In this document: one piece after another, positions 1-64,000 of the stretch
How the letters are laid out: every line of letters begins with the position of its first letter
Numbering within the stretch: position 1 is the first letter of the stretch
From: Histomonas meleagridis 2922-C6/04-290x
Lineage: Eukaryota > Protista > Parabasalia
Assembly: GCA_020184695.1 (NCBI GenBank)
Contig: JAANOX010000021.1
Coordinates: forward strand, 1-64,000
Reading direction: 5' to 3'
Length of the DNA stretch: 64,000 nucleotides
The notes under the pieces: generated by a model
Told to the model about the DNA's origin: nothing
What the model saw: the letters and a program-made list of their open reading frames with translations, nothing else
Database searches by the model: none
Made by a program: the position numbers and the translations under genes

Positions 1-136
1 GCGATACTTATTTCACATTAGACTTACAAAATGGTCTGAAAAACCATACTAATGGTACACCAGAGGAAAAAAAAAAAAAAATTATTTTAAAATTAGATCT
101 CAGATTTTTTTAAGATTAAAAATTAGAATTGATTGT

Positions 137-394
137 TTATTGATACGGATGAGTGATCGCGTAGTCAAGTGCTCTATCGAACTGCTCTAGGTATTCCGGC
201 TTCAAGATGCGCCTGTAGCATTGACTCCAATTAAGTAAACTTTCAAGGCAGCCAGGGACTAGGTTTTTAAGAGGCTCACGAGTTTCTTCTCCTGTGCTCC
301 AGTGCACCAGGAAAGAGACCGCCCCATCTTTGAACTCGGGATCAGAGATATGATCGACTGCGTACTCTTGTTCCATTCCTGAAAGTGAAGTCAT
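137..394 (-). CDS. Small stand-alone chromodomain protein (85 aa)
   Basis: EYAVDHISDPEFKDGAVSFLVHWSTGEETREPLKNL follows the chromo consensus (EYxVExI...YLVKW...TWEPxxNL). ORF is intact and GC-richer than its flanks. Confidence 0.7.
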   Translation of the reverse strand: MTSLSGMEQEYAVDHISDPEFKDGAVSFLVHWSTGEETREPLKNLVPGCLESLLNWSQCYRRILKPEYLEQFDRALDYAITHPYQ

Positions 395-586
395 GCAAAA
401 TATTGTCTCTCAATTAAACTTTTTGATATATTTTTTTATTATTTTTGAAACGAACACCCTTTCAAATATTGAGAAAATAGGTTAGGACTTTGTGTCATTT
501 GTTAATGTATTAGCGTATTGTTGCAATACATTTAATTTACCTATGTAAGCATTATATTTATTTAAAGTATTATTAAATATTTGATT

Positions 587-853
587 TCACAATTCCATTT
601 TAGATATTTGATAAGCTTGATCCAATTGTTCAGGTGTTATATTTTGTAAAGGATTCTTCATAGTAGGATGATATTTTTCATCTATAAATTTATAAATTTG
701 TTTTCTAAGTAAATTATGATATTTATTATACACAGTTACAGTTACTGTTATTACATTTTTATTTTTTACTATAGAAAAGGAAGGTTTAATATTAATTGCA
801 CTAAAATCACAATCTTTAAATTCTTGTGCAAAGCATGTATAAAGAGCTTCCAT
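587..853 (-). CDS. Hypothetical Maverick-associated ORF (88 aa)
   Basis: ATG-started ORF inside the element; no recognisable motif. Confidence 0.35.
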   Translation of the reverse strand: MEALYTCFAQEFKDCDFSAINIKPSFSIVKNKNVITVTVTVYNKYHNLLRKQIYKFIDEKYHPTMKNPLQNITPEQLDQAYQISKMEL

Positions 854-902
854 TAAAAAATAATGAAGTGACAGAATGCTTTTTATGAAATTATTTTAAT
901 TT

Positions 903-1576
903 ATGGAAAACGATATTAATATTGATGCATTAGATAATATGATTGATTATTGTTTATATAAAAATAAACCTAAATTAAATGAAGAATTAATAAGTGAAAT
1001 TCATCCAGAAGTGAATGTACCTTATAATTCTTTAAATATAGCAGTAGGTAGACAAAGAAGTGGGAAAACTCAATGTATAATTAGAGAAATTATTAAAATT
1101 AGTAATATTAGTCCTAGAACTCATTTATTAATTTATATTAATAAAAAAATGGATTAGAAAAATGATCCCTACATTTTGAATCATTAAAACCTTTAATTAA
1201 AATCCCAATTTTATATGTAGCTGAAAATCAAGCAGAAGATATAGTTAAAGATATATTAAAATGGAAACAATTTTATAATGAAATTAAAAATAATCATTGG
1301 GAAAATTTTTTTAATCAATTATTTACTAAATTAGCTCATATTCAATGTTCTGTATTTTTCGCTGTACAATTTTGGAAATCTTTACCTGCTGAAGTTAAAG
1401 CTAATGTAAGTACTATATTTATATTTCCTAATTTCTCTAAACAACAATTAAGATATATGATTGAACAAATACCATTACCTTATACTAAAGATCAAATTTA
1501 TTCAGTTTATCAAAAATTAACTGGTCATCAAAAAATGATTATTGATGTTAATAATCAAAATATAAAAATTGAATAA
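903..1576 (+). pseudogene. A32/FtsK-like DNA packaging ATPase of Maverick, frameshifted
   Basis: Walker A GRQRSGKT in 903-1157. After a frameshift near 1150-1175 it reads FESLKPLIKIPILYV...LAHIQCSVFFAVQFWKSLPAEVKANVSTIFIF, the A32-type H...S...Q...K-N segment. No Walker B (hhhhDD) seen, suggesting an internal deletion. Confidence 0.75.
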
Positions 1577-1605
1577 AAAAATTTTTTTTAAAATCATTTT
1601 TTTTA
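1575..1605 (+). promoter_or_regulatory. Inr-like promoter cassette (second copy at ~2696-2726)
   Basis: AAAAA-T(8-9)-AAAATCATT-T-run-ATG precedes both the 1606 and 2727 ORFs; TCA sits ~12 nt before the ATG, as for the trichomonad Inr. Confidence 0.5.
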
Positions 1606-2668
1606 ATGCAACAAGATGTGATATATGGAACACGTAGACCACGAAATAAAGATGGTACACGTATATATCCATCAATTATTAAAAAAGAACCTAAAAGATA
1701 TGTTACAGAGGGTGATGCTAAATATATTTTTGATGATGATTTAAGTCATTATAAATATCATGGTGCTGATAGTACATTAATTGATGAGAATATGAAAGCT
1801 TTAGCACATCTAATTCTTGATTTAAAGAAAGATGTTAGAAAAGTTAGAGATGCACAAACATATAATGGTGCTTTGGAATATGTTAACAAACATAATGATG
1901 GTAAAGATCCAAGATATCATTGGTCAGTAAAAGAAAGAAGATATTAATGAAGATGGAATTCCAGATATTATTATAAGAGATCAACATAAAAAGAGCGACA
2001 TTTGTTAATGGATGGACAGTCAAAAAACAAGCTCCTTATCAAGTAGCATATATGGAATATTTACAAAATAATTATGGTAATCCTACAAAAGAAGACAACA
2101 TAGAGCAGATGGAAAGAAGATTAAATCTTTCAATGAATGGCTAGATAGTGAAGTAAGAACAGTAAAATATGATAAACCATTCGATGATCCAACTGTCCAA
2201 TATAATCCTGAATATGATGAATTTAGGGAAAAAGTGAAAAGGGCTAATGATAACTATTATAGAGATACTGGTGTTATGAATATTTATAAATTACATAGTA
2301 CTCCAAGAAGAAGGTCAGCAAATGCAGTATTTACAAGTTTACTTGTTAAAGATGCATATAAAACTTTCGTTGATAAATATGAAGGTAATAGTGAATATCA
2401 AGGAAGAATTAGGGGTTATTGTCCAATACTTCAATTATCTGCTGCATTATACAAATTAATGGTAATTCCTAAAGTAGAAGAACTATTAAAAAAACGTAAT
2501 ATTCCAAATATTGAAGCAGGTAAAAAATATAAATTGGAGACAGGTGAAAGTTATTATTCAACTGCTTGTAAAAAAGTTGTTACTGATTTGTTAGAAGATC
2601 CTAACCATGAACAAATAATGTTAGATGCAGTTAAAAAAATATGTAGTAAGTATAATTGGTACACCTAA
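1606..2668 (+). pseudogene. Fragmented Maverick hypothetical gene
   Basis: ORFs 1606-1947 and 2234-2668 are linked by frameshifted coding-like sequence (e.g. NEDGIPDIIIRD); Inr-like TCATT upstream. Confidence 0.5.
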
Positions 2669-2726
2669 TGGATTAGCAGATTCGTAAGTTATTAAAGAAA
2701 ATTTTTTTTTAAAATCATTATTTTTT

Positions 2727-2963
2727 ATGATTAAAATAAGTGATTTCTCACCCCATGTAGGGAAGAATAATACTGAACATAATAGTTCTAGTGCTAATTG
2801 TAAAGTTATTATTAATAATAACAATAGTGAAACACCAGCACATTATCCTGAAGTTAATGAAGAAACATCAAAAATAATAATTACAAGAGAAACTGAACAT
2901 AATACAGATAATGAAAGTGCTTTATATAAACATATAGCTTTAACATTTAGTGCGATATATTAA
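2727..2963 (+). CDS. Hypothetical Maverick ORF (78 aa)
   Basis: ATG preceded by the same T-run/AAAATCATT cassette as the ORF at 1606. Confidence 0.4.
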   Translation: MIKISDFSPHVGKNNTEHNSSSANCKVIINNNNSETPAHYPEVNEETSKIIITRETEHNTDNESALYKHIALTFSAIY

Positions 2964-2974
2964 AAACAAATAAT

Positions 2975-3253
2975 ATGAAATTAATAGCAAATTTAATTGA
3001 TAATAGTGGAAAAATTATAATTAATGCTAATGATTTAGTACAAGCTATAAGTTTAATTTTAGAAATTGATTTTAATCAAGTTAGATTAAGTTATGAAGAT
3101 CCTGAACCTGGATGTTTAAAACATGTAAATCCAATTAAAAAAGTTAATTCAATTAAGATTAATGGGTATGATTTTAATTCTCAATATAATAAAGAATATA
3201 ACACATTAATGGATGAATTTAATATTTCCTTAGAAAAAGTATTTATTTATTAA
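2975..3253 (+). CDS. Hypothetical Maverick ORF (92 aa)
   Basis: Intact ATG-to-stop ORF packed 11 bp after the previous one. Confidence 0.4.
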   Translation: MKLIANLIDNSGKIIINANDLVQAISLILEIDFNQVRLSYEDPEPGCLKHVNPIKKVNSIKINGYDFNSQYNKEYNTLMDEFNISLEKVFIY

Positions 3254-4095
3254 TAAAACATCATTGGATCTTTTTCTTTTGAAGGTATAATAATTGCATT
3301 TGGAACTGGATTTAATAAATATCTTGGTACTGACATTTTTATTCCTTTATCATTATGAATATTAAATTTACCTTTTTCAAAATTATCTACTATATAAATA
3401 TCTGGTAATATTTTTGATCTCTTTTTTAATTGATCTGTGTTATAAACTGTTACTGTTGTACCAGGAGGTAAATAAAATTTTTTTTGTTTCATAATTTTAT
3501 GATCTAATTTAAGTACAGATAAACCAAAAGATTTTTGTTATATTTTAGCTTCATATGGTGATATTTTTTTATGATTTAATTTAGATAATGTTTTTATGAT
3601 AAGTATGATTATAATTATGTATAATTTTATTCATATCATGAGGTTGAATATATTCTAAACCCATATTATCAGCCATATCTCTAATAGTTCTACAAATTCT
3701 ATTAATTATAGCTAAAGATGAATGTATAGGATAAGATTTATTTTTAATTATTATTCTTTCAACAGGAATTATTTTTAGTACCAATTAAATGATTTGAAAT
3801 ATATTGTAAAGGTTTTTGATAAAAAAAATGTTGTTTCTGAATCACAATGAATAATTTTTAGGATTAAATAAACCTGTACCATAAAGTTCAAATAAAGCTT
3901 TAGCTACACTTTCGATTGATTTTTTATAATGTTTATCGTTTATTTTAATATTAGTAAAAGTACCAAATAAATATCTAGTTTGTACTTCTACAGCTAATAA
4001 ATAACAATAATCATAATTAAATTCATCACTATGTGAAAAAAATAAATCCATTTGATATTCTCCATTACCACCAATATATTTTAATTGATATTTTT
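3250..4095 (-). pseudogene. Retroviral-like (rve) integrase of Maverick, multiply frameshifted
   Basis: Fragments YIGGNGEYQMDLFF...YLLAVEVQTRYLF (first Asp), (D)SETTF, SLAIINRICRTIRDM, YNHTYH...SPYE, and a C-terminal SH3-like segment (LPPGTTVTVYN...VPRYLLNP). Confidence 0.75.
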
Positions 4096-4119
4096 TATTT
4101 AATTTGAAAGGAAAATAAT

Positions 4120-4640
4120 TTATATTCGGTTTTTATTTTTACCTATATTTGTATAATCAATACTATAAGGTATATTTAATTTTTTAAATAAATATTTATT
4201 TTTATTTAAAGTTTTAAAACCTGTATTAATATTTTGTTTATCTTCATAAATATTGTAAGAATCATTTGGAGTTACATATCTAAAATGATAAAAATAATAT
4301 AAAAGATATAATGAATAAGCATAATCTAATGGAATATTTTCTGTTATATTTGAGTTAGTTAATTTTGTAATTAAGAAATTAATAAATTCTTGTATAGTTT
4401 TTAGGTTTCCCATTTTTAAAATCATTTTCTACTTCTTTTGCAAATATTTTATGAAGTAATATTCTTATAAATGTATATTGTAGAATAATAGATTTATAAT
4501 AGTTATAATATCCATTTAATGTATATAAACCTATATGTCCATCAATATAATCTATATCATATTTTTTAATTATATCATTATTTAATTTCTTAAATTCATC
4601 AAAATCTGAATTTGTATTAATTTGGGTTTTTTTTTAAAAA
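4120..4640 (-). pseudogene. Fragmented hypothetical Maverick gene
   Basis: ORF 4120-4425 plus upstream coding-like frame; no motif recognised. Confidence 0.3.
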
Positions 4641-4805
4641 TTTATAATAAAAATATTAAAAAGAAGGCTGTTTTTCAGGTCCTTTATCATTAAGTAGAGC
4701 TAATCGTCGTACTTCATCTAATGGAGATTTATTGATGCTAGGTTCTTTTTTTGGTTCACGTTCTTCCATTCTAAAAAAATAAAAATGAATTAAAATATTT
4801 TTTTT

Positions 4806-6545
4806 TTATTCTTTAAATATACTCAATAAATGTTCATCTGTTTTACCTGTTACTTTACCAACTATTGAATTTAATATTTTAGTAGTTATTACTAAATCAT
4901 CTGATAATTTATTACCATCAAATAATACTACATTACCAATTTCATAATCTGCAGTATTATTCACTCTAAAATAAAAATCTCCATGTGTAGCAAAATCAAT
5001 AGTATCTTGTAAAATTTCGATTTCTCTTTTAATAACATCACCTATTGAAGCTTTATATCCAGTTCCATGTTTAGCTACACATATCCCTAAATATTCTTTA
5101 TAAGTACCTGATGTTTTAACTGATGGAATACAATCAGTTGATGAAGTATTTGTAACATATTTACCTTCATTGGTTACAGCATAAACATTACCTGTTAAAA
5201 AAAATACAGGTGAACCAATTTGAAATTGTGTTAAAGTCTTCTGTAAACAGGAGCATTATGTATAATAGTTGTATTTATTTGTGCAAGACCTCCAGTTCCT
5301 TCAAATGTATTAAATGTAGTTTCAATATAATATATTGCACTATATGTATCAGAATATGTATCATTATTATCTTGTTTTTTTTGTGTTACAGATTCAAAAT
5401 ATAATCTTCCATATTTTTTATCTTCAGTAGGTGTACATCCATAAATTCTCCATAATAATTGATATGTATTACCTGATTCTTCAATTATACTGTGAAATAA
5501 AGTTAATTTAGTAGATTCTAAACTAGTGAATTGACCAGTACCGGATTTTATATTTCCTGTATTATCAATACCATTAGTTTTTTTACAGAGTACATAATTT
5601 TGAGAGCAATTTAATTTTAGTACAACCTAATGCATCAAAAAGCTGCTGTGTAATAAAAACCATTGCAACCTTTTTAGTGTTGGTTTAAATTCCATAACAT
5701 TCCCTGTACATTGTATTCTGAAACTATAATCATTTTCATATCCATCACTAGTATGCATATCTATATAAGGACCTGTTTCTAAAACACCATCGTTTTTAAT
5801 AACTGCAATTGAAGGAACACTAATATTTAAATTTGAATCTGCAGGAGATGAATCTAAAGCAAAACCATTAATTGTTGAACATGTGATATTTTCTGGATTT
5901 GATACTGTAGGAATATCTGTTAAATTCATTATAACTATGTGTATGATTTGTAGCAGCATATTTTGTATCATGATTATGATCTTTCAGAGCATATTCCGTA
6001 TGTGTATGTACTGATGGTGGAAATGATTCAGGTTTATCAGATAAATCATTATAACTATGAGTATGAACTGTAGGTGGAAATGTTTCAGGTTTATCATTTA
6101 AATCGTTATAACTATGAGTATGTTCTGTTGAAGCATAGTTTGTATGTTCATGATCTTTTTTAGCATAAATCTCATCATGATTATGATCATTTAAAGATAT
6201 CTTAGTTGTATCTAAATTATTAATAGTTGCACATTGAATATTTCCATTATTTCCAAAACTTAATAATGAACCAGTTTTTGATTTAAAATCTAATGAATTA
6301 GTATTAGCAGTTATTCTCCATGTATTATCTTTATCATAATCTGCCTTATTATGCATATCAATATATTGTCCAACTTCTACAACACCATCTTCTTTTAATG
6401 TAATAATAGATGGTACATATAATTTTGTATCCCATTTACCACCTTCTGCAGTTGTTAATTGAAAACCATTTAATGAATTAACTTGTACTACAAAAATAAT
6501 CTTCATAATGGTCACGTTCAATAAAATCAGCATGCATTGAAACAT
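4806..6545 (-). pseudogene. Fibre/tail-fibre-like structural gene, frameshifted
   Basis: ORFs 5868-6545 and 5627-5971 join by frameshift and continue to TAA at 4806. Two copies of a VPSI..(K)xDGVxExGxYIDMH...RI module, HTH/KPxxFPPxxHTH repeats, and a C-terminal domain (IHNAP...IGSPVF.LTGNV...DCIPSV...FATHGDFYFRV...IVGKVTG). Confidence 0.65.
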
Positions 6546-6687
6546 CAGATACTAAATAATCCTTAAATTTACACTTACATTGCTGTACTACAATATATCT
6601 AGGATTTTGAGAATCGACAAATTCAGGCGGAAAACGGTTTTCTTTTTGTGAAGTACAAAAATACGTTTTAGTCACAGGTTTAAGCAT
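6478..6687 (-). pseudogene. N-terminal fragment of a Maverick hypothetical gene, abutting the fibre gene
   Basis: MLKPVTKTYF...FPPEFVDSQNPRYIVVQQC...MHADFIERDHYEDYFC stops where the fibre module begins, consistent with a deletion/fusion or frameshift. Confidence 0.4.
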
Positions 6688-6987
6688 TTATAAAAATAAA
6701 GTTTGCCATGCGACCAAACAATATAACCGTCGCTTTTTTTGACTACAAACCTCTGACCAAAGATAAATTGAATAGGATAAATGTCCGGCCAAACATAACC
6801 GGGGACAATTTGTGCTGGTTATACGAGGTTTTTGATAGGTTTATGCGAAAAGTGGCATAAAAAGTGCTATCGTCCCTATGAAAAAGTTTCGCGTTCTCTC
6901 AAAATTGAATGCTCATTCAAATTTTTCTATCGAATTGTATGGCTCACACAAAAATCATTTTGATTTTTGTTGCGAGCGGAGCGAGCA

Positions 6988-7074
6988 CACTCGGGGGATT
7001 GAAGGGGTCTGAGACCTCCGGAGGGGTCCGAAGGGCACCTCCGGGGGTCGAAGACCCCTTCAATCCCCCCAGTG
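6988..7074. repeat. GC-rich branched inverted repeat
   Basis: ~23-bp arms (cactcgggggattgaaggggtct / agaccccttcaatccccccagtg, one mismatch) enclosing two related imperfect palindromes acctccgg(a)ggggtc. Confidence 0.85.
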
Positions 7075-7083
7075 AAAACTAAA

Positions 7084-7160
7084 GGTCGGGAATGATCACG
7101 AGGTCCCTAGGGGCCCCGCCCCCGGCGGGGCCCCTAGGGACCTCGTGATCATTCCCGACC
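7084..7160. repeat. Perfect 37-bp-arm hairpin with CCC loop
   Basis: 7084-7120 ggtcgggaatgatcacgaggtccctaggggccccgcc is the exact reverse complement of 7124-7160. Confidence 0.95.
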
Positions 7161-7396
7161 GCATTATATACCTACCGAAACACGCGTTTTAAGACATCAA
7201 TGCAAAATTAACTTCTTCAGAACTCATTCAAATCATTTTGCCCGCCAATTATTCAGTACTCATTCAATTATTAATCGTTTTGCCACTAAATTCAATGTCA
7301 ATTCAAAAATTTTTACATTTGCCATTCATCGTAGATATTTTTCTTTATCTTCCGAATATATTTTACAACACATTTTACAACAATTACTCGACCGTT

Positions 7397-7780
7397 AAAA
7401 TTCATCAACCGTCATTTTCTCCGTCCGTTAATTTATACCAAAAATCAAACAGAAAACCGTTAAAAAAAATTTTTCGAAATCCGTTAAAAAAAGTTTATTT
7501 ATTACAATCTACTTTTTCAGCGGTTGTTCAAATTCATCAACCGTCATTTTCTCCGTCCGTTAATTTTTCGTAAACGTATCACTAACGAACGTTAATTTGA
7601 CATCAACTGACATGTTATATGAAATGAAAAGACATGTGATATGAAATGATTTTTCGGAAACGACATGTGAAAATGAAAAACAGAAATGTTATGTGAAATG
7701 TTTATATAAAAGTGACACAGACATGTGATATGAAAATTTACACAAAAAGTGACACCAAAAGTGACACAAATTTTTTGAGG
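7397..7780. repeat. Short direct-repeat zone
   Basis: aaattcatcaaccgtcattttctccgtccgttaattt occurs twice (~7399, ~7530); gacatgtgatatgaaa and aaagtgacac motifs repeat in 7600-7770. Confidence 0.8.
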
Positions 7781-7857
7781 GTCAAAAAAATAAAAAAATG
7801 AACCCTTTTTTTAACCCTTAACGAATCGGATAAAATAAGCGTTTTTCGGATGATATT

Positions 7858-9155
7858 ACAAAATCAAAAAAACTTTACGGTTTCGTTTAAAAATAATTTA
7901 TTTTTTTGTCATTCAACTTTTGCGTTAAATCCTTCAAAAAATGCTCATTTTCTCCGTTTCGTTGAGGGTTAGGGTTAGAAAAAGTGTTAAAAACATCTTT
8001 GAAAATTAAAAGGTACTTTCTTTACATTCAAAACCTCAGTTAATAACAACTTTAAGTCTAAACACTAAAATCCACATAGGATTAACAACAAAACACTAAA
8101 CCATCATAGTATTAACAACGACTCAGCCGTATTAATGCCTCACTCATTTTAAATATAAATGTCATCATGAATTTAAATATATTTTATTACTTTCAATCAA
8201 AAACCAACCGATTTATGAGAATTCAATCGATTTTAGCCGTTCATCCTTTAGTTTATGTAGCGCGAGTGGGAGCGAGTGCGTAGCACGAAGCTCACATAGC
8301 GCTGTGTGTGTGTGTGACGAAATCAACGAGGATTCAATTGAAGTTAATAATTCTGGCAATCATCAATTAGAAGATTATTATTATGATGATAAAACACATG
8401 TGTTTTACTTTTTGGAACGGTATTAAACTCAAAAAATTAACAATCTGTTATGATAAGCGCGGTTCTGCTCATGTTTATTGCAGAGATACTAATAATTCAA
8501 GTTTTGCACTTTATTATTCAAAATTCAAAAAACTTTACGGTTTCGTTTAAAAATAATTTATTTTTTTGTCATTCAACTTTTGCGTTAAATCCTTCAAAAA
8601 ATGCTCATTTTCTCCGTTTCGTTGAGGGTTAAAAAAAGGGTTAGAAAAAGGGTTAAAAAAACATCTTTGAAAATTAAAAGGTACTTTTTACATTCAAAAC
8701 CTCAGTTGATAACAACTTTAAGCTCCAAACACTAAAATCCACATAGGATAAACGTCAAATTCTTACTGATATATCAACCGTCAACTTTTGCGTTAAATCC
8801 TTCAAAAAATGCTCATTTTCTCCGTTTCGTTGAGGGTTAAAAAAAGGGTTAGAAAAAGGGTTAAAAAATCACCTTTGAAAATTAAAAGGTACTTTTTACA
8901 TTCAAAACCTCAGTTAGGATTAACAACATAACACTAAAATCCACATAGGGATTAACAACAACTCAGCCGGATTAATGCCTCACACATTTTAAATATAAAT
9001 GTCATCATGAATTTAAATATATTTTATTACTTTCAATCAAAACCAACCGATTTATGATAATTCAATCGATTTTAGCCGTTCATCCTTTAGTTTATGTAGC
9101 GCGAGTGGGAGCGAGTGCGTAGCACGAAGCTCACATAGCGCAGTGTGTGTGTGTT
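7858..9155. repeat. Three related copies of a 230-460 bp unit
   Basis: Copies at ~7858-8320, ~8518-8750 (offset 660) and ~8780-9155. Copies 1 and 3 end in an identical GC-rich hairpin followed by (GT)n. Confidence 0.9.
8310..8530 (+). pseudogene. Coding fragment resembling the C-terminal part of trichomonad Maverick HNH-associated proteins
   Basis: VCDEINEDSIEVNNSGNHQLEDYYYDDKTHVFYFLERY / TICYDKRGSAHVYCRDTNNSSFALYYSK across a frameshift; family assignment from memory only. Confidence 0.35.
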
Positions 9156-9359
9156 CACAGACAAACAATTTATAATTGTAACTGTCAGTTAAAGTTCCAG
9201 ATACATAAAAATAAAATTCAATTTATCCCGTGCGATATTATTCATTCACATCCACTAGAAAAAACAAATAGATATCGAAATAATTTAACATTATTGCAAA
9301 AAGAAAAAATCATTCAACATACCAAACAAGGATTAACAGCACACTCATTTAGACTTTGA
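9147..9359 (+). pseudogene. FAR1/WRKY-GCM1-like zinc-finger fragment (possible Mutator transposase N-terminus)
   Basis: CNCQLKF...IIHSHPL = CxC...HxH pattern; truncated. Confidence 0.35.
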
Positions 9360-9419
9360 ATATAGTTCTACCTTATTAGGTTCGCTTGGAATATCTTCTT
9401 ATTCTTATTCAAAAAATTC

Positions 9420-9950
9420 AACATTACATTCTTGAATTCCACATAAAGTATTCTTTTCCATGACTTCTTCTTTATTATAATTTAAGTCAATTTTCCAAAA
9501 ATCATTAATACAATTCACATTGCTAAACACCTAAATAATGATGTAACGCTATTAAGTGAGCACATGGAATATCTTTGATAATAAATTCACCACAACTACA
9601 GTAATCTTTCGTTGTTATACTTATGGTTTCATTTTGATTAAATTTATTAGTACAAATATATCCCATATTTGGATCAATTTCAATTATTTCGTACAATTTT
9701 AATTAGTTTGTCGATAGAAAATGTATCAAGCTTCTCTGTATTACTTTATAACTTGATAAGTTTGTGATTTTTTGAGTGAGAGTTGAAATCTTTTTTCACA
9801 TTAACATCTACGAACATTCCCAAGTTGTCAATATATAAATCTGTGGTTGTCTACAGATTTTTGAATTGCTTTCAGACAAATTTTGTGATACGATCCTTGT
9901 AAAATTTCATCGTAATTCTCTATATAATCTCAAATATTTGAATAACATTC
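9420..9950 (-). pseudogene. SWIM zinc-finger-containing degenerate gene
   Basis: Minus strand 9545-9605 reads DYCSCGEFIIKDIPCAHLIAL (CxC-x(8)-CxH); surrounding frames are broken by stops. Confidence 0.55.
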
Positions 9951-12057
9951 AAAAAGTGATTACTGGGATGATATTATAATCAATTTCTTGAATATATATA
10001 TATGTTCAATACACGTCCGTCAGAATATATTATATTGAAAACAGTAGCCATACTCTCAAAAAGTGATCATGATATGAAAAAGTGAAATGGTTGCACCAGA
10101 GAGTTGCCATAAAAACATTACAATCCTTGGTTTTCTGTTGTTTATTTTTTTTATCTGGCTTTTTGAATGTTTTTTTATCGTTGATCAAACTTTTTGTAAA
10201 TTCGGATTTTTGAATTTTTGGGTTGAGACTGTACAGTTGCTCAACTTGGCTAAAAAAAATTATGACAAATGTTGGCTAAAATCACAAAAATTAAACGATG
10301 AATGAAAGAGATGTGAATTATAAAGTGATACTTAAAATATGATAAATCAAAAACTATCTTTTGACCTAAGGTCTTGGCCTGATATTGTAGTGCCAATAAT
10401 CCTCTCTTCAATTTCCTCATAAGTAACAGGAAGTGCCATTGGTGGCATGAAACGAATAAAAAAATTAATTCTAAGACAATATTTAATAATTTTTGGACAA
10501 CCTTAAAACCCCTTTCGGTACTCTCCGAGCAAAAGGGAGAATTTGAATACCTTGCTCTCAAAAAGTGGTAATACCTCTCAATTATGTGATTTTTTGAATA
10601 CCATTGAAAAATTTTTATTTTCAAATTATTTTTGTGGGAAAATATTCCTTCTCAAATTTGATTTCTATGTTTTACATTTTTTGTCATGAAATTATCTAAA
10701 AATTTATAAAATGTCATTCAATGAGATATTACATTCATCCTTTTCCATTATTTATAAAATTTTTTAAAATACCATCAAAAATTAGCCTAATATATTATAG
10801 ATATTTCAATTTAAGAATAAACTTTTCCACACATATAAAAGGCACTTATTCAACTTAAAAATTAGATGAAAATAACAATTTTTACAAAATGAATAATTTT
10901 TCAATTATCTCTACATTTCATCTTTATTTGATATCATATCTTGCTGTATTGTTTAAATTTTGTTTTATTTAAATTTTTTGTTGTAAATTTCGAAATTTTG
11001 AAAATTTAATTTTACAAAAAAATTGTTATGAATGAATCCTATAACATGGTAAACCTTAGTATTATATATACACTTTGATTTCATTAATTTTATACATAAA
11101 TTTGATGTAAAAAAAAATATCAATTATTAAAAATCAAAGAAATTCATAAATATAGATGATTAATAAACTTGATATGGGTTGGAACCTTTAATAAAATATT
11201 ATTAAAGAAATTAAAAATGATATTTTTTCAAGATAATGCAAATTAAATAAATATTTTATTTTCTAATATTAGCCAAATTTCTCAGGTTTATAGATGAAGG
11301 TAAAAATATATTAGAAAAATCTTTAAATCAAAAATCTTAGTATTTTGAAAAAAAATAAAAAAATTCTCCGAAAAATGATGTTAATTCAATTATTGAATAA
11401 TAATTCAAAATTTATACAGAAAATTCGGCGTTAAAAGCTATTTTTTCAGAACCTTATTTCATTCAAAAAGTGGTAATTTAAAAAATGAAGATTTTTTTGT
11501 TGAAGAGTTATATATTAAATATTATAAATATTTTGGATGCAAAGAATAGTGAAAAGCGATATATAATTTTGAGTGAATGTCAGAATTATTATCGAAACAT
11601 AAATTAAAACAAGCACAGAAATGTGACATTAATGTTTCCAAAAAATTAAAACAATTTTATTAAAAAAAAGAAAATCTATTTCAAATTTACCCAAAATTAC
11701 TGAAATTTCACATATTATCAAATGGAAGTAAAATATATTCTTCATAAGAAATTAATATTCATAAACGATTCCCTAAAGTTGAGTTAAAGATTAAAACATA
11801 TGTTACTAATCCTAGTAAAGAAGAATATTTAATTACTATTGCATCTATTAAATATTTAGGAGTTAACGATTCATTTTTATATAAAATTGAAGATAACGAA
11901 GAAAACGTAAAACGGAAGAAATTTATATTATCCAAAACTTAAGAAACTTCCGATTATAGTTATTGAAAATGAAGAAACATGAAAACGATTTTCGATTAAA
12001 GAATTTAATTTAATTCAAGCACAATTATTTTATTAAGCATATCATAATAAAAATATA

Positions 12058-13330
12058 GGGGGTGGAAAAAGTCTTTGCGCGAGCTTTTTTTTATGTAATG
12101 AAGTTATTTAATAAGAAATTGAAATATATTATTAAATAGTACATGTTCTAAATGAATTATCTTTTAAAATAAAACTAAGGCATTTTATTTACTAGTTCAA
12201 AATTCATACAACAAAAGTGGATTGTCAGAAAAAACGTTAAACATTTTCAATGAATGAAACTCAGGTTGAAATCCGCGCAGTTATCAACTTCCTTTGGAAG
12301 AAAGGATTAGATAATTCTATCATATATAGTGAGTTGCTTGATGTATATAAAAATGATGCACCCGCATTAAGAACTATTCAAGATAGAACAAAAAAGTTAC
12401 GAGAAGGAACATGTACGATTTTTGATCTTCCCAGAAAAGGAAGACCAGAAAGAACCGATTTAGAGCCAAAAATCAGAAATTTTTTAACGTCAAACCCTTA
12501 TGCAAGTACCAAAAAAATTGCTAAAATTACAAATGCTGATATAAAAACTGTGAAAAATATTTTAATAAACAAATTACAAATGAGGAAGGTAAATTTCAAA
12601 TGGGTACCACATTTACTTACTGAAGAAATTAAGGCAAAAAGGGTGCATATTGCAAAGGAATTATTAGAATTTTTAACAACTGCAAACGAGCGAAAGATAA
12701 GGATGATTCTTACACAAGATGAAACATGGGTATACTTTGTAAACCCTAGAAATACAATGTGGTTAGAATCGGGGCAGCCTTGTCCGCAAAAAGTCAAACA
12801 AACTATTGGAGCGAAAAAAGCAATGATATCTGTTATTTGGGGAATAACAGGTATTAAATCAATTACAATGCTTCCGCTCGATAGAAAATTTAATAGGGAG
12901 TTTTTTGCGGAAGTTGTTCTTGAAGATTTAGCTCAAAAATCAAAACAAAAGGATACTTTTTTTACATTTAGATAATGCAAGACCACATTTGGTTGCTCAA
13001 AAAATTCAATGATTTAGGCATAAAAAGACTTGATCATCCTCCGTACTCACCGGATCTAGCTCCTTCGGACTCTCTCTTTGGGTATGTTAAAAAAAGTTAC
13101 TAGAAGGATGTGAATTTCAGGATGAAAATGAACTTTTTGGAAAAAAAGTGACTGAATTGCTATACAATATACCAAAAGATATATTTAAATCCGTGTATAA
13201 TGAATGGATGAACCGACTTTTCATGGTAATTTAAAACCAAGGGGAGTACATTAATTAGCAATAATTAAAAAAATATTTACTTAATTATTTTGAATAAAAA
13301 AATTCGCACGCAAAGACTTTTTCCACCCCC
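12058..13330 (+). mobile_element. Mariner (DD34D-type) transposon, 1273 bp
   Basis: 22-bp perfect TIRs gggggtggaaaaagtctttgcg (12058-12079, 13309-13330), flanked by TA (in fact TATA) on both sides. Confidence 0.95.
12250..13258 (+). pseudogene. Mariner transposase, frameshifted after ~codon 238
   Basis: HTH N-terminus, WVPHLL, TQDETW, then in shifted frames HLDNARPH and HPPYSPDLAPSD. Confidence 0.92.
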
Positions 13331-14328
13331 TATATTATTATGTTCTTCAAATAAAACGGGGCATATTATTGTTAGAGAAATAGCTATTTGTAAAGAATTA
13401 GAAAGTGATATAACAAAAATTATATATATTTTATCATTTCAAGATATGTATAAAGAATACAGATATATTGGATTTTGAGAAACGTTATTCTAATTTAGCT
13501 AATGAACTTGAAAGAAATTATGAACAATTTCGTATTATATTTAGTACTGTTAAGAAATGGGATTCATTTTCATATTATTTAACGAGTAAAAATATTAAAA
13601 TTAATATATCATTAATAATCATTGATGAACTTGAAATAATTGGAAGTGAGAATGAACATATTTCTGAAAATATTATCTATCGAATTCAAAAGATGATAAA
13701 TAATAAAATATGAATCATTGGATTATCTATACCATCAAGTAATCCGATTGATATTGGACAATAATTGAGAATATCTAAACGAAATATATATAAATTTGAT
13801 AACCCTACGAGAACTATTCCATTAATGGTATTTATTCAAGGATTTCCAGGTCTTCAATATTATTCACATATGACAGCGATGAATAAACCACTTATTGATC
13901 TATCTTACAATATTCCGAAAGTAAATCGACACTTATATTTGTGTTCCATCTAAGAAAAAGTTATAATTACTGTGATTGATTTAATCGCATCACAACACAA
14001 CTATATTAAAATTTATAAAGACGAGTGACGAATTAAATAAAATCTTGAAAGAAATTTAAAACAAGAAATTATCATATTTCTTAACATTTGGGATTGATAA
14101 TTGTCATAAAGATTTACCTAAGAAATACAAAAAGATTATTAAAGAATTATTTAAAACGGAAAAATAAATTTATTTAAAATGTACATCTAATTATTCATAT
14201 ACATTATATATTTTGTCTGTCAAAATATATATATTAAATGCGAGCACCGAAGGTGCGAGCGGTTTCGATCGTACCCTCCTTCCATAATGTTGGACTAAAA
14301 TAAAACAATTTTTTTTAATGATTTTTTA

Positions 14329-14830
14329 TTAAATTAAGGTGGATATTATTGTTCCAGCATCTTTTCGTTCCATTTTGGTGTATTCCATAAATATCGTGTA
14401 TCGCCATCTTCCATGGCGTCGAATTACATTATCTTGGATGAACAGTTTTGGGGCAGCATTCGCTCCGCCTTTCCTAAGGGAATGGGAAGAATATTCATTG
14501 TGTTCTTTAATTCCAATATTCATCATTATACTTTTGATTTTTCTCGAGAATGTTTTATTAGAAAATTTAAAAACCTTTACATTTTGGTCGAATTGTTTGA
14601 GCAGAAAATAGAAGTTGAACCCAATTAAACGGATTATGCTGTTGCTTGATAGGGTCACCCTTTATTATGAAACACATAGTACCACATGACAATGGATCAT
14701 TTTTTGATCGTTTAATATTTAAAGAAATTCCATCTTCTTCAATTTTAATGTCTTTAAACTCAAGATTTGATAATTCGGAAAATCTTAGAAAACCAAAAAA
14801 TGAAATCAAATATATAGATTAGAATAACAC
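14329..14830 (-). pseudogene. Tyrosine recombinase catalytic domain (DIRS/Crypton/PLV-like), frameshifted and 5'-truncated
   Basis: FFGFLRFSEL (Arg-I), KRSKND (Lys), SSHSLRKGGA (His-x-x-Arg), RRHGRW, FMEY (Tyr). Confidence 0.85.
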
Positions 14831-14895
14831 CTCCGTTACCACTTTTTATTGGTGTTACACATTTGAAGACAGGGAGAAAAATTAAAAAAAAATCT

Positions 14896-14967
14896 TTCCG
14901 ATACGGGGAGTCGAACCCCGCTCCCGTGGATGAAAACCACATATCCTAACCGATGAACGATATCGGA
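14896..14967 (-). tRNA. tRNA-Glu (anticodon TTC)
   Basis: 72 nt TCCGATA...TATCGGA-A acceptor stem, D arm with GGTTAGGA, anticodon loop TTTTCAT, T arm GGTTCGACTCC; T-run Pol III terminator at ~14883-14892. Confidence 0.95.
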
Positions 14968-15182
14968 ATTCAATTTTAAAAATTTTAATAATTTGTAATA
15001 TATTAGTATACTACACAAAATTTAACCTCAACCGCTTCACAACACTTATAAAGAATTAATGCATTGGTTTGATGATGCTATAAAACAACTCTACCCTTCT
15101 GCAATTTCACAGATTAAATACACGGTAGTTTTAAACATTTCAAATTAAATTTTTTTAGTCAATAGGGACCTTTTTCATGAAT

Positions 15183-15923
15183 TTATTGCTGGCTTGAAAT
15201 TTTATCCAGAAGGGCCATACAAAGATCTGTGCTTGTTTTCGTAGCAACTTCCAAAAGGTTTTCAAAGTCAACTGTGTTATCCTTTTTTTCAATAGCGATG
15301 TCACTAAAAGATCTTATTGACAAGACAGGCTTATTAAATTTAGTACATATTTGGGCAATTGAAGTTCCCTCCATTTCAACGCATGCGACATCGCTGAACA
15401 ATTCTTTGATTTTTTGAACTTGCTCATCAGTTCTTATAAACGAATCAGATGAACCCAAAAGCCCGTAATGAACTTTCGTTGGAATCTTTGATTCACTTTC
15501 TAATTCTTTTATCATTTGAATTAATTCTTTTGATACATTATTATATCTTGGTTGATCATAAGGAACTTGACCAGGAAGAAATCCAAAATTTGTTGCATCC
15601 ACATCCGTGTAAATAAATTCTTCTGCAATGAACAAATCAAGAAGTTTTTGTCCTTCTTTAAATCCACCTGCAACTCCTACATTAATAATAATATCCGGGT
15701 CGTATTTCATAATCATTACAGTTGTTGTAAGTGCTGAATTAACTTTTCCAACTCCGCTTAATGTAATGATCAGTTCCAAATTTGAATATTGAACAATATA
15801 AAATTTTTTTCCATATATTTCTTCTACTTTTGTTTGTTCTTTTGTGAACCTTTTGACAAGCTCGTCTAACTCATAAGTCATGGCTTCAATAAAACCTATT
15901 CTCTTTGCAATCATTTTATTCAT
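15183..15923 (-). CDS. mtnN: Bacterial-type 5'-methylthioadenosine/S-adenosylhomocysteine nucleosidase
   Basis: AMxxE (catalytic Glu), SGVGKVNSA, INVGVAGG, CVEMEG and RSFSD all retained; 246 aa, intact. Confidence 0.92.
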   Translation of the reverse strand: MNKMIAKRIGFIEAMTYELDELVKRFTKEQTKVEEIYGKKFYIVQYSNLELIITLSGVGKVNSALTTTVMIMKYDPDIIINVGVAGGFKEGQKLLDLFIAEEFIYTDVDATNFGFLPGQVPYDQPRYNNVSKELIQMIKELESESKIPTKVHYGLLGSSDSFIRTDEQVQKIKELFSDVACVEMEGTSIAQICTKFNKPVLSIRSFSDIAIEKKDNTVDFENLLEVATKTSTDLCMALLDKISSQQ

Positions 15924-16182
15924 TTATCGACCGAGGGTGCCCCAATTTTACGATTTAAGAATTTTTAAACGTACAATGATTTTTTATTTTGAAATTTTAT
16001 GGAGGACTAATTAAATTTATTAAATTTCGAATGATGAATATTGTGCCTTTGGTTTTTGCTGTTAGATGATACTAATGATTTTTTTATAACTATTTATCCT
16101 TTCATTAAACATCTTGCACAAAATAAATTCAATCGAATATGATCGATATGTTTCAATAGTTTACAGAAGGAACAAACCGAAT

Positions 16183-17376
16183 ATGAGCGAAAGGTGTCGA
16201 AAACGAAAACCTGTTGCTTATTATGATTCATCAAGTGATGAAAGTTTTGAAGATACTGACGATAGTGATTTTGAAGACTCGGAAGAATTAGAATCTTATA
16301 GTAAAAGATCAAATTCTAAGAAAAAACAGGAAAAGCGAACTCGACGCAAAGAAAGGTCCACAAAATTATACAATAAAAAGAAAAATAAAAGGAAGACTCC
16401 TTTTGTTGGAAGCCTTTCCATTGATGTTAATCCCAAATCTTTTAATGATTATTCTTCCAATGATTTAAATCATGATCCTGCAGGTAATCCATGTCGTTTT
16501 GTTCCATACAGCAAGATTAAAGATAACATTCTTAATCCTGAGAAGTATATGAAACCTGGTGAAAAAGGTGTTCTTACATTTATTCCAAATTGGAATCCCA
16601 ACAACTCCGACCATCTCTCACAATTCGGTTACAAACAAGAACTTGCTAAAACAGATCATACATATCTCACCCAATTAACACTTAGGCAACTTGAAGACCT
16701 CCTCGAAAAAACCGAGCAAGAAATTCAAAGTCTTCCTCTTCCAAAAGAAAACACCACGGTTGCCATTCCAGGCTTTTCCACTACCCTCGAAGACTCAATC
16801 GCCATTAACGCAGACGTTCGCGACTTTGATTGGGCCGAACTTGGCAGACACCAAAAGTTTGATGTCATCACAATGGACCCACCCTGGCCCATTGCCACCT
16901 CCAATGTTACTCGCGGTGTTAATATTCCATATGAACAACTTGACGCAAGTATTATTGCGCAAATGCCTCTTCATTATGTACAGGATCGAGGCTATTTGTT
17001 CATGTGGGTCATTGCATCGCAACTAACGAATGGTGTTACGATGCTTAAACATTGGGGATATCAAGTTGTTGGACATATTAATTGGGTAAAGATATCAAAG
17101 TATGGAAGATATATGCCATCGCATGGTTATTATTTTCAACATAATAAGGAAACTTTGCTGATCGGCCTGAAAGGTGAACCACCAAGCGAAATGAATCGCG
17201 ATAAGTTCCAAAGTTTGCTGGTGAATCAAAGAGGAATTAGACAAAGTCAGAAACCCGATTCGTTGTATGAAATGATCGAAGAAATATTCCCGGGACTAAT
17301 GTACCTCGAAGTGTTCGCAAGACCTCATAACCTGAGAAATGGTTGGGTGTCAATAGGAATAGAATTACCGACGTAA
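16183..17376 (+). CDS. MT-A70 family N6-adenine methyltransferase, AMT1/MTA1-type
   Basis: FDVITMDPPW, TRGVNIPYEQL, NWVK, HGYYFQHNKETLLIGLKG, QSQKP, YLEVFARPHNL..WVSIG.EL. First ATG at 16183 (the ORF track starts at a TTG); acidic/basic NLS-like N-terminus. Confidence 0.9.
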   Translation: MSERCRKRKPVAYYDSSSDESFEDTDDSDFEDSEELESYSKRSNSKKKQEKRTRRKERSTKLYNKKKNKRKTPFVGSLSIDVNPKSFNDYSSNDLNHDPAGNPCRFVPYSKIKDNILNPEKYMKPGEKGVLTFIPNWNPNNSDHLSQFGYKQELAKTDHTYLTQLTLRQLEDLLEKTEQEIQSLPLPKENTTVAIPGFSTTLEDSIAINADVRDFDWAELGRHQKFDVITMDPPWPIATSNVTRGVNIPYEQLDASIIAQMPLHYVQDRGYLFMWVIASQLTNGVTMLKHWGYQVVGHINWVKISKYGRYMPSHGYYFQHNKETLLIGLKGEPPSEMNRDKFQSLLVNQRGIRQSQKPDSLYEMIEEIFPGLMYLEVFARPHNLRNGWVSIGIELPT

Positions 17377-17932
17377 AAATATAAAGTGAAATTGAATTGA
17401 TTTTTTTGAGAATGTGCGAAAAGGAATATGTAAATGTTTGATGATTTAAGTGATGTTTTTCTTTGGTTCTGATCCTGAATTTACTTTGCAAGGCATTTTT
17501 TTTTTTTTTTTCAGATTTCGATGATTCTAAAACCAAAAAAGCTTAAAATTTTTACATTAATAATTTTAAATTTGTATTATATTGATATTCTATTGATTGC
17601 TGAAAGTTTCAAAAAATGCATATTAAGGGTGTTGTTTCTTTGATGATTCTTTAATGATTCAGGATTCATGGCAGAACAAAATCTCTAATTTTTTACACAT
17701 ATATATTTTTACACTAAGCAATTTAAAATTTCACGAATGTTATAAATATTTTATAAATATTATATCCTTTTTAATCATATGACACATTTATACGTCACTA
17801 TCAGATTAATCCTTTAGTGAAAAAAAGTTTTGAATAATATATTATGCTTCAATGTGGACTTACTTTAATCAAACTTCAAGAGGAAAGACGATAACTTCTT
17901 TTCAATCGTCACCTTTACAGGGTGCCCTGCTT

Positions 17933-20221
17933 ATGGATTGGCTGGTACGTTGTCTAGAGACAGCATATGATCCATCAAATGCAGAATGTTTACAAGCTCA
18001 AAATTCCCTTATTAACGCTATAAAAGAAAAGCCTACTGAGATTTTATTAACATTGGTAAATTTATTAAAATCTTCAGAAATCCCAGAAAAAATTTGCATT
18101 ATCACATTAATTACCTCGAGGTATATTTTTCCATCAGATAAAATAACTCCATCACATAATTATTTAAATAATTTTCCAAATGATTTATTATTACAATATT
18201 TTCAAGTTTTAATCCTTTTATTATCACACCACTCACAAGACATTTGTTTTCACTCTTCTATAACACTGGGTAATTTTTTGGTTGTAGTATTATTTTTTGA
18301 TTCAAATTCACAACTTTTACAAATCATTTCGCAGCGTCTGCAAGAAACTCCAAACGAGTGGGTCCTTAATAGTATAGAATACTTAGTATCGCAATTATCT
18401 CTTAGTGATTCTCAATTATTAATTCTTTTGCCACCAATTTTCCAATTATTTTATTCTAACTCATTTCCAACGAAAATATTTGATATTTTTTATCATACAA
18501 TCAAACAATTTATTCATATTATTGATATGCAACAATTTTATATTACACTAAAACAATATACATTAATCAATTTAGATTTTTCGATACTTTCTTTTAAGTT
18601 ATGGTATAAAATATCGAATGTTTCAATTGATTTTATGAAGGTTGTTCCTGATTTAATGAACATTTCTTTAACATTGTTTAACACTGTGCAAAACGAAAAC
18701 TTAAAATTAATAATTATAAAATTTTGGATAAATATTTGTTATTATCAAACGCCCGAAATATTAAACGAAAATTATTCACAAATGATACAATCGTCAATAT
18801 CTTCAATTAGAATGGATGGAAATGATGAAGAAGAAAATGAAATAACAATTGCTGTTAAATCTCTTTTTTCTATTTTCATTGAAATGTATCCGAATGAAAT
18901 TATTTCATTTCTACTAAATTTCATTGAAAAAAATTTAAAAAATGAAAATGAAAATATTCGATTTATCGTTTTTTCTTGTGTTGAAATTTTGATTTCGTTA
19001 GGTATTTCTTTTGAGATTAATATAAATGAGATAATTTCATATCTTTTAAATCATAATAATTCATCATTTCAAATAATTGGATTAAAAATAATAATAATTT
19101 TAAGTAATCAATTTGATTTTTCTTGTTATTTAAATCAATGTTTAAATTTTTTGTTTTCTGAAAATAAAAATCTTTTAATTAATTCCGCATCTGCAATATC
19201 ACAAATATTAAATCCGAATTCAATTAATATTTTATTTGATATTGCATTACAAATTGAAAATCCGCATAATTTATCTGTTATTATTGATTTAATTTCAACA
19301 ATATATAATAAAACAGATGTTATTATTAATGAAATATATCAAAATGTTTTAGTTCTTTCGAAAATAAAACAAACGAATCATCAAAATGATGAATCTTTTG
19401 CTTCAATTTGTTATTTATTTAGTTCGATTATTGAAAAAAACAAATTTATTCCCGAAAATTTAATTCCTGAAATTTATACTTTTTTCATTGTGTTACAATC
19501 AACAGATAATTCCAATGTTGCACTTAAAGCAATCGGTAAAATGCATTTAATATTAAAAGAAAAACTAGAAATAATGAAAAGCCAAACATTAACTTTAATA
19601 AAAAATAAAATCGTTGCGAATAATTCTTTTGAAGATTATCAATCCGCGTTAATTACTTTAATATATTTAATGGTTTCTTGTAATATCTCTGATTGTATAT
19701 TAATGTTTGTTCCTTTGTTTTTTGAGTCACTAAATGATTTTAATACGCCAAGAGAAATACAACTTTTAATAATTCGATTTTTTTCTTTTGCAGTAAAAAT
19801 ATATATAAATGAAATTCATCAATTTTTGCCGCAAATTTTATTAGTTATAAGTTCTGTTGCTTTACAATTGGATGATATGAATAACGAAGATGATGAATCT
19901 GCTTTCGATTTTGCGAATGCATTACTTTCTTTAGTAATTGGTTTGTTGAATTTTGAGTTTTTGTCTTTTTGGGATAATGTGCAAAATCCTTTAACAAAAG
20001 TTTTGGCTTTTCTTGCTTCTAATCAAAATACAAAAATCAAAACAAAATATCAAATAGTTCATTGTATACTTATGATATCAGATCATAACGTTGAATGGAC
20101 AAAATTCTGTGGAAGTATCCCAGGAATAAAAGAAATATTTGATGAGTTTGTGGAAGAAGGTGGAAAAGCTAAAGAATTAATTGAAAAAATATTTAATAAC
20201 ATTAATAATTCAAATGTTTAA
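17933..20221 (+). CDS. HEAT-repeat protein, importin-beta-like
   Basis: Long helical ORF; N-terminus (DP...QAQNSL) resembles IBN_N. Alternative start at 17852. Confidence 0.6.
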   Translation: MDWLVRCLETAYDPSNAECLQAQNSLINAIKEKPTEILLTLVNLLKSSEIPEKICIITLITSRYIFPSDKITPSHNYLNNFPNDLLLQYFQVLILLLSHHSQDICFHSSITLGNFLVVVLFFDSNSQLLQIISQRLQETPNEWVLNSIEYLVSQLSLSDSQLLILLPPIFQLFYSNSFPTKIFDIFYHTIKQFIHIIDMQQFYITLKQYTLINLDFSILSFKLWYKISNVSIDFMKVVPDLMNISLTLFNTVQNENLKLIIIKFWINICYYQTPEILNENYSQMIQSSISSIRMDGNDEEENEITIAVKSLFSIFIEMYPNEIISFLLNFIEKNLKNENENIRFIVFSCVEILISLGISFEININEIISYLLNHNNSSFQIIGLKIIIILSNQFDFSCYLNQCLNFLFSENKNLLINSASAISQILNPNSINILFDIALQIENPHNLSVIIDLISTIYNKTDVIINEIYQNVLVLSKIKQTNHQNDESFASICYLFSSIIEKNKFIPENLIPEIYTFFIVLQSTDNSNVALKAIGKMHLILKEKLEIMKSQTLTLIKNKIVANNSFEDYQSALITLIYLMVSCNISDCILMFVPLFFESLNDFNTPREIQLLIIRFFSFAVKIYINEIHQFLPQILLVISSVALQLDDMNNEDDESAFDFANALLSLVIGLLNFEFLSFWDNVQNPLTKVLAFLASNQNTKIKTKYQIVHCILMISDHNVEWTKFCGSIPGIKEIFDEFVEEGGKAKELIEKIFNNINNSNV

Positions 20222-20603
20222 TAATTATTTAATAAATATTGTATATAATTAAATAATTTTTTTTTTTTTTTTCATTTTTATAAAAATAAGTTTATTCTAT
20301 TTTAATGTTATTAAATATTTTTATCAAATAATCTCGAAAATAATATTTAATATATTATTTAAAAATTCATGACAATTATAAGATAATAAAAAATGCATTT
20401 TCTATCTAGTTATAACATAAACATTAATTTATACTATGATATTAAAATGCTGGAAAAAATCTTACATTAGAAAGAACACCCAAAAAAATAACGTCTTTTA
20501 TTCACTTCACTTTCAACACAAATCGGCAGTTTAAACATTGTGTTGAAACAGTTCAGTTTTTAATAAAACCGACAAAAAATTGAATGAAATATTTCTCCCA
20601 AAA

Positions 20604-22901
20604 ATGGAAAGCGAAGAACAACAGCAGTTTGTTCAATACCTTAAAAATCGTATAACAGATGACAGGGAAACCATATTTCTTGTAAAGCCAATCAAAAAAA
20701 GTCGAAAAAAAGGAGAAACAAGCAATTGCTATCTTTTATGCACAATTTTTAATCTCTACGTTTTTCAACAAAGAAAACTGATTTTTAAATCCATAAAACA
20801 AACTGATAAGATTCAGTGGGATAATGTTACTACTATACGTTATGAAACTCCAAATTTTCTCGAAATTCATACAAAAACCACAATTTTGCGATTTCAATCA
20901 GAAGAAACTGTAGATATAATTAAAAGCATTGTAGGAAATTTAATGACTATTCTTCCAAAAATGAAACTTCCTAATTATTCATTTCCCAAATCTTTCATTG
21001 ATGATATCAAAGTACCTGTAGATGCCATGATAAATAGGATTAAATTTGTTTCATACACTACCTCTAGAAATCCACCAAAAGGTCTTTATCAATTAGTTCA
21101 TAAAACAATTTCCAATTTATTAAAAGGACCACCAAGCCAAAAAGCACTTAACTTAGAGACATTTAGTGAATATCCTGATTACATTGATCTAGTTCTTGAT
21201 GCTCTCAATGTTTTTCCTGATATTCACAGAGTGGTTGCACCAGCACCTTTTGATGGAGGTTCTTATTGGGGAATTCTTGCAGATTTTGTTGCAAAGAATC
21301 AAACCATTACTACCATTGAATCATATGAATCAATCAATTCACAATTTAAAGATTTTGCTGATTCACTCTCAACCTCCCAATTTTCAAAGGTTCAAAGCCT
21401 GGGCTTTTACAACAACTCCTTTGGTTCTGATTTCTCGTATTCTCTCTCGAAACTCGTGAGCCAGAAGAATATCAAAGCTCTATTCATCACAAACGGTCTC
21501 AACATCAAAGGATACAAAATGCTAATTCCACTTTTTAAGAAAAACCTCGGATTTCAGAACTTAACCACCCTATCGTTGAGCGATACTCTTTTTATCCAAT
21601 TTGAGGATATTATTTCTTCTTTACCTGACCTTAAGATTCTCTATCTAATGAACTGTTCATTAGATCTTTCTCAAGTCTTTATGGCTTTATCAAAATATCC
21701 ACAGATTTCCCTTAATGAGTTAAGACTTTCAGGGAATTCGTTTTTATCACCAATTCAAAGTGATATTATATTACCACAACAATTAGACACATTAGTTTTG
21801 AATGATGTTGACTGGAATAACAATGCAATGAAAATGATATTTGTTGCAATCGATAATATGGTTCAAGAGAAAAACAGTGCCAATCCATTTTTCTCTCTTT
21901 CCATAAAGCATGCGAGCCAATCAAAGATATGTTGGGATTCATTTGATGAATTTTTAAGTACATTCGAATGTAAATCAATTACCAAACTAATTTATGATTG
22001 TAACCCAATTCAAAGTGGTTTCTTGGAGTTCCTTAAAAAAGCAAAAAGTCTTTCGTTTCTTTCGATGAAGGCGTGCTTCTACAATGGCGCACAGTTTTTA
22101 AACGACTTTTCAAAAGCGATCGCATTGAATAATTCTATCGTTAATTTATGCATATCGGGCGAGGGAAACCGTTTCCTATCGGACTCGTTCCCAGTGATCA
22201 TTAACGGTCTCTGCCAAAACAAAACCGTTAAATTATTAGACATTTCCCAAAACCATATTGGAAATGCAATATTTGACCTTATATTGCAACTGTACACATC
22301 GCCAAACCCAATTTATGAACTTTATTTTGATGGTAATAGTTTATCTGATCCAAATAAATTTAAATCAATTCTTAGTGAAATGCGACAAAAAGGTGTAGCT
22401 GGAAAACTCCACTTACCTCGTGGTGACCTAAACAAGCTCAGGCAACTTAATACAATTACTCAATCGACATTAGATGATATCATCAAACTTATAAAAGAAA
22501 TGGAATCAGACCAAAGCATCAGAGAAAGTCTCCTTCTTCAGAAGCCTCAACGAAAGAATCGTGTGACTACAGAACAATCTAATGGATATGAGAATTCAGC
22601 ATCACTATCTGTTGTATACACGCCAAGTTCTCTTGCTTCAAGTAATAATCAGCGCCCATCCTTTACATCGCTGCCAGATGTACAGCCAAACCACTATCCT
22701 TACACGGAGAATATGCTTTCTGAAGTTCCACAAGATGTAATTGCAAATATTGCATCAGTTAACAAAGAATATATTTCTGACGAAGGATGGGAAGCTTCAA
22801 CAGGCAGGATACCTAAGACAGATTTTGATGAGCTCTCCAAAGAGTTCATGAACAATATCTCATTGGATAAATTGTGTGACGAAATTTCGAATGGAAAATA
22901 A
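20604..22901 (+). CDS. PH-like plus RNI-type leucine-rich repeat protein (CARMIL-like)
   Basis: N-terminal PH-like segment, then LxxLxLSxN repeats (LNELRLSGN, VKLLDISQNHIG, IYELYFDGN). Confidence 0.7.
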   Translation: MESEEQQQFVQYLKNRITDDRETIFLVKPIKKSRKKGETSNCYLLCTIFNLYVFQQRKLIFKSIKQTDKIQWDNVTTIRYETPNFLEIHTKTTILRFQSEETVDIIKSIVGNLMTILPKMKLPNYSFPKSFIDDIKVPVDAMINRIKFVSYTTSRNPPKGLYQLVHKTISNLLKGPPSQKALNLETFSEYPDYIDLVLDALNVFPDIHRVVAPAPFDGGSYWGILADFVAKNQTITTIESYESINSQFKDFADSLSTSQFSKVQSLGFYNNSFGSDFSYSLSKLVSQKNIKALFITNGLNIKGYKMLIPLFKKNLGFQNLTTLSLSDTLFIQFEDIISSLPDLKILYLMNCSLDLSQVFMALSKYPQISLNELRLSGNSFLSPIQSDIILPQQLDTLVLNDVDWNNNAMKMIFVAIDNMVQEKNSANPFFSLSIKHASQSKICWDSFDEFLSTFECKSITKLIYDCNPIQSGFLEFLKKAKSLSFLSMKACFYNGAQFLNDFSKAIALNNSIVNLCISGEGNRFLSDSFPVIINGLCQNKTVKLLDISQNHIGNAIFDLILQLYTSPNPIYELYFDGNSLSDPNKFKSILSEMRQKGVAGKLHLPRGDLNKLRQLNTITQSTLDDIIKLIKEMESDQSIRESLLLQKPQRKNRVTTEQSNGYENSASLSVVYTPSSLASSNNQRPSFTSLPDVQPNHYPYTENMLSEVPQDVIANIASVNKEYISDEGWEASTGRIPKTDFDELSKEFMNNISLDKLCDEISNGK

Positions 22902-24291
22902 ATTAATTTGTTTGTTTAATTTCCTAAATATCTGATACATAGTGTATTTTAATGTGTTTAAAGCTTTTAACCAATAATAAGCCGGTAAAATACAATTACA
23001 AAAAGTTTTACTTTGTGTATAATTCTTTTAATAATGTGTATGTTCAAATCTAATGCTTCTGGGTGAGGTTTAAATTCTTCTTCAATTTCCAAAATAATTT
23101 AAATATTGCACATAACTTAGCAGTAATGCCCTATAGTTTTTCCCTTCAAATTCGAAATAACAACTTTTGCTTTTGCTATCTTAGAATTGTTAGAGAGTTT
23201 TTGCTGCTTCAATTTGGAGTTTTGCTTGTTAAATTACAGAATCATTTTTTTTAAAAAAAAAAATATTTTTTATTTAAATTTTTTTGATTGAAATTATAGT
23301 GAAATAGGAAGGAAAGATGATAGTATGATTAATATTAATTAATATTTTTGATCTGATATCATCTCTTTACTTTTTTTATTTATCAATATTATAATTTGGT
23401 GTTTTTTTACAATGTTATTAATTCGTGTTATATGTAATGTTATGTATAATTTCATCCGCAAAAATATAAATAAATGTTATTCATTATGTTTTTATATAAT
23501 CTTATTCATGATGTTATTCCTCATAATGTTATTGATAATGATATTCATTCATATCATGTATAATGTTATAATGTTAAAATGTCATGTTTTATGTTTTTCA
23601 TTGTGTTATGAATAAGCCCTTAAATCAGCATTCATTAATAAAAACAAATTGTAATTTTAGTTTTGTTAAATGCACTTCGAGCTTTATGCTCTTTTGATTT
23701 TATTTAAATAATTCTTAACAAGTTGATTTATTTCTATAACTTCTTTCAATGTCATGATTTCATCATCAATATTTATTATCAGGAACATTTAGAGAGGTCA
23801 AATAGTTAAAAATTTTATTTCAACCCTATGAAGAAAATTAGCCATTATCTTATATAAAATAAAATTAAGGTAAATTTCATGAGATACTAATGATAAAATT
23901 AAATATCATGAAAAACCATAAAAAATATATATTTTTAGGGGTTCTTTACATTTTTTGAGTTTCATATTGTAATGAATGATTCATGTAATTAAATCAAAAT
24001 CGAATAGATAAAAAAAGAAATTGAGATTTATTAATGATAAATAAAATTATATAATATATCTTTAAAATAAAATTGAAAAAAAAAAAAAAATATAATACAT
24101 TTTTTAGAACCATAATATTATGGTTTTATATAGATCTAAAAATGGGAAAAGAATATAATTTATCAAAAATTCGTTTTGTTGACAATTATTCAGTGATGAA
24201 GCAAATTAAATTTCCATAAAATTTCTTTGGAATTTATTAAACAAAATTAATTTACCTTAAAAATATTTTTATTATAACAGTTTGTTCTATT

Positions 24292-24912
24292 TCAAGCAAA
24301 TTGTGGAACAGATAATCCAGAAAATTTTGAATTGCCTAAAAAGTTTGATATTGATGAAGGAATGTCGTTTTCAAGGCATGAATTCTTTAAGGCTGGAAGC
24401 AGTTCCTCAAGTAAAATCGAATCTGGGGAACCTCCAAACCATGGAGAAATCCGGACGAGATTTTTTGGTTGAAACATGGCAGACCCTTCAACATCATCAA
24501 CCAAAAGGATTTTGTTGATCGGTCTATTTATCAATTCTAAATCTTTAACAGGATATCCATATTTTGATGTACAGTTTTCTCTGAAGAATCTGTGTGAAGC
24601 AGGTGTATCAGGCAAAATCAAATTAATGATTTGATCACCATATTCTTGGCTTGATGCTGTAAAGAAGAAAATATCAAAAAGTTTAGATACCTCTTGAATA
24701 AACTGACAAAGCCCAGGCCGAAATTGAATGTACATTCGTCTTCTCCCTATTTTTATTTGAGATGAGTCTGCTTTGGGTTTAATTGCTGATGCAAATATTA
24801 ATGTTTCGTCCAGATCGAATACAATGGCCGGCTTTTGCTTATGCTCTTCAGATACTTGGGTAGTAGTGTTGAACATTTGTGATGGTTGGATGATTTGATC
24901 CTTTTCTACCAT
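24292..24912 (-). CDS. SCP/NIF (FCP1-like) HAD phosphatase
   Basis: IVFDLDETL, RPGL..F, FTAS...Y, KDL and LVDD motifs. Confidence 0.9.
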   Translation of the reverse strand: MVEKDQIIQPSQMFNTTTQVSEEHKQKPAIVFDLDETLIFASAIKPKADSSQIKIGRRRMYIQFRPGLCQFIQEVSKLFDIFFFTASSQEYGDQIINLILPDTPASHRFFRENCTSKYGYPVKDLELINRPINKILLVDDVEGSAMFQPKNLVRISPWFGGSPDSILLEELLPALKNSCLENDIPSSISNFLGNSKFSGLSVPQFA

Positions 24913-25747
24913 TTATTCGAATGGGTTGAAAGATTGAGGGTTTATTTCTGAGGACATTGAAAATTCATACAATTCGATGCTTTTTGCGTTGTAAAACGGT
25001 TGTTAGAATTCAATCGTGTTGGTATTTAATATTTCAATTGAATGTGTTGTATCAAATAATTCAATTGAAATTGCGGTTGATTTTTGAGGTTGAACGAACG
25101 ATAATGTCTGTAAGAACTGTAGTTTCCGCTGGCGTTGATTAATCGTTCTCATTGTTTTCAAGCAATCAAACACCTCCGCCTTATAGTTTCTTAGCTGAAC
25201 TATGAGTTATATATGAATCTCTAAAACTTTTATAGGCTAATGAGACTTAATATCATTTTAAAAAGAGCTTTTTTCCTCCAAAAAAGGGAACTCAGAAGCC
25301 ATTTTTAGTCCGTGAAAGAACTTCTTTTTATTTGGCAAAACAAAATATAATTGAGGAAAAAGGTTCTTAATGATAACACTGTATCATTTTTATATTTATT
25401 CCTCGGTTCCTCTTGCTTTTCATAATAACAAAGCAATCGAAGAGAAACAAATAACATTGTTAGCATAAAATATTTTAAGATGACCATCAACAGAACAATT
25501 TGATTAACTAGAGCAGCAAAGTGCTAGCTGCTATTGTGGATTAAAAGAAGCCACTGCATGGTTCAAATGATTTGCAGTTTTTCTTTGTTATAAATTAGCA
25601 GCTTCAGGAATAAAAAAGCGATCGCTTACCTTGCACAACTGCTCTTAGATATAAACACAAAATTGGAAAGCATTCATAGTTTAAAAACCTTTTACAAGAA
25701 CAAATTAAAATAAACAATTGAATTCAAGGCAGTTGTTATCGGCCCAA

Positions 25748-27184
25748 ATGAAATGCATCTATAAAAAAGCAACCCCAAATTTTAAAATTTTCAAGAAAAG
25801 GGCCAGAGCATTTATAGAACGTAACAAATCTGAGGAGCTTTCAATTTGTGAAGAGCCAAATCAAGATTATTCAAATGCATTAAATACCATCTCTATGCTC
25901 AAAAACGATCAAAGTTACGAATTAGACATTTCAGCATTCTTAAATGATCTTTTGATTTTAGTTTATTATCCTGCTGATTATAATATTTTTGAAATTATTG
26001 ATGAAAGCGTTTGTAAGGAAATTCTCAAAATATTAATAAACCTACATCCTATAGATCAAGTAGAGTTGATTCAACGCGTTTGCAATGTAATTACTGTGTT
26101 AAATACAATTCCTGATTCTAGATATGTCCAATACTTTTCAGATAATGGAGCAATAAATATTATAATTTCAAAATATAGAGAAAATACATCACAACTTTTT
26201 TTGATTACGACAGAAGTAATGAGCTCATTAATAATTGGAAATATTTTACAAAACATAGCCATTATTTTAGACAATTTTCTTCCATCCGTTGAAAACTATT
26301 CCTTGAAACTCAGTGATCCTGTAGCTCAAGAATCTTCTCTAAATTTTATTTATCTATGCATAATAGATATACCAAACCTCCATGACAATTACATATTTCG
26401 AATTTATGAAGTGTTATTATTGCTTCTCAAAGAAGATTTAAATAATACATTGAAGGCACTGACCCTTTGGTGTGTTTATGCTTTGTTTTCATCGTACAAA
26501 TACAAATTCAATGATCTCATAGAAATAATTGAATCAATTACCAAAATTTTTTGTTTTTGTTCTTCAGATTCAAATCCCCAATTTGAAAATGAAATTGATG
26601 ATCCCTTGTTCGTATGTATACTATGTTTTACCATATTTTTTGATCCTCAAAACCCAAGTTTAAATCATTTAATTGAAAATTTTCCATATACAGATCTTTT
26701 TTTATTAATGTCCAATCCGCATAAATATCGTCAGTGGTGTTCTTTATATCTATTTTCGCGCATTATTAAGACACTTGATGTCGAATTTATATTAAAATTA
26801 ATTTATGAAGATAATCTTCTGGTTTCATTAAATGATGGAATAAATGGTTCTTACATCTCTAAGACATATGCACATAAGTGTACACTAAGGCTTTTGCAAA
26901 CAAATTCGCCTGAAATTATTTCGGACGTTTTGCGGAGTGACCTCTTTTCTTCTGCCGTGGACTTTCTGGTCGAAAATCCTCCAAATGGAGTCGAGAATTT
27001 ACTTGAAACTTTAAGATATAGTTTACAAGCTTTGCAAAACACACCTGAATTATTGAAAATGACTGTGGAACATTTGCATGAAATTGGATTTGTTGAATTG
27101 TATCAAGGATTAAAAGAAGATCAACCTGAAGACATTATAAATTTTTTGGATTCGATTTTGTTTTTTGATATAAAATCATGTTAA
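25748..27184 (+). CDS. ARM-repeat-like helical protein
   Basis: Long intact ORF with a basic N-terminus and helical repeats; no specific motif. Confidence 0.55.
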   Translation: MKCIYKKATPNFKIFKKRARAFIERNKSEELSICEEPNQDYSNALNTISMLKNDQSYELDISAFLNDLLILVYYPADYNIFEIIDESVCKEILKILINLHPIDQVELIQRVCNVITVLNTIPDSRYVQYFSDNGAINIIISKYRENTSQLFLITTEVMSSLIIGNILQNIAIILDNFLPSVENYSLKLSDPVAQESSLNFIYLCIIDIPNLHDNYIFRIYEVLLLLLKEDLNNTLKALTLWCVYALFSSYKYKFNDLIEIIESITKIFCFCSSDSNPQFENEIDDPLFVCILCFTIFFDPQNPSLNHLIENFPYTDLFLLMSNPHKYRQWCSLYLFSRIIKTLDVEFILKLIYEDNLLVSLNDGINGSYISKTYAHKCTLRLLQTNSPEIISDVLRSDLFSSAVDFLVENPPNGVENLLETLRYSLQALQNTPELLKMTVEHLHEIGFVELYQGLKEDQPEDIINFLDSILFFDIKSC

Positions 27185-27560
27185 CATTATTTTTTTAAAG
27201 ATATTTCTCTGAGCTTGATGAAATTTTATTACTTCTTTTGATATTAGATTCTATTTTCAAATAAATACTTGTGAATTTCACATTCATGAAATTAAAATCT
27301 TTTTTCTTGTACAATATTTTGAATTGTTTCGTATACTAATAAGCAAAAATGTGATATTGGCAAGTAGAAAATTTAATATTGTAAAAATGAATTTCTTTTT
27401 TGGCGAGGTTTTAAGGTTTATAACAGATCTTTGCTTTTTAGTGTAACAATCATTTTCTTAAAAATTTTATCATTTGTGTGTTATAATGGAAACAAATAGA
27501 ATTACATTTTTCGCGGGCTTTTTAATAGAAAAACTGATTAAGGCCGTTTAGGAAATTATA

Positions 27561-30500
27561 ATGAATGAAGCGAATGAGGCATCTCTTGCGATTTTTAATG
27601 ACAATTTAATCAAAGAAAAATCACAAAATATTAAGACAAATCAAATTGAAGCTTTTCGTTTTGATTATTCGCCAACAACAGGAAGAATCTTTAGACTAGA
27701 ACCTATTATTGTTTATACTTCCATTTTTGAATTATCTCTTATAGGACATAATTTCAGTAATATAAATGCACTAAAATCGTTACCAAAATTACGAAGATTA
27801 AATTTAAGTTGGAATCAGATATCTGATTTATCACCATTAACGCAATTAAATCAACTAGAGGATTTAACAGTTTCCCACAATAAAATCGCTTCATTTCCGA
27901 ACCAAATTTCTTCACTTAAAAAAATTAAAAAATTTCGTATTTCATACAATTTAATTTCAAACAGAAAAGAATTCTTTAAATTAAGACCACTTATTAACCT
28001 AACAAATTTAGACATTGAAGGTTGTCCTACATCTCGAGATCCAGATTCCTTATCATTTATTACTTTTTTATTACCACAGCTTAATCTTATAAATCGACAG
28101 CATATTTCTGTAGAATTCCGTCGACAATCAACAGAAAGATTTGAGCGATCTCAAATTGATGAGTTAACTCAACAAAATGATAAATCATTAAAATTAATTC
28201 AACAATTAAATACACAATTAGATGAAATACAATTAAATTATACAAAATTAGACACACAATTAAGTCAAGTTCAAGATTCTTTATTAAAACAAAGTTCAGA
28301 ATTAGAAAAATATAAAAACATTTGTCAACAACAAGAACAGATTTTAAAGCAAAGAGACAAAGAATTAGCAATTGAAAGAGCAAATTCGACTGGTTTGCAA
28401 ACACAAATTGCGGATTTAACAATGAGCGGAGTACAAAATTCATCACCAACTAAAACTGATCAATATCAACAATTAGAGAATAAATTTAATTCATTATCAG
28501 ACGAATTAATAAAGCTTCAAAAGGAAAATCAGTCACTTAAAGATTCGATAAATATTGAAAAAATTAATATGGAAGTTGATCGAAAAAAAATTGCTGAAGA
28601 AAATGATGAACTCAAGCAAGAAATTGAATCAAAGAATAAACATTTTTTTCAACTACAAAAAGAAATTGAAAATTTAAAATTTGAATTAACGCATTCACAA
28701 CAAACTATTGAGAAACAAAGAGAACTTATTCAAGAACTTGAGCAATCACAAGCAGAAAATCAAATAGAAGAATTTGATCGAAGTGTATTAGAATCTGCAT
28801 CAAAAGTAACTTCAGCAAGAATAACTCAATTATCAGAAAGAATAAAATTATTACAACAAGAAAATGATCAATTACAAACTGAAAATAATTCACTTTCTAA
28901 TCAATTAATAAAATCGTCAAAACAAATACAAGAAATAGAGGAAATAAAAAAACAAATTTTAAGGCAAAAAGAATCAAACATAACAAATGAAAACCAAAAT
29001 GATTCTTTTCTTAGCGAAAGTATTACACCATTTGTAGATAAATTATTAGATGAAAATCGAGAATTAACAGAAACAAAAGCATCTTTACAAACTCAATTAT
29101 TAAATACGAATAATGAACTTAAACGACAAACAATTGCACTAAATTCAGCTAAACAAGAAATTGAAACAATAAGAAATCAACATAAAAAATTATCAAATTC
29201 ACAAGATCAAGTTAAACGACAAAATATTAAATCAATATTAACTGATAAGCAAAATCAAATTAAAGAATTACAAATCAAATTAAAAAAAGTATTAATCCAA
29301 AACAAAAACGCATTAGTAGAAATACATAAAAATGATGAAAAAATTACAATGTTAACACAACAAAATGAAACATTACAAAATGAAATAAAAGATTTAAAAG
29401 AACAAATTACTAAACAAAGTTTACAACAAAGTAAAATTGAATTATCTAAAACACAAATTTCAGATTCAAAACAAAGATTAAGATCAGCTCTTTTTGATCT
29501 TACTAATGCAAATAAACAAATTAATTATTTAAATACTGAAAACCAAGAGTTATTACTAAAGATAAATGAATATGAATCGAAAATTAAAATTCTTGATGCG
29601 CAAGAAGTTAAACACAAAAATTTAATGAGAGAAAAAGAGAAATTAATTGAAGAACTAAATACAAAAGTACAAAATATTGAAAATAAATGTTTAGCTATGC
29701 AAAAAGAATTCACGCGTTTACAAAAGGATATGAAACAAAAAGTTCAAAACGAAGCTAATTTACAGAAAGAATTAAAAGATACTTCTGTAATCAAAACAAA
29801 TCTTGAAGAATCGAAATTAAAATTAAGTAAAGCAAACATACGAATCAAACAACTACGAAATTCTTTAATACAAAATCGAAATGAATTAACAAATCAAAAA
29901 ACAGAATTTGAGTCTAAAATAAATATAATTAAAGAAAACACAAATAAGCAAAAAGCTGATTTAGAAGCACAAAATCTAAAATTACAAACAAAGAATGAAT
30001 ATTATTTAAAATTTATTTCAGAACTTAAAATTTATATTAAACAAATTCAAACAGAAATTATTAATATCAAAACTTACTATAAAGAATTATTTATTAATTA
30101 TACAAAAGATATAAAATATTCATTTAAACAATCGCAAGAAAAATTACAACATAATGTAAATCAAATTAATAAACTGAAAGACGTAATAAAAGAAAATAAA
30201 GAAATTGCACAACAAAAAGATCAAAAAAATATTATTCAAGAAAAAGAATTATTTGAATTAAATGAAGAAAATGAAAAACTACAAAATCAAATTAATAAAC
30301 TGAAAGACGTAATAAAAGAAAATAAAGAAATTACACAACAAAAAGATCAAAAAAATATTATTCAAGAAAAAGAATTATTTGAATTAAATGAAGAAAATGA
30401 AAAACTACAAAATAAAATCAATGAGAATGAAAAATTAGTACAAACTAAAGATAATTTAATAACAAATTTATATCAAAAAATTTCAATAACAGAAAAATTA

Positions 30501-31586
30501 TTTAATGAATCGCAAAATAAATTAAATGAACTTACATCTAAACACAAAGAAGTCGAAGAATCTTATAAATTATCACAACAAAATGCAGAGAGATCAATTT
30601 CATTATATAAAAATCAAATACAAAAATTAAAGGAAAAAATAAATGAAATTGAAGAAGAAAAAAAGCAAACGAAAGAATTTCTCGAAAATAAAATCAATGA
30701 AATGACAATGAACTTATTCAATACAGAAAAAATGTTAAAGGAAAAAGAAAAATTAATAGCAAATGAAGAAACAATAAATTCTTATAAAATTAAAATTGCT
30801 GAACTTCAAAATAAGTTAAATGAATATGAAATAAAAGAAAACAAATTGATGGAAAAAATTAAATCAAAAGAGAAACAAATTCTTCAATACAGAATAAAAA
30901 TCAAAAAAATAGAAAACCAAATAAAAATTAAAGATAATGAACAAAAACAACAAATTTCGGAATTAGAAAATCAAATAAATACACAAAAAATAGAAAATAA
31001 TCATCTAAAGAAAGATCTTATACAATCAAATAAACTTCTTCAAATCAAACAAAATGATGAAAATTACAAGAATAAAATTACTAATTATGAAAAACAAATA
31101 AATTCTTTCCATTCATATCTGCAAATTCTTGTAAAAAATGCATCAAATCCTTATCGGTTTATAACGGATATTTTTTCAAAGCTTAAAACAGTTTTTGAAA
31201 ACTTTGGTTTAAACTCAATTGAATTTTCAATGCAGAAACCGCTGTTGACGATGGAGCAAACTGTTGATTCTTTTTCTCTTCAACCACAGACATTAACTTT
31301 ATTAAGTGAAATAAGAGATGATTTAATACAATTTCCAATTGATAATGAAAATATTGTGCCTTTTTCACAATTATCGATTTTTGATCAAATCAAACATATT
31401 CATCAATTGATTAATGTACTCAAAGATCTATTTGATGATAAAGAAAATAACTTAAAGAAATTAAGAGGATTGATAGCATCACAACATATGGCTGTTATGG
31501 AACTAACAAAGAAACCAATTGATTCAATTTCAGAAACTAGCGAAATGAATGAATCTTTTTCATTACAAAGCGTTAATATACTATAA
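27561..31586 (+). CDS. SDS22-type LRR plus long coiled-coil protein (centriole/basal-body-like architecture)
   Basis: LRRLNLSWNQI, LEDLTVSHNKI, LTNLDIEGCP with LRR cap, followed by ~1100 aa of heptads. Confidence 0.8.
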   Translation: MNEANEASLAIFNDNLIKEKSQNIKTNQIEAFRFDYSPTTGRIFRLEPIIVYTSIFELSLIGHNFSNINALKSLPKLRRLNLSWNQISDLSPLTQLNQLEDLTVSHNKIASFPNQISSLKKIKKFRISYNLISNRKEFFKLRPLINLTNLDIEGCPTSRDPDSLSFITFLLPQLNLINRQHISVEFRRQSTERFERSQIDELTQQNDKSLKLIQQLNTQLDEIQLNYTKLDTQLSQVQDSLLKQSSELEKYKNICQQQEQILKQRDKELAIERANSTGLQTQIADLTMSGVQNSSPTKTDQYQQLENKFNSLSDELIKLQKENQSLKDSINIEKINMEVDRKKIAEENDELKQEIESKNKHFFQLQKEIENLKFELTHSQQTIEKQRELIQELEQSQAENQIEEFDRSVLESASKVTSARITQLSERIKLLQQENDQLQTENNSLSNQLIKSSKQIQEIEEIKKQILRQKESNITNENQNDSFLSESITPFVDKLLDENRELTETKASLQTQLLNTNNELKRQTIALNSAKQEIETIRNQHKKLSNSQDQVKRQNIKSILTDKQNQIKELQIKLKKVLIQNKNALVEIHKNDEKITMLTQQNETLQNEIKDLKEQITKQSLQQSKIELSKTQISDSKQRLRSALFDLTNANKQINYLNTENQELLLKINEYESKIKILDAQEVKHKNLMREKEKLIEELNTKVQNIENKCLAMQKEFTRLQKDMKQKVQNEANLQKELKDTSVIKTNLEESKLKLSKANIRIKQLRNSLIQNRNELTNQKTEFESKINIIKENTNKQKADLEAQNLKLQTKNEYYLKFISELKIYIKQIQTEIINIKTYYKELFINYTKDIKYSFKQSQEKLQHNVNQINKLKDVIKENKEIAQQKDQKNIIQEKELFELNEENEKLQNQINKLKDVIKENKEITQQKDQKNIIQEKELFELNEENEKLQNKINENEKLVQTKDNLITNLYQKISITEKLFNESQNKLNELTSKHKEVEESYKLSQQNAERSISLYKNQIQKLKEKINEIEEEKKQTKEFLENKINEMTMNLFNTEKMLKEKEKLIANEETINSYKIKIAELQNKLNEYEIKENKLMEKIKSKEKQILQYRIKIKKIENQIKIKDNEQKQQISELENQINTQKIENNHLKKDLIQSNKLLQIKQNDENYKNKITNYEKQINSFHSYLQILVKNASNPYRFITDIFSKLKTVFENFGLNSIEFSMQKPLLTMEQTVDSFSLQPQTLTLLSEIRDDLIQFPIDNENIVPFSQLSIFDQIKHIHQLINVLKDLFDDKENNLKKLRGLIASQHMAVMELTKKPIDSISETSEMNESFSLQSVNIL
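30159..30413 (+). repeat. 126-bp in-frame tandem duplication
   Basis: NQINKLKDVIKENKEI(A/T)QQKDQKNIIQEKELFELNEENEKLQ twice, with one substitution seen. Confidence 0.95.
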
Positions 31587-31787
31587 ATAAATTGTTATTA
31601 ATATTAATTTTGTAATTTCCAAAGTTGTACAAATTTGTCTTCTTAATGAACGATAGTTTGTGATAGGATTTTTTATTTATTTTAATCATCATAAAGTTAA
31701 AAAACCATTTCAAGAATATGTACTTTCACAACTCATTTCATCACTTCACATACGATATTTTTCAGAAGGTTTGTTCGGATACTTTTC

Positions 31788-32534
31788 ATGGAAACAAATC
31801 GCCCAAAGTTCGTTATTGTAATGAGTGGCAAGGGCGGTGTTGGCAAATCTACGGTCGCTGCCAATATTGCTCGCTTACTTTCACAAAAAATTGAAAGTGT
31901 GGGACTTCTTGACTTAGATTTAACAGGTCCATCAATTCCAACAATTTTTGGAGTACAGAATGAAAAAATCAAGAGTGTTAATAACAAAATGATTCCATGT
32001 AAATCTTCCAATATAGAAATTGTTTCATTAGGTCTCCTTCTTGCAAACCCAAATGATGCAGTTATTTGGCGTGGCCCAAGAAAGAGTTCAATGATCCAAA
32101 CCTTCTTTAATTTGATTGAGTGGAATTCTAAAGTCATTATTGTTGATATGCCACCCGGAACAAGTGATGAACATTTATCAACAATTGATATGTTAAAACA
32201 GAGTGGCGTAGTCTTTTCAACGATTATAGTGACAACACCAAATGTGTTATCTGTTGCAGATGTTCGTAAAGAAATCAATCTATGTCAAACATTGGGTGTA
32301 ACAATTGATGGGATCGTAGAAAACTTTTGTGGTGTTGTATGCCCCTGTTGTGGGGAATTAACAGATCTACAAGAAAACGACGCTGCTGTCCAAATGAGTA
32401 ATGAATTAGGAATTCCTATATTGTCTAAAATTCCATTTTTGCCACAAGCAGCAGCTGACTTTGATGGAGGTAAAGCAAGTGTAATTATTTTACCTTACTT
32501 CGAGCCTGTTGTTTTGAAGATTATTTCTAATTAA
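31788..32534 (+). CDS. CFD1: Cytosolic Fe-S cluster assembly P-loop NTPase, Cfd1/NUBP2-like
   Basis: SGKGGVGKST, LDLDLTGPSIP, VIWRGP, DMPPGTSDEH, CPCC; lacks the Nbp35 N-terminal Fe-S domain. Confidence 0.85.
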   Translation: METNRPKFVIVMSGKGGVGKSTVAANIARLLSQKIESVGLLDLDLTGPSIPTIFGVQNEKIKSVNNKMIPCKSSNIEIVSLGLLLANPNDAVIWRGPRKSSMIQTFFNLIEWNSKVIIVDMPPGTSDEHLSTIDMLKQSGVVFSTIIVTTPNVLSVADVRKEINLCQTLGVTIDGIVENFCGVVCPCCGELTDLQENDAAVQMSNELGIPILSKIPFLPQAAADFDGGKASVIILPYFEPVVLKIISN

Positions 32535-32899
32535 TAAAATCAAAAAATTCTTTTGATAACTTAATTCACTTTATAAATCTGGCACAAACTTACTGAGGAT
32601 TTTTCGTTCGTTACAATGGCGTTATGTGTTATTGATTCAATTTATAACGTCATTTGATTGCACAACATTTCAGGAAAATCTTTATGTACACTAAGAAATC
32701 ATTAATTGTGCTAAATTACCAATGTGCTTTTTTGTAATTTCCTATATTTGTTCAAATTATATTTTATAATTATCAATTTGACTGAAATTATCCGCATTTT
32801 AATTTAATGAACTGTTTGGAATAAAATTAATGACCAAATAATTTAATTTAGCAAACAAAGAAATTGAAAATATATCTGCAGATATATAAAACAGTTTAT

Positions 32900-33982
32900 T
32901 TATTTCATTGCAATAATTGCTTTTCGCATTTCTGGAAATGTTAGATTTGTATCTGCGACTTTTGCACCAGGATTTGTGTTTTCTAATTGAATTTGTTGTG
33001 TAATTATTTTTGAAGTTTCCATTGACATTGCCGTCATTTTCTTGAGAATGCCTTGTGTTAGCGCTGCTTTCCTTCCTATTCTCAAAAGCATTTTAAAGTT
33101 TTCTTTAATTTGGTATTGTCGCTGTATCGCTCTTTTCAATTTCTCAAATTCTTCGTCTTTTTGAATGGTTTCGGAGGTTTCTATAACTTTTTGAATTGTC
33201 TTATCAATTCTTATTTCAAAATCATTCAATTTCAAATTGAATTCCTGCGTCAAATTCTTCGGTTCGATTTTTCCATCAGCAAGAGCATCAATGTCAATGA
33301 GTAATTTGTTGGGATCTTGAGGACTTTCATCTGGAGAACTAAGAAATTTCTTCTCAATTCTATCAATATTAGTTTTTAAGTTTTGCATAGTTTCTTGCAT
33401 TTCTTGGTTCATTCTATTTAACTCTGCTTGTTGTTTGTTAACTTGCTTTTGTTTTTCAGTTAGAATCTTGGATCCTTCTTCAAATGCATTTTGGAGTAAT
33501 TTCTTGATTCTTTCTTTTGTATCTTGTATTCTCTTCTCGATTGCATTTCTTTGTTTTTGAACTTCTAGTTTCATTTGTTTTATCTGATTTAAAATGTTTA
33601 ATAAATCTTTTTTGATTTGCAAACGATTATGATTCAGATCAAGATTATCTTTTGTACGAGAAGCAGCATCAGCTTTCATTTTAGCTAGTTTGTCGGATAA
33701 TATTTTAATTTCTTTTGATATGATCTCAATTTCTGCTTCTTTTTGTGAACTGATCGCATCAATTGCTTCTTGAAATTCTGTTTCAGATGATACACCAAGA
33801 ATTTTACAAAGATTATGTGCATCAATTTGAAATTCTTTCAATGTTTTTTTAAAATTAATATTTAATTTAGATGGCTGATTAACAATTTGAAAAATAAGTT
33901 CCCTTGTCCTTGCAAGTGATTCTTTTAATGTTTTTAGTTCATTTTCACTTTCAACAATTGCATTTCTTAACTTTCTTTGCAT
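32900..33982 (-). CDS. Coiled-coil hypothetical protein
   Basis: 360-aa intact ORF, K/E/Q-rich heptads. Confidence 0.7.
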   Translation of the reverse strand: MQRKLRNAIVESENELKTLKESLARTRELIFQIVNQPSKLNINFKKTLKEFQIDAHNLCKILGVSSETEFQEAIDAISSQKEAEIEIISKEIKILSDKLAKMKADAASRTKDNLDLNHNRLQIKKDLLNILNQIKQMKLEVQKQRNAIEKRIQDTKERIKKLLQNAFEEGSKILTEKQKQVNKQQAELNRMNQEMQETMQNLKTNIDRIEKKFLSSPDESPQDPNKLLIDIDALADGKIEPKNLTQEFNLKLNDFEIRIDKTIQKVIETSETIQKDEEFEKLKRAIQRQYQIKENFKMLLRIGRKAALTQGILKKMTAMSMETSKIITQQIQLENTNPGAKVADTNLTFPEMRKAIIAMK

Positions 33983-34723
33983 TGATGAAAAAATTTTTTT
34001 GATGAGATTTTCATATCACATTTCCCGTTTGAATGTTTTACATGATATAAACTTTTTCAATGGTGAAATAGTAAAAGTGACGTACAGGGCATATGTTAAC
34101 GTTATTTCCCCAGGAAATAAACGTCGTTTCCATTAAATTGTTGTATGGTTTAAGCTTTTATTATAAAAATTCCCCTAACATAAAATCGAAGAAAATTGTA
34201 CCATTTTGTATCAGATAAATAGGAATAAAATATTGAATGAAAGAAAATACTGAATATCAGATCATGAACAATTGTTCCTTGCTTCAAGACAACTGTAAAA
34301 CACCCTCATAGTAATAATAAAATAAATGATATTCAAAAAATATCAGAGTTTTTATCCCAAGGATCTCATTTGGTACATTCGTCCAAATTTTCAAAAATAA
34401 AGGAATATAAAAATGGATTCATTCACAAATTTCGTCGGTTAATCACCTATTGTACCTTTGTTGGAACCAGTTTATTCCGAAATTGTTTTTTTGAAGAATG
34501 TGCATACATTTTTCATATACAAGTGCCTTTCATAAATTTTTATAGTTGCTACTGTAAAATCTAACTTTCATAATTTTTATTAAAATATCCCGAAGTGAGT
34601 AATTTAATGGAATATAATTTATTTCGATTAAAACGTATACATTAATTTGATATAATTTAACTCATTCGTAATACAAATTAAATATTATAATGACAACAAA
34701 ACTTAAAAATTTTATAATGTTTA

Positions 34724-37700
34724 TTAAAATAAGTTTGCGATTTGCGTCAAAACTTCTTCTGCGTTTCTCATTGTTTTTGGTGTTGTTGGCTCGTGATTAT
34801 TTGGGTATTTCTCTCTAATCTGTGGCGTTATAATTTTATCATAGTGCTCCACGTACGCCTGCTTCATTTCGTCTTCTTTTTTGCTGAATCTAAACTTATC
34901 ATTATACATTATATATTCGGCCATTTTAATTAGCGACCACAAATCCCTAATTACCTTTAATGCCTCTATTGTTAATGTTCCTCTATAATCCAAAACTGCG
35001 TAAAATCGAACATGATTTTCATCGAAGAAGTTATATAACAATTCATTAAATTGTTCATTTTCGAATGAATATTTCATAGTTAATACTAATAATATCTTTA
35101 AAATTCGAGAAGCGATTTTCAAACATGAATTACTAATTAATGAATTCGATGATGTACTAAATCTTTCTTCGATTAAACACCAAAAACTTTGGTTTGTTAA
35201 CCCTTCGAATAAATTATTCTCTAACATTACATTTGAATATTGAATTTCTTCATAAGTTAAAAGACGTAAATAAAAACTTAATTGTGATATTATTAATAAA
35301 TAACCTAATTCATAATCATTATCAAATAATTCCCATGAAGAAGAAAATATATTCAAAGATTTAACAATGAAATTATTCATTAATTCTTCACTTGAAATAG
35401 GAATTAATGCTTCTGCTACTGTAAAGATCATTGATCGAATAATTAATATACTTGAATTTAAATCATTTATCATAATATCAATTAATGATCGTTCAAAGTT
35501 TATATATAAATCCTTTAAACAATTATTATGTTCATCATTATAATAACAACAACATAAAATAACATTATATAACCCAAGTTTCGATTCATGATATTGTAAT
35601 TGATTCATCTTTTGGATTGCGCAAATAGTATTTTCGAAAATGACATTTAAATATTTGGATTCAATATTATCAAATGATTTATTCTTTAATAAAAATGTTG
35701 AAATGAATGAAATTGATTGTGTTAAATGTAAATTAGTTTTTGAATCATAAATAGTTATAATTTTATTAAGGATATTATATATGAATTTAGAAAATATTAA
35801 TTCATATGATTCAATATTTAACTTATTTATATAATTATTACTACAATATGCAATAATTGTTTGTGCAATGCCTATAGAAATAAATTGTGATTCAATGTCA
35901 CTATTGATTTGATCTAGAAAATCATATATTAATATAACACGTCGTTGTTGATCTTCGAAATTATTTAAACCAAAAAGAATTTTAAATGTTTGAATTGTTG
36001 TACCACTTGAAGAGTTTTCCATTCCATCGATAGTTTCTCTTGCAATTAATTGTAATAATAAACCGATTGCAACTTTCGATGAATTAATTCCTTGAAAAGA
36101 ATATAATAATTTCTCAAAGAATTTATAATTAGAAGAACGTAAAAGATTAATTAAAGCTGAAGATGTTAAAGAATTATCACAAATCATTAATAATAACTTT
36201 AATGAATTCGATGCAAATTCTTTAAATTTTGTTATTGTTTCACGTATAATTAATTTCTCAATAATAATTGGTAATATTCCTTTATCTAATGTTGAAGTCT
36301 TTAATGATTTAGGTACATCAGATAAATTATAATCACAAATATATTGTAAGAAATATGAATTAGAACCTAATGATATTAAGAAATCTAAAATCGAGTTCCG
36401 AATGTTGAGTTCGTTTTCAACTTCTTCTTCATTTCGTTGTATTATCTTCTTAAATGTTGAGATTGCTCTTGCTTTAGATTTAGTGAACACTACTTGTGAT
36501 AAATTTGGTATTGTTACTCCTAAATATTTTGCTAATCGGATTGAACAGATTTGTAAATCTTTGTCATGTGATGCAATACATTGTATGATCTTTACTAATG
36601 CTCCTGATGACCATGAAATTCGATTAGCAATAGAAACATATAATGATTGATCAGTAATATCATTGTTTTCTTCATTAAATTGTTTCTCTTTATCAGCAAA
36701 GATTAAAAATAAACGAAATATTGTTAAAATACATTCTTGTGGATTCTCATCTTCTAATAAGAAATTAATATATTCTTGTAAAAACTTGGAATCACAATAT
36801 GCAGAATGATATAAACATTGATTGTTTTTATGTTTGTCATTAGACATATTCGTCCAACATTGTGTAATCTCAGATAAAATAGACCATTTCTCATTAAAAT
36901 GTTGAAATATCTTTTCTCGAATTTTCATAAAACATTGTTCAAAGAGAAATTGATGATATAACCGACAATTAATGGGTTCAGTACTATACTTGAAAAGTGA
37001 CGAAAGGAATCGGATAAATGACCGCGTTAATGGATATAAATGTTCTTCTGATTCGATTTCTTCAATTTCGGATATAATGCCACCTCTGCCTGATTCTACA
37101 TTGTCTCGAGTTAGGATTTGCGTTGATGAAAAGATTTTGTAGATTTCATCACATTGTTTGGGTTCAATTGATAATACGGATAAGATATCAAAACATTTGG
37201 CTTTAAGAGATGCTGGTATTGGTGATGATATTAATAAGAAAAAAGAATTAACGATTTTCTCGGTTGCAAATAATCTCCGACGATATTCCTTTGAATGATA
37301 TGAAATGGCCATTAGTAATTGAATAACAGCTTCAAGACCATATGATTCTTCATCTGATAATAATTGTTGACCGACTCGATGAGATGATAAATCTTTGGCG
37401 TGACCGTTTATGGCACTTATAAAACGTTTAAGATTGACTACATCTGAAAAAGATTCGCTCTCTTCAAAAAGTTGGAGAACGTTATTTGCCAATTCTTCAC
37501 TTTTGATTAAACATGAAAAAGTTTGTAAAAAGGTACAATAAAGTGATGGTGATATGTAGTTAGTAACATTCAGCAAAAGGGTTTTACCTTTTTGGAAAAA
37601 GTCAACAGCAAAATCAATGCCATTTTGAAGACCTGATACATTACGAATAAGTCGAAGAAATGGTTGAAGTGGAGCACCATCATTGTTATGTTTTGCCTCG

Positions 37701-38338
37701 GTTTGTGTTTTGACTTTTTCTTCATCGATAAATGAAGATATAATGTTCATATGATTGGTTACTGGTATGATAGCAAATATTCGACCAAATATTTCTAATA
37801 CATGTTGAAATACAATTGATTGGGTAAGTGAACTTTGAAGTAAGATAATGTCAGAAATAAATCTAATTGTTTTTGATGTGAAACTACGAGTTATCATATC
37901 TGTGTCATCTGCAACTAACGCAAATCCTGCTTTCATTACATCTTGTAATATTGGACATCTTACACAATCATTCCATTTATCATATAAAACTTCTTGAACT
38001 CTATCAATAAATGGTTTTATTTCTTGTCCTTTTATGTACATTTGATCTAAATATCCTAAAAATTTTGCAACTGATAATATGGCTTCATAAAAAGATTGAG
38101 ATTCTCGATCACGAATTGTGGTAGTGAAAACATGATGAGTAAATATTGAAAATGTAATAAGTTTTGGATTGTATAAATCAGAAATTACATATGATGTTGT
38201 TACATTTGTTACATGCGAAATTGTTTGACGTGCTTCTTCAACTGATTTCACAAGAACATCTGATGTGATCTCTGTTGTTTGGTATGCTTTGAAAAATGAT
38301 GTTTCTGGGTCGACTTTAGTTGGATCACCTTTGTTCAT
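34724..38338 (-). CDS. Nup205/Nup192-like scaffold nucleoporin
   Basis: IPASLKAKCFDILSVL...TQIL...GIISEIEEIESEEHLYPLTRSFIRFL matches the conserved Nup205 block (PxxLKA...TQIL...GI..ELNEIES..E.YPLTRAF). Confidence 0.65.
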   Translation of the reverse strand: MNKGDPTKVDPETSFFKAYQTTEITSDVLVKSVEEARQTISHVTNVTTSYVISDLYNPKLITFSIFTHHVFTTTIRDRESQSFYEAILSVAKFLGYLDQMYIKGQEIKPFIDRVQEVLYDKWNDCVRCPILQDVMKAGFALVADDTDMITRSFTSKTIRFISDIILLQSSLTQSIVFQHVLEIFGRIFAIIPVTNHMNIISSFIDEEKVKTQTEAKHNNDGAPLQPFLRLIRNVSGLQNGIDFAVDFFQKGKTLLLNVTNYISPSLYCTFLQTFSCLIKSEELANNVLQLFEESESFSDVVNLKRFISAINGHAKDLSSHRVGQQLLSDEESYGLEAVIQLLMAISYHSKEYRRRLFATEKIVNSFFLLISSPIPASLKAKCFDILSVLSIEPKQCDEIYKIFSSTQILTRDNVESGRGGIISEIEEIESEEHLYPLTRSFIRFLSSLFKYSTEPINCRLYHQFLFEQCFMKIREKIFQHFNEKWSILSEITQCWTNMSNDKHKNNQCLYHSAYCDSKFLQEYINFLLEDENPQECILTIFRLFLIFADKEKQFNEENNDITDQSLYVSIANRISWSSGALVKIIQCIASHDKDLQICSIRLAKYLGVTIPNLSQVVFTKSKARAISTFKKIIQRNEEEVENELNIRNSILDFLISLGSNSYFLQYICDYNLSDVPKSLKTSTLDKGILPIIIEKLIIRETITKFKEFASNSLKLLLMICDNSLTSSALINLLRSSNYKFFEKLLYSFQGINSSKVAIGLLLQLIARETIDGMENSSSGTTIQTFKILFGLNNFEDQQRRVILIYDFLDQINSDIESQFISIGIAQTIIAYCSNNYINKLNIESYELIFSKFIYNILNKIITIYDSKTNLHLTQSISFISTFLLKNKSFDNIESKYLNVIFENTICAIQKMNQLQYHESKLGLYNVILCCCYYNDEHNNCLKDLYINFERSLIDIMINDLNSSILIIRSMIFTVAEALIPISSEELMNNFIVKSLNIFSSSWELFDNDYELGYLLIISQLSFYLRLLTYEEIQYSNVMLENNLFEGLTNQSFWCLIEERFSTSSNSLISNSCLKIASRILKILLVLTMKYSFENEQFNELLYNFFDENHVRFYAVLDYRGTLTIEALKVIRDLWSLIKMAEYIMYNDKFRFSKKEDEMKQAYVEHYDKIITPQIREKYPNNHEPTTPKTMRNAEEVLTQIANLF

Positions 38339-38975
38339 GCGAAAAAAGTGTCTATCTTATATAGACCGTTAAATGTATGTTGTAAAAAAGTTGTCAAAAA
38401 ACATTAAATGAAAATATATTTGCCAATTAATTTCGAAAACATTAATTCGGAAAAAATGCTAATAAATATTCATATTAATAATGATCAGTTAGTAAAATAT
38501 TATTTTATTTTTATCAATATTTTGACTTTAAAGAAACTGTTTAAATTTAACATTAGTTTTTTTTCTTCTATAAATATCTGATATAAAAAGATTTTTAAAG
38601 ACACAAGATGAATAAATTTTTAATGGTTTTTGTTATGTAGAAATAGTCATAAGTCCTTTTGTGTTACATTTTTTTTTATCGGCTAATAAAAATTGTGACC
38701 AAAGCCCATTGTCATGTTCGAAGTTTTCAATAGATTTCACATTAAACATTCGACCAAACATTATTTTTTAATTCGTTCAAGTGATTATATACTGAATATT
38801 TTAAATATTAAATTAAATTTTCATATTAAAAATTTATTTTACTCTTTTGCCACAAATAATTTTTTCGTGATATTATTTTAATAAAAAGATATTTTCATTT
38901 TAACAAAATTAAAATTTGAATACAGAACTCCCCATAATAGAAAAATGAAGTGAAAACTGGCCATACCATTTTATC

Positions 38976-40934
38976 ATGGGAAGCCAAAGTAGCTGTCCTG
39001 TAGCAGTTATTGCCCGTGGGGAAGAAGATTCACCTTTCTCAAAAAGATACCATCCTGATTTTCCAGATGGTTCTTTTCGTAATCCACCTGAATATCCAAC
39101 AATGAAAGAACTTACACTTCGTAATTTCGATCTTCATCTTGATAGACCCTATCTTGGTCATCGTGAATTGATTGGAGAAAATAAATATGCACCAGAATTC
39201 AAATTCAAGACATATCGTGAATGTAAAGAAATCACAATTAATTTCGGTTCTGGACTTCTCCAATTAGGAATCAAAGTAGGTTCTATGCTTGGTGTTTATG
39301 CACCTAATACATATGAATGGATACATGCAATAAATGCATCAGCTTTATATGGATATGTAATAGTATCTCTTTATGATACCTTAGGTGTTGATTCTGTACA
39401 GTATCTTATTCGCCATTCCCAAATGACAACTATTTTGGTTTCATCACAAAATGCACGTAAACTTCTTGATGCATTACGCAATGACAAAGCATTTGTTACC
39501 AACATTATTCTTATTGATGACTCTATCATATCCCAAGTTCGTTCAGAGACTCAAGAAATGAACATATCAGTATATACATTTAATGACATCTGTGAACTTG
39601 GTAAAAAATCCATTGCTCCATTCCCAGACTTTGATCCAGAGACCCCCCACTTTGTTTGTTACTCATCAGGCACCACAGGTAATCCAAAAGGTGTTGTCAT
39701 ATCACATCGCGCATGTGTCAGTAACTATTTAGCAGCCACAGATATGATTGAGATCGATCCCAACAATGCCCGTTATGTGTCCTATCTACCCTTAGCCCAT
39801 GTTTTTGAGCGATGTGCCGTTGCAATTGTTGCATATGCAGGTGGCAAAATCGGTTTTGTCAGTGGCAATGTAACACATCTCACGGAAGATATGACCATCT
39901 TAAAGCCCACAGTCTTAGCTGCAGTTCCCCGTGTTTTATATCGTATCTATGATGTCATTATGCAAAAGCTCAAAGAGTCACGCATCAAGCGTTACATCTT
40001 TTGGGGCTGTTGGTATGCGAAGCGCTTCTGCATTAATCATGACTTACCGACCTTTCCATTTGATGCTTTAGTGTTTAATAACATCAACAAATTAATGGGC
40101 GGATGCATTGAGCAATTCATCATTGGTGCCGCTGCATTAGATCCAACAGTTCATGAAGTATTACAAGTTGCAACAGGTGTACCAGTACGAACAGGCTATG
40201 GGTTAACGGAAGGTGGTTCAGGTAATGTTTGTACGCCATATAACATCAAGTTTTGTTATCCGGGAACAGTTGGCGGCCCACTTAAGAATGTCGAAATCAA
40301 ACTTGAGCCCATTGATGATTATGATGATCCTGAATGCGGCGAGATATTAATGGGCGGCCAATGTTTAAGTAGTGGATATTTATATGATGTTGAAGCCACA
40401 AATAATTTGTTCTACGATGAAAATCATACAATGATTCATACTGGTGACGTGGGTAAATGGGATGAACATGGATACTTAAAGGTCGTCGATAGGATGCGAT
40501 CGATATTTAAGTTAGCGCAAGGTGAATACGTTGCTGCTGAATTTGTTACCCAAGTTTTCGAAGAAGCGAATTTGATACATCAAATATTCGTTTATGGGGA
40601 TTCTTCACGTACTTGTTTGGTAGGAGTTGTGATACCAGAAAAGAAAGAAGTCGAGAAATTCGTCGGAAGACAAATTACAAACAATAGCGAATATGAAGAA
40701 ATTTGTAAGTCAAAAGAACTGAATGCGGAAATTATGAAGCAAATGAACGAGTGCGGTAAAAGACATAAATTGTTCGGATACCAATACGTGAAGGCAATTC
40801 ACGTCGATACAAAGGAATGGACAGTCGAAAATGACTTGTTGACACCGACGTTCAAATTAAGGAGGAAAAAGGTCGGAGATATGTATAAGAAACAAATAGA
40901 CGAATTATATGATGAAATTGATAAGAAAAAATAA
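38976..40934 (+). CDS. Long-chain acyl-CoA synthetase
   Basis: YSSGTTGNPKGV, YLPLAHVFE, GYGLTE, HTGDVG, DRMRSIFKLAQGEYVA, LLTPTFKLRR; N-terminal MGSQSSC is myristoylation-like. Confidence 0.95.
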   Translation: MGSQSSCPVAVIARGEEDSPFSKRYHPDFPDGSFRNPPEYPTMKELTLRNFDLHLDRPYLGHRELIGENKYAPEFKFKTYRECKEITINFGSGLLQLGIKVGSMLGVYAPNTYEWIHAINASALYGYVIVSLYDTLGVDSVQYLIRHSQMTTILVSSQNARKLLDALRNDKAFVTNIILIDDSIISQVRSETQEMNISVYTFNDICELGKKSIAPFPDFDPETPHFVCYSSGTTGNPKGVVISHRACVSNYLAATDMIEIDPNNARYVSYLPLAHVFERCAVAIVAYAGGKIGFVSGNVTHLTEDMTILKPTVLAAVPRVLYRIYDVIMQKLKESRIKRYIFWGCWYAKRFCINHDLPTFPFDALVFNNINKLMGGCIEQFIIGAAALDPTVHEVLQVATGVPVRTGYGLTEGGSGNVCTPYNIKFCYPGTVGGPLKNVEIKLEPIDDYDDPECGEILMGGQCLSSGYLYDVEATNNLFYDENHTMIHTGDVGKWDEHGYLKVVDRMRSIFKLAQGEYVAAEFVTQVFEEANLIHQIFVYGDSSRTCLVGVVIPEKKEVEKFVGRQITNNSEYEEICKSKELNAEIMKQMNECGKRHKLFGYQYVKAIHVDTKEWTVENDLLTPTFKLRRKKVGDMYKKQIDELYDEIDKKK

Positions 40935-41519
40935 ATATTTCACTCAAATATTTTGTCGTTACTCAAATGGAATTTAATGTCTTAAAATGTTTTATGTATA
41001 AAATTAAAATTTATTACTCTTTTCATGCATAAAAATTGATGAAAATGTTGAAATTAGAAATATTGGAACTTAGTTAGTGCTTTCATGTTCAATCATTTGT
41101 CCTATTTGTCAGAAATTGTCTCTATAATTATATAAATAAAATTTGATTTTTTTTCAATATTTCGTAAAATAGATGGAAAATATTGTATTCAAATTATCTA
41201 AAGATGAAAATATTTCTACTTGTACAAAATTTTTCTTGTGAAATTTTGTTAATGAACATTTAATTATGTAAATTTACATATTCTATTAAAAAGTTTTTTT
41301 TATATCATAATAAATAATACTGATCCATTTTTATGCTATTTCTTATAATAATTAGTAATATTACTTTACCAAATGATTTCAATCAATTCTTCTTCATAAA
41401 TGATATTTTAATTTACTTAATGATTGTTTTACTTTTCTCTTTTATTTATTCGTTAAATAAGAAAAGTAAAATTGAACTAACAAATAAGTTTTCCCCCTTT
41501 AAGTTATTCTATTTTTTTA

Positions 41520-42646
41520 GTGCATTCATTTTCATATACATGGAATTCCCATTCTAAAACTCTTACAATAACAAAAATTGATGGTAGAGAAATACAAGAT
41601 TATAAAAATCTTGCATATCATCTTATTGTATCAAAAGGTGTTACTTCAATAGGAACAAGTGAGTTCATGAATTGGAAATGTCTTTCAACAGTTTGTCTTT
41701 GTGAAACAATTCAAGAAATTGGAGATTATTCATTTGCTCATTGTAAAAACTTAAATACAATAAATTTAGAAAATGGAATTTTAACAATTGGAAATAATTC
41801 ATTTGATCAATGTTGGGAATTAAAATCTATTAAAATTCTAGATGTTATGGTAACATCTATTTATAAAAATAAAACATTCGGTTATCTTAATGTTACTACA
41901 GCAACTCTTCAAGAATGCCTCTCATATACATTTATTCCACCAAACACACCAATTTTAACAAATACATTTATATCGCCAACTACACTTACGCTAACAAAAA
42001 CATTCATGCCCACATATACTATTATAACACCTAATCATACATTTTCTTTATTAAATACATCAACACTTTCAAAAACAACATCTAATACATTGACAATATC
42101 AAAAATAACTCCAATTACAAAGACATCCATGACTTCAAGAACAAAATTGATATCAGAAACACATATAAATAGTAATATATATTCATTATCTAATAATGCG
42201 TACACATTGTCTATAACACATACACTTTCAATAACAGAATCTTAAGTTTTTTATATACATCATTTATTAATACATTTAGTATCACTAATTCTAAACAAAA
42301 GTTAAGTTATATTCCTACTAAATTTATAACTTATTTATATACTGTTCTCCGATTTTCGACTTATGTAAGTTATTATTCATATTTAATCGTAAACTATGAT
42401 GAACCATTAAACAAAAATGATCCTTTCAGTTTTTCAAAAACAACAGTGATTGCGGTAAGTTGTGCAAGTTTTGTCATAATATTCCTGCTTATCGGAATGA
42501 TTATCTTTATGATTCGTCATGCCAAATCGAAAAATAATTCTTTAAATGATAATGCAAAAGTATTAGAAGAAGGATTTGAACAAGAAACAAAAATTGATGA
42601 TATTGTTCAAGCTTCAGTTAAAGGTGAAGAAGATAAATGGTTATGA
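41520..42646 (+). pseudogene. BspA-like surface protein (TpLRR, Thr-rich stalk, TM, tail), fragmented
   Basis: IGDYSFAHCKNL and IGNNSFDQCWEL repeats, T-x-T stalk, stop at 42245, then TM VIAVSCASFVIIFLLIGMIIF and acidic tail ending EEDKWL. Confidence 0.7.
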
Positions 42647-42880
42647 TAAATCCTTTAATGCATAAACATCAAAAAATTATTAATTTTATAGAATTTCATG
42701 AAATCGTAAACAAAATATGATTTAATTTTCTGTTATCCTAATAAATATTTTAAAAAACATTTTCGCTTCCAACTAATGCTTTTTTTGAGTTTAAGTACAT
42801 ATTGTTGCTTCCAATTTAGATCATATTTTAATAGATAAAGAATTATGACTTAATGTAATTTAACGTTCGTCGTCTTGGAA

Positions 42881-44200
42881 ATGAGCCTCAATCCTGGCTT
42901 CAAAACAAACATAAGAAAACCAAGGTCTACAAAATTTAAAAGAATTACAGGTAATGAAGAGGAAGAATTTGAATACACAGACTCTTCCGTTAAGTCATTA
43001 ATTGACATTTTTATGCAAGATCCATTTCATGGAATTCATAAACTTGCTAAGAACTCTGATAAAATCGATGACATTAGCCCGCAGTATGCTAAGCATCTTT
43101 GTTCGCGTAACTTTTTTTTTGTTTTTTCAAAATTTCTTGATGATATTGAAGAAATTAAAGATTTAGAATCATACCTAATAGTTCTCTTTCATTTCCTTTC
43201 CCTAGAAACTTATGTTTGTGTCAATATTCTTAATACATCAATTTTCCGTCTTTTAAAGAAATGTATTTTTCACACTAATCCTATATGTCAAGAGTTATCA
43301 CTTAAATGCCTCCGCCGCGTTTCTAAAGATTCCGATGAATGCCGAAAATATCTTATATCATCACCATTAATTATAGATTTATCATCTTTAATCTTATCAA
43401 AACTCAACGTCAAGATTCCATCTTCAATAATCTCCAATATTTGTACACCTAATTTCGATTTTCCACCATCTGATCTAAATTTAATTCGTTGTGTTGGTAA
43501 ATTTCTCTTTATGGAAACCGACCTAATTTTCATTGGGATTAAGCTACTTCTTTTTGTGAGTGAGAGTACCAATTCTGAAGATGTTGAATTTCTCAAAATT
43601 GATTATGTCAAAAAATTTTTAGATATTTTTCTTCAATTTGAGTCACAAAATCCACCTTTTTCCCATTTATTTTTAAAATTTTTAGCATGTCGAACACAAT
43701 TTCCTAATGAGGCTGCAACATTTTTCGAAGCCGGAATTCTTCCAATTTTAGCTGAGATATCTAAAAGCGAAGAAAGAAATGCCATGTGTTCATGTTGGGT
43801 CATTAAAAACATATTACATAATGTTCCAAATTCGGTTAATGAATTTGAGCAACAAAAAATGTTTGAACTAATACATCATTTTATTATTAATGGAGGCTTT
43901 GAGTTAAAAGGTGCAGCTGTGCGAGTGTTTAAAGAATTAGTTATGCATAATGTTGAGTTGTTTGTTTCGTATGAAGATATATTTGAGGAATGTTTAATAA
44001 TGTTAGAAAGCACAAGTGTTGAAACCATTTTTAACGTTTTAGAGATTATACAAGTAGTTGTAAATAATAATAAAATCGAATTAATTAATGAAGATACATT
44101 TAATTCAATAGCACAATTATCTGAACATGAAAATGAAAAAATTAGGATTTTGGCATCAAATATCTTGGAATCATTAACAGATGAAAATGCATGTGAATAA
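42881..44200 (+). CDS. ARM-repeat protein, importin-alpha-like
   Basis: Basic N-terminus, helical repeats, C-terminal LSEHENEKIRILASNIL resembling an ARM cap. Confidence 0.55.
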   Translation: MSLNPGFKTNIRKPRSTKFKRITGNEEEEFEYTDSSVKSLIDIFMQDPFHGIHKLAKNSDKIDDISPQYAKHLCSRNFFFVFSKFLDDIEEIKDLESYLIVLFHFLSLETYVCVNILNTSIFRLLKKCIFHTNPICQELSLKCLRRVSKDSDECRKYLISSPLIIDLSSLILSKLNVKIPSSIISNICTPNFDFPPSDLNLIRCVGKFLFMETDLIFIGIKLLLFVSESTNSEDVEFLKIDYVKKFLDIFLQFESQNPPFSHLFLKFLACRTQFPNEAATFFEAGILPILAEISKSEERNAMCSCWVIKNILHNVPNSVNEFEQQKMFELIHHFIINGGFELKGAAVRVFKELVMHNVELFVSYEDIFEECLIMLESTSVETIFNVLEIIQVVVNNNKIELINEDTFNSIAQLSEHENEKIRILASNILESLTDENACE

Positions 44201-44458
44201 AAATATATATATTTATGATAATATTTTTTAAAAAGATATGTTTGACAGAAAGGTGATAAAACTGAATTGTCCATTTCTATCGGAGTTTTGTATGAATTCA
44301 AAACTGAAATTTGAATGTGGAATTTGAATGTTTATCGCTTTTTTTTTAATGTTATTTTTCAATGTACAAAAGCAGTTTTGTAGTCAAAAATATCGTCACA
44401 AGAAAAAACCGATTTAATAATTGGCTTTATTAATATCGTAAGAGAGAATAACTCGGAT

Positions 44459-44791
44459 TTATTGCATTGGTCCTGGTAAGTCATCTTGAACACCTTCATA
44501 TGGCGTATATTGTGGTATGTATGCTTGTTCATAATTTATATTTTGGTCATAATATGGTTGTGATACGTTTGGGGGTTGGTAATAATCATAGCCAGGTTGG
44601 TCATTCTGTACAACTTGGGGCGCGTACGGAGTATTTTTATGTGATTTGGAAGATGATGAAGATGAAGATGAGGAAGAAACTTCACAACATTCAAAATTAC
44701 ACTTCCCACTCTTTCTACATGCATAAACAAATATAATGATGAAAATCACGGCGCATATAACCCAAATGATTACACCGACAATGTCGTCCAT
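44459..44791 (-). CDS. Small single-pass membrane protein with Cys/Ser/PY-rich tail (paralog 1)
   Basis: N-terminal TM, CRK..C..CC, poly-Ser, YEQAYIPQY..QDDLPGP. Confidence 0.75.
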   Translation of the reverse strand: MDDIVGVIIWVICAVIFIIIFVYACRKSGKCNFECCEVSSSSSSSSSSKSHKNTPYAPQVVQNDQPGYDYYQPPNVSQPYYDQNINYEQAYIPQYTPYEGVQDDLPGPMQ

Positions 44792-44951
44792 AAAACTGGC
44801 AAAGAGTTCCTAAACAAACGGTCAAAAATTTCGTTGTTTGTGAAAAGGAGGTTTTTAAGTCAAATTTTTTGAACACCGGTAAACGATTGAATTTCATCAA
44901 CATTTTTGAATGGTTTATGAAAAAAATGATTACTACGTTAAAAGGTTTTAA

Positions 44952-45335
44952 TCATACTTGGGATGGACCTGGAAGATCATCTTCTTGAACATTTGCATAA
45001 GGATTATATTGTGGTACATATGCTTGTTCATATTTTTCATTTTCTTCTGTGTAATTTGGTACTGGTTGAGAATAGTATGGGTTGGGTTGAGGATATGGAG
45101 CAACAGGTTGTGGTTGCGTTGGTGGAGGATAATTAGCATATGCTCCTTCACCACCATTGTAATCATTTGGTTGAGGATAATATTGTGGTACATTATGCTT
45201 TGATTTTGATGATGATGAGGAGGATGATTTTTGAGGTTTACAATGGCCGCAGCATTTTCTACATGCGACACTGATCACTATAATGACAATAACAAAGACA
45301 ACTGCGCTTATAAGTCCGCCGACATCGAAGCTCAT
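44952..45335 (-). CDS. Small single-pass membrane protein with Cys/Ser/PY-rich tail (paralog 2)
   Basis: Same layout and the conserved C-terminus YEQAYVPQY..QEDDLPGP. Confidence 0.75.
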   Translation of the reverse strand: MSFDVGGLISAVVFVIVIIVISVACRKCCGHCKPQKSSSSSSSKSKHNVPQYYPQPNDYNGGEGAYANYPPPTQPQPVAPYPQPNPYYSQPVPNYTEENEKYEQAYVPQYNPYANVQEDDLPGPSQV

Positions 45336-45455
45336 GCAATTTGGATTTTTGCGAAGTTTATATAAAACTGCAAAATTTCCACGGTTTTTGAATTTGGTCG
45401 ATGAAAAACCGTTTGTAATGTTGCCAAAAAAAAATCTTATTTTTAAAAATATACT

Positions 45456-46517
45456 TTACAATCTTCCGTTGAGCTTTTTAAGCGCTTCTGAGATATTTCC
45501 AGATGTCTCACGAAGAGCCATAATTATCACTTTTTCATCTTTAAATCCCATTTTCTTAAGTTCTTCAATCTCATGAGAAAAACGAGCTTGAATAGAATCA
45601 TAAGAATTTGGGTCGAGAAGCTTTGGAAAAACAATTCGCATGTATGGATCTCGAGTACAACAAGGAAGAGGTGTTGTAGATATCTGTGGTTCGTAGTCAA
45701 GATTCGTCTTTAGAGGTGCCTCTTCGAAAAGAGAAATGCTTTGATCCTTTTTAAGGTTATGAATACTTTCAAAAATTCTCATTCCTTCGTTGTTGGATTC
45801 GATCTGAGAGTACACTACATCATTCATTGTTGCAATTGTAACATTCACATCGATGCAATCTGTTTCAAAGAGGTTTATAATCCTAGTTGCATCTGATATC
45901 AATTGTTGAGCAAATGAATCAATCAATGCAAATGATTCTAATGTTCTATTGTTGATGAGTTCTGTTATTTGTTCTATGAGTTCTCTTTGTTTGTTTGTTT
46001 TGCCTTCTTGAATTTGAGCTAACAATACGGCAAGCTTTCGTACAAGCTCAGCAGGCTTTTCTCTCCTTCTTGGGGTGTTAACTATTTCGCATGTTAATGT
46101 GTCTTCGTTTTGAATTCCGAAATATGATAATGAAAAGTCATTTGAATTGATGTTTTTCCCTTTAAATGATATTTTAAGCTGTTCTGCTTTTAGCTGTGTT
46201 TTGTTTGATATCATTCGTCTTATCTGTGAAATTGGGCTTGTAAGATTAATAAGAATTTTGAAAGAATAATCGTTATTGAAGATAACGTTGACCACCGAAG
46301 CTGATTTTCTGGTTAACATATATACTGTTGATTTCTCACAGATACCTATTTTTGACAAGACTTCTTGATTATTTAATTGTTTTCCACGAAATACCAATAA
46401 TTGTAGATCTGAAGCTACGAGCATTTCCTCTTGAATCCTTGCTTTAAGTTGGAATACATTTTCTTCGAGATTGCAGGCAATCGGGAAAGTAATTTCACGG
46501 AATTTTACAAACAGCAT
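45456..46517 (-). CDS. Tandem ubiquitin-like plus UBA protein (ubiquilin/Rad23-like shuttle)
   Basis: Two UBL segments (LLVFRGKQL, LKISFKGKNI) and a C-terminal UBA (ELKKMGF...ALRETSGNISEAL). Confidence 0.8.
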   Translation of the reverse strand: MLFVKFREITFPIACNLEENVFQLKARIQEEMLVASDLQLLVFRGKQLNNQEVLSKIGICEKSTVYMLTRKSASVVNVIFNNDYSFKILINLTSPISQIRRMISNKTQLKAEQLKISFKGKNINSNDFSLSYFGIQNEDTLTCEIVNTPRRREKPAELVRKLAVLLAQIQEGKTNKQRELIEQITELINNRTLESFALIDSFAQQLISDATRIINLFETDCIDVNVTIATMNDVVYSQIESNNEGMRIFESIHNLKKDQSISLFEEAPLKTNLDYEPQISTTPLPCCTRDPYMRIVFPKLLDPNSYDSIQARFSHEIEELKKMGFKDEKVIIMALRETSGNISEALKKLNGRL

Positions 46518-48452
46518 TTTGAGGATAACACCTTTTCTGAGTCGATTCAATTTTAAACCATTTAGATTGAAACACCGTGTTTGTTCAAAAGAAATCTATC
46601 AACCCTAATTTTTCATTCAGAAAACACTGATCGTTCGTGCTTTTTCAATATAACCTATTTGAATTGGTTGTAAACACGATACGGTTAATTTAATTCAAAA
46701 GTTCTAAAGGCTTTGGTGGCCACAATTTTCCCAAGAATGATATTTCTTAGAGTTATTTCAATTTTCTATATATTATGATTGTGGTGGAACCTTTTCTTCA
46801 ATATTCAATATAAATAGTTCTATATAGAGATCTGAAAATAAAGGAGGGACACGAAGTTTTCGATGGCAATATCAAACACAAAGGATGTGTATCAAAGAAA
46901 CAATGTGTTTATGTCACTTTTTACTGTACGATGTTTTTGATCAAATAGTTTGATCTATTGAATATTTATAGGCAATATAATGATTTTATGTGTTACTTTG
47001 TGATCTTGTGACAATAAAATAAATAGATTAATTGTTTATCGAATTTATGAGTTTAAATATAAATTGATAAAAAATGCTTAAATTCATTTGTATTCCTTGC
47101 TTATTCATTCATGCTTCACAGCGATTAAACGTATTAGTTAGATTCTAATATGGTTATTTTCATGAAAATTTTGTAAAATTTTTTCAAACAATAATATTTT
47201 ATATTTTAAATATATTTATTATAATGATTTTTGTAATGCTTGCATGCAAATAACTAACTGTTAACGATTTTATTATAAGATATTTCTATTTGTAATCCTA
47301 TTTATACAACGATATAAATTTAATACAAATTACAGACGATAATTTGTTCGGATCCATTGAATTTCACTTTTTGAATGCATTTTATTGAATTTTCCCCACC
47401 AAAAGCTGTTGTTCATTCTTTACAACGCACGAGGGCTTTGTAAATAATTTACTCAAAAGTGTCTTATTACCTGTGATAATTAAAAAAGAACAAGAACAAT
47501 GAAATTTCTGGTATTCCAAACAATTTCTTTATATAATATACCGAAAAATCCCCAATATTTTTTTTTTGAAACATTAAATAATTTAAATAAACATTAAATC
47601 AAAAAAATTAAAAATATTTATTTAAATTATTCAAATAGCGCGTTAATGCGGAATTAATCATTTCCTTCTTGTTCAATAAATAATTTAACAATTTATGAAT
47701 GACCTTTTGAGGTTTTCATCATGAGTGTTCATAATGAATTTCGTAATTTCATTATTGATTTACATTCCATTATCCCACAAAAAATGATAGAATTCTAACA
47801 TAAATATGTGAAATAAATTAATATCCTAATGCTTTTTTGTTATTAATTGCTTTAATTTTGTTTTCATTAAATTATTGAAAAAAATGATATTATTTGTTTA
47901 ACATATTTTTTCAAATGTTGAATGGTTTTGTTCCCTTAAATGAATGATTTCAAGATTTCCTCGTTTAATAGCTTGTTTAAGTGCATTAATTTTTTAGAAA
48001 AAATTATATATTTCTTCAAAATGATATATCGAACTGCAGCATTTTCTCTTTTAAGATAATATGAATTCAATGACTAATCAATAATTTATAATTATCCTAT
48101 GTATTTTTCTTCTTTTCATTAATAATATTAAATATTTTAAACATTTGCTATTAATAGTTGATTATGTACTTGGCTATGATAGTGATTTCTTGTAGATAGA
48201 ATAAATCTTCATAAAAAAATTAAACATGATACTCTATCAAATGTTATAAGCAATAAACTTACACAACCATGTGAACACATTCATATACATTGTATTTCAT
48301 TACATTAAACAAGTGCTTGTAACACAACAAATTTTATGCTGAGTCTAAAACTTTGTTTTGATTAAAACCCAAAGAATTTCTCAATTGTTTATTTCATTAA
48401 AAAATGTGCAAACGTATTCAATTTACATTTCTTTTTTTATTAAATACATGTA

Positions 48453-49988
48453 CTATTCAAGAGACTCAAGCGCTTTCTCCCGCGATCGCGCCGGCTTAGG
48501 GCTATCATACATCGCCGCTATTTGCTGGAATATGTTCACCATGTACTCGAATCCTTCTTGCGTTTGCTTCCGGACCTTGTCGACTATTTCTTTCTTTTGT
48601 TTCTTCACGTTGCTCAAGAACTCGTTCCTTTTATGGTTCGATTTCATGTAAAAGTTATATTCATGTGTATCTGTTTTGATGACAAATGCCTTTTCGACAA
48701 ATTCTTGAACTGGAAACTGTGATAGACGCACTTGAGTAAGTGGTACTGCTTCGATATAGAACAACTTTCTTGAGAACATTTTCCCTGAATGCTTACGTGC
48801 AATTAATAAAATATCACTCATCAAGAATATGCAGGAATGCTTAAGCAAATTACCATTGTTAGGATCAATAAACCTAAGCCTATATTGGCCAATGAATTTT
48901 CGACCTGGTTTAAGGATAGATATAAATGGTGGAATTTTGCTAACACTTTCAGCAATATTAAGAAGCTGTGATTGCGATGTCTGGTCACTCTTTTCTGCGT
49001 TCATCGTTTCGCCAACACTATGAACCATGGTTAATGCTTCATTAAAGGCTTTGTATTCGTTCGAGTCCGATGGGAAATATTTGAGAATGCGCTCAAAAAG
49101 TAGTTTATAACCGGCAATTCTTTGTGTGGGGAGGATCAAAAGGTCCTCAATTTCCTGGCACTTTGCACGTGGATTGAATATGGCTTCCCTCAAAAATTTG
49201 TTGAACTTTCTGTTCTTGTTCAACTTTTTGAGAAGAGCATCAGAATTTTCTGTTTGACTCAAAAATTGTGAGTAAAGTTGGCCTAAACGTGGAAGGAGCT
49301 CCGTAAAAGCATTCGCGATTTTGACGTATATTTCATGTGGTGGAAACGATGAACGAAGAAGTGGCGCATATTCATCCATGACTGAGAGTATACCATTACG
49401 ATGAGCTTCACAAATCTCATCCATATTTCCAAATAACTTACCAATCGAAACAGTGTCTATTAGTGGAGATTTGGATGATATAGAACGATCTAATGGCTTG
49501 TAATAAACTTCTTGACATATTTGAAGAGAATCAACATAGTTTCGTTCGGTTTCGATAAGTTCTCGAACAATACTCCTACGTTTTGTGTCTTTCAATAACC
49601 TGAGTTGAATAACACCTCTTCTGATAAATCTAGTTATAATTCTATACGCACGAACTTCAGTCATAGGAAGTTTGATTCGTCGGATTTCGTCTGTTGAGAA
49701 GGCAAATTTGGAATCAAGAGTTCCTTTTCTTGGTCGACCATGAGGTGATGTTTGGTTTGGTTCAATAAAATTTGGTTTGGTTCTGGGAATTGATTTTGTA
49801 CCGTGCTTTTTTTCTGTGGATTCAATATCTTCTGGTAATATAATCAATGGTTTCATATGAATGTCTCTTCGAGTGTTAGTTCTGATTCTCCTCCTTGGCT
49901 CTGAGAGAAGGGCATTTATATTAGGTGTCGATGACATCGTGCTTTTCGCAGGAGGTGAAGCGTCTCTTTTCGTTGGAGAAAGACGCAT
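48453..49988 (-). CDS. RhoGEF (DH-PH) protein
   Basis: RRSIVRELIETERNYVDSL, LLILPTQRIAGYKLLF, and a PH segment with IFLMSDILLIA. Confidence 0.9.
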   Translation of the reverse strand: MRLSPTKRDASPPAKSTMSSTPNINALLSEPRRRIRTNTRRDIHMKPLIILPEDIESTEKKHGTKSIPRTKPNFIEPNQTSPHGRPRKGTLDSKFAFSTDEIRRIKLPMTEVRAYRIITRFIRRGVIQLRLLKDTKRRSIVRELIETERNYVDSLQICQEVYYKPLDRSISSKSPLIDTVSIGKLFGNMDEICEAHRNGILSVMDEYAPLLRSSFPPHEIYVKIANAFTELLPRLGQLYSQFLSQTENSDALLKKLNKNRKFNKFLREAIFNPRAKCQEIEDLLILPTQRIAGYKLLFERILKYFPSDSNEYKAFNEALTMVHSVGETMNAEKSDQTSQSQLLNIAESVSKIPPFISILKPGRKFIGQYRLRFIDPNNGNLLKHSCIFLMSDILLIARKHSGKMFSRKLFYIEAVPLTQVRLSQFPVQEFVEKAFVIKTDTHEYNFYMKSNHKRNEFLSNVKKQKKEIVDKVRKQTQEGFEYMVNIFQQIAAMYDSPKPARSREKALESLE

Positions 49989-50142
49989 CTGAAAAAGTGC
50001 CTATGAAAACGAATCACTTTTTGAATCAATGTCAGAAAAGCAAATATTATTACAACAGAGCGGTTCCGCTCAATTACTTTGAAAATTAAATTAAGTAAAG
50101 TTAACAAATAAAATAAACGCCATCTTAGAACGAGGATAATTC

Positions 50143-50695
50143 ATGTGGCATTTTGTATTGTGGTATGGACAAGAGATAGTATCGGTAAATATGTAATAAC
50201 ACCGTAACTTTCCAATGGGTTCTTTACATGCGATCCAAAAATTGAAGATGTTTATGAATGTACCCTTGCATCATCAATTTATGATCAAAATGTTCTTCTT
50301 GACATTCTTGATACTGCATCATTATATGATTTTTCACCGCGTGGTAACTCTTATATCAATAAAGGAGATGGCTCTGTCATTGTACATACCATTGTTGATC
50401 GCAGGTAATCTAAATCTGTAGATTATTTTATTGGACGAATTATCTAAAGTAAAGCTCCAATTATTATTTGTGGGAAATAAAATCGATCTCGAAGAAACAA
50501 TCAATTGAATGTCACCTCGAGGTGAAGCATTGCTAAATATGGCATGCCATTTTTTGAAACATGTACAAAAAATAATATCAGTATCAAAGAAACATTTACA
50601 GCGTTTATATGTATGAATAATGAAGCTAAAGAATGTATTAACGAACTAAAGCATAAAAAGAATCGAAAAAATGAAATATGTAAAATATTTCAATT
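50143..50695 (+). pseudogene. Ras-family GTPase pseudogene
   Basis: DPKIEDVY, LLDILDTAS, IIICGNKIDLE, YGMPFFET with stops, frameshifts and a degenerate P-loop. Confidence 0.75.
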
Positions 50696-51304
50696 GCATA
50701 AATAAGCTTTTTTAAATAAAAAAATCAACACATAAAACATTTTAATTTTTAGAATAGACCATTCTTTATTGATTTAATCATTATGATATAATGTTTAAGG
50801 AGCAATTTTGTTTTCAACCCAACCTCTGTAAAAATTTTGATACACACTGCTAGTAACAAAATGGAACTAATTTCATGGAATACTAAGATTTTTATATTGT
50901 CTAACAATTGATTTTCATTATACATGTATCAACTTGTCGATGTATGAAATTAAGATAATTTCTTATAATAATATTCAATATTAATAAAGGTAATATATTG
51001 ATAACTTATATACGATATGTATTTCAAATTTGATATTGCAAATTATTCTTTACTAAATTAATAAGGAAATTTTATCCTTAAAGTTTTTTGTAAATCATAA
51101 GTAGAAGCTGATTATAAATTTATAAAAAATTTATCATATGTTTTTCTTCCAAATTTTATATTTATATTTATTATATCAACATGAAATAATCAAAAATTAA
51201 ACATCAACTTGGGTATATATGAAAATATATATGAAAAAAATGGGAGGCAACCGTTTACTTCTCCAATACTAAACGTTCATTGTACGTTTATTAGCAGTGT
51301 AGGA

Positions 51305-52876
51305 ATGAATGCTAATGAATTCAGAATCGATGTAAATTCTGAAATTATTAGTAAGGATGGACATACATCAAAAAGGTTGTTAACATATCTATTTACAAAA
51401 GAAGTTTCTAAAGGAACAAAATTAGATCAATTTCAACTTCAAATTACTGATCAAAACGATCCACTATTTTTATACGATTTCCAAATATCCCCAGAAAAGT
51501 TTCAAGAAGTGAAAAGAGAGCAAAAATTATTTTGTGATTTTACAGATTTTCCACGTTGCTTTTATGAATTGTTGGAAATAACTAAAAAAGAAAATAAAAC
51601 AAGAAAAGTTCTTATTGATGAACAAGAATTTAAAGTACCCACTCTTATGTTTCAACAAGTAACAGGCTTTTCATTAATTATTCATCTTCAACTTCCTTTA
51701 ATACCAGCTTCTGATTCCAGACTTAAATTATTTTTATCTCAACAAACACAATTATATAAGTCAAAATATATGGAAATGATTAATAAACTTGAAACAGAAC
51801 AAAATAATCGAACTGAATTATGTCAAAAATATGATAACCAAATAAAAGAATTAAAACAGAAAATCGAATCCCAAAAAGTGGAATTTGAACAAGAAAAGAA
51901 ACAAATGAAAGATCAATATGAAAAGTTAATTCAAGAAAAACAGCAAAAACTTATAACGACCAAATCAAATTTGGATCAAAATTTCCAAACAAAAGAACAA
52001 GCTCTTATTTCAACATATGAATCTCGAATCGAAGAATTAAGAACAAAGCTTAATGATTCAGTAATCGAAAACCATAAAATTGATGCATTATCAGCACGTC
52101 AATCCGAAAAACTTCGACTTTACGAAACGCAAATTACAGAATTACGAAATCAATTACAAAAAAGCGAAGAAGAAAAAAAGTCAATTTCAACAGAAATATT
52201 CGAAGAAACTAAAAAACGAGCTTCATTACAAGCTGAATTAGAAACATTAAAAACAAAATTCTCCAATTTAAGATTAGCTTTAGAAGAAAAATCATCTCTT
52301 GCTGAAAACACAGAAATGACAGTTGAAAATTTACAAACTAAACTTGCATTAAAAGAAAACGAATTTGAGGAACTCAAAAAAGAAGCAATAATACTTAAAC
52401 AAAAGGCAGATGAAAGAGATTGGATTGCTGAAAAGTCAAAACATGTTATAGAAAAACAAGCAACAAATATCCATACATTGATTGAGCATATTAATGAAAG
52501 AAAACTATTTATGGAACAAAAAGAAATAGAAATTAATAGAATGGAAAATCAAATTAATGAACTAAAAGATGAAAACAGAGGACTTTCATATACAATTAGT
52601 GAAATGCAAACAGAAGCCGAAAATTTAAAAGAAACAATTAAAACATTAAACGAAAAATTGGAAATGATTGAAAGTGATTCTAAAGCAGATAAATATATGC
52701 TTGAATTACTAACGCAACAGTTGAAAACAAGAAGAAGTTTAAAACTTAATGACTATGGTCTTGATTCCCTTAAAATGGCCAAAAGTTCTAATGAAAGTGC
52801 GACATTAAACGAAAATCAAAAAGATGATCCACTTGAAAGCGATGAATATAATCAATCGGACAGTGTTATTATATGA
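51305..52876 (+). CDS. SAS6: Centriolar cartwheel protein SAS-6
   Basis: ITDQNDPLFLY...FQEVKREQKLFCDFTDFP head-domain motif followed by a long coiled coil; ATG at 51305. Confidence 0.85.
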   Translation: MNANEFRIDVNSEIISKDGHTSKRLLTYLFTKEVSKGTKLDQFQLQITDQNDPLFLYDFQISPEKFQEVKREQKLFCDFTDFPRCFYELLEITKKENKTRKVLIDEQEFKVPTLMFQQVTGFSLIIHLQLPLIPASDSRLKLFLSQQTQLYKSKYMEMINKLETEQNNRTELCQKYDNQIKELKQKIESQKVEFEQEKKQMKDQYEKLIQEKQQKLITTKSNLDQNFQTKEQALISTYESRIEELRTKLNDSVIENHKIDALSARQSEKLRLYETQITELRNQLQKSEEEKKSISTEIFEETKKRASLQAELETLKTKFSNLRLALEEKSSLAENTEMTVENLQTKLALKENEFEELKKEAIILKQKADERDWIAEKSKHVIEKQATNIHTLIEHINERKLFMEQKEIEINRMENQINELKDENRGLSYTISEMQTEAENLKETIKTLNEKLEMIESDSKADKYMLELLTQQLKTRRSLKLNDYGLDSLKMAKSSNESATLNENQKDDPLESDEYNQSDSVII

Positions 52877-53205
52877 TGTCAAGAAATAATTTTTCTCGAA
52901 CAACAAAAATAATAATAATGAGTAATCAATTCCATTAATTTTTGGAAGGAGTACATAATAACATTTAGTAACTTAACTCTTTTGATTTACATATCTCATC
53001 AATTGAGTTAAGCACACACTTGATTTTGAAGTATAAAATATTTAGATCTTTTGGAAAATTCATGAAATATTCATGTTAAAATTCCAAAAAAGAGCTCTTT
53101 TTAAATAATGTATTTGAATAAATGTTTATAAATATGTATTTTTTGTATTAAATTGTTTGGCTGAATGTGCGATTTGAAGACGTTTATATTTAACGGTTTT
53201 GAAAT

Positions 53206-53880
53206 ATGAAAGGGTTTCTTTTCAAGATTATCCCAACAAAATCAGAAGATCAAATGGCCTTGCTAAATATAGTGCCATTTATAATCCTTATCCTAAATGT
53301 GATGAAGATTCATTCCAGTGCAGGTTTATCTCAAAATTATGTTTTATTTTCATGCATATCATCATTTTTATCCTTATTTGCACATTTTAATATTTCATTC
53401 TTTCTATACTTAATCAATTTTGTTGTAACATTATCACTTTTATTACTTGTTAAAATGAAGTATTCATTAAATTCAAAAACATTTGCGGATTCAAAACATA
53501 CTATCTTTATTATACCAATTACTGTAGTTCTTTCCTTGGTAGCTTTTTTTGATGTGTCAAACAGTTTCAAACAATTTTTGAAAAACATGAGTTTATATTT
53601 CAATTCATTTGCTTTGCTTTGTCAAGTTATGTTAACAAGAAGATCCAAGCGAATAACAGTTTTTATGGGATTTTATACTGTTTTCTTCATCACGAAGATT
53701 TTGGTTATTATAATACAAATTGCAGACGCTTTTGTTTTTTCTGGATCTACAATGTGGACTCTGTGGATTAACGGAATATTGACTGTCCTATTCCTTGTTG
53801 ATTTGTTGTTCTTTGTTTTATCTGCGAAGCAGAAGAATGACGACTATGAATTGCCATTTTCACAATTTAATGATCTCTAA
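53206..53880 (+). CDS. ERD2/KDEL-receptor-like multi-pass membrane protein
   Basis: Multiple TMs, SSAGLSQ, (D)SKH, SLYFNSFALLCQ resembling the ERD2 SxYLESVAILPQ motif; divergent. Confidence 0.6.
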   Translation: MKGFLFKIIPTKSEDQMALLNIVPFIILILNVMKIHSSAGLSQNYVLFSCISSFLSLFAHFNISFFLYLINFVVTLSLLLLVKMKYSLNSKTFADSKHTIFIIPITVVLSLVAFFDVSNSFKQFLKNMSLYFNSFALLCQVMLTRRSKRITVFMGFYTVFFITKILVIIIQIADAFVFSGSTMWTLWINGILTVLFLVDLLFFVLSAKQKNDDYELPFSQFNDL

Positions 53881-54243
53881 AAATATACTTGTTTTAGCCA
53901 ATATTAATATTGCAATAAATGTGCTCATTTTTATATAACTTTCGTCTTATTTAATTTCGATATTGAAATTTATAAATATATTTTTAAATAAAACGAAACG
54001 ATGCTCACACTTCATTTGACATAAACTATTTCTTTGTTAAGCACACGCAAATTCATATTATGAGTTTTTTTTAGAGAGTCCATCAAAAAATACGTTTAAA
54101 ATATCATATTGATTGAATGCGTTTTGATCGTAAAAGATAAAAAAAAAAAAACTTTCCATAACCAAATGATTTAATAATAAAGTTTCAAGAACTTTATCTA
54201 TGTTTACAAAACACTCTATAGGAAGCACGAACAGTGTTAGCGA

Positions 54244-54633
54244 TTACTTTTTTGAATTATTTTCAAAATTATCTTTATTTTTGAAAGGGATTTTCAAAAA
54301 TAACCCTTCAAATGTGCTTAATGGCTTGTTTCTCATTTTTGGAGTAATTGGGAAAAAGCGTAAAAAGTCTTTTTCGATATCAAACGAAAATTGTGGAGGT
54401 GTGGAATCTTTTTCCAACTGTGGTAAGATGTACTGATTATTACATTTTTGTATTTGTGGTAATGGTAGTTGATTAGGTGATTGAATTGTAGGTATTTGTA
54501 ATGATGGAATAATTAAATTTGGAGAAGTTTTTATTAATTTTCCGCTCATATCGAGCTCATATCTGTATTTAATATTGCCCATTTTATCATTTACTGTGAT
54601 ATACTTAATAAAGCGCTGTGGCTTTTTCCTCAT
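54244..54633 (-). CDS. Hypothetical protein (129 aa)
   Basis: Intact ATG-started ORF with a P/Q-rich middle; no family assigned. Confidence 0.5.
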   Translation of the reverse strand: MRKKPQRFIKYITVNDKMGNIKYRYELDMSGKLIKTSPNLIIPSLQIPTIQSPNQLPLPQIQKCNNQYILPQLEKDSTPPQFSFDIEKDFLRFFPITPKMRNKPLSTFEGLFLKIPFKNKDNFENNSKK

Positions 54634-55060
54634 TAATTTTGGAGTTTAAACGAGTTCGATTGAAATTTTTCATTAGAAGTTGAAAATCTTCTCTCAAAAT
54701 TGTTCTTTTCGGCAAATAAATTTCAATTATATTTTAGTGAAAACTATCGTAAAATTATTCAAATTTAAACTCTTTCACATTTTTGAGAACATTTAAAATT
54801 CGTGATTGGACGGATGTCACTCAAAAATTCCAGACTTAATATTCTGTCTTCTTTAAGATAAAACAATAATTCTCCAAGGCTTATTTCAAGACACCATTAA
54901 GGACACCCGTAATTAACATTACCAAGCCTCTTTTAAATTCATTAATTAAATATATTCTCGATTCAAAACAAAAAAAAAAATAATGAAAGATAAAGTTGAC
55001 AAAACAAAAAACTGCCTTTCGGCCGTTTAAAAAAACGTTTCACAGGGTGAAGTTCACCCA

Positions 55061-55822
55061 ATGGAAGGAGGATTCGATCTGAACGATAAGCTTCCATCCG
55101 AAAGCAACGAACGTCTCCCTGTTAACGTAGATGACTCTATTACGCCTGTTACAATCAAGCAATTATTGAATTCGAATTATAATCCTGGACAACCATTTCT
55201 TATCGATGGCGTTCAAAGGAAACAAATAAATATTGTTGGTATGGTCCACTCAGTCCAAGAAGAAGCAATTGCATCTTATTATGAAATTGACGATTCAACA
55301 GGAATATTTCAAGTTCAAGATTTTTCAAAAAATATGGAGTGCCTAACCCTTTCATTTCCAGTAGGTACCTATGTTTCTGTGGTTGGTAAGATATCAACAA
55401 ATTCACAAAATACTGGACCAATTATTTCAGCATTTTCTGTCAAGCAAGTCGAAGATTTCGATGAAATTCCATATCATTTTCTACACGCTTTGTTCGTACA
55501 TTTCTTTTCTCTTCGTGGTTTACCCCCTAATTCTTCATTTGCAATTGCAGAAAATCCTCGCAATCATACGGAAGCAAGTGACCACAACGAAATCCCTGCG
55601 CCACAAGAACAAGAAAATAACCAAGAAATGGACGAACAGTTAAGACCAAAAATTCTCGAATATATTCAAATACACAATTCCAGTACTGGAGTAAGTAAAG
55701 CAGAAATTGCCGGACACTTTGGATCAACATATTCACTAGAACGGATTTCCAATGCTATATCAGCCTTGGAATACAATGGTGAAATTTATTCGCCATCTAT
55801 CGATCATTATGTATTTTGTTAA
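55061..55822 (+). CDS. RPA2: Replication protein A 32 kDa subunit
   Basis: PVTIKQL, IVGMV, YEIDDSTG, YVSVVG OB-fold plus a C-terminal winged helix (GEIYSPSIDHY). Confidence 0.85.
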   Translation: MEGGFDLNDKLPSESNERLPVNVDDSITPVTIKQLLNSNYNPGQPFLIDGVQRKQINIVGMVHSVQEEAIASYYEIDDSTGIFQVQDFSKNMECLTLSFPVGTYVSVVGKISTNSQNTGPIISAFSVKQVEDFDEIPYHFLHALFVHFFSLRGLPPNSSFAIAENPRNHTEASDHNEIPAPQEQENNQEMDEQLRPKILEYIQIHNSSTGVSKAEIAGHFGSTYSLERISNAISALEYNGEIYSPSIDHYVFC

Positions 55823-56472
55823 ATAATTTGTATTTTTTGGTTTAATTTAATGTTTGTATGGCAAGAAAGCAGTATTTTGAGTTTTGTTGAGATATTTGCG
55901 AAAGGTGAAAATTGTTAATTCCTTTTCTTAAAACCAATCAACTTCTTAATTCTTTTTAAATTTTTCTTTAATATCAATAAATAAATGAATAGAGTTTGTT
56001 GGCCTTATTTTAGAACAAAAAATTCAAATTAAATTTATTATGTTTTTTTTAATTTGTTTCGAGGATTTCAAATTGTTCATTTAAAGAAAGAATTTATAAA
56101 TTAGAATAACAGGAATAAAGAAGTTGACGGGATAAAACTTAACATCTTATTTGATTTGATTAACAATGATAAATAACTTTATGATAATTACATTGATACA
56201 AGTAAATATTTCTATGTAATTATTAAGTTTTCGGCTTTTCCAAAAACTCCGCACTTACTCACATTTATTCTCCTATTTCCATAAGCAACACTAAAGAATC
56301 CAATTGTAGTTTTATTCTTCCTAACAGAAAATCCAAGTGTTTCTATTTTATAAATATTTCTTCAATACATTTATAGCACGCAAGAAAGTTCTTCCATTAA
56401 TTCCGTTTTATTTACATAAGAAAACATAAAAAATGAAATAAAAACATTATTTACAAACAAACAACAAATTCA

Positions 56473-57198
56473 TCAAACAAATGCAAACGGATTTACATCT
56501 TCCACAATTGGAAGGTATTTCGTGATTCCTTTTCCAATTAAATTTACTTGTGGCAATGATATTTCCATACTTGTTAGTTCTGGAAAACGGCTTTCAATTG
56601 TCGTCATATTGCTTGCAGTGAGCTTAATATAAAAGTTACGAAAGAAGTGAAGTGCAAATGCGATTAGAAACAAAAAAAGTGAAAGAATTAACTGCGATAC
56701 TTTTGAAGCTCCTTTGACTATGAAAAAAGAAATCAATAAAATGATGCCGCCGTAAGCAGAGGCAACGCTTCCATAGAAAAGAAGTAGAATAAAAAATTTG
56801 TAATTTCTGTATCCAAGACAAATCCCTAAAGAATCACAATGATGATCCATGTTTAAAATACAACAACCACACCTCGAACAATGATGACATCTTGGTGGTT
56901 TTGGCAAGTGACATTTTTTGCATAAAGAATAATTGGAAATTAAATCTGTTCCTCTTTTTTGAATTTCATCTGATAGACGGCCAGGATTCATGAAAAGTAA
57001 TCGAAACAAGATAAATTCAAAAAGAAATAATAATAAAAAGGTAAGAAACATTAAAAATTGACCTAACATAAAAATTTTTGAATTAGAATCCTGAATCATC
57101 TTTATAAAAGAAAGGCGACAAGAAGGTATTACAATTGTATAAAGAATAATATTGAAGAGAAATGCTCGAAAAAATTGTGCGCAAAACGATTTTTTCAT
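56473..57198 (-). CDS. DHHC palmitoyltransferase
   Basis: CKKCHLPKPPRCHHCSRCGCCILNMDHHC...GYRNYKFF with TM helices. Confidence 0.93.
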   Translation of the reverse strand: MKKSFCAQFFRAFLFNIILYTIVIPSCRLSFIKMIQDSNSKIFMLGQFLMFLTFLLLFLFEFILFRLLFMNPGRLSDEIQKRGTDLISNYSLCKKCHLPKPPRCHHCSRCGCCILNMDHHCDSLGICLGYRNYKFFILLLFYGSVASAYGGIILLISFFIVKGASKVSQLILSLFLFLIAFALHFFRNFYIKLTASNMTTIESRFPELTSMEISLPQVNLIGKGITKYLPIVEDVNPFAFV

Positions 57199-57259
57199 GT
57201 TTACTGAGACTGTAAACTATTGAAAAGAAGATGATGAGCTCAAGATTTACTTCAGTTGC

Positions 57260-58160
57260 AGTTTCAAAATAAAATATTAGATGTTAATCCAATATATATA
57301 TATATTTTTAAATATTTGAGAGTATGACATTTTATTTTGAGTTTATTGAGTTTTTTTTGAAACAATACTTCATTTAGAAGTATACGTAGAGGTCACATTG
57401 AAGTTACAAAAAGACTTCTAGAACGAGTGGGAATTGATATATATATATGTTATAGATATTTATTTGTTTTATCTGAAAATTATTTTAATGATTTATTTTT
57501 TCAAAATAGTATTTGGGAATTATTTTAAACAACACTTATTTCTGCATCTTTTAATGGTCACACAAAAATTGTTAAATTAATTCTTAAACAAAAATGAATT
57601 GATTTATATATATATGTTAAAGATATTTATTTGTTTTCTTAATAATTTATAATAATATTTTGAAACAATATTTGGAAATCATTTAAAAAAATATTTAGTA
57701 CAGAATTTTTTTTTGCATCTTCTAATGTTACACAAATATAGTTAAATTACTTCTTGAACAGAAAGGAATTGAGATTAACACTATAAATATTTATTTGAAT
57801 TATTTGATATATATTTTAAAAATTTTATATTTCGAAACAATATTTGGAAATAATTTGAATTATTTAGAACAGCACTTATATTAGTATCTGAAAATGGTCA
57901 TATAGAAATTGTTAAATTACTTCTTGTCCATAAAAATGTTGATATTAATATAAGAAATTATTTTGTTTTATATAGAATTTATATTAATAAATAAAATTAT
58001 GAAATAATACATGGAATTTAATTAAATAATATAAAGATGCACCTGTCATATCAGCAGAAAATAGAAGATTTGACATCATTCAATCGTTTGCGAATAAATT
58101 CCATTCTAATTATGGAAAATATCAAAATTGTACTGACATTGAAAAACGTAAAAAATAATC
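57260..58160 (+). pseudogene. Ankyrin-repeat array with a 70-80 nt AT-rich spacer in every repeat
   Basis: TTLISASFNGHTKIVKLIL, TALILVSENGHIEIVKLLL etc., period 164-170 nt; stops and a frameshift within repeats. Confidence 0.75.
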
Positions 58161-58601
58161 ATAAGTATCAAGCAAAAAAAAATATAATAAAAATAAATGC
58201 CTATTGAATATCATTCGAATGTTTATGTAAAAAATTCTTAATTTTTTAAGTTATTACAAAATTTCAGCTCTGACTTATTGTATATACGATAAACATTAAA
58301 TCATGTGTAAAATATATAATTTATAAATACATTATGAAGATATTCTCATTTTAACCTATTTTTGAGATTTTATAAAAACTTACATAATGACCAAATTTAA
58401 TTAATGATCAAATTTTTGTTCAAAAGGTAAATGCATAAGTTTCACATCGATTTAATTCGAAATTAGAATATATGCATTTAAAAATATTTTATGTAGAATT
58501 TACTAATCATTAAACAGTAGCTTATAAACCAAAATATATTATAATTTTAACCAGTAATTTATTAAAAAACAAAGTTTTTACACCACTTTATATACATTTA
58601 C

Positions 58602-60074
58602 TTACAAAACATTCATTTCTAGGATTGCTTCTTGATAAGCTTTTGGAAGGAAGTCTATGTCGCCGTCCTTTAGCACTCCCTTTGGCAGGTATTTCACGAA
58701 CTCAGGTCCCATTTTCAGTATGTATTCGACGACCAAATTTCTTCTTTCCTCTTCAATCAATTGTTTTCTTCTTTCTTCTCTTTCTTTCTGCAACCTAAGG
58801 ACATTTAACTCTTCTTCTTTTGCCTGTTGTAACATTTTTCTTCTTTGCAAAATATGCGCTTCTAATTCTCTTCTATATCTACTTATTTTAATTGCGTTTT
58901 TTTCTTGTTCAAGTTGCTCAAGTCTTTTAAATCGTTCATTTTCTTCAATCATTTCTTTTCGCGCTTTTTCTTCTTCTTGTTTGGATAACATTAATTTCCT
59001 TTGTTTCTCTTCTTCATGTTCTTTCATATATTGTCTTATTTCTTCGTGTTGACGTCTTATTTTTTCCGATTCTTCGATTTCTTTCTGCTTTAATCGTTCT
59101 AATTCTTTCTCATATTCTAAATCAATGATTAGTTGCTCATATTCTTCGCGTTCTTTCTCTTGTCTTCGAATGTTACGGCCGATTTCTTCTGCTACAATGT
59201 TTCGAGCTATTTCTCTTAGTTTCGATTGTTCTTGAGCTCGTTGAAGTCGTTCATCTACATCTTGAATATATTCATAGATTTTACGATCTTCTTCTTCTTC
59301 AAGTGCTTTTTCGGCTGCTTTAAGTGCGGCGCGTTGTTTCAAAAATTGATCAATTTCATGTTTAGTCCTTTGCATCCTTTCAAGTTTTTCTTGTCGTTGC
59401 CGAATATATTCTTCACGTTCTCTTTTTTCAGCTTCTTCGATAAGCTTTTTATCATGTTCACGTTCAATTTCATAAAGTAATTTCTTGCGATTTCGTTTTT
59501 CTTGTAATTGTTGTTGAACAAAAATTTGATCATTTCGAAGCTTCTCGGCTTTTGCCTTGCGTATTTCTGCTTCACGTGCTTCTTCTTCTTGATTAATTTT
59601 GTTGATGCGCTGTCGTTCCATAGCTGCTTCTAAACGTTGTTCTTCTTTCCACATTCGACGCTCTTTGATCTGGTTATCAAGTATTTGGTTGATTACAGCT
59701 AGTTCAAGTTTCGATTGAAGTTCTCGAATTTCTGCAGAATTTTCTCGAATTCCTTGTCGCAACTTAGAATTACGAAGTTTTTCTTCTTGTTGGCGACTCA
59801 TTTCTTTTGCAATATTATCAAGTTCTATATTTCGCTGTTGTTGTTCTTCAATGTTTTTTTGATGTTGATATAATTTATTTGCTAGCTCAAATTCTCTATC
59901 TGCTAACATTTGTCTCTTTACTCTTCTATTTATATCAGCACGAATATCAGCTTCATATGCGACCCTTGCATTCCAATCTTTTTTTTCTTCTTCCTTGGCT
60001 TTCATTATTTCGCGCTCGTAGGCTTTTCTGTTTTTAATTCTTTTCTGTGCTTGTTTTAATCCAGCATGTCTCAT
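58602..60074 (-). CDS. MNS1: MNS1-like (TPH domain) axonemal coiled-coil protein
   Basis: EIRELQSKL...QI motif and C-terminal YLPKGVL..D typical of MNS1. Confidence 0.75.
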   Translation of the reverse strand: MRHAGLKQAQKRIKNRKAYEREIMKAKEEEKKDWNARVAYEADIRADINRRVKRQMLADREFELANKLYQHQKNIEEQQQRNIELDNIAKEMSRQQEEKLRNSKLRQGIRENSAEIRELQSKLELAVINQILDNQIKERRMWKEEQRLEAAMERQRINKINQEEEAREAEIRKAKAEKLRNDQIFVQQQLQEKRNRKKLLYEIEREHDKKLIEEAEKREREEYIRQRQEKLERMQRTKHEIDQFLKQRAALKAAEKALEEEEDRKIYEYIQDVDERLQRAQEQSKLREIARNIVAEEIGRNIRRQEKEREEYEQLIIDLEYEKELERLKQKEIEESEKIRRQHEEIRQYMKEHEEEKQRKLMLSKQEEEKARKEMIEENERFKRLEQLEQEKNAIKISRYRRELEAHILQRRKMLQQAKEEELNVLRLQKEREERRKQLIEEERRNLVVEYILKMGPEFVKYLPKGVLKDGDIDFLPKAYQEAILEMNVL

Positions 60075-60212
60075 GGAAATTTTATGTTTTTTGTTTATTC
60101 ATTAACGTATTTTTACTCCAGTTTCCATTTTAATCTACAAAAGCATATAGAACTTCCATAATTAGTATTTAGACAGGAAGCAGTAGGAAATTTCTCTTCT
60201 CAATATAAAAGA

Positions 60213-60215
<3 letters not shown>

Positions 60216-60247
<32 letters not shown>
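60216..60247. repeat. (AT)16 microsatellite
   Basis: Direct reading. Confidence 0.95.
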
Positions 60248-60249
<2 letters not shown>

Positions 60250-60391
60250 AATTAATTTCGAATTTATTCTTCAAAGTATTCAAAAAACATTTTCTAAATT
60301 TATTATGTATCCATGATTTTATTAAGATTCAAACATTTATTTATTTGTTAGATGGGAAATATTAGCATTTCTTACAAGATATTTTATCGTA

Positions 60392-60979
60392 TTAACAACA
60401 ACCATTTTTTTTGTTAATTTTCTTAAAAATATCGATATCTTCTTCTTTTTTATTCTGATTTATATAATATGCAAGAGAGATATCACAAGCTATTTGATTG
60501 AATATTGGAGCTACAGAATTATATAATGTTGCTGTTGAAGAGAAGAAAGGAAATCCATTTGTTTGTGCATATTGAATAAGGTCTGTCATTGGAATTGTAT
60601 CTGGAAGATCTATTTTATTTGCAACAATATATATCTTACATTCTGGAGAACAGTTTTTCCTAACACAATCAACCCATTCTTCTATGCATGTACAATTTGC
60701 TTTGCCTGAAGCATCAATAACAATAATTGCTGCTATTGCAGATCGAGAATACATTGGAACAAGACATCTATATTTTTCTTGTCCAGCTGTATCCCAAATA
60801 TTCAATGTAACAGGGCCTTTTTCTGTCTGAATTGTACTTGAGAGGAAAGATGATCCAATAGTTGGTTGAACCTCTTGACTAAAATAATGAAGATTGTACT
60901 GTGTCAGGATTGATGTTTTTCCAACTGATGTATCACCAATAATAACAACTTTGAAGCCAGGAACCAATTCTTCAACCAT
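60392..60979 (-). CDS. Rab-family small GTPase
   Basis: GDTSVGKTS, WDTAGQE, NKID, C-terminal CC. Confidence 0.93.
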   Translation of the reverse strand: MVEELVPGFKVVIIGDTSVGKTSILTQYNLHYFSQEVQPTIGSSFLSSTIQTEKGPVTLNIWDTAGQEKYRCLVPMYSRSAIAAIIVIDASGKANCTCIEEWVDCVRKNCSPECKIYIVANKIDLPDTIPMTDLIQYAQTNGFPFFSSTATLYNSVAPIFNQIACDISLAYYINQNKKEEDIDIFKKINKKNGCC

Positions 60980-61226
60980 TTTTATGGTTCAGTCAGGTGG
61001 AAGATCACATAACCGCATTAATCTCTGAAAAAAATGAAGCAAAAATTTTTATTGGAATTGAAAACAAACCGCTTCACAAAATTTGAAATAGCATTTCAAA
61101 AGCATTTAAATTTGGATAAAACAAAATTTTAGTGAAAACAATTTTTTCTCCTGAGAACAGTTTGAAAATTACCCTTAGATATATCATTAGTTTTATTTGA
61201 ATGAGTATCTCAAAAAAGGGTTAACC

Positions 61227-61973
61227 CTATCTAGATTCTGCAAAATCTATTGCTTCAGGTGGAAATGAACTTGGAAATATGGATGAAAGTTTTGATGGAA
61301 ATGATGGTAATTTGATTGAAGGTGGAAGTTCTGGCCATAAATTCGGAGTACCAAGTAATAACAATTGTTGGCGGAGGATTTTAACCTCTGACTCTTCATC
61401 AAAAGCTAATTTTCCTAAAATAAGTTCTATAAATATACACCCACAACTCCATATGTCAACACTATTTGTGTAATTCGTAGCACCTATGAGAATTTCAGGT
61501 GCTGAATATTGCAATGTACACATTTTAGGCGTGTGTGGTCTTTGATTTATTTCTTTTGAAAGACCGAAATCACATATTTTAATTGTGAATTCCTCATTAA
61601 TCAATATATTTGTGGATGTTAAATCTCTGTGTATCCATCCTTTTTGGTGAATATAACAAATAGCGCAAAGCAATTCTCTCATTGTTTTTTTAATTAATTC
61701 GATTGATAAAGGATGATTTCTAAGTATAAATGTAAAAAGATCGATTCCAAATTATTCATATACAAGAAGGACCTTATCTTTTTCATATATTTTATCTAAT
61801 AATTTAACAATATGATCATGCTTTAGATTTAATAAAGCATTTATTTCACGATTTGTTGTTGTTGAATAGGCACATTCTTTAATAGCAACCAAGTCATTAC
61901 TTTCTTTATCTTCTCCTAGACATACAGATCCATATGTTCCTTTTTCTATTATTTTGATTTTTTTGTAGCGCAT
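61227..61973 (-). pseudogene. CDK-like (CMGC) kinase with an in-frame TAA and truncated C-terminus
   Basis: GTYGSV, VAIKE, then LVYE*FGIDL in frame, HRDLTSTN, DFG, APE, DIWSCG. Confidence 0.8.
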
Positions 61974-62156
61974 GAAATCCTAACGTACAATTTGCACCAC
62001 CCCAACGACATCGTTTTTATTGAAAAATCGTTTGTTACGGACAATTGGAACGGTAAAAGTATACTTTTCAAAAAGTCACCGGATTTTTCAATAAAAACCA
62101 ATTTACGACCATTCAAATTTGAATTGATTTTTTGTTCGTTTTACTTCATTTTTTGG

Positions 62157-62753
62157 ATGGGAAACGATGGAAGCAAAATCAAAGTCAAAAAGACCAAGTT
62201 AACCAAGAAGCTTGTCTCTGATTTGGTAGCAAGCACTCACTTTAGCGAAGAAGAAATCAACATTCTCTTTGAAAAGTATGGATATCTGAGCAAATTGGGC
62301 CATGACGATGGTACTATAGACATGGAAGAGTTCAAGGAAGCATTGGGCCTCAGAAGCGTTGGCTTTGCTCAGCGCATATTTGCTGCATTTGATCGCGATA
62401 ATAGTGCAACAATTGAATTCCCTGAGTATGTTAAAGGTCTTTCTTCAATTTGTCCAAGAGCTTCGATAGACGAAAAGGCAAAGTTCTGTTTCGGACTCTT
62501 TGACGTTGATGGAAATGGAACAATTGAAAGACAAGAGCTTAAAAGTGTTTTAGCCTTAAGCATGAAGGAAAATGGCTCTGTAAAGCTTACGCTTGAACAA
62601 TTGAATCAATCTGTTGAAGAAACATATCGTCAAATTGATACTGATGATAATGGTGTTATTTCTTATGACGAATTCCTTGGCGCAGCCAGAGCAAATCCAT
62701 CTATTCTCAATTGTGTTAATGTTGATGTTGAGCATTTGCTCCAAAAGAAATAA
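62157..62753 (+). CDS. Calcineurin-B-like/NCS EF-hand calcium sensor
   Basis: ATG at 62157 (MGNDGS, myristoylation-like); EF-hand loops DRDNSATIEFPE, DVDGNGTIERQE, DTDDNGVISYDE. Confidence 0.9.
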   Translation: MGNDGSKIKVKKTKLTKKLVSDLVASTHFSEEEINILFEKYGYLSKLGHDDGTIDMEEFKEALGLRSVGFAQRIFAAFDRDNSATIEFPEYVKGLSSICPRASIDEKAKFCFGLFDVDGNGTIERQELKSVLALSMKENGSVKLTLEQLNQSVEETYRQIDTDDNGVISYDEFLGAARANPSILNCVNVDVEHLLQKK

Positions 62754-63083
62754 GATTTTTTCTTCATCAAAACATCATTAAATATTTCATTTTATATTTT
62801 GTTTCTTTATTTATTTTTCATTCCTAGATAACTGATCATTAAAATTGTTTTCCATTATAAATTATTTGAATTAATTTTCAAAGTGATAATTGATGCATCG
62901 AATTCTCGAAATCTCTGTTTAATCCCATGTATTGATCATATCTTAATTAAATTCCGCATTTTCTATTTCCTAACAGCTTAAAAATTCAATGCATATCTGA
63001 TATTCAATATTTTCTATGAGAGCTTTCGATTTCAAATCTGTAATAAAACCGTCTCTGATACTTTAAATTTGCTGCAATAAAAG

Positions 63084-64000
63084 ATGGAAGTGATTAATTT
63101 TGAAAGCATGCTTAATTCACTCCAAAAATTAATATTCCATTTAACTGAAGATAATATGGAGAATTCAGTTCAACAAACTTTAAATTTGTTCGATCCAAAT
63201 TTCCCTTATTCATTTAATTTCACAATTTGTAAAATCGTTTATTCGGCATTTTGTAAGCAAAATAATGAAATATATAAATTCATAAATTATTTAAAATTAA
63301 TTCAAACAAAAGAAGAAGAAATGGACAAAAGTATTCCAAAAATTATTGATATTTTTATTGACCAAATCATTAAAATCAAATCACATGATGCATATTTTAT
63401 TATTGAAAAGATGATTGAGAAAAATTTAATTGATAAAAATGTTACTAAAAATATTTCATCACCATACTTTGCACATTACAAAACAGAAGATAAAAATAAA
63501 ATAAAAAAATATTTTTACTCTCATTACAGAAAAAATTTTGAAGAGCTTTCAAGGAACAATTGGGAACTTCATAAGAAATATGTTAAAGAAGGAGTCAATG
63601 AAAATGAAATTGCTAAAATAATTCGATATGATGAAATAGAAAAACTTCAAGAAATATCATCACAAACTAATTTTGATTTTAATCAAAGAATTACACCGTC
63701 TCCTTATGAAAGATGTTCATTTATTAATCAATATTATGTTACATTAATTGAATATGCAGCATTCTTTGGATCTGTAAAATGTTTCAAATATTTACTTATG
63801 AACAATGTAAATGTAGAAAATACAGGTAAATATGCAGTTGCAAGTGGAAATGAAGAAATCATTCATTTATGTGAACAAAATCATTCATCATTTAAAGATG
63901 CATATGAAACAGCAATTAAATTCCATCAAAATGATATCTTTAGATATATTTTTGAAAACAAATTACAAAAATTTTATGATGTTTATGATGATGTTGAAGG
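63084..64000 (+). CDS. DUF3447/ankyrin-family protein (runs off the window)
   Basis: Open from ATG 63084 to the window end; LIEYAAFFGSVKCFKYLL and KYAVASGNEEIIHLCEQ. Confidence 0.75.
   Translation, partial: MEVINFESMLNSLQKLIFHLTEDNMENSVQQTLNLFDPNFPYSFNFTICKIVYSAFCKQNNEIYKFINYLKLIQTKEEEMDKSIPKIIDIFIDQIIKIKSHDAYFIIEKMIEKNLIDKNVTKNISSPYFAHYKTEDKNKIKKYFYSHYRKNFEELSRNNWELHKKYVKEGVNENEIAKIIRYDEIEKLQEISSQTNFDFNQRITPSPYERCSFINQYYVTLIEYAAFFGSVKCFKYLLMNNVNVENTGKYAVASGNEEIIHLCEQNHSSFKDAYETAIKFHQNDIFRYIFENKLQKFYDVYDDVE

Follow-up and report, generated by a model that had tools for sequence, protein, structure and literature searches.

Two genes of Histomonas meleagridis, one encoding an MT-A70 methyltransferase and one encoding a bacterial-type 5'-methylthioadenosine/S-adenosylhomocysteine (MTA/SAH) nucleosidase, stand head to head, and this locus raises the question of whether the pair forms a module, in which a writer of N6-methyladenine (6mA) in DNA is coupled to the clearance of its product, or whether two independent genes merely happen to be neighbours. 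The locus (Table 1) lies in a stretch of 64,000 nucleotides, here called the window, and the genome searched was the assembly of the attenuated strain (43,133,364 b, 281 contigs; PMC8529796). Very probably, chance placed head to head two housekeeping genes that function independently of each other; within this reading we infer what the substrates are, where the proteins reside and that the genes are regulated independently. Both gene types, the AMT1-type MT-A70 and the bacterial-type MTA/SAH nucleosidase, are already known.

Table 1. Features of the divergent locus, with positions given in window coordinates
Feature	Start	End	Strand	Basis
MtnN/Pfs-type 5'-methylthioadenosine/S-adenosylhomocysteine nucleosidase gene	15183	15923	-	intact ORF, 246 aa, PF01048
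AT-rich spacer between both start codons, 259 bp	15924	16182	.	sequence
AMT1/MTA1-clade MT-A70 methyltransferase gene	16183	17376	+	intact ORF, 397 aa, PF05063, DPPW

The initial annotation of this DNA described an intact divergent pair with about 260 bp between the start codons, and this description is accurate, as both open reading frames (ORFs) are present at the positions of Table 1, intact without recourse to splicing, and the ATG-to-ATG gap is 259 bp. It also cautioned that chance divergent pairs are common in compact protist genomes, which holds in the window: among ORFs of at least 150 aa, 6 of the 25 junctions are divergent, where random orientation would give 25%, and every junction type includes spacings of 200–500 bp. 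The head-to-head layout is no more than chance gives. The spacer of the pair is the shortest of the divergent spacers in the window, and shared regulatory DNA is therefore physically possible.

Synteny across parabasalids had been proposed as the key test of a module, and the pair was absent from all of the loci compared, comprising six on the MT-A70 side (Tritrichomonas musculus, T. foetus and Trichomonas vaginalis, and the parabasalid-like eukaryotes P0005, P0020 and P0009, including loci L020 and L025) and four on the nucleosidase side (P0054, at locus L007, and P0058, P0061 and P0064, all eukaryote-like contigs). The closest named relative, Dientamoeba fragilis, was not recognised among these loci. 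For T. musculus, T. foetus and T. vaginalis, the 17-kb locus of each MT-A70 orthologue contained neither a gene of the PNP_UDP_1 family nor a six-frame match to the nucleosidase, and there was likewise no nucleosidase near the orthologues at P0005, L020 and L025. Next to the nucleosidase relatives P0054, P0058, P0061 and P0064, other neighbours were present and no MT-A70 was found, for P0061 and P0064 also in six-frame searches. The divergently oriented 375-aa neighbour at L007 was considered as a diverged MT-A70 and ruled out (BLASTP E=3.5); a weak match to RRM makes it RRM-like. No microsynteny of any kind was found between the window and the loci of the relatives, and the absence of the pair in these relatives is therefore weak evidence against a coupling specific to Histomonas. 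Additionally, both genes have second copies in the same genome. The second MT-A70 gene, on contig C159, has no PNP_UDP_1 member nearby, and the second nucleosidase copy, on contig C85, is frameshifted, 95% identical, unpaired and located behind an Arf gene. The C85 copy has only positions 15046-15917 of the window in common with the locus, and when we tested whether C85 is the ancestral location of the nucleosidase, the neighbours of the L007 gene had no matches near C85 or in the window.

The metabolic setting was assessed across the whole genome, which encodes an intact SAH hydrolase (ahcY; 486 aa, 608.9 bits vs a cut-off of 497.6). The LuxS profile PF02664 had no match in the 43-Mb genome and was positive in five control genomes. 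With SAH hydrolase present and LuxS absent, the Pfs-LuxS route for SAH is incomplete in Histomonas, and the premise that the nucleosidase replaces SAH hydrolase does not hold for this organism. Given the intact ahcY, there is no functional need for the nucleosidase as the sole SAH-clearing enzyme. Some share of the nucleosidase in SAH clearance is conceivable and may exist, because bacterial MtnN enzymes generally hydrolyse SAH (EC 3.2.2.9); this activity is not universal among plant homologues. The genome further contains a gene of the spermidine-synthase family and at least seven radical-SAM genes, from which we infer the supply of the ordinary substrates of the nucleosidase. No other PNP_UDP_1 member of the genome reaches the cut-off for MTAP, and apparently no recognisable MTA-cleaving enzyme besides the nucleosidase is encoded.

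Under chance adjacency, the methyltransferase, a group-A parabasalid AMT1-type MT-A70, would most likely be the catalytic subunit responsible for N6-methyladenine in nuclear DNA, in line with what is published on Trichomonas vaginalis, and the basic runs in its N-terminal region would be its probable nuclear localisation signal. The nucleosidase, a prokaryote-derived MtnN/Pfs enzyme that is carried also by several parabasalid-like lineages, is most likely cytosolic, since it has no targeting extension. It most likely cleaves 5'-methylthioadenosine that arises in spermidine synthesis and 5'-deoxyadenosine left by radical-SAM enzymes, yielding adenine for salvage. The SAH formed by methyltransferases, including the one in the window, would most likely be removed by the SAH hydrolase that the organism itself encodes.

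The initial annotation had instead favoured a co-regulated module of writer and product-clearing enzyme, for which we found no support, as the pair is non-syntenic in the relatives examined and ahcY is intact. A version of this idea specific to the Histomonas lineage is unlikely. Here the spacer would be a bidirectional promoter, the nucleosidase would rise together with the 6mA writer, and SAH would be removed irreversibly, close to methylation in both time and space. The head-to-head arrangement with its short spacer, the presence of contigs for both genes in each of three probable RNA runs, the retained catalytic positions of the nucleosidase and the usual acceptance of SAH by MtnN-family enzymes (established knowledge, EC 3.2.2.9) are all consistent with it, but the pair is conserved in none of about ten loci of relatives, SAH hydrolase is intact, no LuxS is present for the use of S-ribosylhomocysteine, the second copies of both genes are unpaired and such spacing is nothing unusual in this genome. 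Further, the word depths of the contigs (53/10.4, 47.8/32.2 and 42.6/15.8 for the two genes) do not move together over the three runs, a poor measure with n=3. We regard as very unlikely the more specific scenario in which, in Histomonas alone, a rearrangement put the only intact MtnN gene beside the group-A AMT1 gene, so that the 259-bp spacer drives both and an irreversible SAH sink supplements the reversible SAH hydrolase. The recruitment of SAH hydrolase to methyltransferases is a familiar concept for animals and plants, and local product clearance for SAM-dependent methylation is the same idea as in the proposed module. However, that recruitment rests on the physical association of proteins, whereas the Histomonas pair is a matter of gene adjacency only, involves a different enzyme and is not conserved.

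The identity of the methyltransferase was examined separately. The protein has 397 aa counted from the first in-frame ATG at 16183, and the alignment of the T. vaginalis orthologue starts at this first residue. The PF05063 match covers residues 226-393 (111 bits, 6.6e-32), the catalytic DPPW motif is intact within ITMDPPWPI of the translation, and the N-terminal region is basic, acidic and Ser-rich with NLS-like runs. The best solved relative is Tetrahymena MTA1 (7yi8_B; 2.1e-44, 155 bits), with an alignment over residues 135-395 (261 residues) that takes in sequence N-terminal of the Pfam domain. METTL3 follows with 99.7 bits (1.7e-27), METTL14 reaches 48 bits, and no METTL4 chain was found at E<=0.001 among the solved-structure matches. 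The fungal and ciliate matches are of the MTA1 type. The orthologue tree puts the window gene into a clade of 26 (97*) that also contains T. foetus P0011 and T. musculus P0006. Next to this clade, still within the parabasalid clade (98*), stands the P0030 group of T. vaginalis, which by this placement is probably a co-orthologue. Across the whole genome there are two MT-A70 matches, the window gene and the C159 copy, both AMT1-like and both with DPPW. In T. vaginalis, four AMT1 paralogues have been described together with ApT 6mA, and AMT6/7, p1 and p2 are absent (PMC12695648).

Based on these comparisons, the enzyme is AMT1/MTA1-like and predicted to be of the DNA 6mA type, closest to ciliate MTA1/AMT1, which agrees with the initial annotation given the ranking of MTA1 over METTL3 and METTL14 and the placement in the 98* clade with the T. 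vaginalis AMT1 genes. The AMT1 assignment draws on the solved-structure scores, the parabasalid tree and the published classification of the T. vaginalis genes. That the gene instead encodes an mRNA m6A methyltransferase (IME4/METTL3-like), which would leave the pair unconnected with DNA 6mA, we consider highly improbable. Source names of relatives include 'mRNA m(6)A methyltransferase' and 'N6-adenosine-specific RNA methylase IME4', and METTL3 is the second-best solved relative. These database names, however, look like automatic, family-level labels, and several lines argue against an RNA substrate, including the clear lead of Tetrahymena MTA1 over METTL3 along an alignment that extends beyond the N-terminal edge of the Pfam domain, the MTA1-type matches in fungi and ciliates, the published phylogeny that assigns the T. 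vaginalis paralogues to AMT1, and the ApT 6mA found in this species (PMC12695648). The window gene has the MT-A70 domain and DPPW in common with the ciliate enzyme (AMT1/MTA1; Tetrahymena MTA1c, 7yi8/7f4l), and its N-terminal region is basic. It is orthologous to the T. foetus and T. musculus genes and probably to one of the T. vaginalis genes, of which four AMT1 paralogues are published (PMC12695648). In contrast to the situation of ciliate MTA1c, no more than two MT-A70 genes are seen in the Histomonas genome, each of them AMT1-like, which matches the published case of T. vaginalis, where AMT6/7, p1 and p2 are missing. Partner subunit and sequence preference may therefore differ from those in ciliates.

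The nucleosidase was likewise correctly recognised as a bacterial-type MTA/SAH nucleosidase. It matches PF01048 (PNP_UDP_1; 143.6 bits, 8.1e-42) and lies above the cut-offs of the NCBIfam MtnN equivalogs NF004079 (203 bits, cut-off 169) and TIGR01704 (160.3 bits, cut-off 73.8), and its nearest named relatives are bacterial. Among solved structures, it matches the S. aureus MTA/SAH nucleosidase best (3bl6; 1.6e-41), and in this alignment E18 corresponds to the third Glu of AMEEE, VEMEG to VEMEA and RSFSD to RAVSD. The catalytic acid/base residues of the E. coli enzyme are Glu12, Glu174 and Asp197, and the alignment indicates that the catalytic Glu/Glu/Asp positions are kept. Translation may start at the second ATG, at 15914, as in the paralogue, instead of at 15923. 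The protein aligns over its full length with bacterial MtnN/Pfs (EC 3.2.2.9; S. aureus 3bl6, E. coli 1jys), has the catalytic Glu, EME and SD conserved and is likewise about 240 aa long with a single domain; unlike its bacterial counterparts, it is encoded in a eukaryotic nucleus, in an organism with SAH hydrolase and without LuxS.

Kin of the nucleosidase gene in eukaryote-like contigs are 40-59% identical (P0054 at 59%), no orthologue annotated in T. vaginalis, T. foetus or T. musculus is among the best 120 matches, and nothing specific was found in the literature on this nucleosidase in Trichomonas, Tritrichomonas or Histomonas. Since it groups at this level of identity with genes in other eukaryote-like contigs, the acquisition is regarded as old. 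Naming a donor was attempted and given up, because the quick tree is an open polytomy with interleaved eukaryote-context and bacterial groups and many long branches. Bacterial contamination, or a very recent transfer set beside the MT-A70 gene by adjoining mobile DNA, is already largely refuted and has next to no probability, for although the MtnN family is bacterial in NCBIfam and the left flank abounds in mobile-element remnants (a mariner-type transposase at 12250-12975; also a tRNA-Glu at 14895-14968), the gene sits within a 159-kb eukaryotic contig with eukaryotic genes on either side, has a GC content (0.29-0.33) similar to the surroundings, has the 95% identical paralogue elsewhere in the genome, groups with genes of other eukaryote-like contigs and is represented by gene-sized contigs in probable RNA runs. 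In other anaerobic metamonads (Giardia, retortamonads), comparable bacterial-type nucleosidases serve Met/SAM-related salvage in gut protists, and S-adenosylhomocysteine nucleosidase belongs to retortamonad Met salvage (PMC7985675).

With two independent genes side by side as the preferred reading, H. meleagridis joins the parabasalids that have AMT1-type 6mA writers without AMT6/7, as already published for Trichomonas, and it has SAH hydrolase and a bacterial-type MTA/SAH nucleosidase together. To our knowledge, the bird host has no counterpart of the nucleosidase, and for this reason, and as apparently the sole recognisable MTA-cleaving enzyme, the nucleosidase is an ordinary candidate drug target. 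The same kind of nucleosidase is a drug-target candidate in Giardia and Entamoeba. A conserved pair would have represented a rare eukaryotic genomic coupling of a methyltransferase with product clearance; the evidence points elsewhere, and the pair as found matters little.

Contigs for each of the two genes came from three runs guessed to be RNA, which give neither expression levels nor start sites. The nucleosidase is represented by a gene-sized contig at 15067-15909 in all three, and the MT-A70 gene by contigs at 16198-17396/17610 and from 16174. Each gene has its own contigs in the three runs, and these leave the spacer open, with none over 15918-16173. The contig ends at 15909/15917 lie where both nucleosidase paralogues diverge, and they were rejected as a transcript end and taken as a graph branch point instead. 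The spacer itself holds initiator-like TCAYW motifs, seen by eye and unscored.

The AMT1/MTA1-like MT-A70 methyltransferase gene and the MtnN/Pfs-type MTA/SAH nucleosidase gene of the window are most probably chance neighbours, the one coding for an AMT1-type DNA adenine methyltransferase and the other for an enzyme clearing MTA and 5'-deoxyadenosine. The initial annotation had regarded them as a co-regulated module of a 6mA writer and a product-clearing enzyme, a reading that is not supported, as the pair is absent from the relatives' loci and the genome holds an intact SAH hydrolase. The arrangement itself was correctly described: both ORFs are intact and diverge, with 259 bp between their ATGs (the annotation had given ~260 bp). 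Among ORFs of at least 150 aa within the window, the divergent orientation is found in 6 of 25 junctions, and junctions of all orientations include spacings of 200-500 bp. Given ~11,000 genes, of which by our own estimate ~1% code for SAM-dependent methyltransferases, and a few SAM-cycle genes, we put the probability that a genome contains one or more such suggestive pairs by chance at roughly 10-20%. The published genome of the attenuated H. meleagridis strain has 43,133,364 bases in 281 contigs, 28.8% GC and 11,137 genes (PMC8529796, Table 1). The flanks include a tRNA-Glu gene 215 bp past the stop codon of the nucleosidase, a 241-aa ORF to the left of the nucleosidase with weak matches to mariner/Mos1-type transposases (PF01359 and PF17906) and, directly downstream of MT-A70, two ORFs that match no Pfam family and no gene in the loci of other parabasalids' MT-A70 orthologues.

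Features of the window (contig C21) and of related Histomonas contigs; L numbers give the same positions in the extracted loci
Feature	Position	Strand	Description
241-aa ORF	C21:12250-12975	+	left of nucleosidase
tRNA-Glu (TTC)	C21:14895-14968	-	
Nucleosidase	C21:15183-15923	-	intact, 246 aa
MT-A70	C21:16183-17376	+	397 aa from first in-frame ATG
789-aa ORF	C21:17852-20221	+	downstream of MT-A70
765-aa ORF	C21:20604-22901	+	downstream of MT-A70
Second nucleosidase copy	C85:412484-413219 (L012:7985-8720)	-	DNA 95% identical to window 15046-15917 only
Arf GTPase ORF	C85:413303-413854		
Second MT-A70	C159:189400-190617 (L013:7900-9117)	-	group B
757-aa ORF	C153:816226-818496 (L022:1727-3997)	+	N-terminal purine nucleoside phosphorylase

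Linkage of the two genes in parabasalids, as a conserved module would have it, was absent from all relatives' loci examined, both on the MT-A70 and on the nucleosidase side. In the 17-kb MT-A70 loci of Tritrichomonas musculus (L001-L003), T. foetus (L004) and Trichomonas vaginalis (L005 and L006), no PNP_UDP_1 member was present among the called genes, and a six-frame search of these species' loci gave no match to the nucleosidase. In three further lineages, the divergent neighbour of MT-A70 is an aldo-keto reductase (relative P0005) or, at a distance of just 148 bp, a gene of more than 507 aa without nucleosidase match (L025), or the upstream gene is co-oriented (L020). On the nucleosidase side, the divergent neighbour of the nearest relative, P0054 (locus L007), is a 375-aa protein that was considered as an MT-A70 and rejected as unrelated and RRM-like. 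The relative P0058 lies beside an 838-aa gene and a RabGAP, P0061 has a co-oriented upstream gene of 471 aa, P0064 has other neighbours that are not MT-A70, and six-frame searches found no MT-A70 in those nucleosidase-relative loci for which DNA was available. The same three samples yielded both P0058 and P0005, on separate contigs with different neighbours.

Microsynteny is generally decayed at these distances: when L001 and L004-L007 were compared with the whole 64-kb window, none of the ~30 neighbour genes matched, the two query genes apart. The relatives' loci therefore rule out a conserved pair but not one specific to Histomonas, and a co-regulated pair of the latter kind, although compatible with this decay, seems to us very unlikely. 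The Histomonas genome has two MT-A70 genes, on C21 and C159, and six PNP_UDP_1 matches, none of them on C159. On C85 lies a second nucleosidase copy, which corresponds to the coding sequence from about the second ATG together with 137 bp of 3' flank and takes in neither the spacer nor MT-A70. This copy follows an Arf GTPase ORF at a distance of 90 nt and carries a 1-bp insertion shifting the frame near residue 206, which could be either real or an assembly error.

The stretch was found in five sequencing runs, as contigs only and presumed to be RNA, and four of these were compared with the window. In three runs, all from one study, a contig spans 15067 to 15909 or 15917 and another 16198 to between 17386 and 17610, while the contigs of a run from a second study start at 16174; positions 15918-16173 lie under no contig in the four runs. 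The identical gene-sized pieces that recur in three runs are explained most simply as transcripts, in which case both genes would be expressed, each as an RNA of its own. The end at 15909/15917 is where the two nucleosidase paralogues diverge, and one contig enters the C85 flank there, so it reflects a branch point of the assembly rather than a start site. Contig depths, a poor measure of expression, do not track each other between nucleosidase and MT-A70. The contig that enters the C85 flank, 1450 nt long and from run X3, matches the window nucleosidase with 2 differences and continues past 15917 as the reverse complement of the 5' flank of the C85 copy; either it is a paralogue assembly chimera, or that run includes sequence from the C85 locus as well.

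The label "DNA 6mA-type" for the methyltransferase is supported both by its best structural match and by the publication of its T. vaginalis relatives as AMT1 (PMC12695648). The MT-A70 domain covers residues 226-393 (Pfam, 6.6e-32) with an intact DPPW motif, and the top match among solved structures is to the Tetrahymena MTA1 (AMT1) chains (155 bits, 2.1e-44, residues 135-395), part of a DNA 6mA methyltransferase complex, compared with 99.7 bits for METTL3, 48 bits for METTL14 and no METTL4 chain passing E 0.001 among all solved structures. The N-terminal 130 residues hold many acidic, Ser and Lys/Arg runs, of which RKRKP and KKKNKRK resemble nuclear localisation signals. The nearest named relatives, in T. 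musculus (61%), T. foetus (57%) and T. vaginalis (50%), fit a tritrichomonad-related parabasalid, and the database names "mRNA m(6)A methyltransferase" and "IME4" appear to have been assigned automatically at family level. In the tree, all parabasalid sequences fall into a single clade (98), within which two paralogue groups are conserved: A, uniting the window gene with T. musculus P0006 and T. foetus P0011 (97), and B, with the C159 copy, T. foetus P0039, T. musculus P0043 and P0045, and T. vaginalis P0047. The T. vaginalis P0030 set adjoins group A inside this clade and is probably its co-orthologue. Both groups are common to Histomonas, Tritrichomonas and Trichomonas, and the DPPW motif is present in each of the two Histomonas genes. 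AMT1-type genes in parabasalids are already described: in T. vaginalis, ApT 6mA extends across gene bodies, and there are four AMT1 paralogues but no AMT6/7, p1 or p2 (PMC12695648, 2025). A heterodimer of group A and B paralogues could substitute for the missing AMT1-AMT6/7 pair.

The identification of the MTA/SAH nucleosidase was confirmed by scores above both NCBIfam equivalog cut-offs (NF004079, 203 bits vs 169; TIGR01704, 160.3 vs 73.8). It matches PNP_UDP_1 along its whole length (Pfam, 8.1e-42), and its closest solved structure is the Staphylococcus aureus enzyme 3bl6 (1.6e-41), against which E18, VEMEG and an SD motif align to what we take to be the catalytic Glu/Glu/Asp positions of the family. 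The nearest relatives share 40-59% identity, and the four that were looked up sit in eukaryote-like contigs, surrounded by, for instance, SKIP/SNW, Myb, poly(A) polymerase, RabGAP, clathrin adaptor, WD40 and E2F genes. Bacterial relatives come next: P0067, which adjoins TatA/TatC and SpoIIE, and then named MAG proteins. In a quick tree, the Histomonas protein groups with P0054, P0055 and P0062, nested in a group (98) that mixes eukaryote-context and bacterial sequences in an open polytomy. We read the gene as a probable old prokaryote-derived acquisition common to several parabasalid-like lineages, for which the tree names no donor. Its distribution may be patchy, because no annotated T. vaginalis, T. 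foetus or T. musculus protein is among the best 120 matches. Neither gene type is new to metamonads; bacterial-type SAH/MTA nucleosidases, for example, are known from retortamonad Met salvage (PMC7985675).

The proposal that this nucleosidase replaces the reversible SAH hydrolase is contradicted by an intact adenosylhomocysteinase in the genome (486 aa; 608.9 bits vs an equivalog cut-off of 497.6). LuxS, needed by bacteria to regain homocysteine from the nucleosidase product, was not found in the Histomonas genome by a search that was positive in five control genomes. Bacterial activated methyl cycles are of two types, Pfs plus LuxS or SahH, and the Histomonas gene content points to the SahH type, in which the nucleosidase would remove MTA and 5'-deoxyadenosine and salvage adenine; activity on SAH too is possible. 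A spermidine-synthase family gene (220 bits) is a source of MTA and at least seven radical-SAM genes are sources of 5'-deoxyadenosine, and none of the other PNP_UDP_1 members of the genome reaches an MTAP cut-off. Additionally, a 757-aa ORF on C153 has a trimeric-type purine nucleoside phosphorylase as its N-terminal part (NF006054, 300.8 bits), and its remaining ~480 residues may represent a fusion.
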